Assembly: GCA_965113315.1 (NCBI GenBank)
Contig: OZ220365.1
DNA length: 64,000 nucleotides
Strand: one strand, 5' to 3'
From: Podarcis vaucheri
Lineage: Eukaryota
The notes beneath the pieces are model-generated. The model was not told the origin of the DNA. It worked only from the letters and a program-made list of their open reading frames with translations, and did no database searches. Shown here one piece after another: positions 1 to 64,000 of the stretch (positions within the stretch are counted from its first letter, which is position 1; each line of letters begins with the position of its first letter). The position numbers and the translations under genes are program-made.

Positions 1-427
1 TCACCTCATATCTCTACTACTTTTCATAGTCATTTCCAATGGTTCCTCTAATTCTTTCTGTGGTTAACCTGCAGAATTCAGGTTTTCATGGTGCAGGTGT
101 TGGATTGCCTGGGTAGGAAATTTGCACTGCGTAAGAACGCAAGGCGAGCCTGCTGCATCATGGCAGTGGCCCATCTGAGCCAGCCCCTTTTTCACACGGT
201 TGCCAGTCAGATGCAAGCGGGACCTGAGCATAACAGCACTCGGCTCGCTCATGTTTCTCAGCACCTGGTTTTCAGAGGCATATGACCTCTAACAGTGGAA
301 CTATTACAACCCCCCCCCCCCCATGATTAGAAGCCCTTGATAACATGAATGTGTCTAATCGTCTCTTAAAGCCATACAAGTTGGTGGCTGTCACTCCCTC
401 CTGCAATTCCGTATTTCAGCTGTTCGT

Positions 428-735
428 AATAATAATAATAATAATAAGTTTTATTTATACCCCACCCTACCCAGCCAAGACCGGGCTCAGGGCGGCTAAC
501 ACCAGGTATAAAAACAATTGATTAAAATACAGCTTAAAAACAAGATTAAAATACAACATTAAAATGCAGCCCCATTGCAGTAGAAACTCAAATCAAAAAC
601 TTTTTGAGGATGAAAATGTAAAATCTTTGCCAAGGCCAACTATCCAGACTGGTCCTACGTGGGCCAGAAAAAAGCCAGGGAAGTCCCCAAGTAGGAGTTT
701 CATCACAGAAGGAGAAAGGAAAGAGGGGGAGGGGA
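428..735 (-). mobile_element. L2 LINE 3' end
   Basis: (TAA)n tail plus the reverse complement of the L2 3' end at 10500-10754. Confidence 0.7.
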
Positions 736-1573
736 TCAAGTGAAGAAGTACTTTCTTTTATCAGTGTTTTTAGATGGGTTTGGGTGCAAGAGGAAACCTC
801 AAGTCTCCTTCCTTTCTGAAGCATTACATTGAATTTTCCTTCAGATTTACAATCTGTTACCATTTTAAATGAGAATTCAGGGGGCTGGACTAGATGATCG
901 CTTGAGTCCCTTCCAACTCAACAATTCCATGGTTCTGTGCTGGGGTTTTCGCTTAGAATGACCCAACCCTCTTTAAGTTGTGCTAGTTCATGTGACTCAG
1001 GCCAATAAATCTTTAAAAAACCCCAAGTGTGATCTAATGCATTTTATTAAAAAGCCATTAAGACAGCTCTTCGAGATTATTCCAGTCTGCAGGGCAAGCT
1101 CGGTGCTCAGTAAATGGAGGAAAGGAAGTCTATTAGCAGGCCACAGGCTTTGCTGTGCTAATATTTCCCTCTTTTTCCCTTCTTTCCACACCCCCCACCC
1201 CACCCCTATAATTGAAAAACAAGCGATAGCCATCTAAAGCCATTTGCTCTGCTGTTTTGAGAAAGTATCAATTTCATGCTTGGAGATGGAATCAGGTTTT
1301 CGACATAATTACGTCTGAGCGATATCTGAAAGGCTATTTATCAAGAGTTTCATTTGGTAGCGGTCCCACATTTGCCATTTCGGAAGCGCCGCATTTTCCA
1401 TCCTTGGACTCAAAAACTGCATTTCTGCGGGTTGTGAATTGGCCGGCTTGCACGGTAAACGGTCAGCTGCTGCCCCAGGTTACTTTGCGATAGGAGCTAA
1501 ATATTTGCACCTGACTGGAGGCAGAGGTGGAGCTAGAGGTTACGGAAAATTATTTTCTTTCTTCAGCACCGGA

Positions 1574-1823
1574 GGTAAAAAGGTAAAGGGACCCCTGACC
1601 ATTAGGTCCAGTCGTGACTGACTCTGGGGTTGTGGCACTCATCTCGCTTTACTGGCGGAGGGAGCTGGTGTACAGCTTCCAGGTCATGTGGCCAGCATGA
1701 CTAAGCCGCTTCTGGCAAATCAGGAGCAACGGGAGCTCACCCCGTCACGGGGATTCGAACCGCCGACCTTCTGATCAGCAAGTCCTAGGCTTTGTGGTTT
1801 AACCCACAGTGCCACCCGCGTCC
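1574..1823 (-). mobile_element. Sauria SINE, internally deleted
   Basis: ACCTTT tail and tRNA-like head; lacks the central ~110 bp present in other copies. Confidence 0.85.
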
Positions 1824-2429
1824 TATTCAGTACCGGAGACATGCATCCAAATTTGTGCATTTGCCGCTTTGTACAGATGTGGCAGGAATGGGGGGGTGGC
1901 CCTCCAGATGTTCTCACATTACCAGCCCCAGCCAGTATGGTCACTTGGTAGGAGATGGCAGAGTTCAAGAACATCTGCAAGGCCACAGATTCCCCCCTCT
2001 TGGAATGGGGGCTTTGGTGTCCCGTTTACATTGAGCGTGCTCTGTGTGTGCCACTAGGGATTTCCTATTTTCCATTCATAACATGATTCAAATGAAGAGA
2101 GCAGTGCAGCCTTCACTCGTGTAGAGATCAGTTGTGCACAGCAGAGAGTCTAGCTGAGATTTGTGCCCAGGATGCATCGTTTTAATGAGACCTTCAGATG
2201 TCCTTTAAAGGACCGGACTGTTTTCACAGCCTGGCAAGGAGTTACTTTTGAAATGAATTAGGATCCCAAGAAGAATTGAAGAAGAATTACGATCCTTAAG
2301 GAAGAATAGATAGGTTCTTATGCCAGGCTAGACTGCTTGGTCCACCTCCCCAGTATTGTCCACCCTGGCTGGCAGCAGCTCTCAAGAGTCTCCAGACAAG
2401 GTTTTTCTGCTACCTGAGACCCTTTCAAC

Positions 2430-2670
2430 AGGAGATTCTAAGTCCTGGACTTGGGACTTCCTGTGTGTGCTCTGCCATTGATCTGTTTCCCTCTCTGTGC
2501 ATTGAAATGGGGTCTGCTTCTCTGCAATTTCCAAACTGGTTCTAGTCCTTCTTTCTGGAGCAACAGAGACCAAGTCCAGCCCATCATCTGCATGACAGCC
2601 CTTCAGATATTTGAAGAGCACTGTCATGTTCTCCCCTCCCTTTTAATTTCTTATTTTCTTTAGGCTGAAG
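2430..2670 (-). mobile_element. CR1 LINE 3' ORF2 fragment
   Basis: Minus-strand peptide LFKYLKGCHADDGLDLVSVAPE, a CR1-type C-terminus. Confidence 0.65.
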
Positions 2671-3409
2671 ATATCCAGCTCGTATCTGCCTGCTTCCCTC
2701 CAGCAGCTGTGCTGCATTCTTCTGTCTCATAACCAAATCATGCCTTGAAAAGCAATCTTCATATCACCGGCATTATGGTACCTAACGCACATCCCGCAGC
2801 GCTTCAGTGTGAAATAGTGGCAGCAGTGTACAAAACACGGCCTGTGTTACCTAGTTCAGTTGGCTTCAAAGTGATGGGGAGAGAGGCTTAGAGTTCCCTT
2901 CCCTCCCAAAGGTGAAAATGAATTGCCAAAGGATCCGGGTCTGATGGCAATTCCCTCAGCCTCCTGTAGGACCAGTCTTGCACAACAAAAAGCTTTGAGC
3001 AAGTGGCAGATTCAGATGACGAATGAAAGCAGCGCAGGGAGTTTGCTTGGCAACAGAGCAGTGACCAGCGCTTTCAATAATAAATCGCCTTGCTCCCGTT
3101 AACAAGCACGTTGCCTCCCCCACCCAAATGAATGAATGAAATGAATGCCATTCAAAATCCTGTCGCTTTGGTAGCAAGCTTCCCATTTTAAGCTTCTTGA
3201 AAGCTCTGACCGCTCCTCAGACCTATTCTCACAGCCTGCACTGTTCTGCTTCTCATTTCTAGCTACCCAGACTGTTACCGAGATCAGCTCAATGGGAGTG
3301 TTTCCTCCGCCAAAGCAGTTATTTCAGAAGGGCAGTCCTCCTTTTGCATCACTTGTGGCTGATGTCTTTAAGTAGTGCCCTTAATTGGAGGCCTATAAAA
3401 ACCTCGCTA

Positions 3410-3631
3410 TAAATCTCACGTTGTGCAGTTGGTATAAATGTCTTCGGATGAGGGGAAGACATGCACTTAATCTCCCTGCTGTGCAATATTTGGATAGGAC
3501 TTTGCTCTCTCTTTCTCTCTTAAATTTCATGTTGTTCAGTTGGTATAAATGTCTAGGGATGAGGGGGAGACATGCACTTAATCTCCCTGCTGTGCAATAT
3601 TTGGATAGGTCTTTGCTCTCTCTTTCTCTCT
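3410..3631. repeat. 111-bp tandem duplication in an MRPS5 intron
   Basis: Two near-identical adjacent units, taaat.tca.gttg..cagttggtataaatg...ctctctttctctct. Confidence 0.9.
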
Positions 3632-4190
3632 TCCTTCTCTCCTACACCTCCAGAATAACACAAGTGATACAGTGCACCGTGCCATAGCCTTCTGGCTTGA
3701 ATTAAAACCTCAGGCCTTAAGGAAGAATACATAGTTTCTCAGTTCCTGCGGTTCTTGTTCTTTCCCTGTCTCGGGTCTGCTCAACATCGCAGCCCAGGGC
3801 TGTGTGCATCTCTGATTAGGGTCTGATTCTCTGATATGTAAGAAGGTCTAGTCTCCGGAGCTCTGCAAACTATATTTGGGCAGGCAGTGGTTCAGTGTGG
3901 ACTCAGGTATAAATAAAGTATGATTCACTTAACTGATGTTCCGGCCCACAGTTTAAACACTTGTGCGAAAGCGTTAAGTGACAGCAGGGGAGGAGAGAAG
4001 GTAAATTGGGGTTGACTGGGCGGTTTCATTGAGTTTTGGAGCCCCTGGCCAATCTGTACCCATCTCAGGCTCAGGTACAGATTGTGATGGTTCAGACTGG
4101 TGTGATTTGTAGTGTAATTCCATGCCGAAAGCAATTGTTTAGTAATTATTTTACTGGGCTGCTTTAATGCTCACTAACTTCTTCCCCCAG

Positions 4191-4327
4191 GATACGGTCT
4201 TCACTGCCACCGAGCTATCATTACCATGTGCAAACTTATTGGGATTCAAGACATGTACGCCAAGCTTTATGGATCCAGGAATTTACTCAATGTCACCCGA
4301 GCGCTCTTCAAGGGATTAGCAAAGCAG
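4191..4327 (+). CDS. MRPS5: MRPS5 (mitochondrial ribosomal protein uS5m), penultimate coding exon
   Basis: ttcccccAG acceptor and GTAAGA donor; 137 nt encoding (G)[45 protein letters not shown], matching the recalled uS5m C-terminal domain. Confidence 0.95.
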
Positions 4328-5045
4328 GTAAGACATGCCCGGTCTTATCCAGGGTGGTTCATGTTTTGTTACAGTACAGTCCTATGCATGTCAATTGGAG
4401 GGGCAAGACTGCCACTTTGCATTCTAACTTGCCCTCTGCCCAAAAGTTTGCTATCCATGGTTAAGAGATGATGCACTGGGGGTTGGACTCATGCATTGCG
4501 TCATTCTATAATAAACTGTTAGTACAACAGCCTGGCAAGAGGGGAGCAAAGCAGCTGCAGTTGCCTCTCTGGGTTTGCACTAAGCCATGGTCATGTGCAA
4601 ACCAGTCCAGGGTCTGAGGGATCATGCACTCAATCCTTCCTGAGAACACAGACTCTCACAGTTAAGGCTTATTAGGACACCAGCTTAATCTTTATTCATG
4701 CTAATTGAGCTGATCACGAGACTTGAAAAAACAGGACCGATTGATTTTGAGTTTCTTGGCTTTCTTTCTGGTTTCATATCACCTGGATATTTTTTAGCTC
4801 ATTGTTGCATCCATGAGGGCTAGCAACATATATATATATATATATATTAAAATAATAATAAAATGTGAGGTTATCTGTGTCTAGCAGGTGCCAGTTTTCT
4901 TTCCAAAACGATTTCTGAGTTGCTGGATCCTAAAGCATCCCTTCTCTTGTTCAGAAGAAAAAGGTGACTTGCCAATCTCGCCACTAAAGCCTTAAAGCCA
5001 ACTATGCAGAATATCTACATGGTTACGGTTTGAAATTGGATGGAT

Positions 5046-5300
5046 CAGCCAGTGTGGTGTAGTGGTTAAGAGTGGTGGACTCGTAATCTGGTGAACCGGG
5101 TTCGCGTCTCCGCTCCTCCACATGCAGCTGCTGGGTGACCTTGGGCTAGTCACACTTCTCTGAAGTCTCTCAGCCCCACTCACCTCACAGAGTGTTTGTT
5201 GTGGGGGAGGAAGCGAAAGGAGAATGTTAGCCGCTTTGAGACTCCTTAGGGTAGTGATAAAGCGGGATATCAAATCCAAACACTTCTTCTACTACTACTT
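5046..5300 (+). mobile_element. tRNA/CORE SINE (Squam3-like)
   Basis: A/B-box head tgtggtgtagtggttaag...gggttcg, CORE gggtgaccttggg, (TTC/TAC) tail. Confidence 0.85.
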
Positions 5301-5342
5301 GTGGCTTAAATGTTTGCCTTTCCTCTCCCCTTACACAACTAG

Positions 5343-5567
5343 GAAACTCACCAAAACCTAGCCAATAAGAAAGGCCTCTACGTCGTAGAATTCTGTGAAG
5401 AACGCGGCCCGCTTCCTGTTGTCGTCGCAAAGCCCCAGGGGGCGATCAGAGAAGATCCAGAGCCCGAGGATGAAGCTCTCAATGTCAAATTGGAGTTCAG
5501 TGAAGTGAAGGCAGCGCAAGGAATGAAGAAGAACGTCTGGGCAAATGTGAGAAGAACAGCTTCGTAG
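5343..5567 (+). CDS. MRPS5: MRPS5 last coding exon
   Basis: Acceptor AG at 5341-5342, in frame with the previous exon; encodes [44 protein letters not shown]...[15 protein letters not shown], matching the MRPS5 C-terminus. Confidence 0.95.
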
Positions 5568-5885
5568 ACCGGGTCCGTTTATAGATGCCCAAAAGCCGAG
5601 AAAGATGTACCATCGACACAGAGTCCTAGAATTAATTTCCAAGATAAATGCTGTATGAAGGTTTCATTCTAACTTAGGGGCTCAAAACAGCTTGGCTGCC
5701 TCTCTCCAGTGGGCACTCTCTCTCTGTTGAGTGCAAGTGACCAATGCACTAAAATTGCAATTTCATAACTGCATCTGCTTTATTGCAGCTGACCCGGGCC
5801 ATGGAGGGGTGGGAGAGCCTGCAACCTACAGGTTGCTTTCATGCGTAATTTGGGGAGGGGGTGAACTGTCAGACAACGTGGCAGA

Positions 5886-5891
5886 AATAAA
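5886..5891 (+). terminator. Probable MRPS5 polyadenylation signal
   Basis: AATAAA ~320 nt after the stop codon; a second AATAAA lies at ~5957. Confidence 0.55.
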
Positions 5892-7177
5892 GTTGTGACA
5901 AAATCCTGTCCTGCCTACTGATTTGTTTCGCAGCATCTATATACTGTCTGATTGTTAATAAAACCTCTAAGCGGGCCACGCACAAAATTTAAAACTGTCG
6001 CTAAAAAGATGCTTAAAGACAGGCATTGAAGACGTTTGCAAGCTAATTAAAGTCAAAAGCTAGCATTAAAAGATTAAAACACAAGTCGGCATTCTACGTT
6101 AATTGACTGAACAAAAATGTTTTAAGCCAGCACCAAAGGAAACACAGCAAAGCCCTCCCCCCGCCTCCTGTCAATCAGCAGGGAGTTCCAGAGTTTAGGC
6201 ACTGCCACACTAAAAAAACTAATTGTCTCCTTGCACAGTGTTGGAGGCAACTAAGATTTTGCTTCAAGGCACCACTATTTTAAAGAAATAAAATCCACAA
6301 GCTTGCCAGAAACATGCCTTGTACTCAATTGTTTTAAATGTTTGTTTTGCTATTGGGATTGTAGTTCCATTTGTGTTTCTCAAGCTGGTCTCTGACCGTA
6401 ATAAATTTCATGCCTTGTACTCAAGAAAAGCACTACCCAGTCCTGTTAGCGGTGTAAGAAAGGGGGAGATAGAAAGCACCTGAAAGTCTGCTCTTGAAGG
6501 AATTCATTTCAAACAAACAAACGAAAAACAAGACCTATTGTTAAGAGAGAGATTGGGCTACAGTTGTAATAGTCATTCCAAAATGCATCCGCCACAATCC
6601 AGCAAACTCTTATAAATGCAGGTGATTTGAACCATGTATATTGAGAGCTTTCCCATCCGCGGTGGAAGCCTCATTAATTTCAATAGAGGCAGAAGGTCTT
6701 CACAGATGTTCCTGTAGGCATGCAGCCTGCGCTGCGCTGTGCTTCTGGATTAAGATGAATGAGAATAATAGCTGTTTTTATGGCTTCCCCCATTAAAGCA
6801 GCAGCGGCAGGGGATCAAGGGTTGCCAACCTTTTCAGGGCCGGTGGAATTTCGATGATAAAGCGCCCGCAACAACAACAAAAATGTGTGCTGTGCTGTGC
6901 TGTATCCAACAGATACTGGGGCAGGGGAGAGAGAGAGAGAGAGGACCACAAAATGGGATGCCCCATTAACAGGGGGGAAGTCACCTCCATCAGCTGTGGC
7001 TTCCCCTTGCTCACAAACAAGCTCCTTGCACCTCTTCTCTGTTCAGAATGGCAGGGAAGGTGGGAGTCAAAACCTGGCATCCAATAGGGAGTGGGGCATT
7101 TTCGATATCGGAGATGCTGAGAAGCAAACAAGAACTGAGCAGGAGGAGCCAACAGTGAGTTTTTGAGGGGGATAGGT

Positions 7178-7347
7178 CATGGGTAGGCAAACTAAGGCCC
7201 AGGGCCGGATCCAGCCCAATCGCCTTCTAAATCCAGCCCACGGACAGTCCGGGAATCAGCATGTTTTTACATGAGTAGAATGTGTGCTTTTATTTAAAAT
7301 GCATCTCTGGGTTATTTCTGGGGCATAGGAATTCGTTCATTTCCCCC

Positions 7348-7386
<39 letters not shown>

Positions 7387-7455
7387 TCCGCCCCCCCCCC
7401 CAAGGTCTGTGGGACAGTGGACCGGCCCTCTGCTGAAAAAGTTTGCTGACCCCTG
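7178..7455. mobile_element. hAT MITE containing a (GATA)n microsatellite
   Basis: 8-bp TSD GGATAGGT; CA.GGGT.GCAAAC TIRs; (TAGA)n at 7348-7386; a partial copy lies at 58624-58805. Confidence 0.85.
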
Positions 7456-7874
7456 GGATAGGTGCACGAACTTAATAGACAATTGGTCTCAAGAAGCCCG
7501 GACAACAGCATTGATGCAGAAACCCACATGCTCAGTACGAGAACAGGAACACAATCTGGCAATGCTTTTGTGGTTTGGAACCTCTTCATTGGCTATGCAG
7601 CTGGGGTGGCCACTTCCCAGCCCCCCATGCCCTCTGATGAAAGGGTGTCCTTAACTAAGAGACACTAGGGGTGTCTGCTGTCACCGGAGCACAACTTGTT
7701 CTCTGCGAACTCGCTTGGTCGCCTCTTGAGATCCGGCTTACCATCCACCACACTACCAACAGTTTCCCTGGACTCTTGACACTTCCAGGGTCATCCAGCT
7801 CCCTGAGCTCCTCTCCTTGGGATCAGACCACCACTCGCCCCTCCATGATACCTCCACAGGACTTAGGACAAATA

Positions 7875-8100
7875 CAGTGGTACCTCGGGTTAAGTACTTA
7901 ATTCGTTCCAGAGGTCCATTCTTAACCTGAAACTGTTCTTAACCTGAAGCACCACTTTAGCTAATGGGGCCTCCTGCTGCCGCCGCGCAGCCGGAGCACG
8001 ATTTCTGTTCTCATCCTGAAGCAAAGTTCTTAACCTGAGGTACTATTTCTGGGTTAGCGGAGTCTGTAACCTGAAGCTTATGTAACCCAAGGTACCACTG
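7875..8100. mobile_element. Tigger/TcMar-type MITE
   Basis: TA-cagtggtacct...aggtaccactg-TA; an inverted copy lies at 22292-22517. Confidence 0.85.
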
Positions 8101-8292
8101 TACAGATTTGGCAAAAGGCAGGTCCCGCAAAGCAAAAACCTTTTAACTGTCAAAGGCCAGGATAAAAAGGTACACCTTCAAAATGCACCAAACAACAAAG
8201 GTGCTGCATATACCCCTTTGGGGAGGGAGTTTCACAGTTTAGGGTCTGTGTGTTGCCATTGCAGAGTGTGTGCCTATGTGTGCGCTTTGAAC

Positions 8293-8432
8293 CAGTGGCG
8301 TAGCGTGGGGGGTGCAGGGGGGCCGGCCGCGCCGAGCGCAACATCTGGGGGTTAGGGGGCGCAAATCCATGGGTTAGGGGGCACAAATTACTTGCCTTGC
8401 CCTGGGTGCTGACAACCCACGCTACGCCACTG
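8293..8432. mobile_element. hAT MITE
   Basis: TIR CAGTGGCGTAGCGTGGG and a perfect 8-bp TSD CTTTGAAC. Confidence 0.9.
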
Positions 8433-8506
8433 CTTTGAACTTCAGCTGTGCTTCAGCACAAAGCAGCCTTTCAGGAGCCACCCTGAATGACTGGCACATC
8501 ATCCGG

Positions 8507-8753
8507 GAAGAAGAAGAAGAGTTTGGATTTAATATCCCGCTTTATCACTACCCGAAGGAGTCTCAAAGCGACTAACATTCTCCTTTCACTTCCTCTCTCA
8601 CAACAAACACTCTGTGAGGTGAGTGAGGCTGAGAGACTTCAGAGAAGTGTGTCTAGCCCAAGGTCACCCAGCAGCTGCATGTGGAGGAGCGGGGAAGCGA
8701 ACCCGGTTCCCCAGATTACGAATCTACTGCTCTTAACCACTACACCACACTGG
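8507..8753 (-). mobile_element. Squam3-like SINE
   Basis: Reverse complement of 5046-5300 with a (GAA)n tail. Confidence 0.85.
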
Positions 8754-8809
8754 CAGAGAGGGGAAGACTAAAGAAGTTCTGAGCCTGGTAGGTAGGTAGG
8801 TCTACCAGA

Positions 8810-9165
8810 GATCAAGTTGATGGATTATGCCGAAATGTCTAAAATGACCGGAAGAATCAGAAATCGGGGAAACCATAATTTTAATGAGGAATGGGGAAAA
8901 TTTTATAATTTATCTTAAAAACCATTGTGAACAGTTAAAATCATTAGTAGGATTGGAATAACACTTGTAGTTTAATGGTGAGCTTTGGACACAGTGGAGA
9001 GGTAAAAGATTTGGATTATTATAAAAGATGTGGGAGGAAATGATTAACAATAGGACCCACAACAGGGAGGAGGGAAGTCCAGGAGATTTTTTTGGAATCT
9101 TGGTTGTATGTTGGATGTGTGACTAAAATTTTAATCTGAAAAACCATATAAAATTTATATAAAAA
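8810..9165 (+). mobile_element. L1-like LINE 3' end
   Basis: LMDYAEMSKMT-like ORF2 terminus resembling 48821-49138, followed by an A-rich tail. Confidence 0.55.
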
Positions 9166-10192
9166 GGTCTGAGCCACCCACTAACCACAGGTACTTTATT
9201 TTTCCTGTACATAACTTAAAAAAAAAAAAAAATCATACACGTGTTCTTTGTGGTCTATCTAGTCCTTCATTCATCTGTGGCATCATGAACCAGCATCAAT
9301 TTACTGCCCAGCCTTGAAGAGAATTTTTTTTTTGGGGGGGTGTTATTGCAAGAGTGCACAGACTTCCGCCCACAAACCGTGTGTCATATTGACCCATCTA
9401 TGTAATATTTCCATGGAGAAGCAGCTCCACCGGCAGCCTAATGAACAACAGCGAGAAAGAGACACTCTTCTGTGTTCTCCCAACAGATTTCTGGATCTTG
9501 CTTCCAAAGGCTTGCGAAGTCAGGTTTTAGTGCTTACGGTGAAATGGACGGTTTGAAGCAATAAGCCAATTTTACTATTTCAGTTGTGAATCTTGATTTT
9601 CGTTTTTGTGCTGTATTTTATGCGGCATTTTGGAAATATATTTTGAAAGGCAGCTTAGAAGTCTTTTTTCATCAGGCACGGGGAGCCTGTGCCCCTCCAC
9701 ATATTCCTGGATTACCACCCTGCCCAAACCATTGATCAGACTGGTTTAAGAAATAAATGGATGACCAGAAGAGCTGCAGTTTCCTTTAGGACACACGACA
9801 GCCACCAGGTGGCACTCTTCTCTGTACTCCATTGTCCCCTTGACAAAAGGCAGGGGAAAGATCTTGTTCCAGAGGTCATAGATAAAAAGCTACTGAACTG
9901 AGGAACATGGCTTATTCAGGGATAGGAAGCTAACGCACTTCGACCTTGGGGCCCAGATGTTGTGGGACTCCATCTCCTATCACCACAGTCAGGCAGCGTG
10001 GGCGATGATCAGGGATGGTGGAGCTAAAGTTGAGCAACATCTGCAGAGCCAAAAATTCATCATCCTTGGCTTCTCTGAAACCCTTAAACTCTCTAGAGCA
10101 GTGGGTTGAGATAGTGGCATAGCGTGGGTTGCAAACACCCGGGGATGCATGGAGGAGGGTGGGAAACTGAGTACACATGATTATTCAGCTGA

Positions 10193-10710
10193 CCGGTAGA
10201 GTACAGGGTCAGATTTAAGGTGCTGGTTTTGACCTATAAAGCCCTTCACAGCCTTGGACCCTCGTACCTACGGGACCGCCTCTCCCGGTATGCCCCACAG
10301 AAAGCCTCAGGGTCCATAAATAGCAACACCCTAGTGGTCCCGGGCCCTAAGGAAGTTAGATTAGCCTCAACCAGAGCCAGGGCCTTTTCAACACTGGCTC
10401 CAGCCTGGTGGAACGCTCTGTCTCATGAGACCAGGGCCCTGCGGGATCTGATTTCTTTCTGCAGGGCCTGTAAGACAGAGTTGTTCCGCCTGGCCTTTGG
10501 CTTGGAGCCAATTTGATTCCCTTCCCCCTCTTTCTTTTTTCTTTTCCTTTCTCCTCCTGCGATGAGGCTACATTTTAATATTTTAATGTTTCAATATTTT
10601 AATGTATTTTAATTTTGTTTTTAAGTTGTATTCATTCAATTTGTTTTTATTACTGCTTGTTAGCCGCCCTGAGCCCGGCCTTGGCTGGGGAGGCCAGGGT
10701 ATAAATAAAA

Positions 10711-10754
<44 letters not shown>
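10193..10754 (+). mobile_element. L2 LINE 3' fragment with (TAT)n tail
   Basis: FKVLVLTYKALHSLGPSYLRDRL...RAFSTLAPAWWNAL, the L2 ORF2 C-terminus. Confidence 0.85.
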
Positions 10755-10755
<1 letters not shown>

Positions 10756-11171
10756 GGTGTCTGCGTCACCCAAGATATTGCAAGAAAAGAAAGTTGTTCT
10801 GTTGTCCACTTCCTAGTTCACGGGGAGAAGCCGTTTTCAATGGAGCCCAGCAATGGAAGTGTGCCGCTGTATTGAGGCAGAGCTGGGTGTTGAAATTTTG
10901 TATCCCCTAACAATTTTGCACCCAGGGCAACCATCCCTGTTCCCCCCTCCACTATGCCATGGGGTTGAGATGGTGGCGTTTGTTAGCTGCAGCGGTGTGA
11001 AGAGCATTCAAAGTTGAAATTTGCTCCAAGTTGCAATTAAAAGTGATGCAGTTCAGAGGCCATTAAGCCTGGCGTGCACTGGATAAAGCTTTCTTCGCTA
11101 TCCCTTGCATCCATGCACAACCTTGGGGTTGCATTGTCCATCAAGTAATTGGCTACTTCCTTGGGAATTCC

Positions 11172-11338
11172 CAGTGGCGTAGCGTGGGTTGTCAGCACCC
11201 GGGGCAAGGCAAGTAATTTGCACCCCCTAACCCGTGGATTTGCGCCCCCTAACCCATGGATTTGCGCCCCCTAACCCTAACCCCCAGATGTTGTGCCCGG
11301 TGCGGCCGCGCCCCCTGCACCCCCATGCTACGCCACTG
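11172..11338. mobile_element. hAT MITE, same family as 8293-8432, inverted
   Basis: Same TIRs; 8-bp TSD GGAATTCC. Confidence 0.9.
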
Positions 11339-12821
11339 GGAATTCCTTAAAAATAATCGAGAAGATGAATTAATTCCAATTGTTTTTAATGGGTGTGCCA
11401 CTGTCTCATTCTCACATAAAATGTTTTGTTGATCCTGTTCCTGTTGCCGAGGCTCTTATCAGATTTTGCCACTGAGGTCATGGCTCTAGCAGCATTGCAT
11501 GGAATTTGTGGAAATGACTCTGAATAGGAGGAAAGGCGCAGTTCGGAATCAGTGATGTTCAAAAGGTCATGCTGAGTCATTGTACCTAGGATTTTTAATT
11601 TTTATTTTTAAACCCACTCCGTATTATGCTCAGCTAATTACTTTAAACAAATTAGTGGGGGAACTGAGATTTGCATTTGTTTTAATTGCTGTTGCTGAGG
11701 GTTTCAAGCAGCGTCCTCCCACACTCCAGGAAGAAATAATTAGATCTCAAGAAATAATAAGAAACCATTGGTGCAGACGGTGCTCCCTTTTGCCATTGGA
11801 GTTTCTCCATTGCTGAGCAGGTAGCTGGTTATTCAGGCATGCAGAGATCTGTAAAGCAGGTTAAGTTCTAGCCATCAACTCATATAAAATGATATAACTT
11901 AGCTAGTTAGAACGTGTCTACAATTCTGTGTCTACTATTTTAAAATATTTGAGGTGACCAATCTGAAAGTTTAAAGCAAACAGAAATGAAGCACCTCTTT
12001 ATACAGCTCAGCATGTCCTTATCCTGAAGAAATCATTCCCACAGCATGTCATGACGGCTACTGTACTTGCCAAAGCAGATTTTAAAAATATATGAGTACA
12101 GGGAGGACAGAGGGGAGGCCATATGGGCCACTTGGCCTCCGATTCCAAGGGGGCCTCAGTCAGCATACATTCTCTATGTATTTTTAAAAAGCACTATTGT
12201 ATATCTATATTTTCCATTTTGTCTTTATATGCAGATACGGTTCAAGCCTTGAAATAAAATTATTTGTCAGCATAACTTTTGTGAAAATTATTTATATACT
12301 TACCATATTTTTCGCTCCATAAGACACACTTTTTTCTTCCTAAAAAGTAAGGGGAAATGTCTGTGCGTCTTATGGAGCGAATGCGTGGTCCCTGGAGCCG
12401 AATTGCCCAAGGGCAAAAAGCAGATCATGCTTTTTTTTTTTTGAAAGCAGGAAGTGGATGTTGAAACAAAGCCGCTGATCGGGGAGAGAGATAAGGGATG
12501 CTAGAGATAAAGGAGGGAGGGAGGGGGGAGGTAAAAGCCCATGGATCCTCAGGGTTTTAATTCACCATCAGATCACACAGCATGTACATGGCTACAGCCT
12601 GCACCAAAAAAATCACGCACCCACTGTTGCCTGGGACCGCAATGGCACAAAAATGTGGTTACAAAGCACGGATCCACATGGATCCTCAGGATTTTTGCAT
12701 TGGGTCACCCCAAATTCATCATCAGATCACATGTCTGTGACCACAGCATGAACCACAAAAATCATACATCCACTGTTTCGTTGAGAATATTTTTTTTCTT
12801 GTTTTCCTTTCCTCCTCCTAA

Positions 12822-13550
12822 TAAAGGGAGATGGGAAAGGTTTCTCTCAATATTTTCTGTGCTTTGTATTCTGTACCGAAGAAAGGTTGCTCTCAAATAT
12901 TATCTACACATAGTAAATTCCTGCACTCTGCTAGGATGGTTACACAGCTCAAACTCAAAAATGCAGTTACGTGCAAAAGTCTAAATCAGACAGGTCAAAA
13001 GTCCATTTCCTGCCTAACCAGCTATTTGAAACTGCTGATGTTAGCTACAGGTCAGGAGGTCGTTTCCTGCCTAGCCAGAAACTGCTGTTAACTAAAACCA
13101 CTAGCAAGCTGTTTCCTGCTTTGCTTCTGCTTTAACTAATGCAAGAATAAGAAAAGATACGAAGGGAATGCTTAGCTAGCAAAAGAAGACACGTGTATGA
13201 AGGAGAGGGAAGGGAGTGCTTGGTTAGCAGAAAGACAGGAATGTTTAGCAAGCAATAAAATGTGTTTAGCAAGCAATATTTGCTAGCCGATTGGGGAAGT
13301 CTGGGGAAGGTGTGGGAGGGGGGGGAGTGTTCAGAAAAGTATAAGAAAGTCTGCTGAAGTGTCTTGCTTTACAGCCAGAATATTTTCAGGAGCTATCCAG
13401 CTGGTTGTCTCTGGGTACAGATTATCTCTGTGCACAGATTTTCAATAAACTCTTTTTCTCCAAAGAAGATTTTGCTTTCCTGGTACTTTTGTTCCCTCCG
13501 AGGTCCAGGGGATGGCGTGGCTAATGGATCCCTAGGTAAATAAGGCTTCA
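12822..13550 (+). repeat. ERV 5' LTR (729 bp)
   Basis: Direct repeat of 18181-18902; TATA-like TATAAGA at ~13340, AATAAA at 13444; ends in CTTCA. Confidence 0.95.
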
Positions 13551-13556
13551 TCTCTC

Positions 13557-13574
13557 TGGGGGCTCGTCCGGGAT
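13557..13574 (+). promoter_or_regulatory. Primer binding site, tRNA-Pro
   Basis: TGGGGGCTCGTCCGGGAT, the MLV-type tRNA-Pro PBS. Confidence 0.95.
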
Positions 13575-14189
13575 AAGCCCCCTCCCCAATACGGACCGGA
13601 GGGCCAGGCTCAACCAAAGTGAACAGCTCAGCAGCGTTTGCAGGCTCCCTGCGCACCCCACCTGTTTCGTGGGGAGAGCCAGCCACACTGTTCTGGAGTG
13701 GAGACATCTAGTTGAGGGAGAACAAGAGGACAGGACGGCGCCGAGGGGACAGGTCCGCAGCGGAAAAAGGTAAGCCCGAAGGAAAGGGCTAGGGGCCCGA
13801 GGGAAAGGGCCAGAGGCCTGATCAGCCTCACCTGGTAGCAGTAAGAGTGCCACCAGGAAAGGAATTGGTAAGGTTTGGGAAAGGGAATGGGGCGCCAGTA
13901 AGGTTTGGGAAAGGGAATGGGGCAGAGGGAATTGTGTGTGTGTGTTTTTGGCATGTTGCATGTCAGAATTATTTTGGTGTATTGCATGCTGGAGTTATTT
14001 TGGTGTGTTTAGTGTGTTATATTGATGTGTTTTGTATGTTGTATGTTGCATGTCAGATACTCTAGTGACTGAATTGTCAAGTGTGGGCCAAGGCTTAGTG
14101 TCCCCTTGGCCGAGCGATTGTAAGGTTGTGCATTTTCTGACAATATGTAGCATGTGGAGTGTGAGAGAATTTTGAAACCCTGTTAGGAG

Positions 14190-15156
14190 CGGAGTATCTG
14201 AATGCTTTTTAAATAACTGGAAAGCGGCCACGAAGAGTGATGATTTGGGGATTCAAATTGAAAAGAACAGAGACTCAGAACTTTATGTGAGGTGGACTTG
14301 CCGACCCAGGGAACTGTGTGGCTTTGATTTGCAATTAATCAACCCCCCCTGTGGCGAATCAACCCCCTGTGGCAAAATATATTAAATGTCCACCCAGACC
14401 AGGTCCCCTATATCTCTACATGGAAGACCAATGTAGAAAAGAATCTACCATGGCTAAAGTTTTGCTGTGACAGCAACACACAGAACAGGATTTGTACAGT
14501 GAAGCCTCTGGTGTTAGAAGACCCAGAAGATGAGGAGAGGGGAGTGATTAAGCCACCACCTTACACTCCAGCAACAGCCCCTCCAACAACCCCCCAGGCC
14601 AAAATCAAGAAGCACAGGGAGGTACTGGTGTAGGGGGAGGAGGACCTGCGAAGGAGGATAGTGAGACGGAAGAAGAGGAAGATGACGAAGAGTTTAGGAA
14701 GATACTAGATGATATGAATCAAGGAAAGAAAATGTGGACAGAAAAACAGAAAAAGAGACTAAAGGAGTTTGTAAAGCCATTTGAGGAAGAAGTTGGATGT
14801 GAGTCCCTTGTTAGTTGAGGCAACAGAAATGCTACACCCCTGAAAAGAGGAAGTGGGGACAGGCGGCGAAGAAAGTTATGTCTCACAGACAGTATGAGAA
14901 AACCAGGAAGGATCAGGCAGCCGGAGTAATGCCCCTTCGGAGGGTTTATGATCCACCAGCCCCTGTCCCAGCTGGACAAGCGAAGACACAGCATATACCC
15001 TTTTCAAGTGCAGATGTTTGTAATTGGAGAAATCAGAACCCCTCTTTTGAGGAGAATCCAGCAAAGATCATAAAACTGTTTGAAGGGATTTTTAAAACCT
15101 AAAATCCCACTTATGATGATGTACAATATCTCCTGGACTCACTACCAACTACAGAA
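14190..15156 (+). pseudogene. gag: ERV gag remnant (MA, PPPY late domain, N-terminal half of CA)
   Basis: HPDQVPYISTW (gamma MA motif), PPPY at ~14553, PLR...PFSSADVCNWRNQNPSFEENP...NPTYDDVQYLL (p30 CA); contains stops and frameshifts. Confidence 0.85.
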
Positions 15157-17148
15157 GCATTGCTTGGCCCCTGCATGAGTCAACTAGGGGAATAGAGAAG
15201 GATCTTTTTATATGGGGCAGGGAACAGCAACAGGCTTTTCAGGATTTCAAAGTGGCATTATAACAAGCCTCAGCGCTTGGCATCCAAACCCCGAGAAGCC
15301 TTTTAACCTGTTCATAGATGAAGACCAGGGGGGTAGCCAAGGGAGTCTTATGCCAGAAACTGAAAAATTGGCAGCAACCTGTCGCATACTTGTCAGAGAA
15401 GCTAACCCCAACAGAACAGAGGTTGCCCCCCACCCTGTATGAGAGCGATTGTGGCAGTGGCCACCCTACTCACAAAGGCAGATAAATTCACGTTTGGACA
15501 GGACACCACCTGTGTGACTCCACACGCAGTCCCAGCACTGCTTGACATGAAGGGTACCTATTTCCTCTCCCAAGCAAAGATGAGAAAGTGTCAGATGTTA
15601 TTGTTGCACCCGCGTTTGAAGTTCCAGGTCACCACTGCCCTCAACCCAGCTACCCTGTTGCCGGTAGGAGAAGGTGAGGAGCAGATGCACGATTGCATTG
15701 AAGTAATGGACGAAGTATATTCCAGCAGGCCTGATCTCAAAGACGAGACAAACGAGGCTGGGCAGCGGAAGGCAGGCTATGCAGTGGTAGCCCTGGAAGA
15801 CCAGGTGATTGAAGCAAAGTCACTCCCGCCTGGAACATCGGCCCAGCTGGCAGAACTAACTGCGCTTACCAGAGCCCTGAGCCTGGCAAAGGGACAGAAG
15901 ATAAACATTTATGCAGATTCTAAGTATGCATTCCTGACTTTACATGCCCATGGAGCCTTATGGAAAGAAAGAGGTTTGCTTACCTCCAGAGGAAGCCAGG
16001 TGGCCCACCCACAAGCCTTATTGAACCTTCTGGATGCTGTATGGGAGCCCGAAGCAGTAGCGGTTATCCATTGTTATGGACACACAACTGGACCAGGGGA
16101 AGTGGCCAGAGGAAATCGATTGGCAGACAAAGTGGCCAAGGAAGCAGCCCGGGAACTGGCCCCAGCTCCGATCATTGGAGCACTGATCCCAGAAGAAATT
16201 TTAAGCACCGCTGACAAGCCGGCCTACACAAAGCAGGAAAGGGACACTGCAGATGCCCAGGAGTTGACATTGTCCAAAGAAGGATGGTACCTCACCCCTG
16301 ATGACAGGATATGGATTCCAGAGTCCCTGCCCCGGCAAATAACTCAGAAATACCATGAGTCAACCCACATGGGGCCAGATGCCACAACCAAGCAGCTGGA
16401 GAAGTATGTCTATATAGCCAACCTTTATCAACTGGCAGCCCAGATTTCCAGGAAATGCCTGCTATGCCAAAAGAATAATCCCAGAACTCACTCCAGACGA
16501 TGTGGAACCACGTTACACCCTTGATGAACAGCAGTGGACCAGCCAAGAAGGAGCAACGCTCCAGGAAGGACCAGACAGCCGTGTTTTTGTGCCCCAACAT
16601 CTGGCCAGCACAATTGTAAAGAATTACCACGAGTCCACCCATTTGGGAGGCCCAGCTGCTAAAGCACACCTTGGGAGAATATTCTATCTCAACTAACTGC
16701 TGCTATAACTAACTGCTGCTATATCCCAAAATGTGCCCTGTGCGCCAACCAAGAGACTGAGAACTATCACCCTTTGAACTTCTATATGGCAGGCCAACCC
16801 CTTTCGTCCGAGACATCCCCGCCAGTTTGGGGCAGATGGGAGATCACATCACCCAAGAACAAGTGCAATCCCTGTGTTTGTTGTGTGTGTTTGCTTCCTT
16901 TCCAGGTATTCCCTCGAGCGTACACCTGCAGTCCCGCGGCAGTCTCGCTGAGCCGGTTCACCAGTTCCTCTGGGTGATAGCGTCTGGCGACCCCCTCATC
17001 CCCAACTGCAGTGAAAGTAGTCGAGGTGATCCCCTGGGTACATCACACGCATCTGAAGAAGGGTGTCTGGACTTGCAAGAGAAATCCTGCTGACCCTCTG
17101 AAGTTGATCATCACCTTGTGTCTGACGCTACCAGGGAAAAAGCGTTAG
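15157..17148 (+). pseudogene. pol: ERV pol remnant (RT connection, RNase H, two IN N-terminal domains, IN C-terminus)
   Basis: KPFNLFIDE, LNPATLLP, SAQLAELTAL, NIYADSKYAF, GNRLAD, YHESTHMG..CLLC, LSPFELLYGRP, PTAVKV...WVHHTHLK. Confidence 0.9.
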
Positions 17149-17238
17149 GCCACGGGCAACGAGATCCTGCGACTAATCATCACAAGGACAGTTACAAAGA
17201 CTTTTTCTTTTCTCTCATTTTCTTTATTGACTTGTTCT

Positions 17239-17646
17239 ATGTCTCATTGCCCTGACCCTACCGAACCATACCAACCCTACTGGCCTGCTGGCCTCTGCTA
17301 CGACTGGTTCGTCTTGCCGGTGGTAAGAGATGGCGTGCTCTTTGGCTATTGGAAACTGGGGTTTGATGAGATTGCCGTATTGAGACACCCCACTGCCCCG
17401 TTGTGGCTCCTCTCTCACACCACTGACCAGCACGCGTGGACAGTGCTCATACGGGAAGTTGCAGAGACGATCGAAATCTATCAAGTTCTGGACCACTCTT
17501 GCTGTTGTGGGAGGGTAGTCAACTGTTATCTGGGAGGTAGCGCACTGTACCAACCTCATTTGATAGACCAGGTCCTACTCTTAATCCAGGTGATAGATGG
17601 GACGGAACCTATCTTAATGCAAGTATTGCAGGGGTGGGAGCCTTAG
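17239..17646 (+). CDS. Unknown ERV-internal ORF (135 aa) in the env position
   Basis: First ATG downstream of the acceptor at 16905; open to TAG at 17646; no recognisable homology. Confidence 0.4.
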   Translation: MSHCPDPTEPYQPYWPAGLCYDWFVLPVVRDGVLFGYWKLGFDEIAVLRHPTAPLWLLSHTTDQHAWTVLIREVAETIEIYQVLDHSCCCGRVVNCYLGGSALYQPHLIDQVLLLIQVIDGTEPILMQVLQGWEP

Positions 17647-17961
17647 CCAGGTGTGCATTGGAATTGCTAAACAAGTGCCAGTAAGAATTGCCACCCCAGG
17701 ATTTCAGCTTCCATATGCTCTGGTCACTAGGGAGGCAGCACGAGAGTTCAATCCACCCAACAGGGTTAGTAGAAAAATTGACCCACATAGTGGGAGCATC
17801 AGCTCACCGGTGGGCTCTCATCCTTGAGGCTCAACAGGTAGTCGGGCACAAATATCAGTGGGCTCTTCAATATTGGTGGGAGGAACCATGGAGATATTGG
17901 GTTTGGTGGGTAGGAGTGATATGTACCGCCCTTGTCATATGGATGCTCTCGTATTTCTGTT

Positions 17962-18153
17962 GGCATGAACGGTATCGTATTTGTGGGAAGAATAGGCCCA
18001 ATAATGCTTCTATTGCTTTTCTGCTTCTGTATCCCCTGCTTATTGCAATGCTTGCAGCAAATGATGCAAAGACTCCTGTTACGAGAGCTAGGACCCACGG
18101 TCATCGCTGTGATGAGGGAGTATAGGCCCATACCCCAGAACGAATCTAAGTAA
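17962..18153 (+). pseudogene. env: env TM membrane anchor and cytoplasmic tail remnant
   Basis: IGPIMLLLLFCFCIPCLLQCLQQ...YRPI...*: hydrophobic anchor, PC motif and YxxPhi motif, directly before the PPT. Confidence 0.75.
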
Positions 18154-18180
18154 TAGATTGTTCAAAAGAAGAGGAGGGAG

Positions 18181-18902
18181 TAAAGGGAGATGGGAAAGGT
18201 TTCTCTCAATATTTTCTGTGCTTTGTATTCTGTACCGAAGAAAGGTTGCTCTCAAATATTATCTACACATAGTAAATTCCTGCACTCTGCTAGGATGGTT
18301 ACACAGCTCAAACTCAAAAATGCAGTTACGTGCAAAAGTCTAAATCAGACAGGTCAAAAGTCCATTTCCTGCCTAACCAGCTATTTGAAACTGCTGATGT
18401 TAGCTACAGGTCAGGAGGTCGTTTCCTGCCTAGCCAGAAACTGCTGTTAACTAAAACCACTAGCAAGCTGTTTCCTGCTTTGCTTCTGCTTTAACTAATG
18501 CAAGAATAAGAAAAGATACGAAGGGAATGCTTAGCTAGCAAAAGAAGACACGTGTATGAAGGAGAGGGAAGGGAGTGCTTGGTTAGCAGAAAGACAGGAA
18601 TGTTTAGCAAGCAATAAAATGTGTTTAGCAAGCAATATTTGCTAGCCGATTGGGGAAGTCTGGGGAGGGGGGGGGAGAGTGTTCAGAAAAGTATAAGAAA
18701 GTCTGCTGAAGTGTCTTGCTTTACAGCCAGAATATTTTCAGGAGCTATCCAGCTGGTTGTCTCTGGGTACAGATTATCTCTGTGCACAGATTTTCAATAA
18801 ACTCTTTTTCTCCAAAGAAGATTTTGCTTTCCTGGTACTTTTGTTCCCTCCGAGGTCCAGGGGATGGCGTGGCTAATGGATCCCTAGGTAAATAAGGCTT
18901 CA
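18181..18902 (+). repeat. ERV 3' LTR (722 bp)
   Basis: Preceded by the PPT AAAAGAAGAGGAGGG; differs visibly from the 5' LTR only in a G-rich tract (net 7 bp). Confidence 0.95.
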
Positions 18903-19166
18903 CTAAAAACTAGGTGCGTCTTATGGTCAGGTGCATCTTATGGAGCGAAAAATACGGTACTTATTTATAAGACTTCAGTTATTCCGAGGGTAAAAAGGGG
19001 GGGCACATTATCTACCCAGCCCGGGCCTCTGCCTGGCTCTGCAAGACCCTGGGGAGGAGGAGTCTTCTACCACTGTCGCTGTCTGCCAGCCCTAACAGCC
19101 AGAAATGTGATCTCCCATGTTCCAAGACAATACACTTTTGACTATCAGCTGCTGGTGATAAATGGC

Positions 19167-19303
19167 ATAGAATCATAGAATTGTAGAGATGGGAAGGACC
19201 ACGAGGGTCATCTAGTCCAACCCCCTGCAATCTTTCACCCAGTGTGGGATTTGAACCCATGACTCCGAGATTAAGGGTCTCACACTCTTCTGACTGAGCT
19301 ATC
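19167..19303 (-). mobile_element. tRNA-Lys-derived SINE with CR1 tail
   Basis: Head GATAGCTCAGTC...CTTAATCTC...GGGTTCAAATCCCAC, then GGGTTGGACTAGATGA...ATTCTATGATTCTAT. Confidence 0.75.
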
Positions 19304-19977
19304 TCCATCTGCTGTGTGGCATGTGGGCTTCAACTGCCAGAAAACTAACCTAGATGGACTGTTTCTGTCTGCCACAGCACAGCAGTTCGACGCTGAATTA
19401 TGATGTTCGGTTGCACTCTACAGAACGTTTTAAAGAACATAATGAAATCAGCTGTCAGGATGAGCCAGGCTGATGGTGGCATTGGCTGGCAGGAAGGAAG
19501 GAGTGCTCGGAGCAGGTTGCATTTTGCAAGCGTGACACGAGTCTGGAAGCAGCTCCTGCTCCGAGCAGTTTGCAATGCAAATGTAAAACCTGCATTTGGG
19601 AGAATGCTCCTTGCCAAAAGAAAATAAATGCCTTTCATGTGCTTTTCCTTTCTCATGCAGATGCAGATCAAATGGCTGAATAAATGTACGAGAGGCGATC
19701 AGAGGTGATTTAAGCCTCATGTGGCCAGGCAGCTTTGGATTTCCAAATCCCTAACTATGCTGGCATCTGTCCATGGCCAGAAGACAAATGGTTTGCCACA
19801 TTTCTCTGGCTGAAAGCAAGTATCAAATGTTCTCTCCCTGTCTGCAAAAGCTCGGACAGTGATAAGAAGGCTGAGTTCCCTCCTTTTAACCTCACAGGTG
19901 GAACCTAGGTGAAGGGCTAATTTCAATGTAGATGGAGCTAATTTGGCTGCAAGAATATCAAACTATTCCTGATATGG

Positions 19978-20830
19978 TAGTTGGAGGATGGATGGCAGCT
20001 AACAGATTGAGGTAGAATCCTGACAAGACAGAAGCACTGTTTTGGGGGGACAGGGGGCGGGCAGGTATGGGGAATTCCCTGGTCCTGAATGGGGTAACTG
20101 TGCCCCTGAAGGAGCAGGTGTGCAGCCTGGGAGTCATTTTGGACTCAAAGCTGTCCATGGAGGTGCAGGTTAATTCTCTGTCCAGGGCGGCTGTCTACCA
20201 CCTACCTACCTGCCTATCTGCCTGCGGACTGTCTTGCCAGAAGAGTGCATGCTCTAGTTATCTCCCGCTTGGACTACTGCAACGCGCTCTACGTGGGGCT
20301 ACCTCTGAAGGTGACCCGGAAACTGCAATTAATCCAGAATGCGGCAGCTAGACTGGTGACTGGGAGCGGCCGCTGGGACCACATAACACCGGTTCTGAGA
20401 GATCTGCATTGGCTCCCAGTATGTTTCCGAGCATAATTCAAAATGTTGGTGTTGACCTTTAAAGCCCTAAACAGCCTCGGTCCTGTATACCTGAAGGAGC
20501 GTCTCCACCCCCATCATTCAGCCCGGACACTGAGGTCCAGCGCTGAGGGCCTTCTGGCGGTTCCCTCATTGCGAGAAGTGAGGTTACAGGGAACCAGACA
20601 GAGGGCCTTCTCGGTAGTGGCGCCCACCCTGTGGAACACCCTCCCTTCAGACATGAAGAAAATAAGCAGCTATCCTATCTTTAAAAGACATCTGAAGGCA
20701 GCCCTGTTGAGGGAAGTTTTTAATATTTAACGCTGTATTGTTTTTAACACTTGATTGGGAGCTGCCCAGAGTGGCTGGGGAAACTCAGCCAGATGGGTGG
20801 GGTATAAATAATAAATTATTATTATTATTA
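19978..20830 (+). mobile_element. L2 LINE ORF2 3' fragment
   Basis: [19 protein letters not shown]...[11 protein letters not shown]...LHWLPV and RAFSVVAPTLWN, followed by a (TAT) tail. Confidence 0.9.
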
Positions 20831-22291
20831 TACGACCACACTCAAATTTTGCGTTCAATTAAACTCCGATCCCAGACAATGTGATAGGATGCTACCGGTA
20901 CTTTGGGTATGATGGACCTTAACCAAAGACAGTTCGGCTTCTCATCAACCTGGGCTGGATCTATACTGCTCTAAAAAACAACAACAAACGCTAACAAAAA
21001 AAGTTATATAACTCGTAACGTAAGCTTCCATTGACTGCTGTACAGCGCCCCCTGGTGTCACAATTTTATAAAGCATTTATAACGTTATAACTCACAAGTA
21101 TAGATTAGTCCCTGGAGAAATGTGGTGTGGGATGCCATAGGGTACTGGGCCATCCCATTTCTCCACCTGAGCTGAAACGGGAAGGTGCTGTCCTGCGTGA
21201 GATCCAGGGGCGATGAAAGGAAGTGTGCATAATTAGTTGGTATAATTCATTGCCACGTGGTGTGCTGATGGCCACATTTGCCCTTAAAAGGCGATTAGGC
21301 AAATGACTGGTTCATAGTATTATTCATGGTGACTATAAGGAACTTCATATTCAGAAGCAGTTCCTGTGGATCATGAGCAGCAGAGGGCTCATTTCTTGCT
21401 TGGGGGGGGCTTCCCAGAGGCACCTGGCTGGCTGCTGTGGAAAGCAGGGTGTTTGACTAGTAAATCTTTGGTCTGATCCACCAAGGAAGCTCTTTGGAGG
21501 GCATCCATACAGCTTTGGAGCGTGTTTTCTTCATTAGTTCCACAAGAATTCATGGCTCACTGTTGGAAGACATATGCATTATATTCCGGCTTCAGCCATC
21601 TGCCTGGAAATCTTCCTCCTTGCTGCAGGGCCTAAAGAATGAGGGGGATTTGCTATTTCAGACCTGCCCTGAGCCTTGTCAATGGGTCTTCTTAAAAAGT
21701 TTACTGAGCTGTTCTGTTATGTCCCTTGGGCTCCACCGATATAACTCAAGTGCTCTGCAGGCTTTTGGGCTGAGGGGAGGTATTTGTCTGCTTGTCAGTT
21801 AAGTGCCAGAATAAACTCCCCTACAGGAACAAAGTCTGTTCTCTTAGTCAAATAAGGGCCCGTGTCAAATATTTGTCAGAGAAGCGCACAGAGACAAGCA
21901 TCTCCCATGCTCTCTGGCTCTGTGCATCTGCTAGACAGCAGTCAATTCAAGTTTCGCTCCAGGGACAGTCAACACCACTGACGTATGGGGCAGGAGGGAC
22001 CCTAGACTGACATAAAACAGGGGGGTGTTGAACTGCAGGGTTTGAAAGGCACTGATGGGATTGATCCATCTGGCGTCTTCAGAAACTGAATAACACTGAA
22101 CCCCATTCCAAAAGCACCTCACATCTCCAATATGTCTGAATTAAATGTTTGCTTCTATCCGAAGAAATGCATGTGGCCTGAATTTCATAAGCTTAAAGTG
22201 TTAGCCTGCAAATCGAGACGTTTATGGAGTCTTTTGATATTCACACCTTAGCAAGCAATATGCAAAACACATCCTGAATTTGCACAAATAA

Positions 22292-22517
22292 CAGTGGTAC
22301 CTCGGGTTACAGACGCTTCAGGTTACAGACTCTGCTAACCCAGAAATAGTACCTCGGGTTAAGAACTTTGCTTCAGGATGAGAACAGAAATTGTGCTCCG
22401 GCAGCGCAGCGGCAGCAGGAGGCCCCATTAGCTAAAGTGGTGCTTCAGGTTAAGAACAGTTTCAGGTTAAGAACAGACCTCTGGAATTATTTAAATACTT
22501 AACCTGAGGTACCACTG
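22292..22517. mobile_element. Tigger/TcMar MITE
   Basis: Same family as 7875-8100. Confidence 0.85.
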
Positions 22518-22898
22518 TAATTGTAATTAATACATTCTTATCAAACATTAAAAGCTTCCTGAAGCAAGGCAGCAGAGGTTTAAGATCGGAGTTTTCCTTG
22601 TCCTAGATGGGCTAGCTTCCCAGGCTTCTCCCCTCCAAAGATGTCCTGTGAGAGTTGTATATATATGCAAATAAATCCATATATCGAAAAGACCCCAGTC
22701 TCGACCTGAATTCGAAGGAAACCGAACCCTGGGTGAGCTCTGGAACCCCTGCAGTTTTTCCGCTCAGAAATTGAGGTGGCATGTAACAATATTGAGGATC
22801 CATGGATCTTTCACAAAAGTCAGATTTTTTTTGTGGTAGAAAAGGAAGCGGGTTTTTGAGTACTTTATTCCAGAACACTGGCTGAATAATGACAACTT

Positions 22899-23235
22899 AG
22901 TAAAGGTAAAGGGACCCCTGACCATTAGGTCCAGTTGTGCCAGACTCTGGGGTTGTGGTGCTCATCTCACTTTATTGGCTGAGGGAGCCAGCGTACAGCT
23001 TCCGGGTCATGTGGCCAGCATGACTAACCCGCTTCTGGCGAACCAGTGCAGCGCACGAAAACGCCGTTTACCTTCCCACCGGAGCAGTACCTATTTATCT
23101 ACTTGCACTTTGACGTGCTATCGAACTGGTAGGTTGGCAGGAGCAGGGACTGAGTAACGGGAGCTCACCCCGTCACGAGGATTCGAACTACAGACCTTCT
23201 GATCGGCAAGCCCTAGGCTCTGTGGTTTAACCCAC
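22899..23235 (-). mobile_element. Sauria SINE
   Basis: Near full-length match to the other copies. Confidence 0.9.
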
Positions 23236-24757
23236 AAAAGTGCCGATACCTGCAAGGCTGATTCATAATCTGCCCACCTTCAACCCCAGTCATCTTCCTC
23301 CACCAAATTTACACTGTGCAGGAAAACCCCCTATTTACAACATTTTCCGGTTCCGCTGCTGTAGGGGCAGTCAACCGGGAAGTTCTCCTTCCAAATCTCT
23401 CCTTTTGCCATGGACTCGGCAGGTGGCCTCAGGCAAGTCACTGACTTTCCGCCTCCACGCCCTCGCCTGCCGTTTTTCTGCAATATGGGGTTTTTAATCT
23501 TGACTTCCCTTACAAAGCTATGGTAAGAATTCACTGCGACAACACGACTGAAGCTCTTTGAGCACCCTCAAACACTTTCTAAACGCACAGTGATTTTACT
23601 GCACTTTGAACAGGGTTGTCCCCTTGACTGCTGACAGGGTTGCAGCGCAGCAGGGAGAAATTTCCATCTGAGCATCTCTTTCCAGCTTCACCGATTAAAT
23701 TTTGCCCCTGTCATGTACACATGAAAGATGCACAGACCCAGAGCCAACACACAGGGCATTATGGGAAATGTAAAAGGCAACTTCAAACCACCCACTTCTG
23801 ACCACAGCGCCATTGCCACCTGCCGCTGCTAACACAGCCAGGTAAGCCAACTGGGATGCGGTCCATTTTGTCAGCGGCCCCCTCAAGACTCCTAAGGCAA
23901 GTATTGGAACCTGCTGGAAAAAGAATTGTTGACAGCACTGGCTTTTAACCATCGCTTTAGTGTAAATAGGATCCAGCAGTAGATACCGGTTTGTTTTCAT
24001 GTGATAAATCAGGTTTATGTAGTTGCTACGTAGGCGCCTCTTTCATTCAGACTGAAGAAACTGTCGTTCTGAGGTAATAAAAGGGGGAGGGCATTGCTTA
24101 ATATGGGAGGCAAAACAAATGTACAAAGAGAAGAATATTTGTTTTACATTTTAATGGGGATTCTTCAAACACAGCTGAGAGCCGAGAGTCCCTGCGGCTT
24201 GCCAAATCTTTTCCCTCAGTTCCCTTCTTCCACAGATGGTCGCTGTACAGAGCGATAAGACTACTATAATTCATGTTTGCACACCTTTATTGTGTACCCT
24301 AAAATGCAAGCGCCGGCTTGCATTGGTATACAGAAAACCATAGGCAACTCGCTGTGAAGGCGCTTTCCCTTTCCCATCAACACGGGTGTAATGTTCAAAA
24401 CATGACTTGAGTGGACTGAGGAGGACCAGGGCTTCAGAGCCAGATATCTCAAGGACTGATATTGTCATCTAAAAGCACAGAGGAAGAGAGAAATGGGCAT
24501 ATTTCAACGTATTATTTATTTTATGGTGTTTTGAATATTTTGTGGTAAACTGCCCAGGTAACATATTAGAAAGGCAAGGAATACTACTACTACTAATAAT
24601 AATAATAATACACACACCCCAGTCTCTGAGCAGCAAAGAGCTCGTTCCAGAAGATCCATAGTTTACTGGGGTTCCATTTCCTTGAAATTGAAGTCAATAG
24701 AGATGTTGGTGATTTTACAATATGTGGCTTTATTTATACACATATACAACCAGAGCA

Positions 24758-25110
24758 TGGGATGTGGGTGGCGCTGTGGTCTGAACCACAGAGCCTAGGA
24801 CTTGCCGATCAGAAGGTCAGCGATTTGAATCCCCACGACAGGGTGAGCTCCCGTTGCTCGGTCCCTGCTCCTGCCCACCTAGCAGTTCGAAAGCACGTCA
24901 AAGTGTAAGTAGATAAATAGGTACCGCTCCGGCGGGAAGATAAACAGCGTTTCTGTGCGCTGCTCTGGTTTCACCAGAAACGGCTTAGTCATGCTGGCCA
25001 CAAGACCCAGAAGCTGTCTGTGGACAAACGCCGGTTCCCTCAGCCAGTAAAGCTGCAACCCCAGAGTCGTCTGCGACTGGACCTAACAGTCAGGGTTACC
25101 TTTACCTTTT
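24758..25110 (+). mobile_element. Sauria SINE with TSD
   Basis: Flanked by the direct repeat cagagcatgggatg; (ACCTTT) tail. Confidence 0.9.
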
Positions 25111-25759
25111 ACAGAGCATGGGATGGAGGGGCTTACAGAATTGACACTCCAGCAGATCATGCCTCCCTATTAGGTTCCCAGGGGCATTCACAATCCATAG
25201 CTTTGGGGTGCAGCACAGAACAAGACAGGTTTCTGTGTCTCCAGCTTCCGGCATCAGTCAAAACTCTCTCCAAATCCCCCTGCCCTCTCTCTCACTCTCA
25301 CACACAATACCCCCTGGGCCTATTGCTCTCCATCCTAGGTTGATGTGGCATTCAGTCAGATGAGTTGGGGGGGGGAGACCATCCATTTGCTCACTATGGC
25401 AACAGAGTTCATTCTTTAATATGCTGATGGGCATATTCAATTCTTTTATAGTTAGCTGGGTGGCTAAGGCCTTAAGAACTCATTTGGCTGGTTCAGCAGG
25501 TTTCCACTTATAGATTCTAACCTCACAGATACGGAATCAAAAGGCTTTTCGATTTTGCCCAGGGCTGCGTGTTCACACTTAGGGTTTTTGGCTTAGATTT
25601 TTACTTAGCGAAAGACCCCTGAAATGCTGGATTTTCTTGTTCTTTCTTCCTATAAGCAATAGACCACTTTTCATGACAGAGAATCAGAAAACCAGAGAAT
25701 CGATCAATCATTCGGCATAAACAACGCCATAAATGCTGTTTATCATACAACATAAACAC

Positions 25760-26308
25760 AGGTGGCGCTGTGGTCTAAACCACTGAGCCTCTTGGCCTCG
25801 CCAATCAGAAGGTCAGCGGTTTGAATCCCTGTGACGGGTTTGGGTCTCCACTCCTCCACATGCAGCTGCTGGGTGACCTTGGGCTAGTCACACTTCTCTG
25901 AAGTCTCTCAGCCTCACTCACCTCACAGAGTGTTTGTTGTGGGGGAGGAAGGGAAAGGAGAATGTTAGCCTCTTTGAGACTCCTTCGGGTAGTGATAAAG
26001 CAGGACATAAAATCCAAATTCTTCTTCTTCTTCTGTCCCAGCTCCTGCCAACCCAGCAATTCGAAAGCACACCAGTGCAGGTAGATAAATAGGTACCACA
26101 GCGGCGGGAAGGTAAACAGTGTTTCTGTGCGCTCTGGTTTCCGTCACGGTGTTCTGTTGTGCCAGAAGTGGTTTAGTCATGCTGGCCACATGACCCAAAA
26201 AGCTGTCTGTGGACAAATGGCAGCTCCCTCAGCCTGAAAGCAAGATGAGCGCCACAACCCCATAGTCGCCTTTGACTGGACTTAACTGTCCAGCAGTCCT
26301 TTACCTTT
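25760..26308 (+). mobile_element. Sauria SINE interrupted by a 5'-truncated Squam3-like SINE (25838-26032)
   Basis: Sauria head, then Squam3 body and (TTC)n tail, then the Sauria body resumes at tgtcccagctcc. Confidence 0.85.
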
Positions 26309-27784
26309 TAAACAAAAGAAGCCATGGCAGAGCTCATAAATTCTCCCCCATGTGTTCTTTCAATGGAATGGGGGAGCTTCACGCTCCTTCTTTGCTCTTT
26401 TCTTATTTTCAACAAATCCTGGTCTTATAGGTATTTAAGAGATTACTTCAAACAAAACCGCATGCTCAACAAAACTGAAAGGGAAAAAAGCTCTTCAGAG
26501 ACGGAGCCAGACGCTGGACACACCTCTCCAGAAAACCACCCTTCATGTTTTGAGAACCTGCCCTTTGACAGGTGTACGAGTGTAAAAGACACCGGAATAT
26601 GAATTTTCTCACACAAGCAGTTTTGCTGCATATTTCTGATTGTCTGCAAGACATGGAGCCAAACCGCACCGGATTTATTAGGCTCTTTGGTTCCATCTTA
26701 GAAAAAAGAAGCCCGGACAAGGATTGCTCTCTGCTCACCTCCAAATACCGCCATCCTTTTGTCCCATAGGTTCCTTAGGAATTTATTGCACAAATGCATG
26801 TACATGCTGTCATTTGAAGAGTGAGGCTTTCCTTTCCAGGGTCATTAAAAGTTCAGTAATAATTCATACCTATTAGGGGTGGAACGGGCGTCTCTCAGAC
26901 CCTTTCCAGCATGCCAACAGACTGGCAAATAACTGACCCTCCAAGAGTCCCTATTTTCTGAGGACACTCCCAGATTTACAGAAGCTGCCCCAGTTTCTGA
27001 TTTGATCCCAGAATGTCCCGCTTTTCCTTAGGACGTCCATATTTTCCTCTGAGAAAAGTTGTAGGGTATGGAGTTACCCGACCCCTGAGCCAAGGAGATA
27101 AGCAACTATACAACCTTTAGAAGACATCTGAAGGCAGCTCTGTATAGGGAAGTTTTTTAATGTTTAATGCTTTATTATGTTGGAAGCCTCCCAGTGGCTG
27201 GAGCAATCCAGTCATCACCATCATCACTGAATAGCGCTATTTTCATCAGTGAACTGTTAAAAGGGTATGAAATTATAGCTTGCTGTAGGCCACCCAACAG
27301 AATTCTCCCAAATGCCTGGCATTTGGGGAATCTGGCAGGAAATGCTGCCAAACCCAAGATAATTAATCATGTTGGACTGTACAAAGGAGGCAGCCCAGAT
27401 TAGTTGGCTGCTGTGATGAAATACAGGGTTGTTGGAGCTTTTTTAGCCAAATGGCACATGCCATTCATGGGCAGAAGCAATAGAAACAATGGTGGGCAAA
27501 AAGCAGAGCAGAGGAATGAATGTCAGTTTTTGCCTTTGTACAGCAGGCTAGTTCCTACACACATTCACACACCCCTCTAGGCAAGCAAGAGGCTTTATCA
27601 GAGTTCAGGGATATATTCCAAACAGAAACACTTGAGGTGTGAAGCAGGGACAGTGAAGAGTGTGGGCTGACATTGTGTTGTTGGCAGTTTTATTTTTGAT
27701 CTCTTTCTCAATTTATTTATTCGTTCATTAAAATAAAATGTTCATTACAATAAATCCCAGAGCAGGGAACAACATCAAAGTATA

Positions 27785-28166
27785 TGTCCCATTAAACTTT
27801 AATTAGTTTAATGCTTATCAAATGTCCAGTGCGCTTCCGATGCCACAATGTCCCATTACAGCAGAGCATTTCGCACAGCGGCTCAAGAAGGGCTGGAGAG
27901 TCAGCATCTTTTCAATAAAGGAATCTTGGAGCAAGCGGTTTGGAACTCAAATAAAAGGTTTATTTACACAAAACAAAAACCCTGGTGAAGAATCACACAT
28001 TTCAGCAAACACGCCCCAAAAGAAAAAGGAAGGGGGAAGGGAAGGGGCAGGCACACGAGTGAGTTGACTATTTATACAAACTCACATTCCTGGAAGCCTA
28101 ACGACCTCCAGCTGCTCAGTGATTAGAGCGTCTTGATTAGAGCTTCTTAACCCTTTAATACCAACA
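27785..28166 (-). repeat. Copia 3' LTR
   Basis: Direct repeat of 32612-32993; PPT GAGCGAGAGGGGG at 28167-28179 on the minus strand. Confidence 0.95.
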
Positions 28167-28201
28167 CCCCCTCTCGCTCGTAACACTGAGCTGTACCAAC
28201 C

Positions 28202-31200
28202 TTAATTCAAATTTAAACCTGAACAGAAACATTTATGAGATTGCGGACTCAAAGCTTTTGTAAAACCGTCTGCGAGATTTTCTTGGCTTGGACAATACTT
28301 TAGTTCAATTAAACCTTGTTTTACACTTTGGCATACATTTTGATAACGGATATCCAAATGTTTTGTGTGTGCCTTGAATTGACCTGATTTAGCTAGTTTA
28401 ATACAAGGTTGATTGTCTTCCCACACTCTGATAGGTAGGGAACATTCTCCAAACAATTCTTGTACCAGTTGCTTATAAAATTCCAGTTCTCTACATACAT
28501 CTGATAATGCATTGAACTCAGATTCAGTTGAACTTAAAGCTATAAGTGATTGTTTTCTTGATCTCCAACCAATTAGTGCATTTCCAAATTTTATCGCCAT
28601 TCCTGACACTGATTTTCTATCTGGTCCAGCATCAGCCCAACTGCTGTCAGCCCAACATTCAAGTTGTGTGCTGCCCTCTGCTGATAGTTTTAAGCGAAAC
28701 CTTTTGGTAGTTTGGAGATACCTTAAAACTCTTTTTACTCCTTGCCAAGCATGCATTGATGGTTTTTCAGCTTGTCTACACAGCATGTTGACAGCATATG
28801 TTATATCGGGCCGAGTCCACTGTGCAATGTGGAGTAGACTGCCTATCGCTGACTGATAAACCCCGGGATTACAGAACTCTGCCTGTTGCTCAGTTTGAGC
28901 ATCCTTTGTGTAACTTAACTCCATTGGGGTTTTAACACCAGCAGAGTTGTCCATTTTAAACCTTTCCAGCAACTGCTGGATCTTAGCTTCTTGGCTGAGC
29001 CAATAGTTCCCATCTTCATCTTGCTGTATTTTAACTCCTAGATAAACAGATACATTGCCTAGTGATTTTATCTGAAACCTTTCTCCAAGATTTGTGGCAA
29101 ATTGTTGTGCAAGTTTATCGTCCTTTCCACTGTATAATAAATTGTCAACAAATATCAAGACTGCTTCTTGTTCACATCCCAAGCCTTTTAGATAAAGACA
29201 CGCATCTGCTGCGCTCTTTCTGAACCCCATGCTCTCTAGAGCATCGTTTAAGCAGGAATTCCAATTACGGGCAGACTGTTTCAACCCATAAATGGATTTG
29301 TGTAGGCGCCAGACCTGGTTTGGCTTGTCTCCTTCAAAACCTGGTGGTGGCGTCATATAGACTTCCTCCTGTAAGTCTGCATTTAAATAAGCCACATTGA
29401 CATCAAAATGAAACAGCTTATTTCCCTTCTTAGCTGAAGAGGCTAAAAGCATTCTTAATGACTCCGATCTTGAAGTAGGGGCATAAATTTGAGAATAGTG
29501 AACTCCTTTGCGCTGCGAAAACCCTTTTGCAACTAGTCGAGCTTTATATTGCAACTCCTCAGTAGTTGTGGGCTTTAAACGATATACCCATCGACAACCT
29601 ACAGCTTGTTGCCCTTTTGGAAGCTCTGTACTTGTAAACACACCGAGAGACTTCATTGAAGCCATCTCTTTTTCCATTGCTTCCTGCCACTTTGCGGCTT
29701 CTGAGCTTGGAAGCTGTTGTACCTCTACATAGCTATCTGGCTCACACTGTGCCATATTTACGTATACACTTGTCACCTTAAACCGCTCTGGCGGCTTGCC
29801 CTTTGTGGCACGTTTTGACCTGCGCAATTGCTCCTCTTGTGCCCCCTCTGACCGTTGGCTGTCAGAATCTGTCTCAGGCTTTATGTCTGGACGTGCCTCT
29901 AGGGATAAAGACCTCCGTTTAGATACCTCCCTTGGGCTTGGTGTTGCAGGCGACCTGCTTCGCTTTTGCTGTCTGCTAGGCCTAACGACTGGCGATGTTG
30001 GAACACTCTTAGATTCTGGCTTTTCTTCCTTAGGAGAAGAACCTTGTGCCTGGTCAGAATCTGCATCTGAACCATGTGCACCATCCCCTTCTGGCTCATC
30101 ACCCTCTGTACTTTCTTTCTCAGCATAAATGCCTAAATCATCTCTCAAAATGTCAGGGTTAGCATGTAAGTGAGTCCATCCAGATTGCTCACAAAATTCA
30201 GCGCTCCTACTGAGGACCACTCTTGTAGTATCCCCATCTGGGTTCACGAACCTCCAAGATTTGGCGTGTGGTTCGTACCCACAAAAGATGAGTTTCCTAG
30301 CCCTTGGACTTCCCTTTTTCCTTAACGCTTTTGGGATAAGTACATAGGCTTGAGATCCAAACACCCGAAAGTAATTAACTTTGGGCTTTTTCCCATATAA
30401 AGCAAAATATGGCGTAGTATCAATTACCGAATTATATACTCGATTCAGAACATGAGTAGCCGTCTGCCAGGCTTCCGCCCAGTAACTTTGAGGAAGTTTA
30501 GCATCAAACAACATAGAGTTTGCCAACTCTTGCAGAACCCTGTTTTTACGTTCGGCCACGCCTCCTTCTTGGGGGGAATAAGGTGTAGACAGACGATGCT
30601 TAATTCCCCTTTTCTTAAAGAAATTCTGCAACACAGACCCGGTAAATTCTGACCCTCTGTCTGTTTGAAAAGCAAGTACTCTAGTACCGAATTCAAGTTC
30701 TACTGCATGAACCCAATTTTTAACTGTTTCTGCAGTATCTGCTTTTGTTTTGAGAGGAAAAAACCATGTAACCTTTGTTTTGTCATCTGAAAGACACAGT
30801 GCATACCTCGAACCTCCCATGCTAGCAACAGGCATTGGGCCACATAGGTCCATATGCACAAGTTGGAATACCTTGTCAGATTTCCTATTTGAACTGGGAT
30901 AGCTGCATCTATGAACCTTCGCCCTTTTGCATGCAGTACAATCCAAATACTTAGTACATTTGTTCAATTTGCACCCTTCTGATAATTCAGGTTGTCTTTT
31001 AACATACTGAAAATTAATATGTCCCAAACGGCGATGCCATAAATGAACACAAGAATTATGGGTAGGCAAGTTCACACAACCAGCATGAACCTGTTCAACT
31101 TCATCTGGACTTGTCTCAAAATAATATAACCCATTTCTGCATTCCACCTGCAAAAGAGATACATTATTCTTTGAAATAGTGCAAACCCCATTTTCAAACA

Positions 31201-32347
31201 CAGTTTTAAACCCATTTCTATCAAGTTCTGACACAGACAAAATACACCCCTTCATTCCCTTTAGCACGTAGGCATCAATTTCTGTTTGCAAACACTTCAA
31301 AAACACTGTGCCTACGGTCTCTAAGGAACGTTTAGTTGAATCTGCCATTGTCACAACTTTAAGGGTTTGCAAATGTCTGCAATTCTGCAAACGGACACTA
31401 GATGGCGCCACCAGGTGGTGAGATGCACCACTGTCGATCAACCAGCGTAGATTGCTGCCTTGGCCACGCCCTTGCATCAACGCCATTGCTGAAGCCATGT
31501 GCTGTGTGCTGTGGGAGTAGCCACGACCTCCTCCTCTTCTTCGACGTCCCCTGGAACTCCTTGTCTGGTAACTAGGGGTAACAGCCTTGGTGCTGTCTTG
31601 ACCAGGTTCACGTGTACAATTCCTGATTAAATGGGAAGAGGAACCACAGCGAAAACAGTGTCTAGCTGCAAAAGCATTTACTGTGTTCTCAAACTCAGCA
31701 TCCCAACTCTTAGGCACAGCATAACTCCCCTTTGCAGACAAACCTCTTTCTCTTTGCCTTTTATCCTGTTCATCAGCAAGTCGAGAAGAAATGTATTCAA
31801 GGGTTAATTCAGATGAAGGCATAGCTTCCAAAGTTAAAGCTAGAGTCTCATAGCTTTTATCAAGAGAAGACAACAAAATGTATGACTGCTGCTCCATAGA
31901 GAAAGGAATGCCCAGCTGTCTTAGTTGATTAAAGGCAGACACCATTTTGGCAATATGTTCTTTCACACACGCTCCCGGTTGGAGACGTAAATCAAACAAA
32001 CATCTTGTAGCATGGATCTTGGCCCCCGCAGTGTTTCTGGAATTTAACCGCTGTAGAACCGTCCAGACCTCATGCGTGTTCTTTAACTCAGAAACATAAG
32101 GCATTTGCTCTGGTCCCACTGCCAAAACTAGTAGACCTCGGGCTTTCCTGTCGCGTTTCTGAGAAGCTGCCGCTGCTGCTTTGTCTTCTGCAGACGCGTC
32201 TGCAGCTGCCTGTAAATGCGGTGCTTCAGTACAACTCCACAACTCTTTTGCTTGCAACCAAACCCTTACTCTAGCCTTCCAATCTTGCCAATTTTTCCCA
32301 TTGAGTCGCGTAAAGGGGACAGTAAAACTTTCCTGGGACTCTGCCAT
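28202..32347 (-). CDS. Copia gag-pol polyprotein, 1381 aa (Gag, CCHC knuckle, PR, IN, RT, RNase H)
   Basis: LNGKNWQDWK, CFRCGSSSHLIRNC, WLIDSGASHH, LWHRRLGH, HMDLCGP, TDRGSEF, AERKNR, YKARLVAKG, FVDN, WADSSWA, NLADGFTK; IN precedes RT, the copia order. Confidence 0.97.
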   Translation of the reverse strand: MAESQESFTVPFTRLNGKNWQDWKARVRVWLQAKELWSCTEAPHLQAAADASAEDKAAAAASQKRDRKARGLLVLAVGPEQMPYVSELKNTHEVWTVLQRLNSRNTAGAKIHATRCLFDLRLQPGACVKEHIAKMVSAFNQLRQLGIPFSMEQQSYILLSSLDKSYETLALTLEAMPSSELTLEYISSRLADEQDKRQRERGLSAKGSYAVPKSWDAEFENTVNAFAARHCFRCGSSSHLIRNCTREPGQDSTKAVTPSYQTRSSRGRRRRGGGRGYSHSTQHMASAMALMQGRGQGSNLRWLIDSGASHHLVAPSSVRLQNCRHLQTLKVVTMADSTKRSLETVGTVFLKCLQTEIDAYVLKGMKGCILSVSELDRNGFKTVFENGVCTISKNNVSLLQVECRNGLYYFETSPDEVEQVHAGCVNLPTHNSCVHLWHRRLGHINFQYVKRQPELSEGCKLNKCTKYLDCTACKRAKVHRCSYPSSNRKSDKVFQLVHMDLCGPMPVASMGGSRYALCLSDDKTKVTWFFPLKTKADTAETVKNWVHAVELEFGTRVLAFQTDRGSEFTGSVLQNFFKKRGIKHRLSTPYSPQEGGVAERKNRVLQELANSMLFDAKLPQSYWAEAWQTATHVLNRVYNSVIDTTPYFALYGKKPKVNYFRVFGSQAYVLIPKALRKKGSPRARKLIFCGYEPHAKSWRFVNPDGDTTRVVLSRSAEFCEQSGWTHLHANPDILRDDLGIYAEKESTEGDEPEGDGAHGSDADSDQAQGSSPKEEKPESKSVPTSPVVRPSRQQKRSRSPATPSPREVSKRRSLSLEARPDIKPETDSDSQRSEGAQEEQLRRSKRATKGKPPERFKVTSVYVNMAQCEPDSYVEVQQLPSSEAAKWQEAMEKEMASMKSLGVFTSTELPKGQQAVGCRWVYRLKPTTTEELQYKARLVAKGFSQRKGVHYSQIYAPTSRSESLRMLLASSAKKGNKLFHFDVNVAYLNADLQEEVYMTPPPGFEGDKPNQVWRLHKSIYGLKQSARNWNSCLNDALESMGFRKSAADACLYLKGLGCEQEAVLIFVDNLLYSGKDDKLAQQFATNLGERFQIKSLGNVSVYLGVKIQQDEDGNYWLSQEAKIQQLLERFKMDNSAGVKTPMELSYTKDAQTEQQAEFCNPGVYQSAIGSLLHIAQWTRPDITYAVNMLCRQAEKPSMHAWQGVKRVLRYLQTTKRFRLKLSAEGSTQLECWADSSWADAGPDRKSVSGMAIKFGNALIGWRSRKQSLIALSSTESEFNALSDVCRELEFYKQLVQELFGECSLPIRVWEDNQPCIKLAKSGQFKAHTKHLDIRYQNVCQSVKQGLIELKYCPSQENLADGFTKALSPQSHKCFCSGLNLN

Positions 32348-32611
32348 CCTCCCTGGGGCTTAGGAACGATACTCACAGACCTGTAGACCGTCTCCCAGCT
32401 GCTGAGGTGGCTCCACGAGGAATAAGACGTCTTCCAGCGAGTACAAACTGCGCAGTGCCTCTTTAAAACTTTTCCTAGGCACGTTGCAGGACTCAAGCTG
32501 CTTTGAAGGCTTTCGTTGTCGGCAACCGCTTCTGTCTTCACTCCAGTCCTTTCATAAATCACTCTTAACTGCACTCCTTATCTCCTTCTTGACGTACAAA
32601 CAGCCATAACC

Positions 32612-32993
32612 TGTCCCGTTAAACTTTAATTAGTTTAATGCTTATCAAATGTCCAGTGCGCTTCCGATGCCACAATGTCCCATTACAGCAGAGCATTTCG
32701 CACAGCGGCTCAAGAAGGGCTGGAGAGTCAGCATCTTTTCAATAAAGGAATCTTGGAGCAAGCGGTTTGGAACTCAAATAAAAGGTTTATTTACACAAAA
32801 CAAAAACCCTGGTGAAGAATCACACATTTCAGCAAACACGCCCCAAAAGAAAAAGGAAGGGGGAAGGGAAGGGGCAGGCACACGAGTGAGTTGACTATTT
32901 ATACAAACTCACATTCCTGGAAGCCTAACGACCTCCAGCTGCTCAGTGATTAGAGCGTCTTGATTAGAGCTTCTTAACCCTTTAATACCAACA
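32612..32993 (-). repeat. Copia 5' LTR
   Basis: Followed directly on the minus strand by the GGTTATGG PBS (32604-32611). Confidence 0.95.
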
Positions 32994-33037
32994 GTATACA
33001 GTACATCACCAGCACTGTACAATATTGTAAAACGTTG

Positions 33038-33187
33038 TCAGCCTGGATAGCTCAATTGGTTAGAGTGTGGTGCTGATAACGCCAAGGTTGCAGGTTCGAT
33101 CCCTGTATGGGACAGGAGCATATATTCCTGTATTGCAGGGGGTTGGACTATATGATCGTTAGGGTACCTTCCAACTCTATGATTCTA
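33038..33187 (+). mobile_element. tRNA-Ile-derived SINE with CR1 tail
   Basis: Head GGATAGCTCAATTGGTTAGAGTGTGGTGCTGATAACGCCAAGGTTGCAGGTTCGATCCC plus a CR1 3' end. Confidence 0.8.
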
Positions 33188-34213
33188 GTAAGGGCACTAG
33201 ATCAAATCACAAAGCAACCCAACAAGAGTGAAAAACACATCACTTGCCTGGGTAAAGATGTCAAAAAGATTCATAAAAGCCACCAGCCAGGATCAGTGCC
33301 AAGTGGATTCCATAATCGGGGTACTGCTCTTGAGAACATCATCTCATACATTAACGGTCCCTGGAGTAGAATTCATCTTTTTCACAGCCACCGCATACTG
33401 GGTCAATGGTTTCGCTGAGCTATGCGCCATGACCCCAAATCTCTTTCCTGGTTAGTCGCCCAGCAATCAGACCCAACAGTCTATAGAAGAGCACTGGATG
33501 GTTTCACAGAAGATAAGGCTACCAATGGCTGCTAATCACAACAGCCATGTTCTGCCTCCGCTGTCAGAGGCATTTTGCCTCTGGATTCCACTTGCTGAGA
33601 ATCACACGTCCTGTTGCACTTTTGGGCTCCCCAGAGGCATCTAGCTGGCCACTGTGAGAACAGCATGCTGGACTTGACGCGCCTTTCTTATGTCATTTTA
33701 CGTTCATCAGCATATATTTGAAGTCACGCTTTTCTGGCCCCAAGGTGCCTCACTTTCCTCTTACTTATATCGAACCGGCTTTTGCCATTTTGTTGCCCAT
33801 GCACCCAGTTTGGAGACGTCCTTTTGGAGCTCTTTGCAATCTGCTTTTGTTTCTCCCAGGGCTCATCTGCATGTCTGTCAGTACCCAAGTTTTATAGTCA
33901 AGGGTATGAGAGGTTCTTTTTTCATCCCTAGGAAAACCCGCTGTTTACTGCTGAATCGGAAGAAACACCAATATGCAGAAAACCCGACTGATGTTTGTTC
34001 CAACTCAGCAGTAAACCGTGGGGTTTCCCAGGGGAATCGGACAGACATCTCAGACCCATGACTCAAAATCTTAGGACAAACGGAAGTGGATGAGCCCTCA
34101 CATCAAATAATTTTGTGTCACCCATGAAGTTGGCCGCCTCACACTGCTCATGCAGGAGGTGGGGAAACATTTTTTTTAGAAAAAGAGAACAGCAGACAAT
34201 TTACTTGAAGCTT

Positions 34214-34219
34214 TTTATT
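34214..34219 (-). terminator. Probable MAL polyadenylation signal
   Basis: AATAAA on the minus strand ~310 nt downstream of the stop codon. Confidence 0.55.
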
Positions 34220-34530
34220 GTACAAACCTTACCTCCATTTACATAAAAGACATTTTTAATACAAATATATTTAAGAGATATTCCCAGTTTCCTCGGTTCC
34301 TCAAGCTATCTGACCAAAATTCAGGGAGGGAGTGGGGTGGGAGTTAAGCTAAAAAGAGATGCACAAGGATTTGTTGTTGCTTTTTTGTCGGCACACAATA
34401 AAAGTACACTGTTGTGTATACAAATTTTCCAAAGAAAGACAATCCTTTAGATACACATAGAGAGTAACTGACCAAATACACCTGCAAAAATCAAATTTAA
34501 AAAGACATTCAGAGATTTATTTTTTTTTTT

Positions 34531-34605
34531 TTAAGAGGACTTCCATCTCAGCAGCGAGAACACCATGTGGATCACATATGTCAATGTGACTGCATAGGCA
34601 AAAAC
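34531..34605 (-). CDS. MAL: MAL exon 4 (last coding exon)
   Basis: TAG acceptor; encodes VFAYAVTLTYVIHMVFSLLRWKSS*, with the MAL-typical RWKSS terminus; spliced product is 152 aa; convergent to MRPS5. Confidence 0.95.
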   Translation of the reverse strand, partial: VFAYAVTLTYVIHMVFSLLRWKSS

Positions 34606-36152
34606 CTAGAAGAGAAACGAAGAGGGTTCAGTGTGTCGATTTGCTAAAATTAGTTCATGAGCAATCCTGAGCATCTCTCCGTAATATCTTTTCCCACATT
34701 ACTGTGTGTATTGCTGCACTTGCTCTTGTCTCTCACCCGGTCTACCTCAGGTATGCAGCCTCAGTTCACCTGGACCCTGCTAGGCCCTGCGTATGCATCA
34801 CACCCGGCACTTATGGTACCCTATATAGGCACGATAGGGCACCCATGATGGATCGAAATGGATGACATTGTGCCAGGACTGTGTCTCTCCTTTACAAGAG
34901 TCTTGGGCCCTTCATGCCACTTTTGATAAGGCTCCTGAGGACTTTGGCGTTATGATTAGAACAGCAGAAAAGCAGCCATGGCGCCTAAACTAGAGCGAGG
35001 CAGTAAATTGTCTTGGCAAATCAAGGCTGGAAGTGGTCAAGGATCCCACTAAAACAGCTGGGGTCCCGGTCACTCCTATTTCCCCCTTCCAGGTGGATTA
35101 TGGTGATTCATAGCCCCATGTTTTAGGTGGGTCTCCTCATAGCAACTGTAAAATTGACCAGGGGGGGGGTTAGAATTGGAAATGTCCAACCCCTTGGATT
35201 GATATCAAAGGCGTGTTGTTTTTTAAAGGTGTTTTAAAGGTATTTCTTCCTTTTTGGTTGCTATCTGCCTCGCTTTGTGAGCTTTGCTAAAGGACTAAGT
35301 GAGGACCCTGTTTACTGCCTTAAGATTGGCAACTACGAATTTTTATTGCTCTGTGATGCTAGGGACTTAGATTTGTACAGGCATGCCAACTCTAGTGGGC
35401 AGAGGTTTTGTCAGCCCTCTCAAATATTGAGGGGGCAGAGGAGACCGAACCAACGAACAAGGTCTAACCAGCCTACACAGCATCTCCCAACACCATGCAG
35501 GCTGGTGCAGACTTCCACTAGGCCGGGCCAGTCTGGCTTGCATGGCATTGGAAGACGTGTGTGATGTCACATGACCCATGGCGTGTGTGATGTCACACAC
35601 ATGCCGCCGCCCCCCCCCAATCTTGGTGGGCAACCCGGCTCCTGTAGATTTGTAACGCAACTAGATGGGCTAAGGGAGACTGGAGTTATATCATTTACTT
35701 TGATTGGTCGCTTTGTCAATGCTGCTCTTTAATTCAATGTCACTTGTGAATCTATATGGTCCAAGCCCACCCAGTGGGCTTCATGGCTGAGTGGGAATTT
35801 GAACCCTGTTCTCCCAGGTCCTTGTCCACTACACCACACACTTGCATGCAAATGGAAACAAACATATAGGCAGCATATATTGTTTTCAGGTGATTTCACG
35901 CATGTGGCATGGCAGAGGCAATTCATCCTTTGCCCCAGGGGAAGGCAGTGATGCTTCTTTAAGAAGGCACTTGTCCTCTGCAGTTTTCACAAGTCATTTG
36001 GGCAAATCCACACCGTGATCAACTCCCGCCCGGAAACCAATGTCCCCACTGTGGAAGGACGTGTGGATCCAGAATTGGCCTCCACAGTCACTTACAGACT
36101 CATTGTTAAAACCGTGTTTATGGAAGACAATCTTACTTGGCTACGAGTAATC

Positions 36153-36322
36153 NNNNNNNNNNNNNNNNNNNNNNNNNNNNNNNNNNNNNNNNNNNNNNNN
36201 NNNNNNNNNNNNNNNNNNNNNNNNNNNNNNNNNNNNNNNNNNNNNNNNNNNNNNNNNNNNNNNNNNNNNNNNNNNNNNNNNNNNNNNNNNNNNNNNNNNN
36301 NNNNNNNNNNNNNNNNNNNNNN
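36153..36322. other. Assembly gap (170 N)
   Basis: Run of N directly adjacent to the MAL exon 3 donor. Confidence 0.99.
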
Positions 36323-36325
36323 CAC

Positions 36326-36454
36326 CACTGCTGCAATATCTATTTGGTAGTATTTAAAATGATCCGGATAAGATTTCAGCTGATAGGTAGTATAGGCTTG
36401 CACAACTGACGCACTCAGGTAGAAGAGAGAAGCAATTACCTGGTAGAAAGCATC
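36326..36454 (-). CDS. MAL: MAL exon 3
   Basis: CAG acceptor; encodes DAFYQVIASLFYLSASVVQAYTTYQLKSYPDHFKYYQIDIAAV; GT donor lies immediately before the N gap. Confidence 0.92.
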
Positions 36455-37013
36455 CTGGAAAAGAAAACAACACAAAGACCCTAAGACCAGCGCAAGAGAA
36501 TGTGTCCCCGCCATATCCCTGTGCCAGAGAACACTTGACACTGGTGAGAAGTTTGTTTTGCTTAGTGGCAGTTTTATAGGATACGCTGCCATGACTAACA
36601 GCTTTAGAGGGAGCGTTTGTATCCAGGAGGAGAGGAATGCTGTATTCTGAGCAGAGTCAGTGCCAAACTTTTCAAAAGCATGCAAGGACCATGCAATTCT
36701 GGACAAGAATTTGCCAGGGCCTCTGACCTGGGCATGCCTCAGAACTAAATGGATGCCAAATCGAGAGCAGTGACTCGTACTAAGATTTGGCAGGTAGCTA
36801 CCTCTGTGTACTTTGGGCTCTGTTTAAATGCATTTCTCATAGCATTCTAAGGCTGGTTCTGATATAATGAGAAGCACCCCACAGTGCTCACACTCTGGCC
36901 CACACACTGCTCTTCACAGCCGCAGGGAGGAGTTTAGAAGCACTGGCTTCCATTTTTACACAAAGCACAGTTTCCTGCTTTGTGGTTTAATCCTGGAAAC
37001 TGTAATTTGTTTA

Positions 37014-37325
<312 letters not shown>

Positions 37326-40300
37326 CTACAATAAAGTGTAAGAAAAGTAGTTCAGTCACAAGCCCTTACAATGATTAATCAGATCTGTTCTGGAAGACCT
37401 GTTTTCGTACAAATTACTTGGCCGGACAACTCCATTGCAAAATGCAGAGAAGTGCACATTTTGAAGGATGACTGCGATTCAATTCACATATTGTTTTGGA
37501 AAGTGCGCTTTTCCTGGTTCTGGGAGACCAGGGGGTGGGAGAACACTTTGCAGCAGAAAAGGGAGATGCCAGTGCCTCTTCTCCAGCCGGACTCACCTCT
37601 GCCTCCCTCATCCTACTCTTCTGATTCAGCTTCTGCCCTTGATTCTGAACTGCTCTCTGCCACAGACTCTCCCAGCTCACTAAACCCTGTTACCTCTTCA
37701 GCTTCTGACCCCCCCTCCTCCTCCCAGTCTTCTCTGTCCACTCACTGTTGTCCCACCACCAATCCCCTGCCTCTGAGCCTTCTTCCCCTGGGGGTTCCCC
37801 AGCTTGTGCCTCCCACAATTCCTCTGCATCCAACCAGTTTTGCAACAGCAATTTTGCTTCCCAGCTTTGACAATATAAGTACTGCTGGGCCCCTATCAAC
37901 AATTGGCTTACTACTATTAGAAATTGAGGTTTGCTTGCCACCAATAGATCCACGCTTCCCAGGAGCACTCAATACAACCCTAAAGTCCCCCTCCAACATG
38001 TTCACAGAGGAAATAGATATATTTCTTGTTAACGTCCCTCCTTTTAAAGCCATAGATCACTGTCCAAAGACTCAGGTTTGCAGAATGCTGAAGATTCATT
38101 CACTTCTTCTGCATTGGCTGCCGTAGTGAATTGCTTGTTTTTTATCCAGGCCTTTGAGAGGCAATGGTAGTCTGGTAAAGTTTTAGGTTATTGGTGGAAT
38201 CTGCTGCTGTATCTATACATTGATATCATAGAATCATAGAATTTCAGAGTTGGAAGGTGGCCTAAGGGTCATCTAGTCCAAACCTATATATAATAAAAGA
38301 GTTTTTAACAGTTGCTTTAGTTATTGTTATTATATGGATATTGTAATTTTATAGTGGTGTGTTTTTTTTAATGTTGTCAACCATCCTGGTATCTAAACGG
38401 ATGGTTTAAAAATGGAATAAATAAATTGTAAACATTTAAAATAAAATAAAATTTAAGTGTTGTTAGAATATATCCAATCTGGAATAAATGCAACTCAAAA
38501 CATATTCAGCAATATAGGTAGAAATGGAATGAGATTAGTACACTAGTATTTGGTGTCCATTTGCATGTATACAGACTCTCACTAAGATGCAGAGCGGGAG
38601 AGAGAATTTTAACTTCTAGATTAAAATATCTTCTCAGTGCTTACAAAATGCCACATGCTTTTAGGTGCATAGATGTTCAAACTCAAGAGTGGCTGTTCCT
38701 CCCTCTCTTTCTCTCCCTCTCCATACGTGTGTCGAGCAGTTACTGTGCATAGCAACCAGCCATTGTGCACTTTCACCAAGTCTCATGGTGAATGTGCACT
38801 TAATCCTTCCATTAAGAGGGAACTGCGCACATTTCCTGGTAAATAAACATATTTTCCTACAAACCTTGGAAAATAGGCATATATCAAACGAATTTTGTAC
38901 ATTCTCCGGTCATTCTGCATAATTCCCAATAGGCGGGTAAATGTGCACAACGGTCAATTGTTATGTGCATTAACCACTCAGTGGGTTGGTGCTGTCTTGG
39001 CTTCTGAAGGAACAGCACTCAGAGAACTGAGATTGCCATTAGCATTGACAGTGGTGCTGGTGATAAGCAAGAGGTACCAAGAGGGAAGTCTGAGAGCAGC
39101 GCCAGGAAGGCAAAAGGCAGCGCTCTGCTCCTGGCATCCCTCCAGCTGCTGGAGATTGCCACGCCTCTCCGTACAAATGTAACTATTCTTAGAACTAAAG
39201 GCGCAATGCTGGGGTGGGGTGCCAAGCATCCCCGGCCAGTGTGCATTGGAGGAGAGGACCAGTAATATCATAGCCAGGAGCTGCCCCTCCTTCCACAAAC
39301 ATATTGGCATGAAAGCACCTGGAACAGCTGCCCGGCCCTGCTTTCAAATGCTTCTCACCTTGCCATGCTCAGCTGGCAAACATACAGAAGCCCTGAACGA
39401 ACATTGCCAGCCAGCAACGCAAAACGTTGCGGCAAATCGAGTTGCCAAGCGACCAGAAGCCAACCTTTGCCTCTAACAATTATTACTACTTCACAAAATT
39501 TATGCACATCTTGATTGTTTATAAAAGAAATGCAACCAAAAAATGCAGAATATGTGGGGAGGGGGAGATGAAACTTACGAGATCTACACTAGCACATGCT
39601 AATATTATATCTTGTTCCTGTTAAAGTTACAGGAGCCAGTAATAAGGTGACTGTCCTGCCTGGCCCCAATTTTTGCCCATATTGCACATTAATATAGATG
39701 AAAGGAAATAAGATTCATTTTAGCCGCCAAAACCTTTGCTCTCTTGTTTCAGCATCACCTGACTCCTGATGTCTATATATATCGCTGCCAATCTCTCGTA
39801 ACAGCACATGTTAAAAAGGTGTGGTAGATTTATTTTCCTCCCAAGCTAGATTTGCTGTCATGATTTTTACCTCTGCCCTTTTCGCTTTGTTTTCAAACGA
39901 AGCCATCTTTCTGTCAATCGCAGAACTTTCGCTCATATAAATTAGTCTTCTACCACATTTGTATACGCAGGAAAAAAGATAACAGAAGATAAAGGATTCA
40001 TCCTAGCAGATTCTCTAGTATCAATAGTTCTGTTAATATTTTCAGTTTGAGATATAAATGAATGAAGATGAGATGGAACATTCTTAGGCGTGAGGAAAAT
40101 TCAAAGCAGTTCATGGTCAGGCAATTCCAAAGACAATGGGGAAGGGGGTGACAACCCCAAGACCTAAGAGTTAAGGATTTTGTTTTGGAAATCAAAGGAA
40201 ATCTATTGTGTGGAAGACACTGGGGAAGCCAATATTCCCAGATCAGGCTTTTGATGACATGAATAGTACCTTGTTAAAGAATGTGGAACTTAGTTCCTTT

Positions 40301-41531
40301 CTTTGTTATCTGTGACGCATAAGCCCATCGGAAATCTCTAGAAGTCTAGAGAAAATAATATACTGAATTAGCTTCCTCCACCAGAACTTCTTTGGCTTTG
40401 GGGGCAGGGAAGCTCTTTCTTCTCTTTCTCATCGGGACAACTCAGAAATAATCTATCGGGTAAGACTCTTTAGGGAACAGCAAAATGCATCAAACAGCCG
40501 TAAAGTAAGACTTTTGAAATTTGCTTTTTTGCAGTCCCTGTGTTGTGCCTTGGCTATGTTCCGTCCTTTCACACCATGTCTTGTAATTATGTAAATATTG
40601 CTTGATTTTTTCTGAAATAAACTAGCTACTTCTACGACCTTCTCTCAGATCTTTTTGATTTGAGAGTATATGCTGTCAGAGTGCACAATGAGGCTCAGGC
40701 AGGTGTTTCATGGGAGTTCTTACTTTTCCTAGTTAGCTGATAAAAACATAAGAAGAAACAGTGGAAGGAGGTCCATTAGGGGAAAGGGGTACTGCCCCAC
40801 CAAACTCTGCCCTTAACCAGCCTCCACCTGCCTGCCTTCTTACGTACACCCAGTATATTCCCCCCTATCAGTTTCCTTCTCCTTACTCTCAGTGTTACCA
40901 TGATAGAACTCAATAGGGTCAAAACTAGAATCAGCCAGCTCTGACTGTCATTGACTCCAACTACAATTGGGTTCTAAGTCTTCTGCTCTACTAGTCTCTA
41001 TGGGCACCGGCAACTACTGGAACCAATGGACCATCTAGCCAGGCTGTTCTCATAGTGGCCAACTAGATGGCTGTGGGAAGCCCAGAAGCCCAACCTGAGC
41101 ACAACAGTATTCTCCCCAGTTATGATCCACAGCAGTTGGTATTCAGAGGCATAATGCCTCTGACAATGTATGTAGAGCATTGCCTCTGATGGCTTTATCC
41201 TCTGTGAATCTGCCCACTCCACATTAATCACCATCACTACTTCTTTGGGGACCAAATTCCAAAGTTGAACTATGCGCTGTGTGAAGAAGTACCGGTACTT
41301 TCTATTGTCCATCCTGAATCTTCCAACATTCAACTTTGTTGGATGTCCATGGGGGAGGGAGAAAAATGCATCTCTACCAACTTTCTCTACACCATGTATA
41401 ATAACTTGGTGTTACCTAAATACTGGGGGCGGGGGATGATGCTCTCCTAAGCAGGGCAGAAACTATAAAAAGCAGGGCTTTAATACAAGCAGGTAGAGCT
41501 TTAAAGCACAATGTCTGCTGAGAAGTAAGCT

Positions 41532-42243
41532 CCGTGGGCTAAAGCCTCAACGCCTAGGGCTTGCCGATCGAAAGGTCGGCGGTTCGAATCCCCGAGGCGG
41601 GGTGCGCTCCCGTTGTTCGGTCCCAGCGCCTGCCCACCTAGCAGTTCGAAAGCACCCCTGGGTGCAAGTAGATAAATAGGTACCGCTTACCAGCGGGAAG
41701 GTAAACGGCGTTCCGTGTGCGGCTCTGGCTCGCCAGAGCAGCGATGTCACGCTGGCCACGTGACCCGGAAGTGTCCCCGGACAGCGCTGGCCCCCGGCCA
41801 ATAAATGTGAGATGGGCGCACAAACCCCACAGTCTGTCAAGACTGGCCCATTCGGGCAGGGGTACCTTTACCTTTACCTTACTCCCAGGGATGCGGGTGG
41901 CGCTGTGGGTTAAACCACAGAGCCTAGGACTTGCCGATCAGAAGGTCGGCGGTTCGAATCCCCGCGACGGGGTGAGCTCCCATTGCTCGATCCCTGCTGC
42001 TGCCAACCTAGCAGTTCGAAAGCACACCAGTGCAAGTAGATAAATAGGTACCGCTCTGGTGGGAAAGTAAACGGCATTTCCGTGCGCTGCTGTGGTTCAC
42101 TAGAAGCTGCTTAGTCATGCTGGCCACATGACCCAGAAGCTGTATGCTGGCTCCCTTGGCCAGTAAAGCGAGATGAGCGCCGCAACCCCAAAGTCATCTG
42201 TGACTGGACCTAACGGTCAGGGGTCCCTTTACCTTTACCTTTA
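41532..42243 (+). mobile_element. Two head-to-tail Sauria SINEs (~41532-41880 and 41887-42243)
   Basis: Each ends in an ACCTTT tail; their 3' halves differ, consistent with two subfamilies. Confidence 0.9.
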
Positions 42244-44547
42244 GGTGTGTATAGGACTGCAGCATCAGTTAATTTAAAAGTGCTGCATATTAAGAGCACT
42301 GGGTAGAAAGGTACTGATGGTGACTAGTCCCTTTTCACATACCCACATTCCAGAATTATTGCTAGAACCAGATATCCTGTGATTGTCTAGATATTCTTGA
42401 ATTCCCTCAGTCCCAGCCAGCATGACCAATGGTCAGGGTGATGGGAATTCTAGTCCAGCAACATCTGGACTTCTGGACTCAGGCTGAAACCCCACCTCCA
42501 AGTGAAACAAAGCCTGTGTATTTCTTCATGTGCACATGCACACAAAATTACTGTCAGCTCACCACTTTCTCATCTCTGCCACTGTCTGCTTTTAGGCTGT
42601 AATACTTTTTCAGGAGCCATCAGGTCCATCTTGCTAATGTCATTCTAGCGCTGCCATACGTCTGGAATTTCCCGGACATAGCCGGGATTCGGCTGTCAAA
42701 AGCAGCGTCCGGAAATTTTCATTTGCTGGTTAAAATGTCTGGGGAAACCCGGACGTATGGCAACCCATGACGAAGTATCAATTTTTTTGCTTCTTCTTTT
42801 TTTAAAGAAAAGCTCAAAAGCGTCATTTTCTTTTTTTAGTGTTTGCAAAAAAGATCACCAGCTGTGGCCCAAAGAAGAAAAAACACTACCCCTTTCCCCT
42901 CCCCAAACAAACAAACAAATAGCTCATCAACTTTGGCAAAAGGGGGGGGGGGAAGCTGGACAACTTTTGTGTTTGGATTTTCACCTTTAAAAATATATAT
43001 ATATGGCAACCCTATTTGTGCCATGTCAACAACTATCGTTGAGTTGGCCTAGTTTCATTTCAGTTTTGCTTACTGTTTCATTGCCAGTAAAATGAAACAC
43101 GCATTTTAAAAGCGAGTGAGCATGGACTGCAAATTTGTTTTCGTTTTTGCACCTCTCTTTATGCAGATGTGTGCACTGGAGAGAAGAGAAATGTTTTGGC
43201 TGCAAAGGCAAACCGGGAGCACAGGAAGGTACCTGTTGGTTAATCTAACTCATGGCTGTCTGAGTGGCAGGCCGGTTCTTGCATGCAAAAGCACCACTGC
43301 CATCCTGCCGCCAGGGAGCGCGCGACGGAAGGGCAGCGCGCGGGGGGCGACCCGGCGTGACTCTAAAATACTTTTTAAAAACTTTAAAACTCACTAATTT
43401 TCATCTAAAATTTAGAAAACTTCCCAGGGCAGGACCCCAGTATGGGCCCCCCCAATATTTTTTATAAGTCGACGCCCCTGGACAATACACAAATGGAAAT
43501 GCAGCCTTCCTTCAAAATTCACACTTCACAATTTTGCAATGCAGTTCTCCAACCATGTCACGTGTACAAAAAATGTATATTGGAGGGTAAAGTGTCTATT
43601 AAAAATGCATATATTAGTGCAAACAAATGCAAACAAATGCATTATATTTAACGGAAATTGCATACAAAATAGCATACAAAAATGTGTATATTAGAAAATT
43701 GCACTAAAATTCAGATGGATTTTCACAATGCCTTATTTATCTTTTTAAAAAACCAAACTCACATGGAAATGTGGAGAACTGAATTTATTTAACTGGCAAA
43801 ATGGAAAACAGAGAGAAACCAAAACTGATAAAGACTTGCCCATCCCTCACAATCAGCCAACAGCTGCAGGCCCTGTCCCAAACCCCACTCCACAGATCCA
43901 ATCCAGGTACCGTTTTCAAGAGCTGACAAACTAGCTAAATATGAAAAGTGCTTTCTTGTTTGTATGGAAACAGAAGCTGGCCCACCATTTCTCAGGTGAG
44001 GCTGAGCGCAGCAGCCCCAGGCACTGCTGGTTTTAAGTTTCTTTCCTGGTGAAGAGGGTTGGATTTTTTAAAGCAACACAGTAGAATATTTCATCTACGC
44101 TACTAAAATGTACCTCGATGGCTGTTGCGCTCTCTGCTCCCAAGTGGTCCTGAGTTTCTTGATCTGCTACCTGGGAGCACATGGCTTAATAGTTGGACAG
44201 TTGTGGGTACACTAGTTAGAGGAGGAAGGGCAGGCCCTACAGAGGCCAGACTTGTTGCCTCACCCAGCTGCCCTGAGGTAACGGCCTCATCTCACCTTAT
44301 TAGGGGTTCAGCATTCTGTGGCCACTGTGGACACTCAGTCCTCATTAGACTGTCTGGAAGGTTCTCTCTCTACTTTAGAAGTACAAAAAAAAAAAAACCT
44401 TTAGAGAGGGAGCCCTCTACAACGTTTGGGGCTACTCCAAGCCTACTGCTACGTCTCAGGGGCAGATGGGGCTTGTCAACCTGGGAAGGAAGCCCATCTA
44501 GGAGAAGGAATACTCTGGACCTAAAATTCTGCTTACTCATTGATGAG

Positions 44548-44800
44548 AAAGAAGAAGAAGAAGAGTTTGAATTTGATATCCCACTTTATCACTCCCCTTC
44601 AGGAGTCTCAAAGCGGCTAACATTCTCCTTTCCCTTCCTCCCCCACAACAAACACTCTGTGAGGTGAGTGGGGCTGAGAGACTTCAGAGAAGTGTGACTG
44701 GCCCAAGGTCACCCAGCAGCTGCCTGTGGAGGAGCGGAGACGCGAACCCGGTTCACCAGATTACGAGACTACCGCTCTTAACCACCACACCACACTGGCT
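44548..44800 (-). mobile_element. Squam3-like SINE inserted in an older repeat
   Basis: Reverse complement of the 5046-5300 family. Confidence 0.85.
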
Positions 44801-45398
44801 CTCGGAAAGGCTTTGGGAGTAAACCCCAAGGAAAAATCTGAACATGGAGAAGAAAAGGCTAAGGAGTAAACCCTACACTAATCCATAGTGGTTGGATGGC
44901 GCCTTGTACGCCTCCTTCCAACAAATCCTGCAGCCAAGCTGGTGCCGAATGTATTGCTCTGCTTTCCTTTAGACCCCATCAGTGAGTCTTGCCATCTGGG
45001 CAGTCTAAGACCTCCATGTACACTGCCCAGGCTTGCACCCCAATGCGGTCACTTCAGTGCTGCTAACGCAGCAAAAGCAACACAGGAGGCAGCAGTTACG
45101 AATCACTGGTCTCTGCAGCCACAGCAGGCGCTGTGATTCTCCAGCAATTTGACTTTACCCAGGAGGCGCACTCCATTGTCTTTCGAGACAGACGGGTGCC
45201 GACGACTGCTACCTCCCTCTCATGTGTGAATCATCAGCAATGGGAGCACCTACTGAACATATGAAATATGCGTGTAGAAGTTGAGTGGTATCAAGACGGG
45301 AGCTCCTCCTCTTCACTTTACATGTGTTCCTTATAACAGTATAGGAGCTGCCTTTTGCTGAATTAGACCACTGATCTAGTTCAGTATTGTCTACATAC

Positions 45399-45535
45399 CA
45401 GTGATTCCCAAACTTGGGTCTCCAGCTGTTTTTGGACTAGAACTCCCATCATCCCTGGCCACTGGTCCTGCTGGCTAGGGATGATGGGAGTTGTAGTCCG
45501 AAAACAGCTGGAGATCCAAATTGGGGAAAGACTTG
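45399..45535. mobile_element. Palindromic hAT-type MITE
   Basis: Near-perfect hairpin ctccagctgtttttggacta...tagtccgaaaacagctggag; related fragments at ~9945, 42405, 46075, 47450, 47640, 47835 and 52205. Confidence 0.8.
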
Positions 45536-45708
45536 CCTATAATGACTGAGTGGAAGCGGCTCTTCAGTGTTTCGGGCAGGGGACTTCCTAGACCTAGGTG
45601 GAGATACTGGGGGTTGAACCAAGCACATTCTGCATGCAAAACAGATGCTCTGCCACTGAGCTATGCCCCTTACCCCTCGGGGTAGCCAACATGAACCCAT
45701 CCCTTGAT

Positions 45709-46055
45709 AGTAAAGGGACCCCTGACCATGAGGTCCAGTCACGGACGACTCTGGGGTTGCAGCGCTCATCTCGCTTTATTGGCCGAGGGAGCCGGCGTAC
45801 GGCTTCCAGGTCATGTGGCCAGCATGACTAAGCCGCTTCTGGCGAACCAGAGCTGTGCACAGAAACGCTGTTTATCTTCCCGCCGGAGCGGTACCTATTT
45901 ATCTACTTGCACTTTGACGTGCTTTTGAACTGCTAGGTTGGCAGGAGCAGGGACCGAGCAACGGGAGCTCACCCCGCCGTGGGGATTCGAACTGCCGACC
46001 TTCTGATCGTCAAGTCCTAGGCTCTGTGGTTTAACCCACAGCGCCACCCGCGTCC
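45709..46055 (-). mobile_element. Sauria SINE, full length
   Basis: Close match to the other copies. Confidence 0.9.
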
Positions 46056-47030
46056 CCTCCGTCCCTCTGTAATACTGGGCTACAATTTCCATCATCCCTG
46101 GCCATTGGCCATGCTGACTGAGACTCATGGGAGTTGAGCCCACCACCAATCTATGGAAGCCACCATGTTGTCTACCTCTTGCATCCTAACCTTTGTAGAG
46201 ATGCCCCTGGAACACGTACAATTGCGCACACAGAGCAGATGTGATTTAGAGGCATGTTAAGGATGCAGTTCACAATTACTGAGGGTTCGATCCTCTTTAG
46301 AAGTTAATTCTGGCCAGCAGGGATGGGGAGAGAAGCTGATTCCCTTCCCACCCCCTGGAGAGGAAACGTTGCTGAATACACTCAAGCAGCAGCTATTTTT
46401 AAACCACATGCAAATCCATTGCGGAGGAATCTGCAATGGTCAATTTATCAACACATTACCCGAGAAGCCAGCGCAAGGCAGAGCAAATGCGGAGTTAATG
46501 AATATTGCAGGCAGAAAGGCACCCCCAGCCGTGCGCAGCAGCTGGGAGAGAGAGGGAGGCAACTCAGGGAAATCCTTGGTGTGGAAATAGGGAAATAACA
46601 AAGAACGTTCCTTTTCCTTTCTTCCTTTTGTCAGGTGCTGGAGGGTAAGGCAACGTCTGTTGGTTCCAAGACAATGTTGCTATTGTTGTTGGAATTAGCC
46701 TGACGGTCTCAAGAGACATTGGAGTATACCTCCAGGGGTGAAGTCAAACCACAAAGGTGCCCTTCCCAGGATGGAAGCCTGGGCAGCGTGTGTGGAGGTC
46801 CTGGCTGCCCAGATGACGAGACTCGCTGATGGGGTCTAAAGGAAAGCAGAGCAACACATTTGGCACCAGCTTGGCTGCAGGAGTTGCCGGAAGGAGGCAT
46901 ATAAGGCGCCATGCAACTGCCTTAGGGACTTCACTCAGGATTTGTGGTGGGATTACTCCTTAAAGCCTTTTCTTGTCTCGAAGATGTTCTGCAAGGCAGG
47001 TTTAGGATCTCAGTTTTCCTTCTCCTAGAT

Positions 47031-47362
47031 CAGGGGTCTGCAACCCGCGGCTCCGGAGCCGCATGTGGCTCTTTTACACCTTTGCCACGGCTCCGAGGCG
47101 GATACTAGCGAGGGGAGGAGGCGCATTGTGCCCCCCAACACTCCCCACTGTGGCAGGCGCTGTACTGGCTGTGACGTCGCATGGGGGCGGTGCGTGCGTT
47201 AGTCATGCACTGTCCCGACGTCACCTTCCCGCCCGCTATCAGATCGCGGCTCCGGAGATATATTTGTTTTAAATGTTGCAATGGTTTTGCGGCTCCCAGG
47301 TTTTTTTCCCTTCGGAAACAGGTCCAAGTGGCTCTTTTTGTCTTAAAGGTTGCAGACCCATG
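47031..47362. mobile_element. hAT MITE
   Basis: TIRs CAGGGGTCTGCAACC / GGTTGCAGACCCATG; 8-bp TSD TCCTAGAT. Confidence 0.9.
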
Positions 47363-48318
47363 TCCTAGATAGACTACCTTCCCAGGCTCACAAGCCCCAT
47401 CGGCCCCTTCCAAGACAGTACATAATTAAGATCAGCCTTTGCCAAGCAGGTGCCCTCCAGATGTTTTGGACCACAACTCCCATCAGCCCCATCAGAGCAT
47501 CTAGATCCCCCTGCCCTGATTCACTGGGCTTCTGTGTGCAGGAAAATAGTCTTCAGAAGAATGTCCTGATCACACCATACATCTTGTTTTAGAAGATGAT
47601 AGAAGAGGAGAACCCAGGGCTGCTGTTCTTCTAGATCAGGGTTTCCCAAACTTAGATCTCCAGCTTTTTTTTGGACTACAACTCCCATCATCCCTGGCTA
47701 GCAGGACCAGTGGTCAGGGATGATGAATTATGGGCACCATGTCCTTTTGCGCCTTAAGAGTGACAGTCTTATTACAGCATAAGCCTTCGTGGCTGCAGAT
47801 GCTCTACCTGAAGGTTGCCTGTAGTGCCTCCCCTAACCTGGTCCCCTCCAGAAGTTGCTAGACTACAGCTCCCATCATCCATTACCATTGGCCGTGCTCC
47901 TTGGGGCTGATGGGTTCTGCAGGCCAACCTATCTGGAGGGTAGCAGGCTGGCGAAGCCTGGCCTAGGCAACAATAACTTCTTTTTAGTATTTTATGGTCC
48001 CAAGGGCTCTTTCATGTTACGGGCGCTCCATGTTATGGTATGAATTTGTATCCAGTTCTAGAGCTTCCCTGTGGCCGTAGCGCCTCTTCTTGTGCAACGC
48101 TGTGCTTTGACTCAACACACAAACTGGACCGGGCTGCTTTTCCCCAGCTACGTGCTACATTTGGAAACTTCTGAGTGACGTGGTATGACAAGAATGACTG
48201 GTGTCAAATGCAGGGACAACTCTCTGGGTTATAGGGAAACAAGCATAATATCTGCTGCAGGGCATGTTGCCAGATCATGGGCAGGCTGTTTCATTTGCTA
48301 GCAATGAATAGGTTAGAC

Positions 48319-48477
48319 CAGTGGCATAGGAAGGGGGGGTGCAGGGGTACAGGCTGCCCTGGGTGTCATCACTGAGGGGGGTGACAACATGGCAAAAATA
48401 TCTGTGTGGGCTCACAACACTTTTGTGGGGGGGAAATAACTCCCACACCTACTGCACCCCCCCTTCCTATGCCACTG
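48319..48477. mobile_element. hAT MITE
   Basis: TIRs cagtggcataggaagggggg / ccccccttcctatgccactg. Confidence 0.75.
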
Positions 48478-48594
48478 GTAGCTAGGTGAGGCGCAGGGCA
48501 CTGTGTGTCACACTGTGGGGCCTGCAGCGTACCTGAGTCATGCATCCCTCCTGAGGGGGAGACTGTCTGCAAGCTCCATACTGCTTTTTCTTTT

Positions 48595-49230
48595 CTTTTC
48601 TTCTTTTTGGAATATTTATTGAATTTTAGAACAATGAATGATACAAATCTCATTCATCATGTTATTTACAATTATTCTCCCTCCCCTCCTCTGGACTTCC
48701 CTCAACTCCCCTCTGCTGAGTTATTTAGTTTTATTTATCGTATCCTGCTTTTCCTACACAAAAATAAAACCCCTTATCATTTCTCTAAAATATGTGTTAC
48801 TCAAATGAAGTTGTGATAGTTTATTCAAATCCCGCCAGTGAATCCAGTCCATTCTGTTGTTTCTGCAAATAAACTGTAAATGGTTCCCAGACTCTTTTGA
48901 AGTCCTTTTTGTCCTCTTGTAGTTTGTCTGTTAACTTAGCCAATTCTGCATAGTTCATCAGCTTTTCTTGCCATTGTTCCTTTGATGGCATTTCTTCCAT
49001 CTTCCAATATGGTGCAATCAAGATTCTTGCCGCTGTTGTAGCATACATAAATAATGTCCATTTTTCTTTTGGTAGCTCTTGATTTGAGATTCCTAACAAA
49101 AAGGCTTCAGGGTGTTTGACAAAATTCATTTTAAACATTTTTTTTCAATTCATTGTATATCATTTCCCAATTTTTTTAATGCATTTGCATTCCCACCACA
49201 TATAACAAAATGTTCCTTCCTTTTCCTTAC
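48595..49230 (-). mobile_element. L1/Tx1 LINE 3' fragment
   Basis: PEAFLLGI...FMYATTAARILIA..WK and a nearby MWWEC motif; T-rich tail on the plus strand. Confidence 0.8.
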
Positions 49231-49927
49231 ATCTCCACCGCGCTGCTTTTTCAAGCAGTGTGAGGCTTGGGTCTGCTCACCACCTCAGCCGCCCTACAGC
49301 TGAGGGGGAGGCTGCAGAGAGGCTCCATGTAGTGTGCCCTGCATTGGCTCGCCCCGCCCCCATGGGCAGCTTGCCCCACCCCCGGCTGCAGGACGCGCTC
49401 GCAGCACCAGGCACCCAAGCGGCTAGCTACGTCGCTGCTTCAGACAGGCATACAAAGTTCTCTTAGAAATGGGCATAGGTTGCTTGACACTGACACATTC
49501 TTCCCCATCTTAGGCATGCAGCCAAACCTCCTAATTCAATGGGTGCCTGGGATGTCACGAAGTATGACTGTTCAACAGTGGAATGGACTTCCTCGGAAGG
49601 TGGTAGACTCCACTGGAGGTTTTTAAGCAGAGTTTGATGGCCATCTCACATGGATGCTTTCGTTGAGATTCCTGCATCACGGTGGACTAGAATTTTATGA
49701 TTCTATGACGAGTGCAGTGAGGAGGGTAGAATCAGGACAGAATGACATATGGCAAGGAGAACGGGGGCTTCCCAAGACATTTCTAGGCAATGCTAAATAC
49801 GTTTGTGGGATTTGCAAGAGAAAATTCAGTGAGTGGAAGGTTCTTCTTAAACAAGGGTGGCTTCATTGATGGAGGTCTCTGGAACAGGAGGAGTAGGGAA
49901 CCTTTGGTCCTCCAGATGTTTATCAAA

Positions 49928-50285
49928 TCATATAACTGTAGAGTTGGAAGGGACCCCAAGGGTCATCTAGTCCAAACCCCTGTAATGCAGGAATCTCAGC
50001 TACAGCATCCATGGCAGATGGCCATCCAACCTCTGCATAAAAACATCCAAGGATGGAGAGTTCACACCCTCTGAAGGGAGAATGTTCCACTGTCAAACAG
50101 TTGTTACTGTCAGAAAGTTCTTCCTGATGTTTAGTCTGACTCTCCTTTCTTGTAATTTGAAGCCATGGGTTTGAGTCCTGCCCTCAACAGCAGGAGAGAG
50201 AAAAAAGCTTGCTCCATCGTCCTTGTGACCGTCCTTGAGATATTTGAAGATGGCTGTCATATCTCTTCTCAGTCTCCTCTTTGGG
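49928..50285 (-). mobile_element. CR1 LINE 3' end
   Basis: KRRLRRDMTAIFKYLK...RLNIRKNFLTV plus the CR1 3' UTR. Confidence 0.85.
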
Positions 50286-52817
50286 ATTCCAACTTGATCA
50301 AGCATGGACAATAGCCAGGGATTATAAGAATTGAATTCCATCAAAATCTAGAGGGCCACCAGGTAGCTACTGCAGGCTTAAACTTTTTGTTTTACTCGGT
50401 GTCAATTTTCTGGTGCAACCACTCCATCCCTGAGGCCATTTTGTCCCCTGTTTTTATGCCAGGTAAGCTATGAGGCCAGAAAATGGTGCTTCCTCACTAG
50501 GCTTGAGCATCTCCCCTCTCCTATAATTTCACACGTGGCCACATTAAGATGTTCAACCAGAGCCTCATTTAGAGATTAAAAACTTAAGAAGAGCTGTGCT
50601 GAATCAGACCAAAAGCCTATATAAATGAGCACCCTGATTCCTACTGTTTCCAGTCAGATGACAGCACTCTTCTGTATGGGTTTTCCAGCAACCAGCATTC
50701 ATAGCCATTGTGTCTCTGCCAGTGAAGGCAACAAAGCTTCCTCACAACTAGTAGCCACAGATAGTCTTACCCTCCACGAATTTGTCTAGTCCCATTTTAA
50801 AACCTTCCCAGCTGGTAGCCACCACCACACCTTGTGGTGGCAAATTGCATTATTGGCTTTTCTGCTGTGTGAAGAACAACTTCCTTTTCTCTGTCGTGAA
50901 TTTGCCACCATTCAGCTTTATTTGATGGCCCCAGGTTCTAGCAATATGGGAAAGGGAGAAAAAACTTCCCCCACCTGCTTTTCCATGGACTCAGCTACAT
51001 TGGCAAAGAAAAAGCACTTTACATGTGTTGTTTATGCATTGTAACACTGTGACAACAGATGGCGCTGTGGAGTTCCGTTTTTGCCAACCTGATTTCTCAT
51101 ACAAAGTTTACAAGGCATTTAACTGAAATGTTTCTTTGATGTGTCCAGAATCAGCCCGTGTATAATCTCACACACCTCTTATCGCATTCTCTCTCAGTCT
51201 CCTTTTCCCTAAACTTAAAAATTCCAAATGCAGTAGCTTTCCCTCATAAGGGAGTTGCTCCACCCCACCCCACCCCTGATCATTTTTGGTTGCCATTTCC
51301 CAGCTCCGCAATATCCTTTCTGAGGTGAGGAGGCCACAACTGTACAACACACCATTCCAAGTGTGGTCACACGCCATAGATTTGTATAAAGGCCTTGAGA
51401 TATTGGAAGTTAGATTTTTGCCGCCTTTCCTTCATGAACCCTCCCATGGAATTTGCCTTCTTCCCAGCTGCCTCACACTGGGCACTGACCTTTTCATTCA
51501 CAACCCCAATATCCCTTCCTGGGTTATCTGGCCGGGGTCAGGGGCAGAGGTCCCTGAGGGAGGGAAGGCTTCGCAGTTACGCAAGGGATGGGCAAACCCC
51601 CCAACCCTTTCAACTGCTTTCTAATATTTTTCTTCTTCATTTTGCATGCTGCAGGCAGGCGGCTGGAGTCTCTGTTCCCTGGCAGGCAGCCTGGTTTAAC
51701 AGGTTTCTGGCAACCACTGCACAACGCAGAGCAACCGGGCCATTAATCCTCCTTTCCCCTCCCCTCCAGCTCTGGAGCTACTGGGCTCTCCTCTCTCCAT
51801 CGCCACCACCCTCTGCTTAATCTTCTCTCCCTATCAGATTCTCTACTATTATGTCAACTGGGTGGGAAGTTGATTTTAAGCTGCAAAATTTCTGCACCCA
51901 TTCCCTAATCTTTCCTTGGGTGGGCAACACCTGCGCCAGCTTTAGTTCTTGCTATCTCCACAATAGGGCTCTGCTGTATTTTATCAGTTTGCTTAAGAGA
52001 GGGAAACAGAACTGGGTGTGCTGGGACCTTTGGGCTGTTGCAACAGGTACACAGATTGGTAATCTTTTTGCTCTTACCCTCCAGAAAGTCCCTCTTGCTC
52101 TTTCTCTCCCTCTCTCTAGGATGGGTGTTGCTATGCATTTCGTACATTCCAGAGACAGCTTTGTTCTCAGAACTTTTCCAAGTTCATTCGCTAGTGTCCT
52201 ATAGACGATGTTGGACTACAACTCCCATCATCCCTGGACATAAAGGCCATGCAGGCTAGGACTGATGGGAGTTGTAGTCCAGCAACACCTGGAAGGCCCC
52301 AGGTTATAGGAAGATGTAACAGAGACATGGAGGGACACCCCCGTGACCTAAGGCAGACATAAAACTCTTCACCCGTTTGGCACAGATCTTTCCTCCCTCC
52401 AGCCAATCTCCCTTTCTCAGAAAAGGCAGACCCGTTTTGAGTTTGCTTTTAGCTCTACATTCCTTTCTCTGTGTATTGTGTGGGGCTCCCGAGCCATAAA
52501 AACCATTTAAGAGGCCATTAAAACAGATTTACAGGATTGCCAGGATGATAACTCGATTTGTTTTGCCCTCCAGAAATGCAGCGTAACCTCTTGGTCCCTT
52601 TCCCATCTTTCTACATGTAACAACAGTGAAGTGGAGCAGTCAAATGCACAGCCCTCAGAGGGTGAAATCCTGCTCCTTCTAAGTAAAAGACAGTGGGACT
52701 GCATCAAATATTGGTTTGGCCTTACCCACTCAGCTGATTGCTGGCAATGTGCATTACACTTTCCACATACCTCTACAAACAGCCTTTCAGTCTAGTCTTT
52801 ACCTGCCCCCACACCTA

Positions 52818-53360
52818 CAGACCCTGTAAGTGTCCCTATTTTCCAGGGACAGTCCTGGATTTACAGAAGCCATCCTGGTTTCTGATTTGGTATCAGAATG
52901 TCCCGCTTTTCCTTAAAGTCTCTATTTTCAATGGCAAAATGTTGGAGGGTATGGATTTTTGCAACCTCCCGAGCCAAGGAAACTTCTGAAGGAAGCCCTG
53001 TAGAGGGAAGTTTTTTTAAAATGTTAAATGTTTTATTATGTTTTTATATATGTTGGAAGCTGCCCAGAGTGGCTGGGGCAATGCAGTCAGATGGGCAGGG
53101 TATAAATAGAATTGCTGTTGTTGAAACCATACTAATTTGATCTATTCCAGGATCAAATCAGAAACCAGGATGCCTTCTGTAAATCCAGGACTGTCCCTGG
53201 AAAATAGGGACAGTTGGAGGCATGGGCGTAGACGGGGGGGCAGGGAGGGACAGCTACCCCCCATAATCAATAAAAATCAATAAAAAATACATAACTAAGT
53301 GAGGCTCTGCCCACACTCTCTATAAAAGGCCTGGCTACGCCCATGCTTGGAGGGTCTGTA
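52818..53360. mobile_element. Long-TIR MITE carrying an L2 3' fragment, with a nested hAT MITE (53221-53345)
   Basis: ~75-bp inverted arms; nested element flanked by gttggagg / cttggagg; relatives at 26934-27212 and 56066-56352. Confidence 0.75.
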
Positions 53361-54618
53361 TGCATAGATGCAAACTTCAAAATAATTGCTGTCATTTAAA
53401 TAGAAACACAATACATTGTACCACAGTGGGGAAAACTGTGACCAGATAATGTGTTTGCTATCTAGGTGGCCTTCCTTCCTTAGGTGTTTCTGTTGTTAAA
53501 CCAGATTAGGGCTGGGTAATCCTTCAAAATAGAGGACTGCCCTCCAGTCACCCTACAAATGGAAGACTCTGCAAAGGAGTGCACACGTCCATTTGACAGC
53601 AAGGTCACACCCCAAAGCAGCGTAGAAATGCCCTACTGTACTCTTACAATGCAAAGCTAGGGTTAGGGTTGCTGTATTTAAAAAAAAAGAAAAAACAAAC
53701 ACAGAAGTCACTTAGGCAATTGTGCAAAAAAAGAGAGAGGTGCTCACCCAAGATGGCAGCTTCCAATCAGAAAACACACAAAAACCCAATTTCTGCATGC
53801 TGTCCAGATGTTAAAGGTCCAGGTGCTGTCCGCAGAGGTGACAACATTAAGCAGATATTCCACTAGCCCATCCCAACCCCTAGCAACCCAAGAGAAAAGC
53901 ACTGGCAAAGGTGCTGGAATTTCCCCAAAGTTTAACCTGTTGTAGCAGTAACCAAGTGCACCCAGATCTGCTGGTGGAGGACTCCTCCAATGAAAGGAAT
54001 GGCTAAACACTGTGGTGACTTGGTGGTTAGAGCCCAACTAGATATGACATAGGACTTCTGCAGAGAGAGCTCCCAAAGTCTGATCTTCCAGCCCCTTGAC
54101 TTAGTCTTAGACCAAAGATCGCCATCTATTCAACTCATTCTTACCAGCTGTTGACAGCAGGTTCAATGGAGGAATCCCTTTCTTTTCATTTCACTTTTTA
54201 TGGCTATACAAACTTTAAATAATAATAGAAATATTATCAAGGATAGCAAATAATGCCACACATCCTGCTATATAAACCATTCAATATTCCTAAGATATAT
54301 TAATGCAAAACCTTTGATATCATAGTTCACCTTCGCTCTAAAAAAATGCGTATGTTTAACTAGGGTCTGCCACCCTTGCTCCCTCTGCTCACCAACCCCA
54401 CCTACCCATTTGACAATCCCCCCTTCCCCCCTAACTCCCCCCCCAACTATTACATCCTTCATCTACCCCTTAACAGGTTGCCCCAAACACTTCTGCCTCC
54501 CCTCCTGCAACAAGCCAAGCCTGCGTCAAGGTTTAACAGAGCTTGCTAAACTGCTGGGTGACGCACCTACCCTCCTCCATTAAACCTCTCTGTGGTCACA
54601 TTTAACAGAGCCCTCCGA

Positions 54619-54813
54619 CAGGGGTAGCAACTTGAATAAAATATTTGTGGGGGGGGCAGGCAAGGCTCACCACGCATAATCGGTCACAAGACATGGTGCA
54701 CACACACTATTTGAAAGGCAATGCCCATCCACTATGGGGGGTGTGGCCCCCTCAAATATTTTATTGGCGAGGAGGGCAGAAAGGACCTAGGCCCCTAGGA
54801 GTTGGCTCTTATG
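54619..54813. mobile_element. hAT MITE
   Basis: 8-bp flanking repeat ccctccga / ccctccgt; CA..TG termini. Confidence 0.65.
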
Positions 54814-57256
54814 CCCTCCGTTTCTCAAAGAAATACAAATCTAGTTCCTTAAACCAATATACAAATTACTGGTACCTCTGAAATCGCAGCATCAACAATA
54901 TCAAACAATATATTGCTTGTAAAAGAAAACGTAGATACATATGCAAATCCATTTCCTTTTAGTAGCAAGCAATCTGTTATGCCTAGTTTCTTTATATACA
55001 TATGTAAGATGGTTGGATTCCATTCATTCATTTCCTCTCTTTTCATTTTATATGGGGGAGGGGGGTTGTTTTAAGGGCCAAAGCAGATGTGGCAATAATC
55101 ACACAACTAGCATTCCTGTGTGGTTATTTCTCATATCTAAAATGGCCTTAAATTGGACAGCGGTGGGGGATCAGTATGAGAGCAAATTGTTAGACCTCCA
55201 CACATATACCTTGGCTCTACCCCAAACCATACATGGACCTTTTATAGCTGAAAAGGTGCCAAATAATGAATAAACAATCTTGTATTGTTTAAACCACATC
55301 CGGCGGCTGCAACAGAGGTAGGCACATAGAACTGTGTACAGACTTTACCTTTAAAGCACATTTCCCTGCTCAAAGAATTCTGGACACTGTAGTGTGTTAA
55401 GGGTCACTAGAAATTGCAGCTCGGGGGGGGGGGGGTCAACTACAGTACCCTGAATTCTTGAAGGGAAAGAAAGTGCTCTGAATGTGTTTTAAAGGTATAG
55501 TGTATTAGCAGCCTTGATAAGAGGGCACAAATGTTTAGGTAAAATAACAGGCAGATGTAATGAGCTCTTCAAGCAGTCCTGGGGCTCCCATTCAGCTGAG
55601 CTCCCCTACCTCAGACATGTAACACAACAGATCAAAAATCAATAGCTGCGACCTTTCCACTTTGGTGCCAAAATTTCCGCCTGTTTCACACTGCTCAAGG
55701 CCCAAGTAGAACCCAACTCTTCAGCTGTAATAGATAATGTGTTGGAATCTCAGGTTTAAAGTCTCCCTCAGCCATGAAGCTCACTGGCTGACCAATCACA
55801 CGCTCTCCTCCTAAGCTACCTCACAGGGTTGTTGTGATGATGAATGAAAGAGAGAACATCTTGAAAGGAGGGCTAGAGGAAAGGGCAATAAACACTTTCC
55901 TGGCATTGAAAGTTATGGAAGGGAGCATTGTCCCCTAAGGCTGCAATAGCCATGTTCTTCATTGAACTCAATGAGGCTAATATTGGAGGATTTAACTGTA
56001 ATTTAAGCTAGCTACTGTAAGAGCTGAATGAGTTGCCATCCACACTTTCAGATGCATTTCCATACCCTCCAACATTTCTCCAATGAAAATAGGGACGTCC
56101 CATTCCATAATGATAATTTTACTATTTACTGCATCTTATTGGGTTGCCCCAGCACTCTGGGAAGCTTCCAACATATATTAAAACATAATAAAACATTAAA
56201 CATTTTTTTTTAAAAAAAACCTTCCCTATACAGGATTGCCTTCAGACAGCTAGGGGGTTGGATAACTCCATAGCCTCCAACACTTCTCTAATGAAAATAG
56301 AGACATCCTAAGGAAAAGTGGGAGATTCAGGGATCAAATCTGAAACCAGGACACTGGAATGTCTGCATTTACTATCACTTTCCTAACCACAAAACATGGC
56401 TGTTATTGTTGTGCAACAAATCTGTGGGTTTTTTTAACAACAGCACAAATCCCCTTTTATTGTGCATGCTGAATTTGCCAGCGATTAACTGGATCCCACC
56501 TGCAAAATAGCGATGGACAGAAGCAGTCTTAATTCTCCGCCATTTTTCCAACTCTACACTGCCCAAACCTTTGCATTTGCACTATGGATGTTTATCAACA
56601 TGAGAAGTAGAGTAACTGAGTAACCTGCCAGTTCTCTTCATACCAGAGAGTAACAAACCATGCCTTCCCAGTTAGCTGCATGCTCAGCAGACCTTGAAGA
56701 TTTGCTCTACTGCATAGGCCACCAGTTCACCTGACTAATTAGCTGCTTGAATGCTACACACACCTGCACGAGGTACACCTGTTTCCAGGCATGGATTTGT
56801 GCGGCAGTGTATAACCTTGAAGGTCAAATAACTTAGCATGTTCTCAGAATTAAAATATATATGTGCACAGAAACAAAGCAAAACATTTAGAAGCAGAATT
56901 TAAACACCTCAAATCCCATCAACATCTGGTTTGGGGGGTAATTTCTTTCCCAGTTGTCCTTTTTAAATATTTGATAACCAGTCTAATTTGTTGTTTCTAA
57001 AGAAGGGGATCATAGTGAAAAGTAAATGTTCCAGTAAATGAGAGAACAAGGGGGAGAGCTAAGCAAACCTGGGGAAAAAATCTAGAAACTTTGCTCAGAA
57101 AGTCACTAAGAAACAGAAGCCACAATCCCAAGACACACAAGGGTGAAATGCCTTGTTTGATACAGCCGGACTTTCCTCCAAGTAAATGTTCCTAGGTTTG
57201 CACTGGAATGTCCTAGCTACCAGGTTCTGTTTTTAACAGCGGAAAATCATACTTAC

Positions 57257-57343
57257 AAATTCAGGAATGGCCAGAATATCAGGGAAAGTAGCCAGGACCT
57301 TCATGCCGCTGGGTAAACTGGAGCCGGTGGTTGTTGAAGACAT
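57257..57343 (-). CDS. MAL: MAL (myelin and lymphocyte protein, MARVEL family) exon 1
   Basis: ATG at 57343; encodes MSSTTTGSSLPSGMKVLATFPDILAIPEF, then a GTAAGT donor; matches the MAL N-terminus (LPSG...PD...EF). Confidence 0.9.
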
Positions 57344-57712
57344 ATTTCTGGTTCGCTTCCCTCCCAAAACTCACCACGCAGACGTCCTCACCCTTCCAAG
57401 CCAAATGCTCTTTCCCTGTGCTCTTCTTGAGTAGCTGAGTTCTTAACCTTTTCCCTATGTTAATGCTGCCCGCCCTCCAGGTAAGGAGCTCAGCATAGGT
57501 GTGGCCAGCTTAGCAGAAGGACCTGCCTCTTCTTCTGTTTTTGTGCCTGGGGAGGAGTGAAAGGCTGCTCCAAAGGGTGTCCTCTTTTGTCACACACTGT
57601 TGCAAGCACCTTACGAGATCGTATCCGAAGGGCAGGTGCAGCGAGTGTAATTCAAAACCCACAGTGCTTTCCACTTGGGTTGAACTCTTCTGAGACTACT
57701 TTCACACCATAT

Positions 57713-58265
57713 TGTTACTAGTTTGTGGGGAGACGCCCGCCCGCCAAACCCAATAAATTAATGAATGTCAGAATCTAGCTAACATTTGGGTATAGGAAGG
57801 GGAAATTATGCAAACTACAGAACTGTGCCGGACAAGGAATCCCTGAAGTGACTGGGGAAAGTGTTGTTTTACAGGAAACTTGGGTTTGTGGGGAAGAGGT
57901 GTGCTGGGGAGAAGAGCAAAGGTCAGTCTTCTAAGAGCTGCTGGGCAGGCCAGAAGTCCATGCAGGGCCTGGAGGTCATCTTGGCTGTGGCTGGAGGAGG
58001 CTACCCTACGAGACCAGGAACCATTACTGACCGTTGCTTTGGATCCAAGCTTGCTGAAGCTATGAGACACTCTTGGGGTATAATGTTCAGCACCCTGTCC
58101 ACTGCAGATTTCCAAGTGTAAATATGTGTTAATAAACCATCTTTGTTAAAGGCACTAGCTTCCGCTGTGGCTTGATCTTCCCAGTGGTAACACAACCCTG
58201 GGTAAGTGCTGCAGCCCCTGGGATCTCGTGCAGTCGCTCGGTGGAAACTGGGGTGGCGTGTAACA
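57713..58265 (+). mobile_element. Probable solo LTR (Gypsy/ERV-like) in the MAL upstream region
   Basis: TGTTAC...GTAACA inverted termini, ~550 bp, internal AATAAA at 58131; TSD not clean. Confidence 0.55.
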
Positions 58266-59379
58266 CTAGTGTCAACAGTGAAGTTTGTGTTTTCTAGTGC
58301 ATAGCACATGGAAGGGGGGCTGGAGTTTCCTCATGTGCAGGGAAGTCTTTAGCATATGTGCTGCCGGGGTGCAAAGATCCGCCCAGCGCCCCCAAGTCTG
58401 ACAAGCGCCGCCGTTGTGAATGACAAGTGATGCCGCTGGCGCTGTCTCTTTGGTAAATGAGCGCACAAAGTCAAAAGTCCTTTAGTGAAACAGTAATAAT
58501 AATAATAATAATTTTTACTTATACCCCGCCCTCCCCAGCCAAGGCCAGGCTCAGGGCGGCTAACAAGCAATAATTAAAAACAAGTTGAATGAATACAACT
58601 TAAAAACAAGATTAAAATACAACGGTCCAGGAATCAGCGTGTTTTTACATGAGTAGAATGTGTCCTTTTATTTAAAATGCATCTCTGGGTTATTTGTGGG
58701 GCATAGGAATTCTTTCATTTTTTCCCTTCAAAATATAGTCCAGCCCCCCACAAGGTCTGAGGGACAGTGAACCGGCCCCCCGCTGAAAAAGTTTGCTGAC
58801 CCCTGGCTTAGGCGGCTTCAGCATCGGGCCCCCCTTAGAATTTGGCGCCTGGGTGTCCCACACCCCTTGCACCCCCAGGTAAAGACTCATGGCTCATGTG
58901 CCAGAGAGGAAGCAGATAGAATCCTTCCTGAAATTGTGTTTTGAAGAGGCTGCAGAAGTGGCTGTTTTGGGACTAGGGTTCCTGACCCACAACTAAGGTG
59001 GAATAGAGAAGTTCCAGAGAGACTGAACTGATGCATTAACCAATGTGGATTGAGAACCATGTTTTATTTACTCACGTGGAAGAATTCTGTGGCAACCCCA
59101 AGCAGGCTGCTACAGCAGAGGAGTGGGTTTCTGCTCTTGGGACTATGAACTGATTTACAAAGGGACTCTGCTTGCAAGTTCAACAATGATTTTGAAATGC
59201 TGAAATGTTTCCTTGCATCCCATTGGTGAGTGTTAGAAATTACGCTGTTTAAGGGCATTCTTTTTGAAAAATTATTTTCAATTGTCCACTTGACCATTTT
59301 GGTAACTTATGCTTTCATTTAAAGTCAGCTACATTATTCTTGTTTCCTTCCCATAGTTTTGAGCTATTTGAACTCAAAT

Positions 59380-59475
59380 AGAGCCGAGCCATTGTCATAG
59401 CTGCATTGCCAATATGCTTGTCCAGCTCAGCATCAATGGAGAGGTTGTTGGTTATGGTGGAGCCCGGGTAGAAAT
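59380..59475 (-). mobile_element. RTE-clade LINE fragment
   Basis: Minus-strand peptide PGSTITNNLSIDAELDKHIGNAAMTMARL, resembling the RTE YLGS...IDAE...RIGKA motif. Confidence 0.7.
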
Positions 59476-59989
59476 ATATATATCAGCACAATCCAGTCAA
59501 ACCCATAGAAAATCCATTGATTGCTATGGAAAATATTAATTTTCCTTTTTAAATAAATGAATTTTTTATTTCCATCGATTTTATTAAAGTTAGAAAGAAA
59601 ATTTATTAATATTAAATATCTGATATATATTTTTATCAAATATAAAAGAAACTAATCTAAATAAAAACAGTTTGGATCACAATGGGCCTTGTAGTTCAGC
59701 TCTCGTGTACTCGTGTACCCATGACTCAGTGCTGCCACAGATTTGCCATTCATTCCAGTTGGTTGACCAATAATCCACCTCTTCCAGCATCTTTTTTCAT
59801 GTATTTCATGAATGTTCTTCAAACAACGAAAAGGTGAAGCGGTTGCTTGAGCAACCACCCCTCCATACCAAGAAAATCATTTGGGGGCCCACTTATTCCT
59901 GCATAATAAAGGGAAGAGTCAAGGAAGCATAAGCAATAAACCTCAGATACTGGCGAGTAAGACTGATGGTTATCTGCTTGCAAAGGTTT

Positions 59990-61350
59990 ACTGGCCTCCC
60001 TTGTTGGCATGGCGACAGCCTGGGCAAAATGCAAACATGGACATTCTGATGTCACGCATGATGTCACAAACAGGTTATGCTCAAAAGTCTCAGCAGAGTT
60101 AGAAGCAGTAAACAGTCAGCCCATGTCTGAACTCTGGAAAGATGGATCATCAAGTCAGGTGATGAATTTATATTGGGGCTCTATTGAAGGGAAGATTTTC
60201 AATATCTAAAGTTTTCTTAAGCCCAGTATTGAATAGAATTATTTGGGCCTCCAGCAACCTCATCATAGGGTGTGAGAAAGAACCTGAATAACATTTCGGA
60301 GATACTGAACATTTCAAAGTGGGGCTTGTATTCTAAAATCGAACACCTGGAAGAGGGAGATGAATTTACTCACAGTAAAAGTTGTGGAGTAACTCGATCA
60401 GAATTTGTTTATAAAGATTCACTGGATCAACTAGTCTATAAACTTCTAGAAGCAGGCTTTCAGGTTACACACAACTCAAAATCAAGCTTAGGTCATGAGA
60501 GCAAAAATCTAAATTTGCTGAATAGTGAGGCATCAGTGATTCTCTAGCCACAACAGGGATTTATAACTGTCCAACTGCTGTTGGCATGGAGATAGCATGG
60601 CAGAATAGAAACATGGACGTTCTGTGTGAGGTCACAAAAAGAATAAGCTCAGAAGTCTTGACAGAGAGACAGTTAATGGTCAAACCATGTCTGAACTCTC
60701 AGGTGATGGATTTATTTGGGGGCTGTATTGACTTTTACCCAGGGGAACAAGAGCTTGGGAATTAAGACATTAAGCTTCCCAACCCCAGTACTAAACAAAA
60801 TCTTTGCGGAAGTATTCACCTCTGCATAGCAAGGGGCAAAGAAACCTGAAGAACAATTCTGAAGAATGTTCTGGAGATACTGAACAGTTCAAAATGATTT
60901 CTAAATATTTAAAATGCTGTAAACAGGTGGAAGGAAGTGGGGGCAATTTGGAGCAGAAATTATCGAATAGAATTGGATCAGAATTCATCCATAAAGGATT
61001 CATTGGATTGACTAGTTTATAAGCTTTTGGAATCAGGCTTGCAGGGTTACACGAAAGTCTGATTTAGACTTAGGTTATGGGAGCAAATATAAAATCAAAT
61101 GTGTTCGGTCATTAGGCATTGATGGCTCTCTAGCTGCAAGGAATTCCTACTGCCCACTTGCTGTTGGCATGGAGATAGCTGGAACCGAATGCAAACATGA
61201 CATTCTTCTGTCATGAATGATGTCACAAATAGGATAAGCTTTGGCAGGTGGGAGTGAGTTAACAGACAGACCAAATCTGAACTTTGGCAAGATGGATCTT
61301 TATAACAGGTGATGGATTTATTGGGAGGGTGGGCGATACTAACTTTTACT
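59990..61350. repeat. Diverged ~580-bp tandem repeat, ~2.4 copies
   Basis: tgttggcatgg.ga.agc recurs at ~60002, 60579 and 61162 with collinear downstream motifs. Confidence 0.85.
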
Positions 61351-61782
61351 GGAGTAGGGAAATTGGAACGTTTTGAAGACTGAGCCCAGTCAACTCTTAA
61401 TTCAGCTGTGATTCACGTTATAAACAATTCGCCCAACAGATAGGCAACCTTAGGACACATGACTCTTCAACCCGATTCTCCATCTTCCTACAATATTGCT
61501 GATGTGCATTCTGGAGCTCAGCCAGAATGTCTTTCTGATAAAAATTTCTAAGATTTTAATTTTTCTCACCCTACCCAGATCAAGAATGAAAAGACTACTT
61601 TGCAGAATATTCTACCATTCCCCTCTCCCCACGCAATGCACCGGATAATCAGGACATTGTACGGGATGCAAAATGGGGGCCACTGCTTCTGCTGTTGCTA
61701 TTTGGGAGGTGGCAGTTACAAATAACAACAACTTAGGGGGGAAGGAAGAAGCTGCCTCACTGCTTTTTGTGAACCCTGTCTG

Positions 61783-61976
61783 AGGGTTAGGGTTAGAGGG
61801 GTAGGGTCAGGGTCAGGGGTAGGGGTAGGGGTAGGGTTGGGGTTGGATTTAGGGTTAGGGTCAGGGGTAAGGGTAGGGGTAGGGTCAGGGTTTGAGGTAG
61901 AGTTAAAGTCGAGTAGGGGTAGGATTTGGGTTGGGGTTAGGGTCAGTGTTAGGGTTGGAGGTAGGGTTAGGGTTAG
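61783..61976 (+). repeat. Degenerate interstitial telomeric array
   Basis: TTAGGG interspersed with TCAGGG, GTAGGG and TTGGGG hexamers. Confidence 0.85.
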
Positions 61977-62078
61977 TTATTTTTTATTATTTTATTTTTA
62001 TTCTAAATTTTATTCTAGGTCACCCTTTAACCTTGTAGATTCCAGGGCAGCACATTACTCTGATATTTTATGAGAAAG

Positions 62079-62079
<1 letters not shown>

Positions 62080-62123
<44 letters not shown>
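62080..62123. repeat. (GT)n microsatellite
   Basis: About 22 GT units. Confidence 0.95.
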
Positions 62124-62125
<2 letters not shown>

Positions 62126-62310
62126 TGCTTAAATAAACAAACAAATGAATAAATAACGGTAAGGGGTACCACCACATAAAGGCCCTCTCACTTCACCAGC
62201 TGTTAGTTACTTAGAGGAGGGCCCCATTAGATCATGCATCTGTCAGGTGCTGACGGATTCATTCCCAAGTGCAAGGAAACAACACCTCTCTTGCAACAGC
62301 TTCTAAAATA

Positions 62311-62544
62311 CAGTCAAACCTTGGTTGTCCAATGTAATCCGTTCCAGAAGCCCGTTCAGCTTCCAAAACGTTCAGCAACCAAGGCATGGCTTCCTATTGG
62401 CTGCAAGAGCTTCTTGCACTCAAGCGGAAGCCACGTCGGATGTTCGGCTTCCAAAAAATGTTCGAAAACTGGAACACTTACTTTCGGGTTTTCAGGAGCT
62501 GAAACGTACGATAACGAAGGCGTTTGGGAACCGAGGTTTGACTG
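62311..62544. mobile_element. Tigger/TcMar MITE
   Basis: TA-cagtcaaacct...aggtttgactg-TA. Confidence 0.8.
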
Positions 62545-64000
62545 TACATCATCAGGCACCAATTCATTTTTCCTCAGAGAGTAAGAATCTAATTGCCAAG
62601 ATTACAGCACAGCAGCAAAGCCGACCTCATTGGCCCTTTCTCTTGGGATGTCGTTTAATATAGGGTCATTTTCCTTTAATTTGCATAGGTTGTCTTGGAT
62701 GCTTGAGTTGAGATTCCTGAGTTACAGTGGGTTGGGCTAGAGGACCCTCAGGGTATAGAGCCCTGCCTGAGACTCTAGGGATGCTGTTGAGTTACCATCA
62801 ACCCAACTGCTAAGATGCTGGCCAGTGGGCAGCCAACAAGGAATGGTATTTCTGCCACTGCAGCAGCAGCAGCAGAGGGAGAGGAGAAGCAAGCCTGTGT
62901 GTTTGTGGCCATGGGGCAGGAGGTATTGACAACAACATACCCAGGGCCCCGGAATAAATCTGACACTTGTTTGTCCAACACTCCACTCCCTGGACTGCAA
63001 CTGCTGCCCAGTTCCCTCTTGGCCCCTTTATGTTTAGTGCCATGGTCTGATTCGACACAGCTGACTCCTGGTGTGGTCAGAAAGCTCAACCCACTTGTGT
63101 TTGGCTAATGCGACTCTTTGAGATAAGCATGTAATACAAGGGTGGCTTTTCACCTGGACTTTTGATCCCTTTCTCTTTGCACAGTGCTCCATGCTTTACT
63201 TCACTGGGAGAAAACTGGCTTATATACTTGGTCAGTCCGTTGGTTCATCTAGGTCACCGTTGTCTCCAGTATGGAGAAGCAAAGGGGAGACCTCCGGACG
63301 ACCTTGGACCACAACTTCTACCCTTCCTGACTTTGGGCCATGCAGCTGTGCTTGGACTTTCACTGTTGTTTCATATTTTATTACGTTTCTTTCTTATAGG
63401 TTTCTCATGGCTACAAGAGGTATTCTGCAAGGGCTCTTTTAAAAATCAGCATGCAGCCGGCCCCCTTTCCTTCCACACACTCTTTCTCACACACAAATTT
63501 GCCAGTTTTCTTTCGTTAGGCCTTTTGGCTGTCCTTTTATTCACTATTTGCTCTGCAACAATTAGCAGCTGATCCCTCTTTTTTTTTTCCTGGCCGATAA
63601 TCCTACCTACACACAGACACACACACTTGCATTTCCTCGCTCAGATTGAGAAATACTTCTACTACAAAGGTAAACAGGTGCTGTTATAGCCAAAATGAAA
63701 TTGTTGGCTAGAACCTAGCACCTAGGTTATAGGTTAAAAACCTAGTCTTGTTTTTTTTGGTTTTGTTTTTAATGTGTTTAATCGTTTTTTCGATACAAAC
63801 ATCAACCGCAAAAGACACATACAACAAAAACCATAATAACAATAATAACACAATTTGACAATTCTGATTTGAATACACTGATATACCTATGACTACGCCT
63901 TTTTAAACAATATTTTCCCACCTCTCTCTCCTCCCCCTACTTCCCACCACTATCCGCCTTATCGCTTAAATATTCGTTCCAGATTTCTTGGATTCAGTCT

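Follow-up and report, generated by a model that had tools for sequence, protein, structure and literature searches.

Defective recombinant retroviruses with microhomology joints, mosaic elements re-integrated by 'midwife' relatives and gene-less elements mobilised in trans have already been described, and the case that the lizard element presented here adds another example to them is well supported. The excerpted report on recKoRV1 of the koala describes a defective recombinant of two dissimilar retroelements, with microhomologies at the breakpoints, TSDs, and breakpoints that are common to many loci (PMC6112702). Harlequin and other mosaic class I HERVs are taken, in the available passages of another study, as re-integrated by more complete 'midwife' elements, the criterion being several copies with different flanks (PMC4724089). 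The D-type ERVK[2-1-LTR] of cattle is gene-less, owes its mobilisation in trans to competent elements and can outnumber them (85% vs 15%), and in the accessible part of that work its de novo mobilisation was measured (PMC10924933).

The element described in this report occupies positions 12822-18902 of the window, the whole stretch of 64,000 nt that was analysed from Podarcis vaucheri (assembly GCA_965113315.1, contig OZ220365.1); it is a class I, gamma-like provirus that lies within a MITE of the host. Like recKoRV1, as far as the excerpted report describes it, the lizard element has microhomology at a breakpoint and a TSD, but in this case the two parents both belong to class I lizard lineages, an out-of-register joint leaves two integrase (IN) N-terminal domains, and both parts have been further deleted. 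With Harlequin it shares a mosaic interior between matching LTRs; the mosaic HERVs of the passages cited are old, whereas the lizard element has near-identical LTRs and is described here from a single locus. With the cattle D-type it shares the absence of functional genes and, presumably, the spread in trans, although the cattle element as characterised in that excerpt is class II (ERVK) and a deletion derivative of one clade, and mobilisation of the lizard element is proposed from sequence. The likeness to MLV includes the RT connection and RNase H (E ~1e-60) and the MA p15, p30, MLVIN_C and TLV_coat families, which occur in the element or its relatives; it also includes the primer binding site, whose 18-mer is identical to the MLV PBS-Pro probe listed in the consulted portion of PMC4587795. 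Unlike MLV, the LTR starts with TA and not TG, 6 nt rather than 2 precede the PBS, pol and env are separated by about 700 nt that contain extra ORFs, and the sequence is distant. Among the titles returned by searches of an open-access library, none matched either Podarcis or lacertid ERVs or a doubled integrase domain in ERVs. We consider it likely, with some confidence, that the locus arose by recent germ-line insertion and belongs to a wall-lizard ERV family that is gamma-like, multi-copy and non-autonomous, is recombinant and has been mobilised in trans.

Assignment to class I follows from Pol, Gag, env and layout alike. In the PDB, RT-RNase H of MLV and XMRV comes closest (E 1.9e-60), the RT polymerase domain itself being absent from the element. 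Gag is of the MA p15 / p30 type and env of the gamma type; the element's own Pfam matches to Gag_MA and Gag_p30 are weak and below cut-off, those of its 83-97% identical relatives are strong, and TLV_coat scores above cut-off in an env relative. The layout is LTR-PBS-PPT with a short TSD. Searching with the 371-aa pol frame matched 205 proteins among 7997 scored candidates, led by P0001 of Podarcis muralis (90%) and P0002 of P. raffonei (89%), with Zootoca next (69%), a ranking that by itself suggests Podarcis or a near lacertid relative as the host. Identity to Gag-Pol predictions of Podarcis that are complete in their motifs is 83-97% in the 5' part and 35-50% in the 3' pol part. Rfam gave three weak matches, none of them inside the element.

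Table 1. Features of the provirus and its host MITE (positions in the window).
Position	Strand	Feature	Basis or remark
12300..12821	.	Left part of high-copy host MITE, interrupted by the provirus	Terminal inverted repeat, depth, loose ends
12818..12821	+	Left TSD copy CTAA, 4 bp	Single CTAA in paralogous MITE copies
12822..13550	+	5' LTR, 729 nt, TA...CA ends	U3/R/U5 limits inferred
13340; 13444	+	5' LTR signals: TATA-like (13340), AATAAA (13444)	
13557..13574	+	PBS for tRNA-Pro	6 nt 3' of LTR end
13767..13776	+	Major splice donor candidate, exon end 13769; leader and presumed packaging region lie downstream	Motif scan, function inferred
14200..15156	+	Lineage A gag remnant with a stop and frame changes: MA, p12 region and initial quarter of CA	tblastn
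15157..16488	+	Lineage A pol remnant: RT thumb/connection, RNase H, complete IN N-terminal (HHCC) domain	
16478..16486	+	Recombination joint	9-nt word that repeats 16186-16194, the corresponding place in the upstream linker
16479..17150	+	Lineage B pol remnant: second IN N-terminal domain, core deletion, C-terminal domain	
16885..16906	+	Strongest splice-acceptor candidate	AG at 16904-16905
17239..17646	+	ORF X, 135 codons	Without known family
17727..17987	+	Second pol-env ORF remnant (P0148-like) running into env N-terminal hydrophobic region	
17995..18153	+	env transmembrane anchor and cytoplasmic tail	44/52 aa to P0146
18164..18180	+	Polypurine tract	Abuts 3' LTR
18181..18902	+	3' LTR, 722 nt	
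18903..18960	.	Right TSD copy (18903-18906) and right end of host MITE	

The genes gag, pro, pol and env are all non-functional in the element, as the original prediction of a gutted core between intact cis signals had it, and most of its particulars hold. The match to the Gag-Pol prediction P0128 stops at aa 181 (15156) and resumes in pol near aa 827-831, which removes about 650 codons, namely most of CA, NC, PR and the RT polymerase domain. The proposed jump to the RT connection near 15157 with these losses is thus real, but the break had been placed in mid-CA; it falls ~48 residues after the start of the Pfam p30 domain (134-328) and hence in the first quarter of CA. The RNase H that was said to lack its TDGS motif does lack 14 codons, in frame, at 15747/15754, including DGS and the first RNase H aspartate. 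Similarly, the absent DDE core of IN corresponds to some 160 codons missing relative to P0007 (aa 871 to 1034), the deletion lying near 16750-16761 in the lineage B part. At least eight further stops or frame changes (our count) are in line with the stops and frameshifts reported before, and PBS, PPT and leader are kept. In spite of this damage Pfam RNase_H and Integrase_H2C2 are above cut-off in the lineage A pol remnant, where a frame of 372 codons (15406-16524) is open.

By its sequence the element is a two-parent recombinant, since its segments have different nearest relatives and the switch occurs at one point. Blocks before the joint are close to P0128 (50/60, 102/106, 131/135 and 86/95 aa identical, the last three being the pol blocks), and the CA block is 50-51/60 aa identical to P0001, P0128 and P0145. 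After the joint, P0128 matches the later blocks at only 13/30 and 13/20, against 22/30 for P0007, and the second IN domain (domain B) is identical to P0156 at 30/37 aa and to P0128 at 15/37. P0156 carries its own RNase H (76/135 to that of the element) beside this B-type IN domain. The two IN N-terminal domains are 41% alike over 61 aa and 58% identical in DNA (155/265); the second is broken by a 16-nt duplication at 16691-16723, and the lineage B C-terminal domain has a further small deletion. In an IN domain tree of 27 rows (25 relatives chosen from ~156 proteins) and 68 columns, P0001/P0002 are the partners of domain A (96/96) and P0156 is that of domain B (98/98), the bootstrap having not settled; one clade of A and B, a group named before the tree was seen, is rejected (p-AU 0.0002). 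A close complete Pol of lineage B did not appear, with one match among 26 candidates (69% over 66 aa). The joint coincides with a 9-nt word that is found in only two places in the element.

The chimerism and the microhomology are observed, and they point to a template switch during reverse transcription. The alternative, that the second IN domain stems from an old duplication in tandem in one virus or came by DNA-level insertion or ectopic recombination between two proviruses, we regard as improbable. Its duplication form is excluded by the rejection of a single clade, the two domains having different partners in the tree, and by the non-A sequence that follows the joint. The DNA-level form can draw on the 9-nt match, which could guide DNA repair too, and on the excerpted recKoRV report, which allows both routes (PMC6112702), but self-comparison of the element found no internal LTR. 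If such a DNA-level route were real, it would leave the later spread of the element unchanged.

The env gene, too, has been reduced. Relative to P0146, a 465-aa TLV_coat protein, only the first ~45 residues and the last 52 are left, and SU together with the TM ectodomain (~365 codons) is deleted near 17990. The piece at 17727..17987 is 58% alike to P0148 over 48 aa and 29-31/40 aa identical to env P0146/P0150 in its env part, and the env tail is 39/43 identical to P0146; given this difference in similarity a second crossover near 17990 is possible, though unproven. The ORF at 17688-18125 was considered as a new membrane protein and dropped, as it consists of the P0148-like piece, the env N-terminus and the env tail out of frame, and its match to P0149 is a repeat artefact. 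The env deletion had been missed by the original prediction, as had the second IN N-terminal domain of another lineage and with it the recombinant nature of the element.

Public sequencing runs contain further sequence of the family. Its interior is partly present in 20 of the 24 listed runs (9 studies, 6 organism labels; at best a share of 0.57 of words), and none of the 24 is an RNA run holding the interior. Four runs were aligned to 12300-18180, namely the contig runs X1, X2 and X5, under three organism labels, and the RNA run X23; X1 or X2 could be the source of the window itself. Each contig run covers 30/30 bins. The A/B joint is bridged free of gaps by X1 record 5 (16350-16528, depth 1097) and X2 record 14 (depth 3798), and X5 record 18 (15687-15994, 0 gaps, depth 445) does the same across the RNase H deletion, so that among the 24 pieces listed two of the five main junctions pass a 31-letter bridging rule in deep contigs of three runs, although contig depth is not copy number. 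The CA-RT junction is met only as a variant, in X1 and X2, that joins 15163 to 15261; X5 record 24 crosses the env junction by slightly fewer than 31 letters, the IN-core junction is unbridged among these 24 pieces, which were listed from a set with 25858 others, and no contig among those listed spans the whole element. Nested deletions recur, from 15702 to 16073 in 4/4 runs and from 17363 to 17536 in 2/4. Some small frame breaks of this copy are absent from the dominant contigs, one X2 contig diverges from the window just 5' of the RNase H deletion, and more distant relatives (~87-90%) occur at lower depth. In the X23 sample, of which ~12% was read, the family is little expressed: depth on the sense strand is 0-7 in the interior, 22 in the env tail and 0.3-1.4 in U3, which hints that an expressed env relative may carry another U3/LTR.

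Between pol and env lies ORF X, which starts at the first ATG 3' of the strongest splice-acceptor candidate. That acceptor is the sole interior site with at least 15/20 pyrimidines before YAG-R, and a looser scan of 16760-17900 gives 14 YAG sites with at least 12 pyrimidines. Homologs of ORF X numbered three among 32 candidates, all from Logan (79%, 62% and 72%), and in these proteins the start and the N-terminal 34 residues are kept. ORF X has no Pfam family and no ESM Atlas match, none of 8 pattern matches in viral contigs was confirmed, and the AlphaFold2 model, made from 5 sequences, is unusable (pLDDT 37). Whether ORF X is a mere shadow of another frame was examined through its 25 single-base differences from P0121, of which 16 would be silent in the +1 frame (38% expected) and 13 in the antisense frame that is in register (34% expected); the +1 frame is full of stops, and P0122 lacks such a bias. 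The idea that P0148 continues ORF X as one long ancestral ORF was unsupported, 63-83 of 1000 shuffles scoring equally high. That ORF X was a real gene of the donor virus seems to us somewhat short of an even chance, and it is unlikely that it still works in this element.

A related explanation would have the element kept or spread through a useful product, either ORF X or the open 372-codon pol frame. The position of the ORF X start and its conserved N-terminus speak for it, together with differences from P0121 that are more conservative than neutral (P=0.006) and a stop-free run of 164 codons that arose in 1% of 2000 simulated sequences. The differences from P0122, however, look neutral (11 first-position, 13 second-position, P=0.08), the homologs were found by being open frames, ORF X is without family or fold, and no splice joint is listed in the part of X23 that was read. 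Moreover, one deep sub-variant lacks 172 nt of ORF X and another 370 nt of the pol frame, and P0123 shows a frame switch like the latter deletion. On balance spread through a useful product appears quite improbable, and we favour mobilisation in trans. It is also doubtful that the element is a still-mobile recombinant parasite that lost its enzymes, kept ORF X, behind its splice acceptor, as an undescribed accessory gene from a complex gamma-like virus yet to be sequenced, and achieves precise integration although its U3 end is non-canonical.

The ends of the provirus and the identity of its LTRs indicate that insertion was recent. The LTR pair aligns with 721 matches, 1 mismatch and 7 gap columns, and all differences fall inside the G-rich stretch 13308-13324, in agreement with the earlier claim that the LTRs differ in one G-run only. 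Within the family U3s differ by ~8% (13/168, X1 record 1), so LTR identity in this copy is informative and not trivial. If 1-3e-9 substitutions per site per year are assumed, the 0-1 observed over 722 nt would place the insertion at 0-0.7 Myr, with an upper bound of 0.9-3.9 Myr. The exact 4-bp CTAA flanks both ends of the element inside the host MITE, which we take to be Tc1/mariner-like and whose inverted ends (12301-12324 and 18936-18959) form a 24-nt terminal inverted repeat of 96%. The MITE reaches depths of 1e5-1e6 in public runs, where loose ends carry on the uninterrupted element; its uninterrupted copies have one CTAA at the insertion point (loose ends at 12808; runs X1, X5 and X23), which makes for a paralogous and not an orthologous empty site. 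Processed ERV pseudogenes made by L1 have an R-to-R structure, a poly-A tail and a long TSD, and such an origin does not fit the two full LTRs, the absent tail and the 4-bp TSD; the precise ends and short TSD argue for a retroviral integrase instead. Both LTRs have TA...CA rather than the canonical TG...CA termini, and an X2 contig joining PPT to LTR (depth 1110) also starts with TA, which is thus probably a trait of the family. In RSV the U3-end CA is dispensable, according to the excerpted review PMC12789967, and a TA end is accordingly compatible with integrase action. The TA start, the 6-nt LTR-PBS spacer and ORF X had not been remarked upon in the original prediction.

Judging by LTR divergence, the 4630 nt of the interior can have gained at most ~12-18 substitutions after insertion (97.5% bound), which would not suffice for five large rearrangements and the small lesions besides, and the A/B joint and RNase H deletion in deep contigs of other runs mean that the damage was inherited. 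Decay before insertion, as first proposed, is supported by both observations, and the deletions unique to this copy that had been named as a possible objection are countered by the bridged junctions. That an old provirus decayed in place, its LTRs being kept alike by gene conversion (possible over 5.4 kb) or assembly collapse, is highly improbable even for a single copy that the listed runs contain only in part, since its breakpoints are common to deep contigs under other organism labels, its LTRs show one point of difference, its TSD is exact and it interrupts the MITE cleanly.

The element cannot produce enzymes, while its cis signals are intact, its breakpoints recur in contigs of other runs and its ends are precise; mobilisation in trans, of a kind already known, is the best reading of these facts. 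The helper retrovirus that the original prediction called for has candidate representatives, as the Gag-Pol gene predictions P0128 and P0145 have the NC, PR, RT, RNase H and IN D,D,E motifs, and such motif-complete predictions, 83-97% identical to the 5' remnant, are present in two Podarcis species, so that helper-type proviruses probably exist in the lineage. In the proposed mechanism, a reverse transcriptase copying lineage B RNA would have switched to co-packaged lineage A RNA at the 9-nt microhomology, and this out-of-register switch would leave the IN N-terminal domain present twice. Serial deletions would then have taken out all catalytic cores and the bulk of env, sparing LTRs, PBS, leader and PPT. 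Transcription would be driven by the LTR and packaging would proceed through the leader, and Gag-Pol of intact class I proviruses may have carried out tRNA-Pro-primed reverse transcription and integration in trans.

None of these findings makes a new mechanism necessary. If ORF X was indeed a gene, it would represent a family of accessory proteins new for reptile retroviruses and expressed instead of env, and the TA end illustrates how U3 recognition can be relaxed in nature. As a unique scar, the doubled IN domain allows the family to be counted, dated and followed across species, and polymorphic insertions would serve as clean population markers. Recent retroviral mobilisation is indicated in a wall-lizard lineage, and the pattern in which a defective recombinant rides on a helper is extended from mammals to squamates.

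Six bases (13551-13556) separate the LTR-terminal CA from the primer-binding site in the defective gamma-like provirus (ERV), and this spacer has no counterpart at the right junction of the element. The usual trimmed length is two or three bases according to a published review (PMC12789967).

The MITE into which the ERV is nested was found at very high copy number in all three contig runs, and the RNA is also rich in it. The other features of the window are collected in the table below, among them dispersed repeats of a family that we take to be SINE-like.

Features of the window around the ERV
Feature	Coordinates	Strand	Remarks
Host MITE, ~580 bp, split by the ERV	12300-12821 + 18903-18960		24-nt terminal inverted repeat
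Dispersed ~350-nt repeats (examples)	22900-23236, 24759-25109, 41888-42236, 45710-46056		family identity 75-89%
Ty1/copia LTR retrotransposon, intact-looking	27785-32993	-	LTR pair and single long ORF
Assembly gap	36153-36322		170 N
tRNA-Ala	45597-45670	-	one ARAGORN call
G-rich 6-nt repeat tract, degenerate, telomeric-repeat-like	61797-61992

The copia element is a second young LTR element in the window, lying 9 kb from the ERV; its LTRs of 382 nt differ at one position, and its ORF of 1385 codons carries gag, protease, integrase and RVT_2 domains. It is unlikely that its enzymes served the ERV as helper.

Within the ERV itself, the pol frame at 15406-16524 runs for 372 codons without stops, yet the remnants on either side are broken, and a deep sub-variant exists in which 370 nt of this frame are deleted. 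Among the related proteins, two predicted env proteins of 465 aa (P0146 and P0150; four P. muralis accessions, annotated as "syncytin-1-like") differ from each other at 3 residues, and a young ERV env family is a more likely source for them than a domesticated gene. Six P. raffonei predictions related to lineage A, the 5' gag-pol parent of the ERV (P0004, P0070 and P0152-P0155), keep the protease and reverse transcriptase motifs and miss the integrase core motifs. They probably represent another defective subfamily, so partial elements could complement one another, though they may be gene-prediction artefacts.

Follow-up and report, generated by a model that had tools for sequence, protein, structure and literature searches.

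Ordinary env deletion exposes a conserved, probably accessory gene in a family of complex gamma-like lizard retroviruses

Results

An env-deleted mosaic provirus

Analysis of a 64,000-nucleotide stretch of the Podarcis vaucheri genome (contig OZ220365.1; the window) reveals an endogenous retrovirus (ERV) at 12822..18902, LTR to LTR, which is probably a mosaic, env-deleted member of a family of gamma-like lizard retroviruses with small conserved genes between pol and env. The first of these genes on the spliced RNA, ORF X, may encode a soluble adaptor directed against a host factor. All features of the window described below lie on the + strand, and positions without a copy name are those of the window.

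An alignment of the 5′ LTR (12822..13550) with the 3′ LTR (18181..18902), about 730 nt long, shows 1 substitution and 7 gap positions, and the identical 4 bases found just before the former and just after the latter constitute a 4-bp target-site duplication. A primer-binding site at 13557..13574 (one exact match, 0 expected by chance) is of what we take to be the tRNA-Pro type. The gag remnant (14176..15157) is broken and shortened; its MA and p30 pieces give only weak Pfam matches (Gag_MA and Gag_p30, both under the cut-off), and it aligns with the gag of relatives. PR and RT are mostly missing from the pol remnant (15148..17150), in which RNase H and the zinc-binding domain of integrase (IN) are open (RNase_H 9e-21, Integrase_H2C2 5e-11) and the 3′ part of IN is mosaic. 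Positions 15148-16487 resemble one lineage (87%) and positions 16478-16748 its sister lineage (78-80%). The near-identity of the LTRs argues that the insertion is very recent, and with gag, pol and env all broken the element is non-autonomous.

The earlier note, made from the DNA letters alone, had supposed that the element spread as a non-autonomous ERV, and this is borne out by its copies. A search of the same genome with 17100-18160 returned at least 44 matches (40 scored of 214 candidates), at least 20 of which cover the whole 1061-nt query at 88-100%. The window copy would have been spread in trans by helper proviruses.

Splicing places ORF X first on a subgenomic RNA

The splice signals singled out in the earlier note are present where it had put them. 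The donor GT at 13770 (13770..13775) stands in AAAG/GTAAGC, and the acceptor (16887..16905), located within the IN remnant, ends with the AG at 16904-16905. This acceptor has the top score among all candidates in 16300-18000, and in the sister lineage, too, the homologous acceptor has the highest score. Reads from the RNA of family members join 13767 to 16904, which in the GT..AG reading, with the cut shifted by +2, is the 13769/16906 junction that the earlier note had predicted. It was observed in 4 reads (3 starts) of RNA run X21 and in 1 read of X22, 5 in total, two runs of the same study on a related organism; two low-depth bulk runs (X23 and X24) contained no junction reads. The leader-to-IN splice is therefore genuine at the level of the family. 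Because the reads come from another species, and are mostly 90-99% alike to the window copy, they do not show that the window locus itself is expressed. DNA copies that have already lost the intron may be an alternative source of such reads; the intron end is kept in 40 of 40 scored genomic matches (119 candidates).

No ATG occurs from 16906 to 17238, as had been noted, and so few were obtained in 8 of 500 dinucleotide shuffles (mean 3.6). The 135-aa ORF X (17239..17646) opens at the next position, and given the exact 13769-to-16906 joint in RNA, X is the first long cistron on the leader-to-IN spliced RNA. Its start codon is in a weak context. Exon 1 contains an upstream ORF of 7 codons with two in-frame ATGs (13512 and 13524; 13512..13535), missed by the earlier note, after which X would be translated. 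A second acceptor just 3′ of the X start codon scores highly in three copies; it is missing from the window and has no read support. Splice joints to ORFs downstream of X were not seen, at very low depth, the reads on the four-ORF lineage described below being too few and too divergent to reveal any.

Purifying selection on ORF X

A protein search of the lizard's own genome with X gave 150 scored matches of 178 candidates. At least 61 of these span at least 129 of the 135 residues, and 51 of the 61 contain no stop. Over codons 1-100, all but one of the 12 pairs compared have a dN/dS of 0.17-0.53, and the bootstrap interval lies below 1 in 10 of 12, by simple counting without transition correction and among pairs that are not independent. 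The twelfth pair, the window copy and the env-deleted copy L034, gives 0.82 (0.26-3.91). The other two frames of 4 X pairs, used as off-frame controls, give 0.67-1.29. Between lineages, X is under purifying selection, and both ORF continuity and a dN/dS below 1, on which the earlier note had proposed to judge its novel gene, are found. Among env-deleted copies the values are mixed. The full ORF gives 0.32 (0.12-0.89, the window copy and L093), 0.68 and 1.20 in three further pairs, so that ongoing selection in non-autonomous copies is unproven. The youth of this copy is probably why X is still open in the window, and any selection that continues is weak at most. Lineages differ in the frame and length of the last 30 residues of X. 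Some lineages are entirely devoid of X, which is thus dispensable for spread.

A protein family of its own

The proposal of a novel accessory gene holds, as X is conserved, mostly open and of no known family; that of a membrane protein does not, since the best 19-residue hydropathy is 1.59 and no segment of X exceeds 1.6. Modeling of X gave a pLDDT of 70 and a pTM of 0.66. In the model, two helices (17-31 and 106-119) flank a meander of five strands (33-83), and residues 1-85 are predicted to fold compactly. The search for structural relatives put forward earlier gave no significant match: Foldseek found none at E 0.001 in PDB and BFVD, and the best VIA match (polo-box, cytochrome P460) reaches Z 5.9, with the noise level at Z 8. 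RNA-phage coat proteins appear among the weak VIA matches below that noise (Z 4.0-4.7). Vif and TCL1/MTCP1, considered on account of their topology and a short motif, are not among the fold matches, an absence that excludes neither.

Sequence searches gave the same picture. Pfam produced only scattered matches, far under the cut-off, with the window ORFs and with X and its neighbors in relatives (Y, X2, Z and Y2), and the Pfam retroviral accessory families had no match at E up to 10 to 20 X-family and 9 Y-family members. PDB sequence profiles gave nothing significant, including for likeness to Vif, Vpr, Vpx or Vpu, and a scan of IMG/VR found no relative. The X profile had 4 matches among 1.84 billion representatives, all of them unnamed Logan proteins of the X/X2 family; no cellular or host homologue of X was found there, contrary to the capture of a host gene suggested earlier. 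The Y profile search gave 1 match and no host homologue, and the X and Y profiles are unrelated (probability 0.1%). Alignment of X to ordinary env SU, the outcome that the earlier note had named against itself, did not occur: X has no env Pfam match, and in relatives X and env match at distinct positions, one after the other.

Loss of env by deletion

The structural basis for the absence of env can be explained by comparison with relatives. In 5 of the 30 loci kept (L026-L030), X lies upstream of an uninterrupted env frame of 532 codons, which begins with the Trp-rich segment of the window and ends with its env tail. Env of this type has TLV_coat (2e-18), CWLC, RNRR, ISD and CX6CC. Gamma-type motifs (CxxC in SU, furin site, ISD, CX6CC) are present in two env types of relatives, and the exact motifs are absent from a third. 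The three + frames of 16901-18160 contain no CWxC (or CWLC), furin, ISD or CX6CC motif, in agreement with the earlier reading of the window. In an alignment with five relatives the window lacks 20 nt at 17868/17869, where the relatives have the env start, and a second break, a large gap, falls at about 17992/17993. Both breaks are common to the window, L002 and L015, and the RNA reads of relatives part from the window sequence at 17992. The env start and the SU/TM ectodomain were therefore lost by two plain deletions, and the replacement of SU and most of TM by another gene, as the earlier note had it, did not take place.

What remains downstream of X is a series of remnants. A piece of ORF Y (17630..17735) has lost its start and suffered an internal deletion (11 of 15 residues identical to Y of the relative L073, E 3e-6). 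It is followed by the C-terminal remnant of ORF Y2 (17703..17868; 52% over 56 aa, E 7e-19), the Trp-rich env leader without its start (17869..17992), and the env TM anchor and cytoplasmic tail (17993..18153), with 32 of 35 residues identical to the env C-terminus of a relative. The second open stretch with its Trp-rich segment (17685-18125, 146 codons), seen earlier as a possible continuation of one frameshifted ORF, is composed of these parts: the first 62 residues match the end of Y2, the next 41 are env leader, and the rest is the TM anchor read out of frame, the true anchor and tail lying in another frame, as had been recognized, that ends at 18153. This stretch is therefore a chimera of the Y2 C-terminus and the env leader, joined through the 20-nt deletion. 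X, for its part, ends separately in relatives, and the idea of a single frameshifted ORF is abandoned. The env leader of the family, of about 70 residues, combines the Trp-rich membrane segment with a basic stretch and another hydrophobic segment, and is kept across different envs.

A variable cassette between pol and env

Relatives carry 1-4 extra ORFs between pol and env. The comparison covered a first set of 20 stretches, chosen around diverse X matches, and a second set of 14, of which 12 surround Y2 matches and 2 are close relatives of the window. In most of these copies the LTR pairs are 98-100% identical. Three layouts were found. The fullest, pol-X-Y-X2-Z-env, is that of the sister lineage, to which 5 stretches of the first set belong (L073-L077, a single ORF being broken in some); here L073 has X at 6760-7158, Y at 7162-7575, X2 at 7597-7986 and Z at 7997-8215. 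The layout pol-Y2-env, without X and with the Trp-rich leader in frame with env, was seen in 11 of the 14. The window type, with X and remnants of Y and Y2 before the Trp-rich leader, is best read as a recombinant of the other two.

The small ORFs include two paralogous pairs, X with X2 (34% over 92 aa, E 2e-16) and Y with Y2, the latter two sharing the motif YSCGC...PF...H-x4-HP. The CxC and two conserved His of Y could bind zinc, and X2 ends in an Arg-rich tail; the structure model of Y (pLDDT 40) is unusable. Z, of 73 aa, carries a single membrane segment, at its N-terminus, and its tail is acidic; the ORF overlaps the start of env but is read in a different frame. Z matches the env leader weakly (E 0.027). 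Full-length matches are stop-free in 11 of 11 cases for Y, 10 of 10 for X2 and 37 of 40 for Y2. The dN/dS values are 0.18-0.44 for Y and 0.31-0.47 for Y2 (3 of 4 intervals below 1 in each), 0.25 for X2 (1 pair), and 0.22 and 0.67 for Z. The small ORFs of the pol-X-Y-X2-Z-env lineage are thus mostly under purifying selection.

From X to env, L073 has 5 ATGs in 1340 nt, three of which are ORF starts; shuffles average 12.8, with so low a count in 2 of 500, and stretches of gag, pol and env of the same length hold 21-26. Other stretches have 6 ATGs (L076), 4 in 603 nt (L061) and 0 in 387 nt (L085). A control upstream of Y2 showed no ATG depletion (p 0.08). In the four-ORF layout the Y start comes directly after the X stop, and upstream starts are in weak contexts. 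ATG depletion, the adjoining stop and start, and the weak contexts fit leaky scanning and reinitiation. The downstream cistrons would be reached in this way, or through further acceptors.

Placement of the family

The Pol of env-bearing relatives finds its best PDB matches in the RT of MLV/XMRV (1e-213, compared with 1e-51 for foamy virus), and the nearest named Pol proteins are from Podarcis (90-99%) and Zootoca (77-82%). In an RT tree of 34 rows, both lineages group with lacertid sequences (98/95) inside a clade from squamates and amphibians (96/93) that lies outside the mammalian gammaretrovirus/REV clade (100/99), the tree being rooted at its midpoint with no epsilon outgroup. Relatives have an MLV-like RT, RNase H, an MLV-type IN C-terminus, Gag MA/p30 with one CCHC, and a gag and a pol that share a frame, with a stop between them. 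The family is gamma-like class I. With its RT outside the MLV/PERV/REV clade and with ORFs between pol and env, it is not a strict member of the genus Gammaretrovirus.

Discussion

Lentiviral Vif and Vpx counter host antiviral factors, and by analogy X may be a soluble adaptor protein that binds and disarms such a factor. This specific role, antagonism of host defence, is suggested by the position and size of X, by the duplications (X/X2 and Y/Y2), and by the absence of enzyme and membrane features; it is the role that we favor, at somewhat less than an even chance.

A different role is possible with the same anatomy. X and its neighbors may regulate viral expression, as a transactivator or RNA-export factor of the Tat, Rev or Tas kind. 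A retroviral genome with many cistrons needs control of spliced versus unspliced RNA, and the Arg-rich tail of X2, the potential zinc ligands of Y and the predicted beta-meander of X with its flanking helices, weakly similar to RNA-phage coat proteins, would all suit such a function. However, X itself has no basic motif, every fold match lies under the noise level, and lineages without X or with a broken Y still spread, so that we consider regulation unlikely, if worth keeping in view. The possibility that the host has co-opted the window locus in order to express X draws on the intact state of X beside broken gag, pol and env, and on the low dN/dS of the window and L093. But the identical broken layout occurs in many dispersed copies, and an insertion this recent makes co-option very improbable.

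The remaining two readings concern the nature of the ORFs. If they were chance open frames in a non-coding spacer, they could be open merely through the youth of the family; with LTR pairs this similar, open frames within a subfamily indeed say little, and selection inside env-deleted subfamilies is not demonstrated. Yet the frames are open across lineages at a dS of about 1, and between paralogues at 33% identity, the low dN/dS is specific to the frame, ATGs are depleted, and residues 1-85 of X are predicted to form a compact fold. The dN/dS results largely refute this reading, to which we assign only a very slight probability. The proposal that a membrane-protein gene, captured or novel and perhaps a single frameshifted ORF, took the place of SU and most of TM has in its favor that in this copy no cistron behind the acceptor other than X is intact, and that a hydrophobic segment rich in Trp comes after it. 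It is exceedingly improbable in the light of the relatives, in which X and uninterrupted env stand together and the Trp-rich segment is the env N-terminus, and in the light of X itself, which has no membrane segment and no host homologue among 1.84 billion representatives. The env-deleted copy of a gamma-like retrovirus with conserved genes between pol and env remains the explanation that we prefer.

We also put forward, tentatively and at slightly under an even chance, a broader reading. Lacertids would host a recently active, hitherto undescribed group of complex gamma-like retroviruses with an independently evolved, lentivirus-like cassette of X, Y, X2 and Z. Two protein families would be new, a membrane protein would resemble Vpu, and the env leader would have two functions; the cassette would be translated from polycistronic spliced RNA, exchanged between lineages by recombination and directed against reptile antiviral factors. 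Gamma-type retroviruses are the textbook simple retroviruses; if this reading is true, a complex layout arose again in class I, in a young family in which as many as four accessory genes are under selection. To our knowledge, the antiviral factors of reptiles are barely known, and the host partners of X and Y would point to them. Recent copies with different cassettes (X-Y-X2-Z, Y2 only, or X with remnants) would allow gain, duplication, recombination and loss to be traced within one genome. The protein families X and Y have no known relatives. We found no description of this lizard family in the literature searched, to which most subscription papers and Repbase/Dfam did not belong, and prior annotation is possible. 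A reptile virome study excluded retroviral transcripts (PMC9723728).

Comparison with known systems helps to define what is distinctive. The lizard family shares with gammaretroviruses and class I ERVs (MLV, REV, PERV) the MLV-like RT/RNase H/IN, Gag MA/p30 with one CCHC, the in-frame gag-pol stop, the Pro-type primer-binding site, the 4-bp target-site duplication, the gamma-type env and the leader-to-IN splice, and differs from them by additional ORFs, numbering from one to four, that lie between pol and env. Published sources give a 4-bp target-site duplication for ERV1 (PMC4299795), describe viruses with gamma-type Env as typically simple (PMC9967133), and report a typical structure for anamniote gamma-related ERVs (bioRxiv 10.1101/2021.11.23.469661). 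Extra ORFs are also present in class I-type ERVs that have captured host genes, among them the crocodilian KIT-ligand ERV, with its extra ORF under purifying selection (PMC4299795), and an anamniote element with OGFr (bioRxiv 10.1101/2021.11.23.469661). In contrast, the profile searches found no host homologue of X or Y, and the lizard ORFs coexist with full-length gag, pol and env, replacing none. In epsilonretroviruses and foamy viruses, most accessory genes are located 5′ of gag or 3′ of env. HERV-T has an ORF 5′ of gag (PMC5388530). The accessory ORFs of these three are likewise obscure in origin and non-lentiviral, with no sequence match to X or Y. Env signal peptides are given as 21-64 residues for the canonical type and more than 90 for betaretroviruses (PMC9967133, section 3.1). 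The lizard leader, at about 70 residues, is likewise long, as are the multifunctional leaders of MMTV (Rem) and JSRV; the Env to which it belongs is gamma-type, and the likeness is one of leader description.

A parallel in layout is the lentiviral central region, which we take to consist of vif, vpr/vpx and vpu. There too, several ORFs of 70-140 aa, with a duplicated pair, lie between pol and env on spliced RNA, and the last encodes a single-membrane protein with an acidic tail and overlaps, in a different frame, the start of env. The lentiviral accessory families, however, have no sequence match to X or Y in the Pfam and PDB profile searches, and the Pol of the lizard family is class I, not lentiviral. 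The lentivirus-like layout is at most a case of convergence.

Mosaic pol end and splice acceptors

The pol end of the provirus (window 16350-17200) is a mosaic, in which two pieces of the IN zinc-finger region stand in succession and differ in their lineages of origin. The splice acceptor of the window copy (16887-16905) derives from the piece contributed by the sister lineage. In related copies from the same genome, a high-scoring acceptor candidate is located immediately 3' of the start codon of X (L061:6734, L073:6770 and L076:6750), and its use would bypass X. This candidate is not present in the window copy, and RNA reads gave it no support.

Rearranged relatives and genomic setting

A large subfamily (L063-L070 and L078-L080) has env deleted and X retained at ~77% identity, with Y, X2 and Z present as remnants only. 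The related copy L090, which carries an env fragment between gag and RT pieces (~4946-5815, oriented), is a further rearranged non-autonomous form. The accessory region is broken by the same LINE-type fragment, presumably CR1-like, in two different copies (L068:7282-7995 and L077:7251-8048). Five X-bearing copies lie inside ~90 kb of the genome (G000:C10:120308000-120398000), perhaps through segmental or tandem amplification.

On either side of the provirus itself lies one of a pair of 37-nt inverted repeats (window 12293-12329 and 18931-18967). These seem to be the ends, which we take to be Tc2/mariner-like, of the remains of a small DNA transposon that served as the insertion site. Elsewhere, the window holds two 32-nt direct repeats (10113-10144 and 11173-11204; 88% identity, spacing 1060 nt) and a tRNA-Ala(TGC) gene call on the minus strand (45597-45670).

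A common Trp-rich env leader

A Trp-rich env leader of ~70 residues is common to L061:7330-7540, L087:7443-7640, L093:6676-6885, L085 and L082, and the envs behind it share only ~30% identity outside the leader. Its dN/dS is 0.11, from a single unsaturated pair. The leader may have a separate function of its own.
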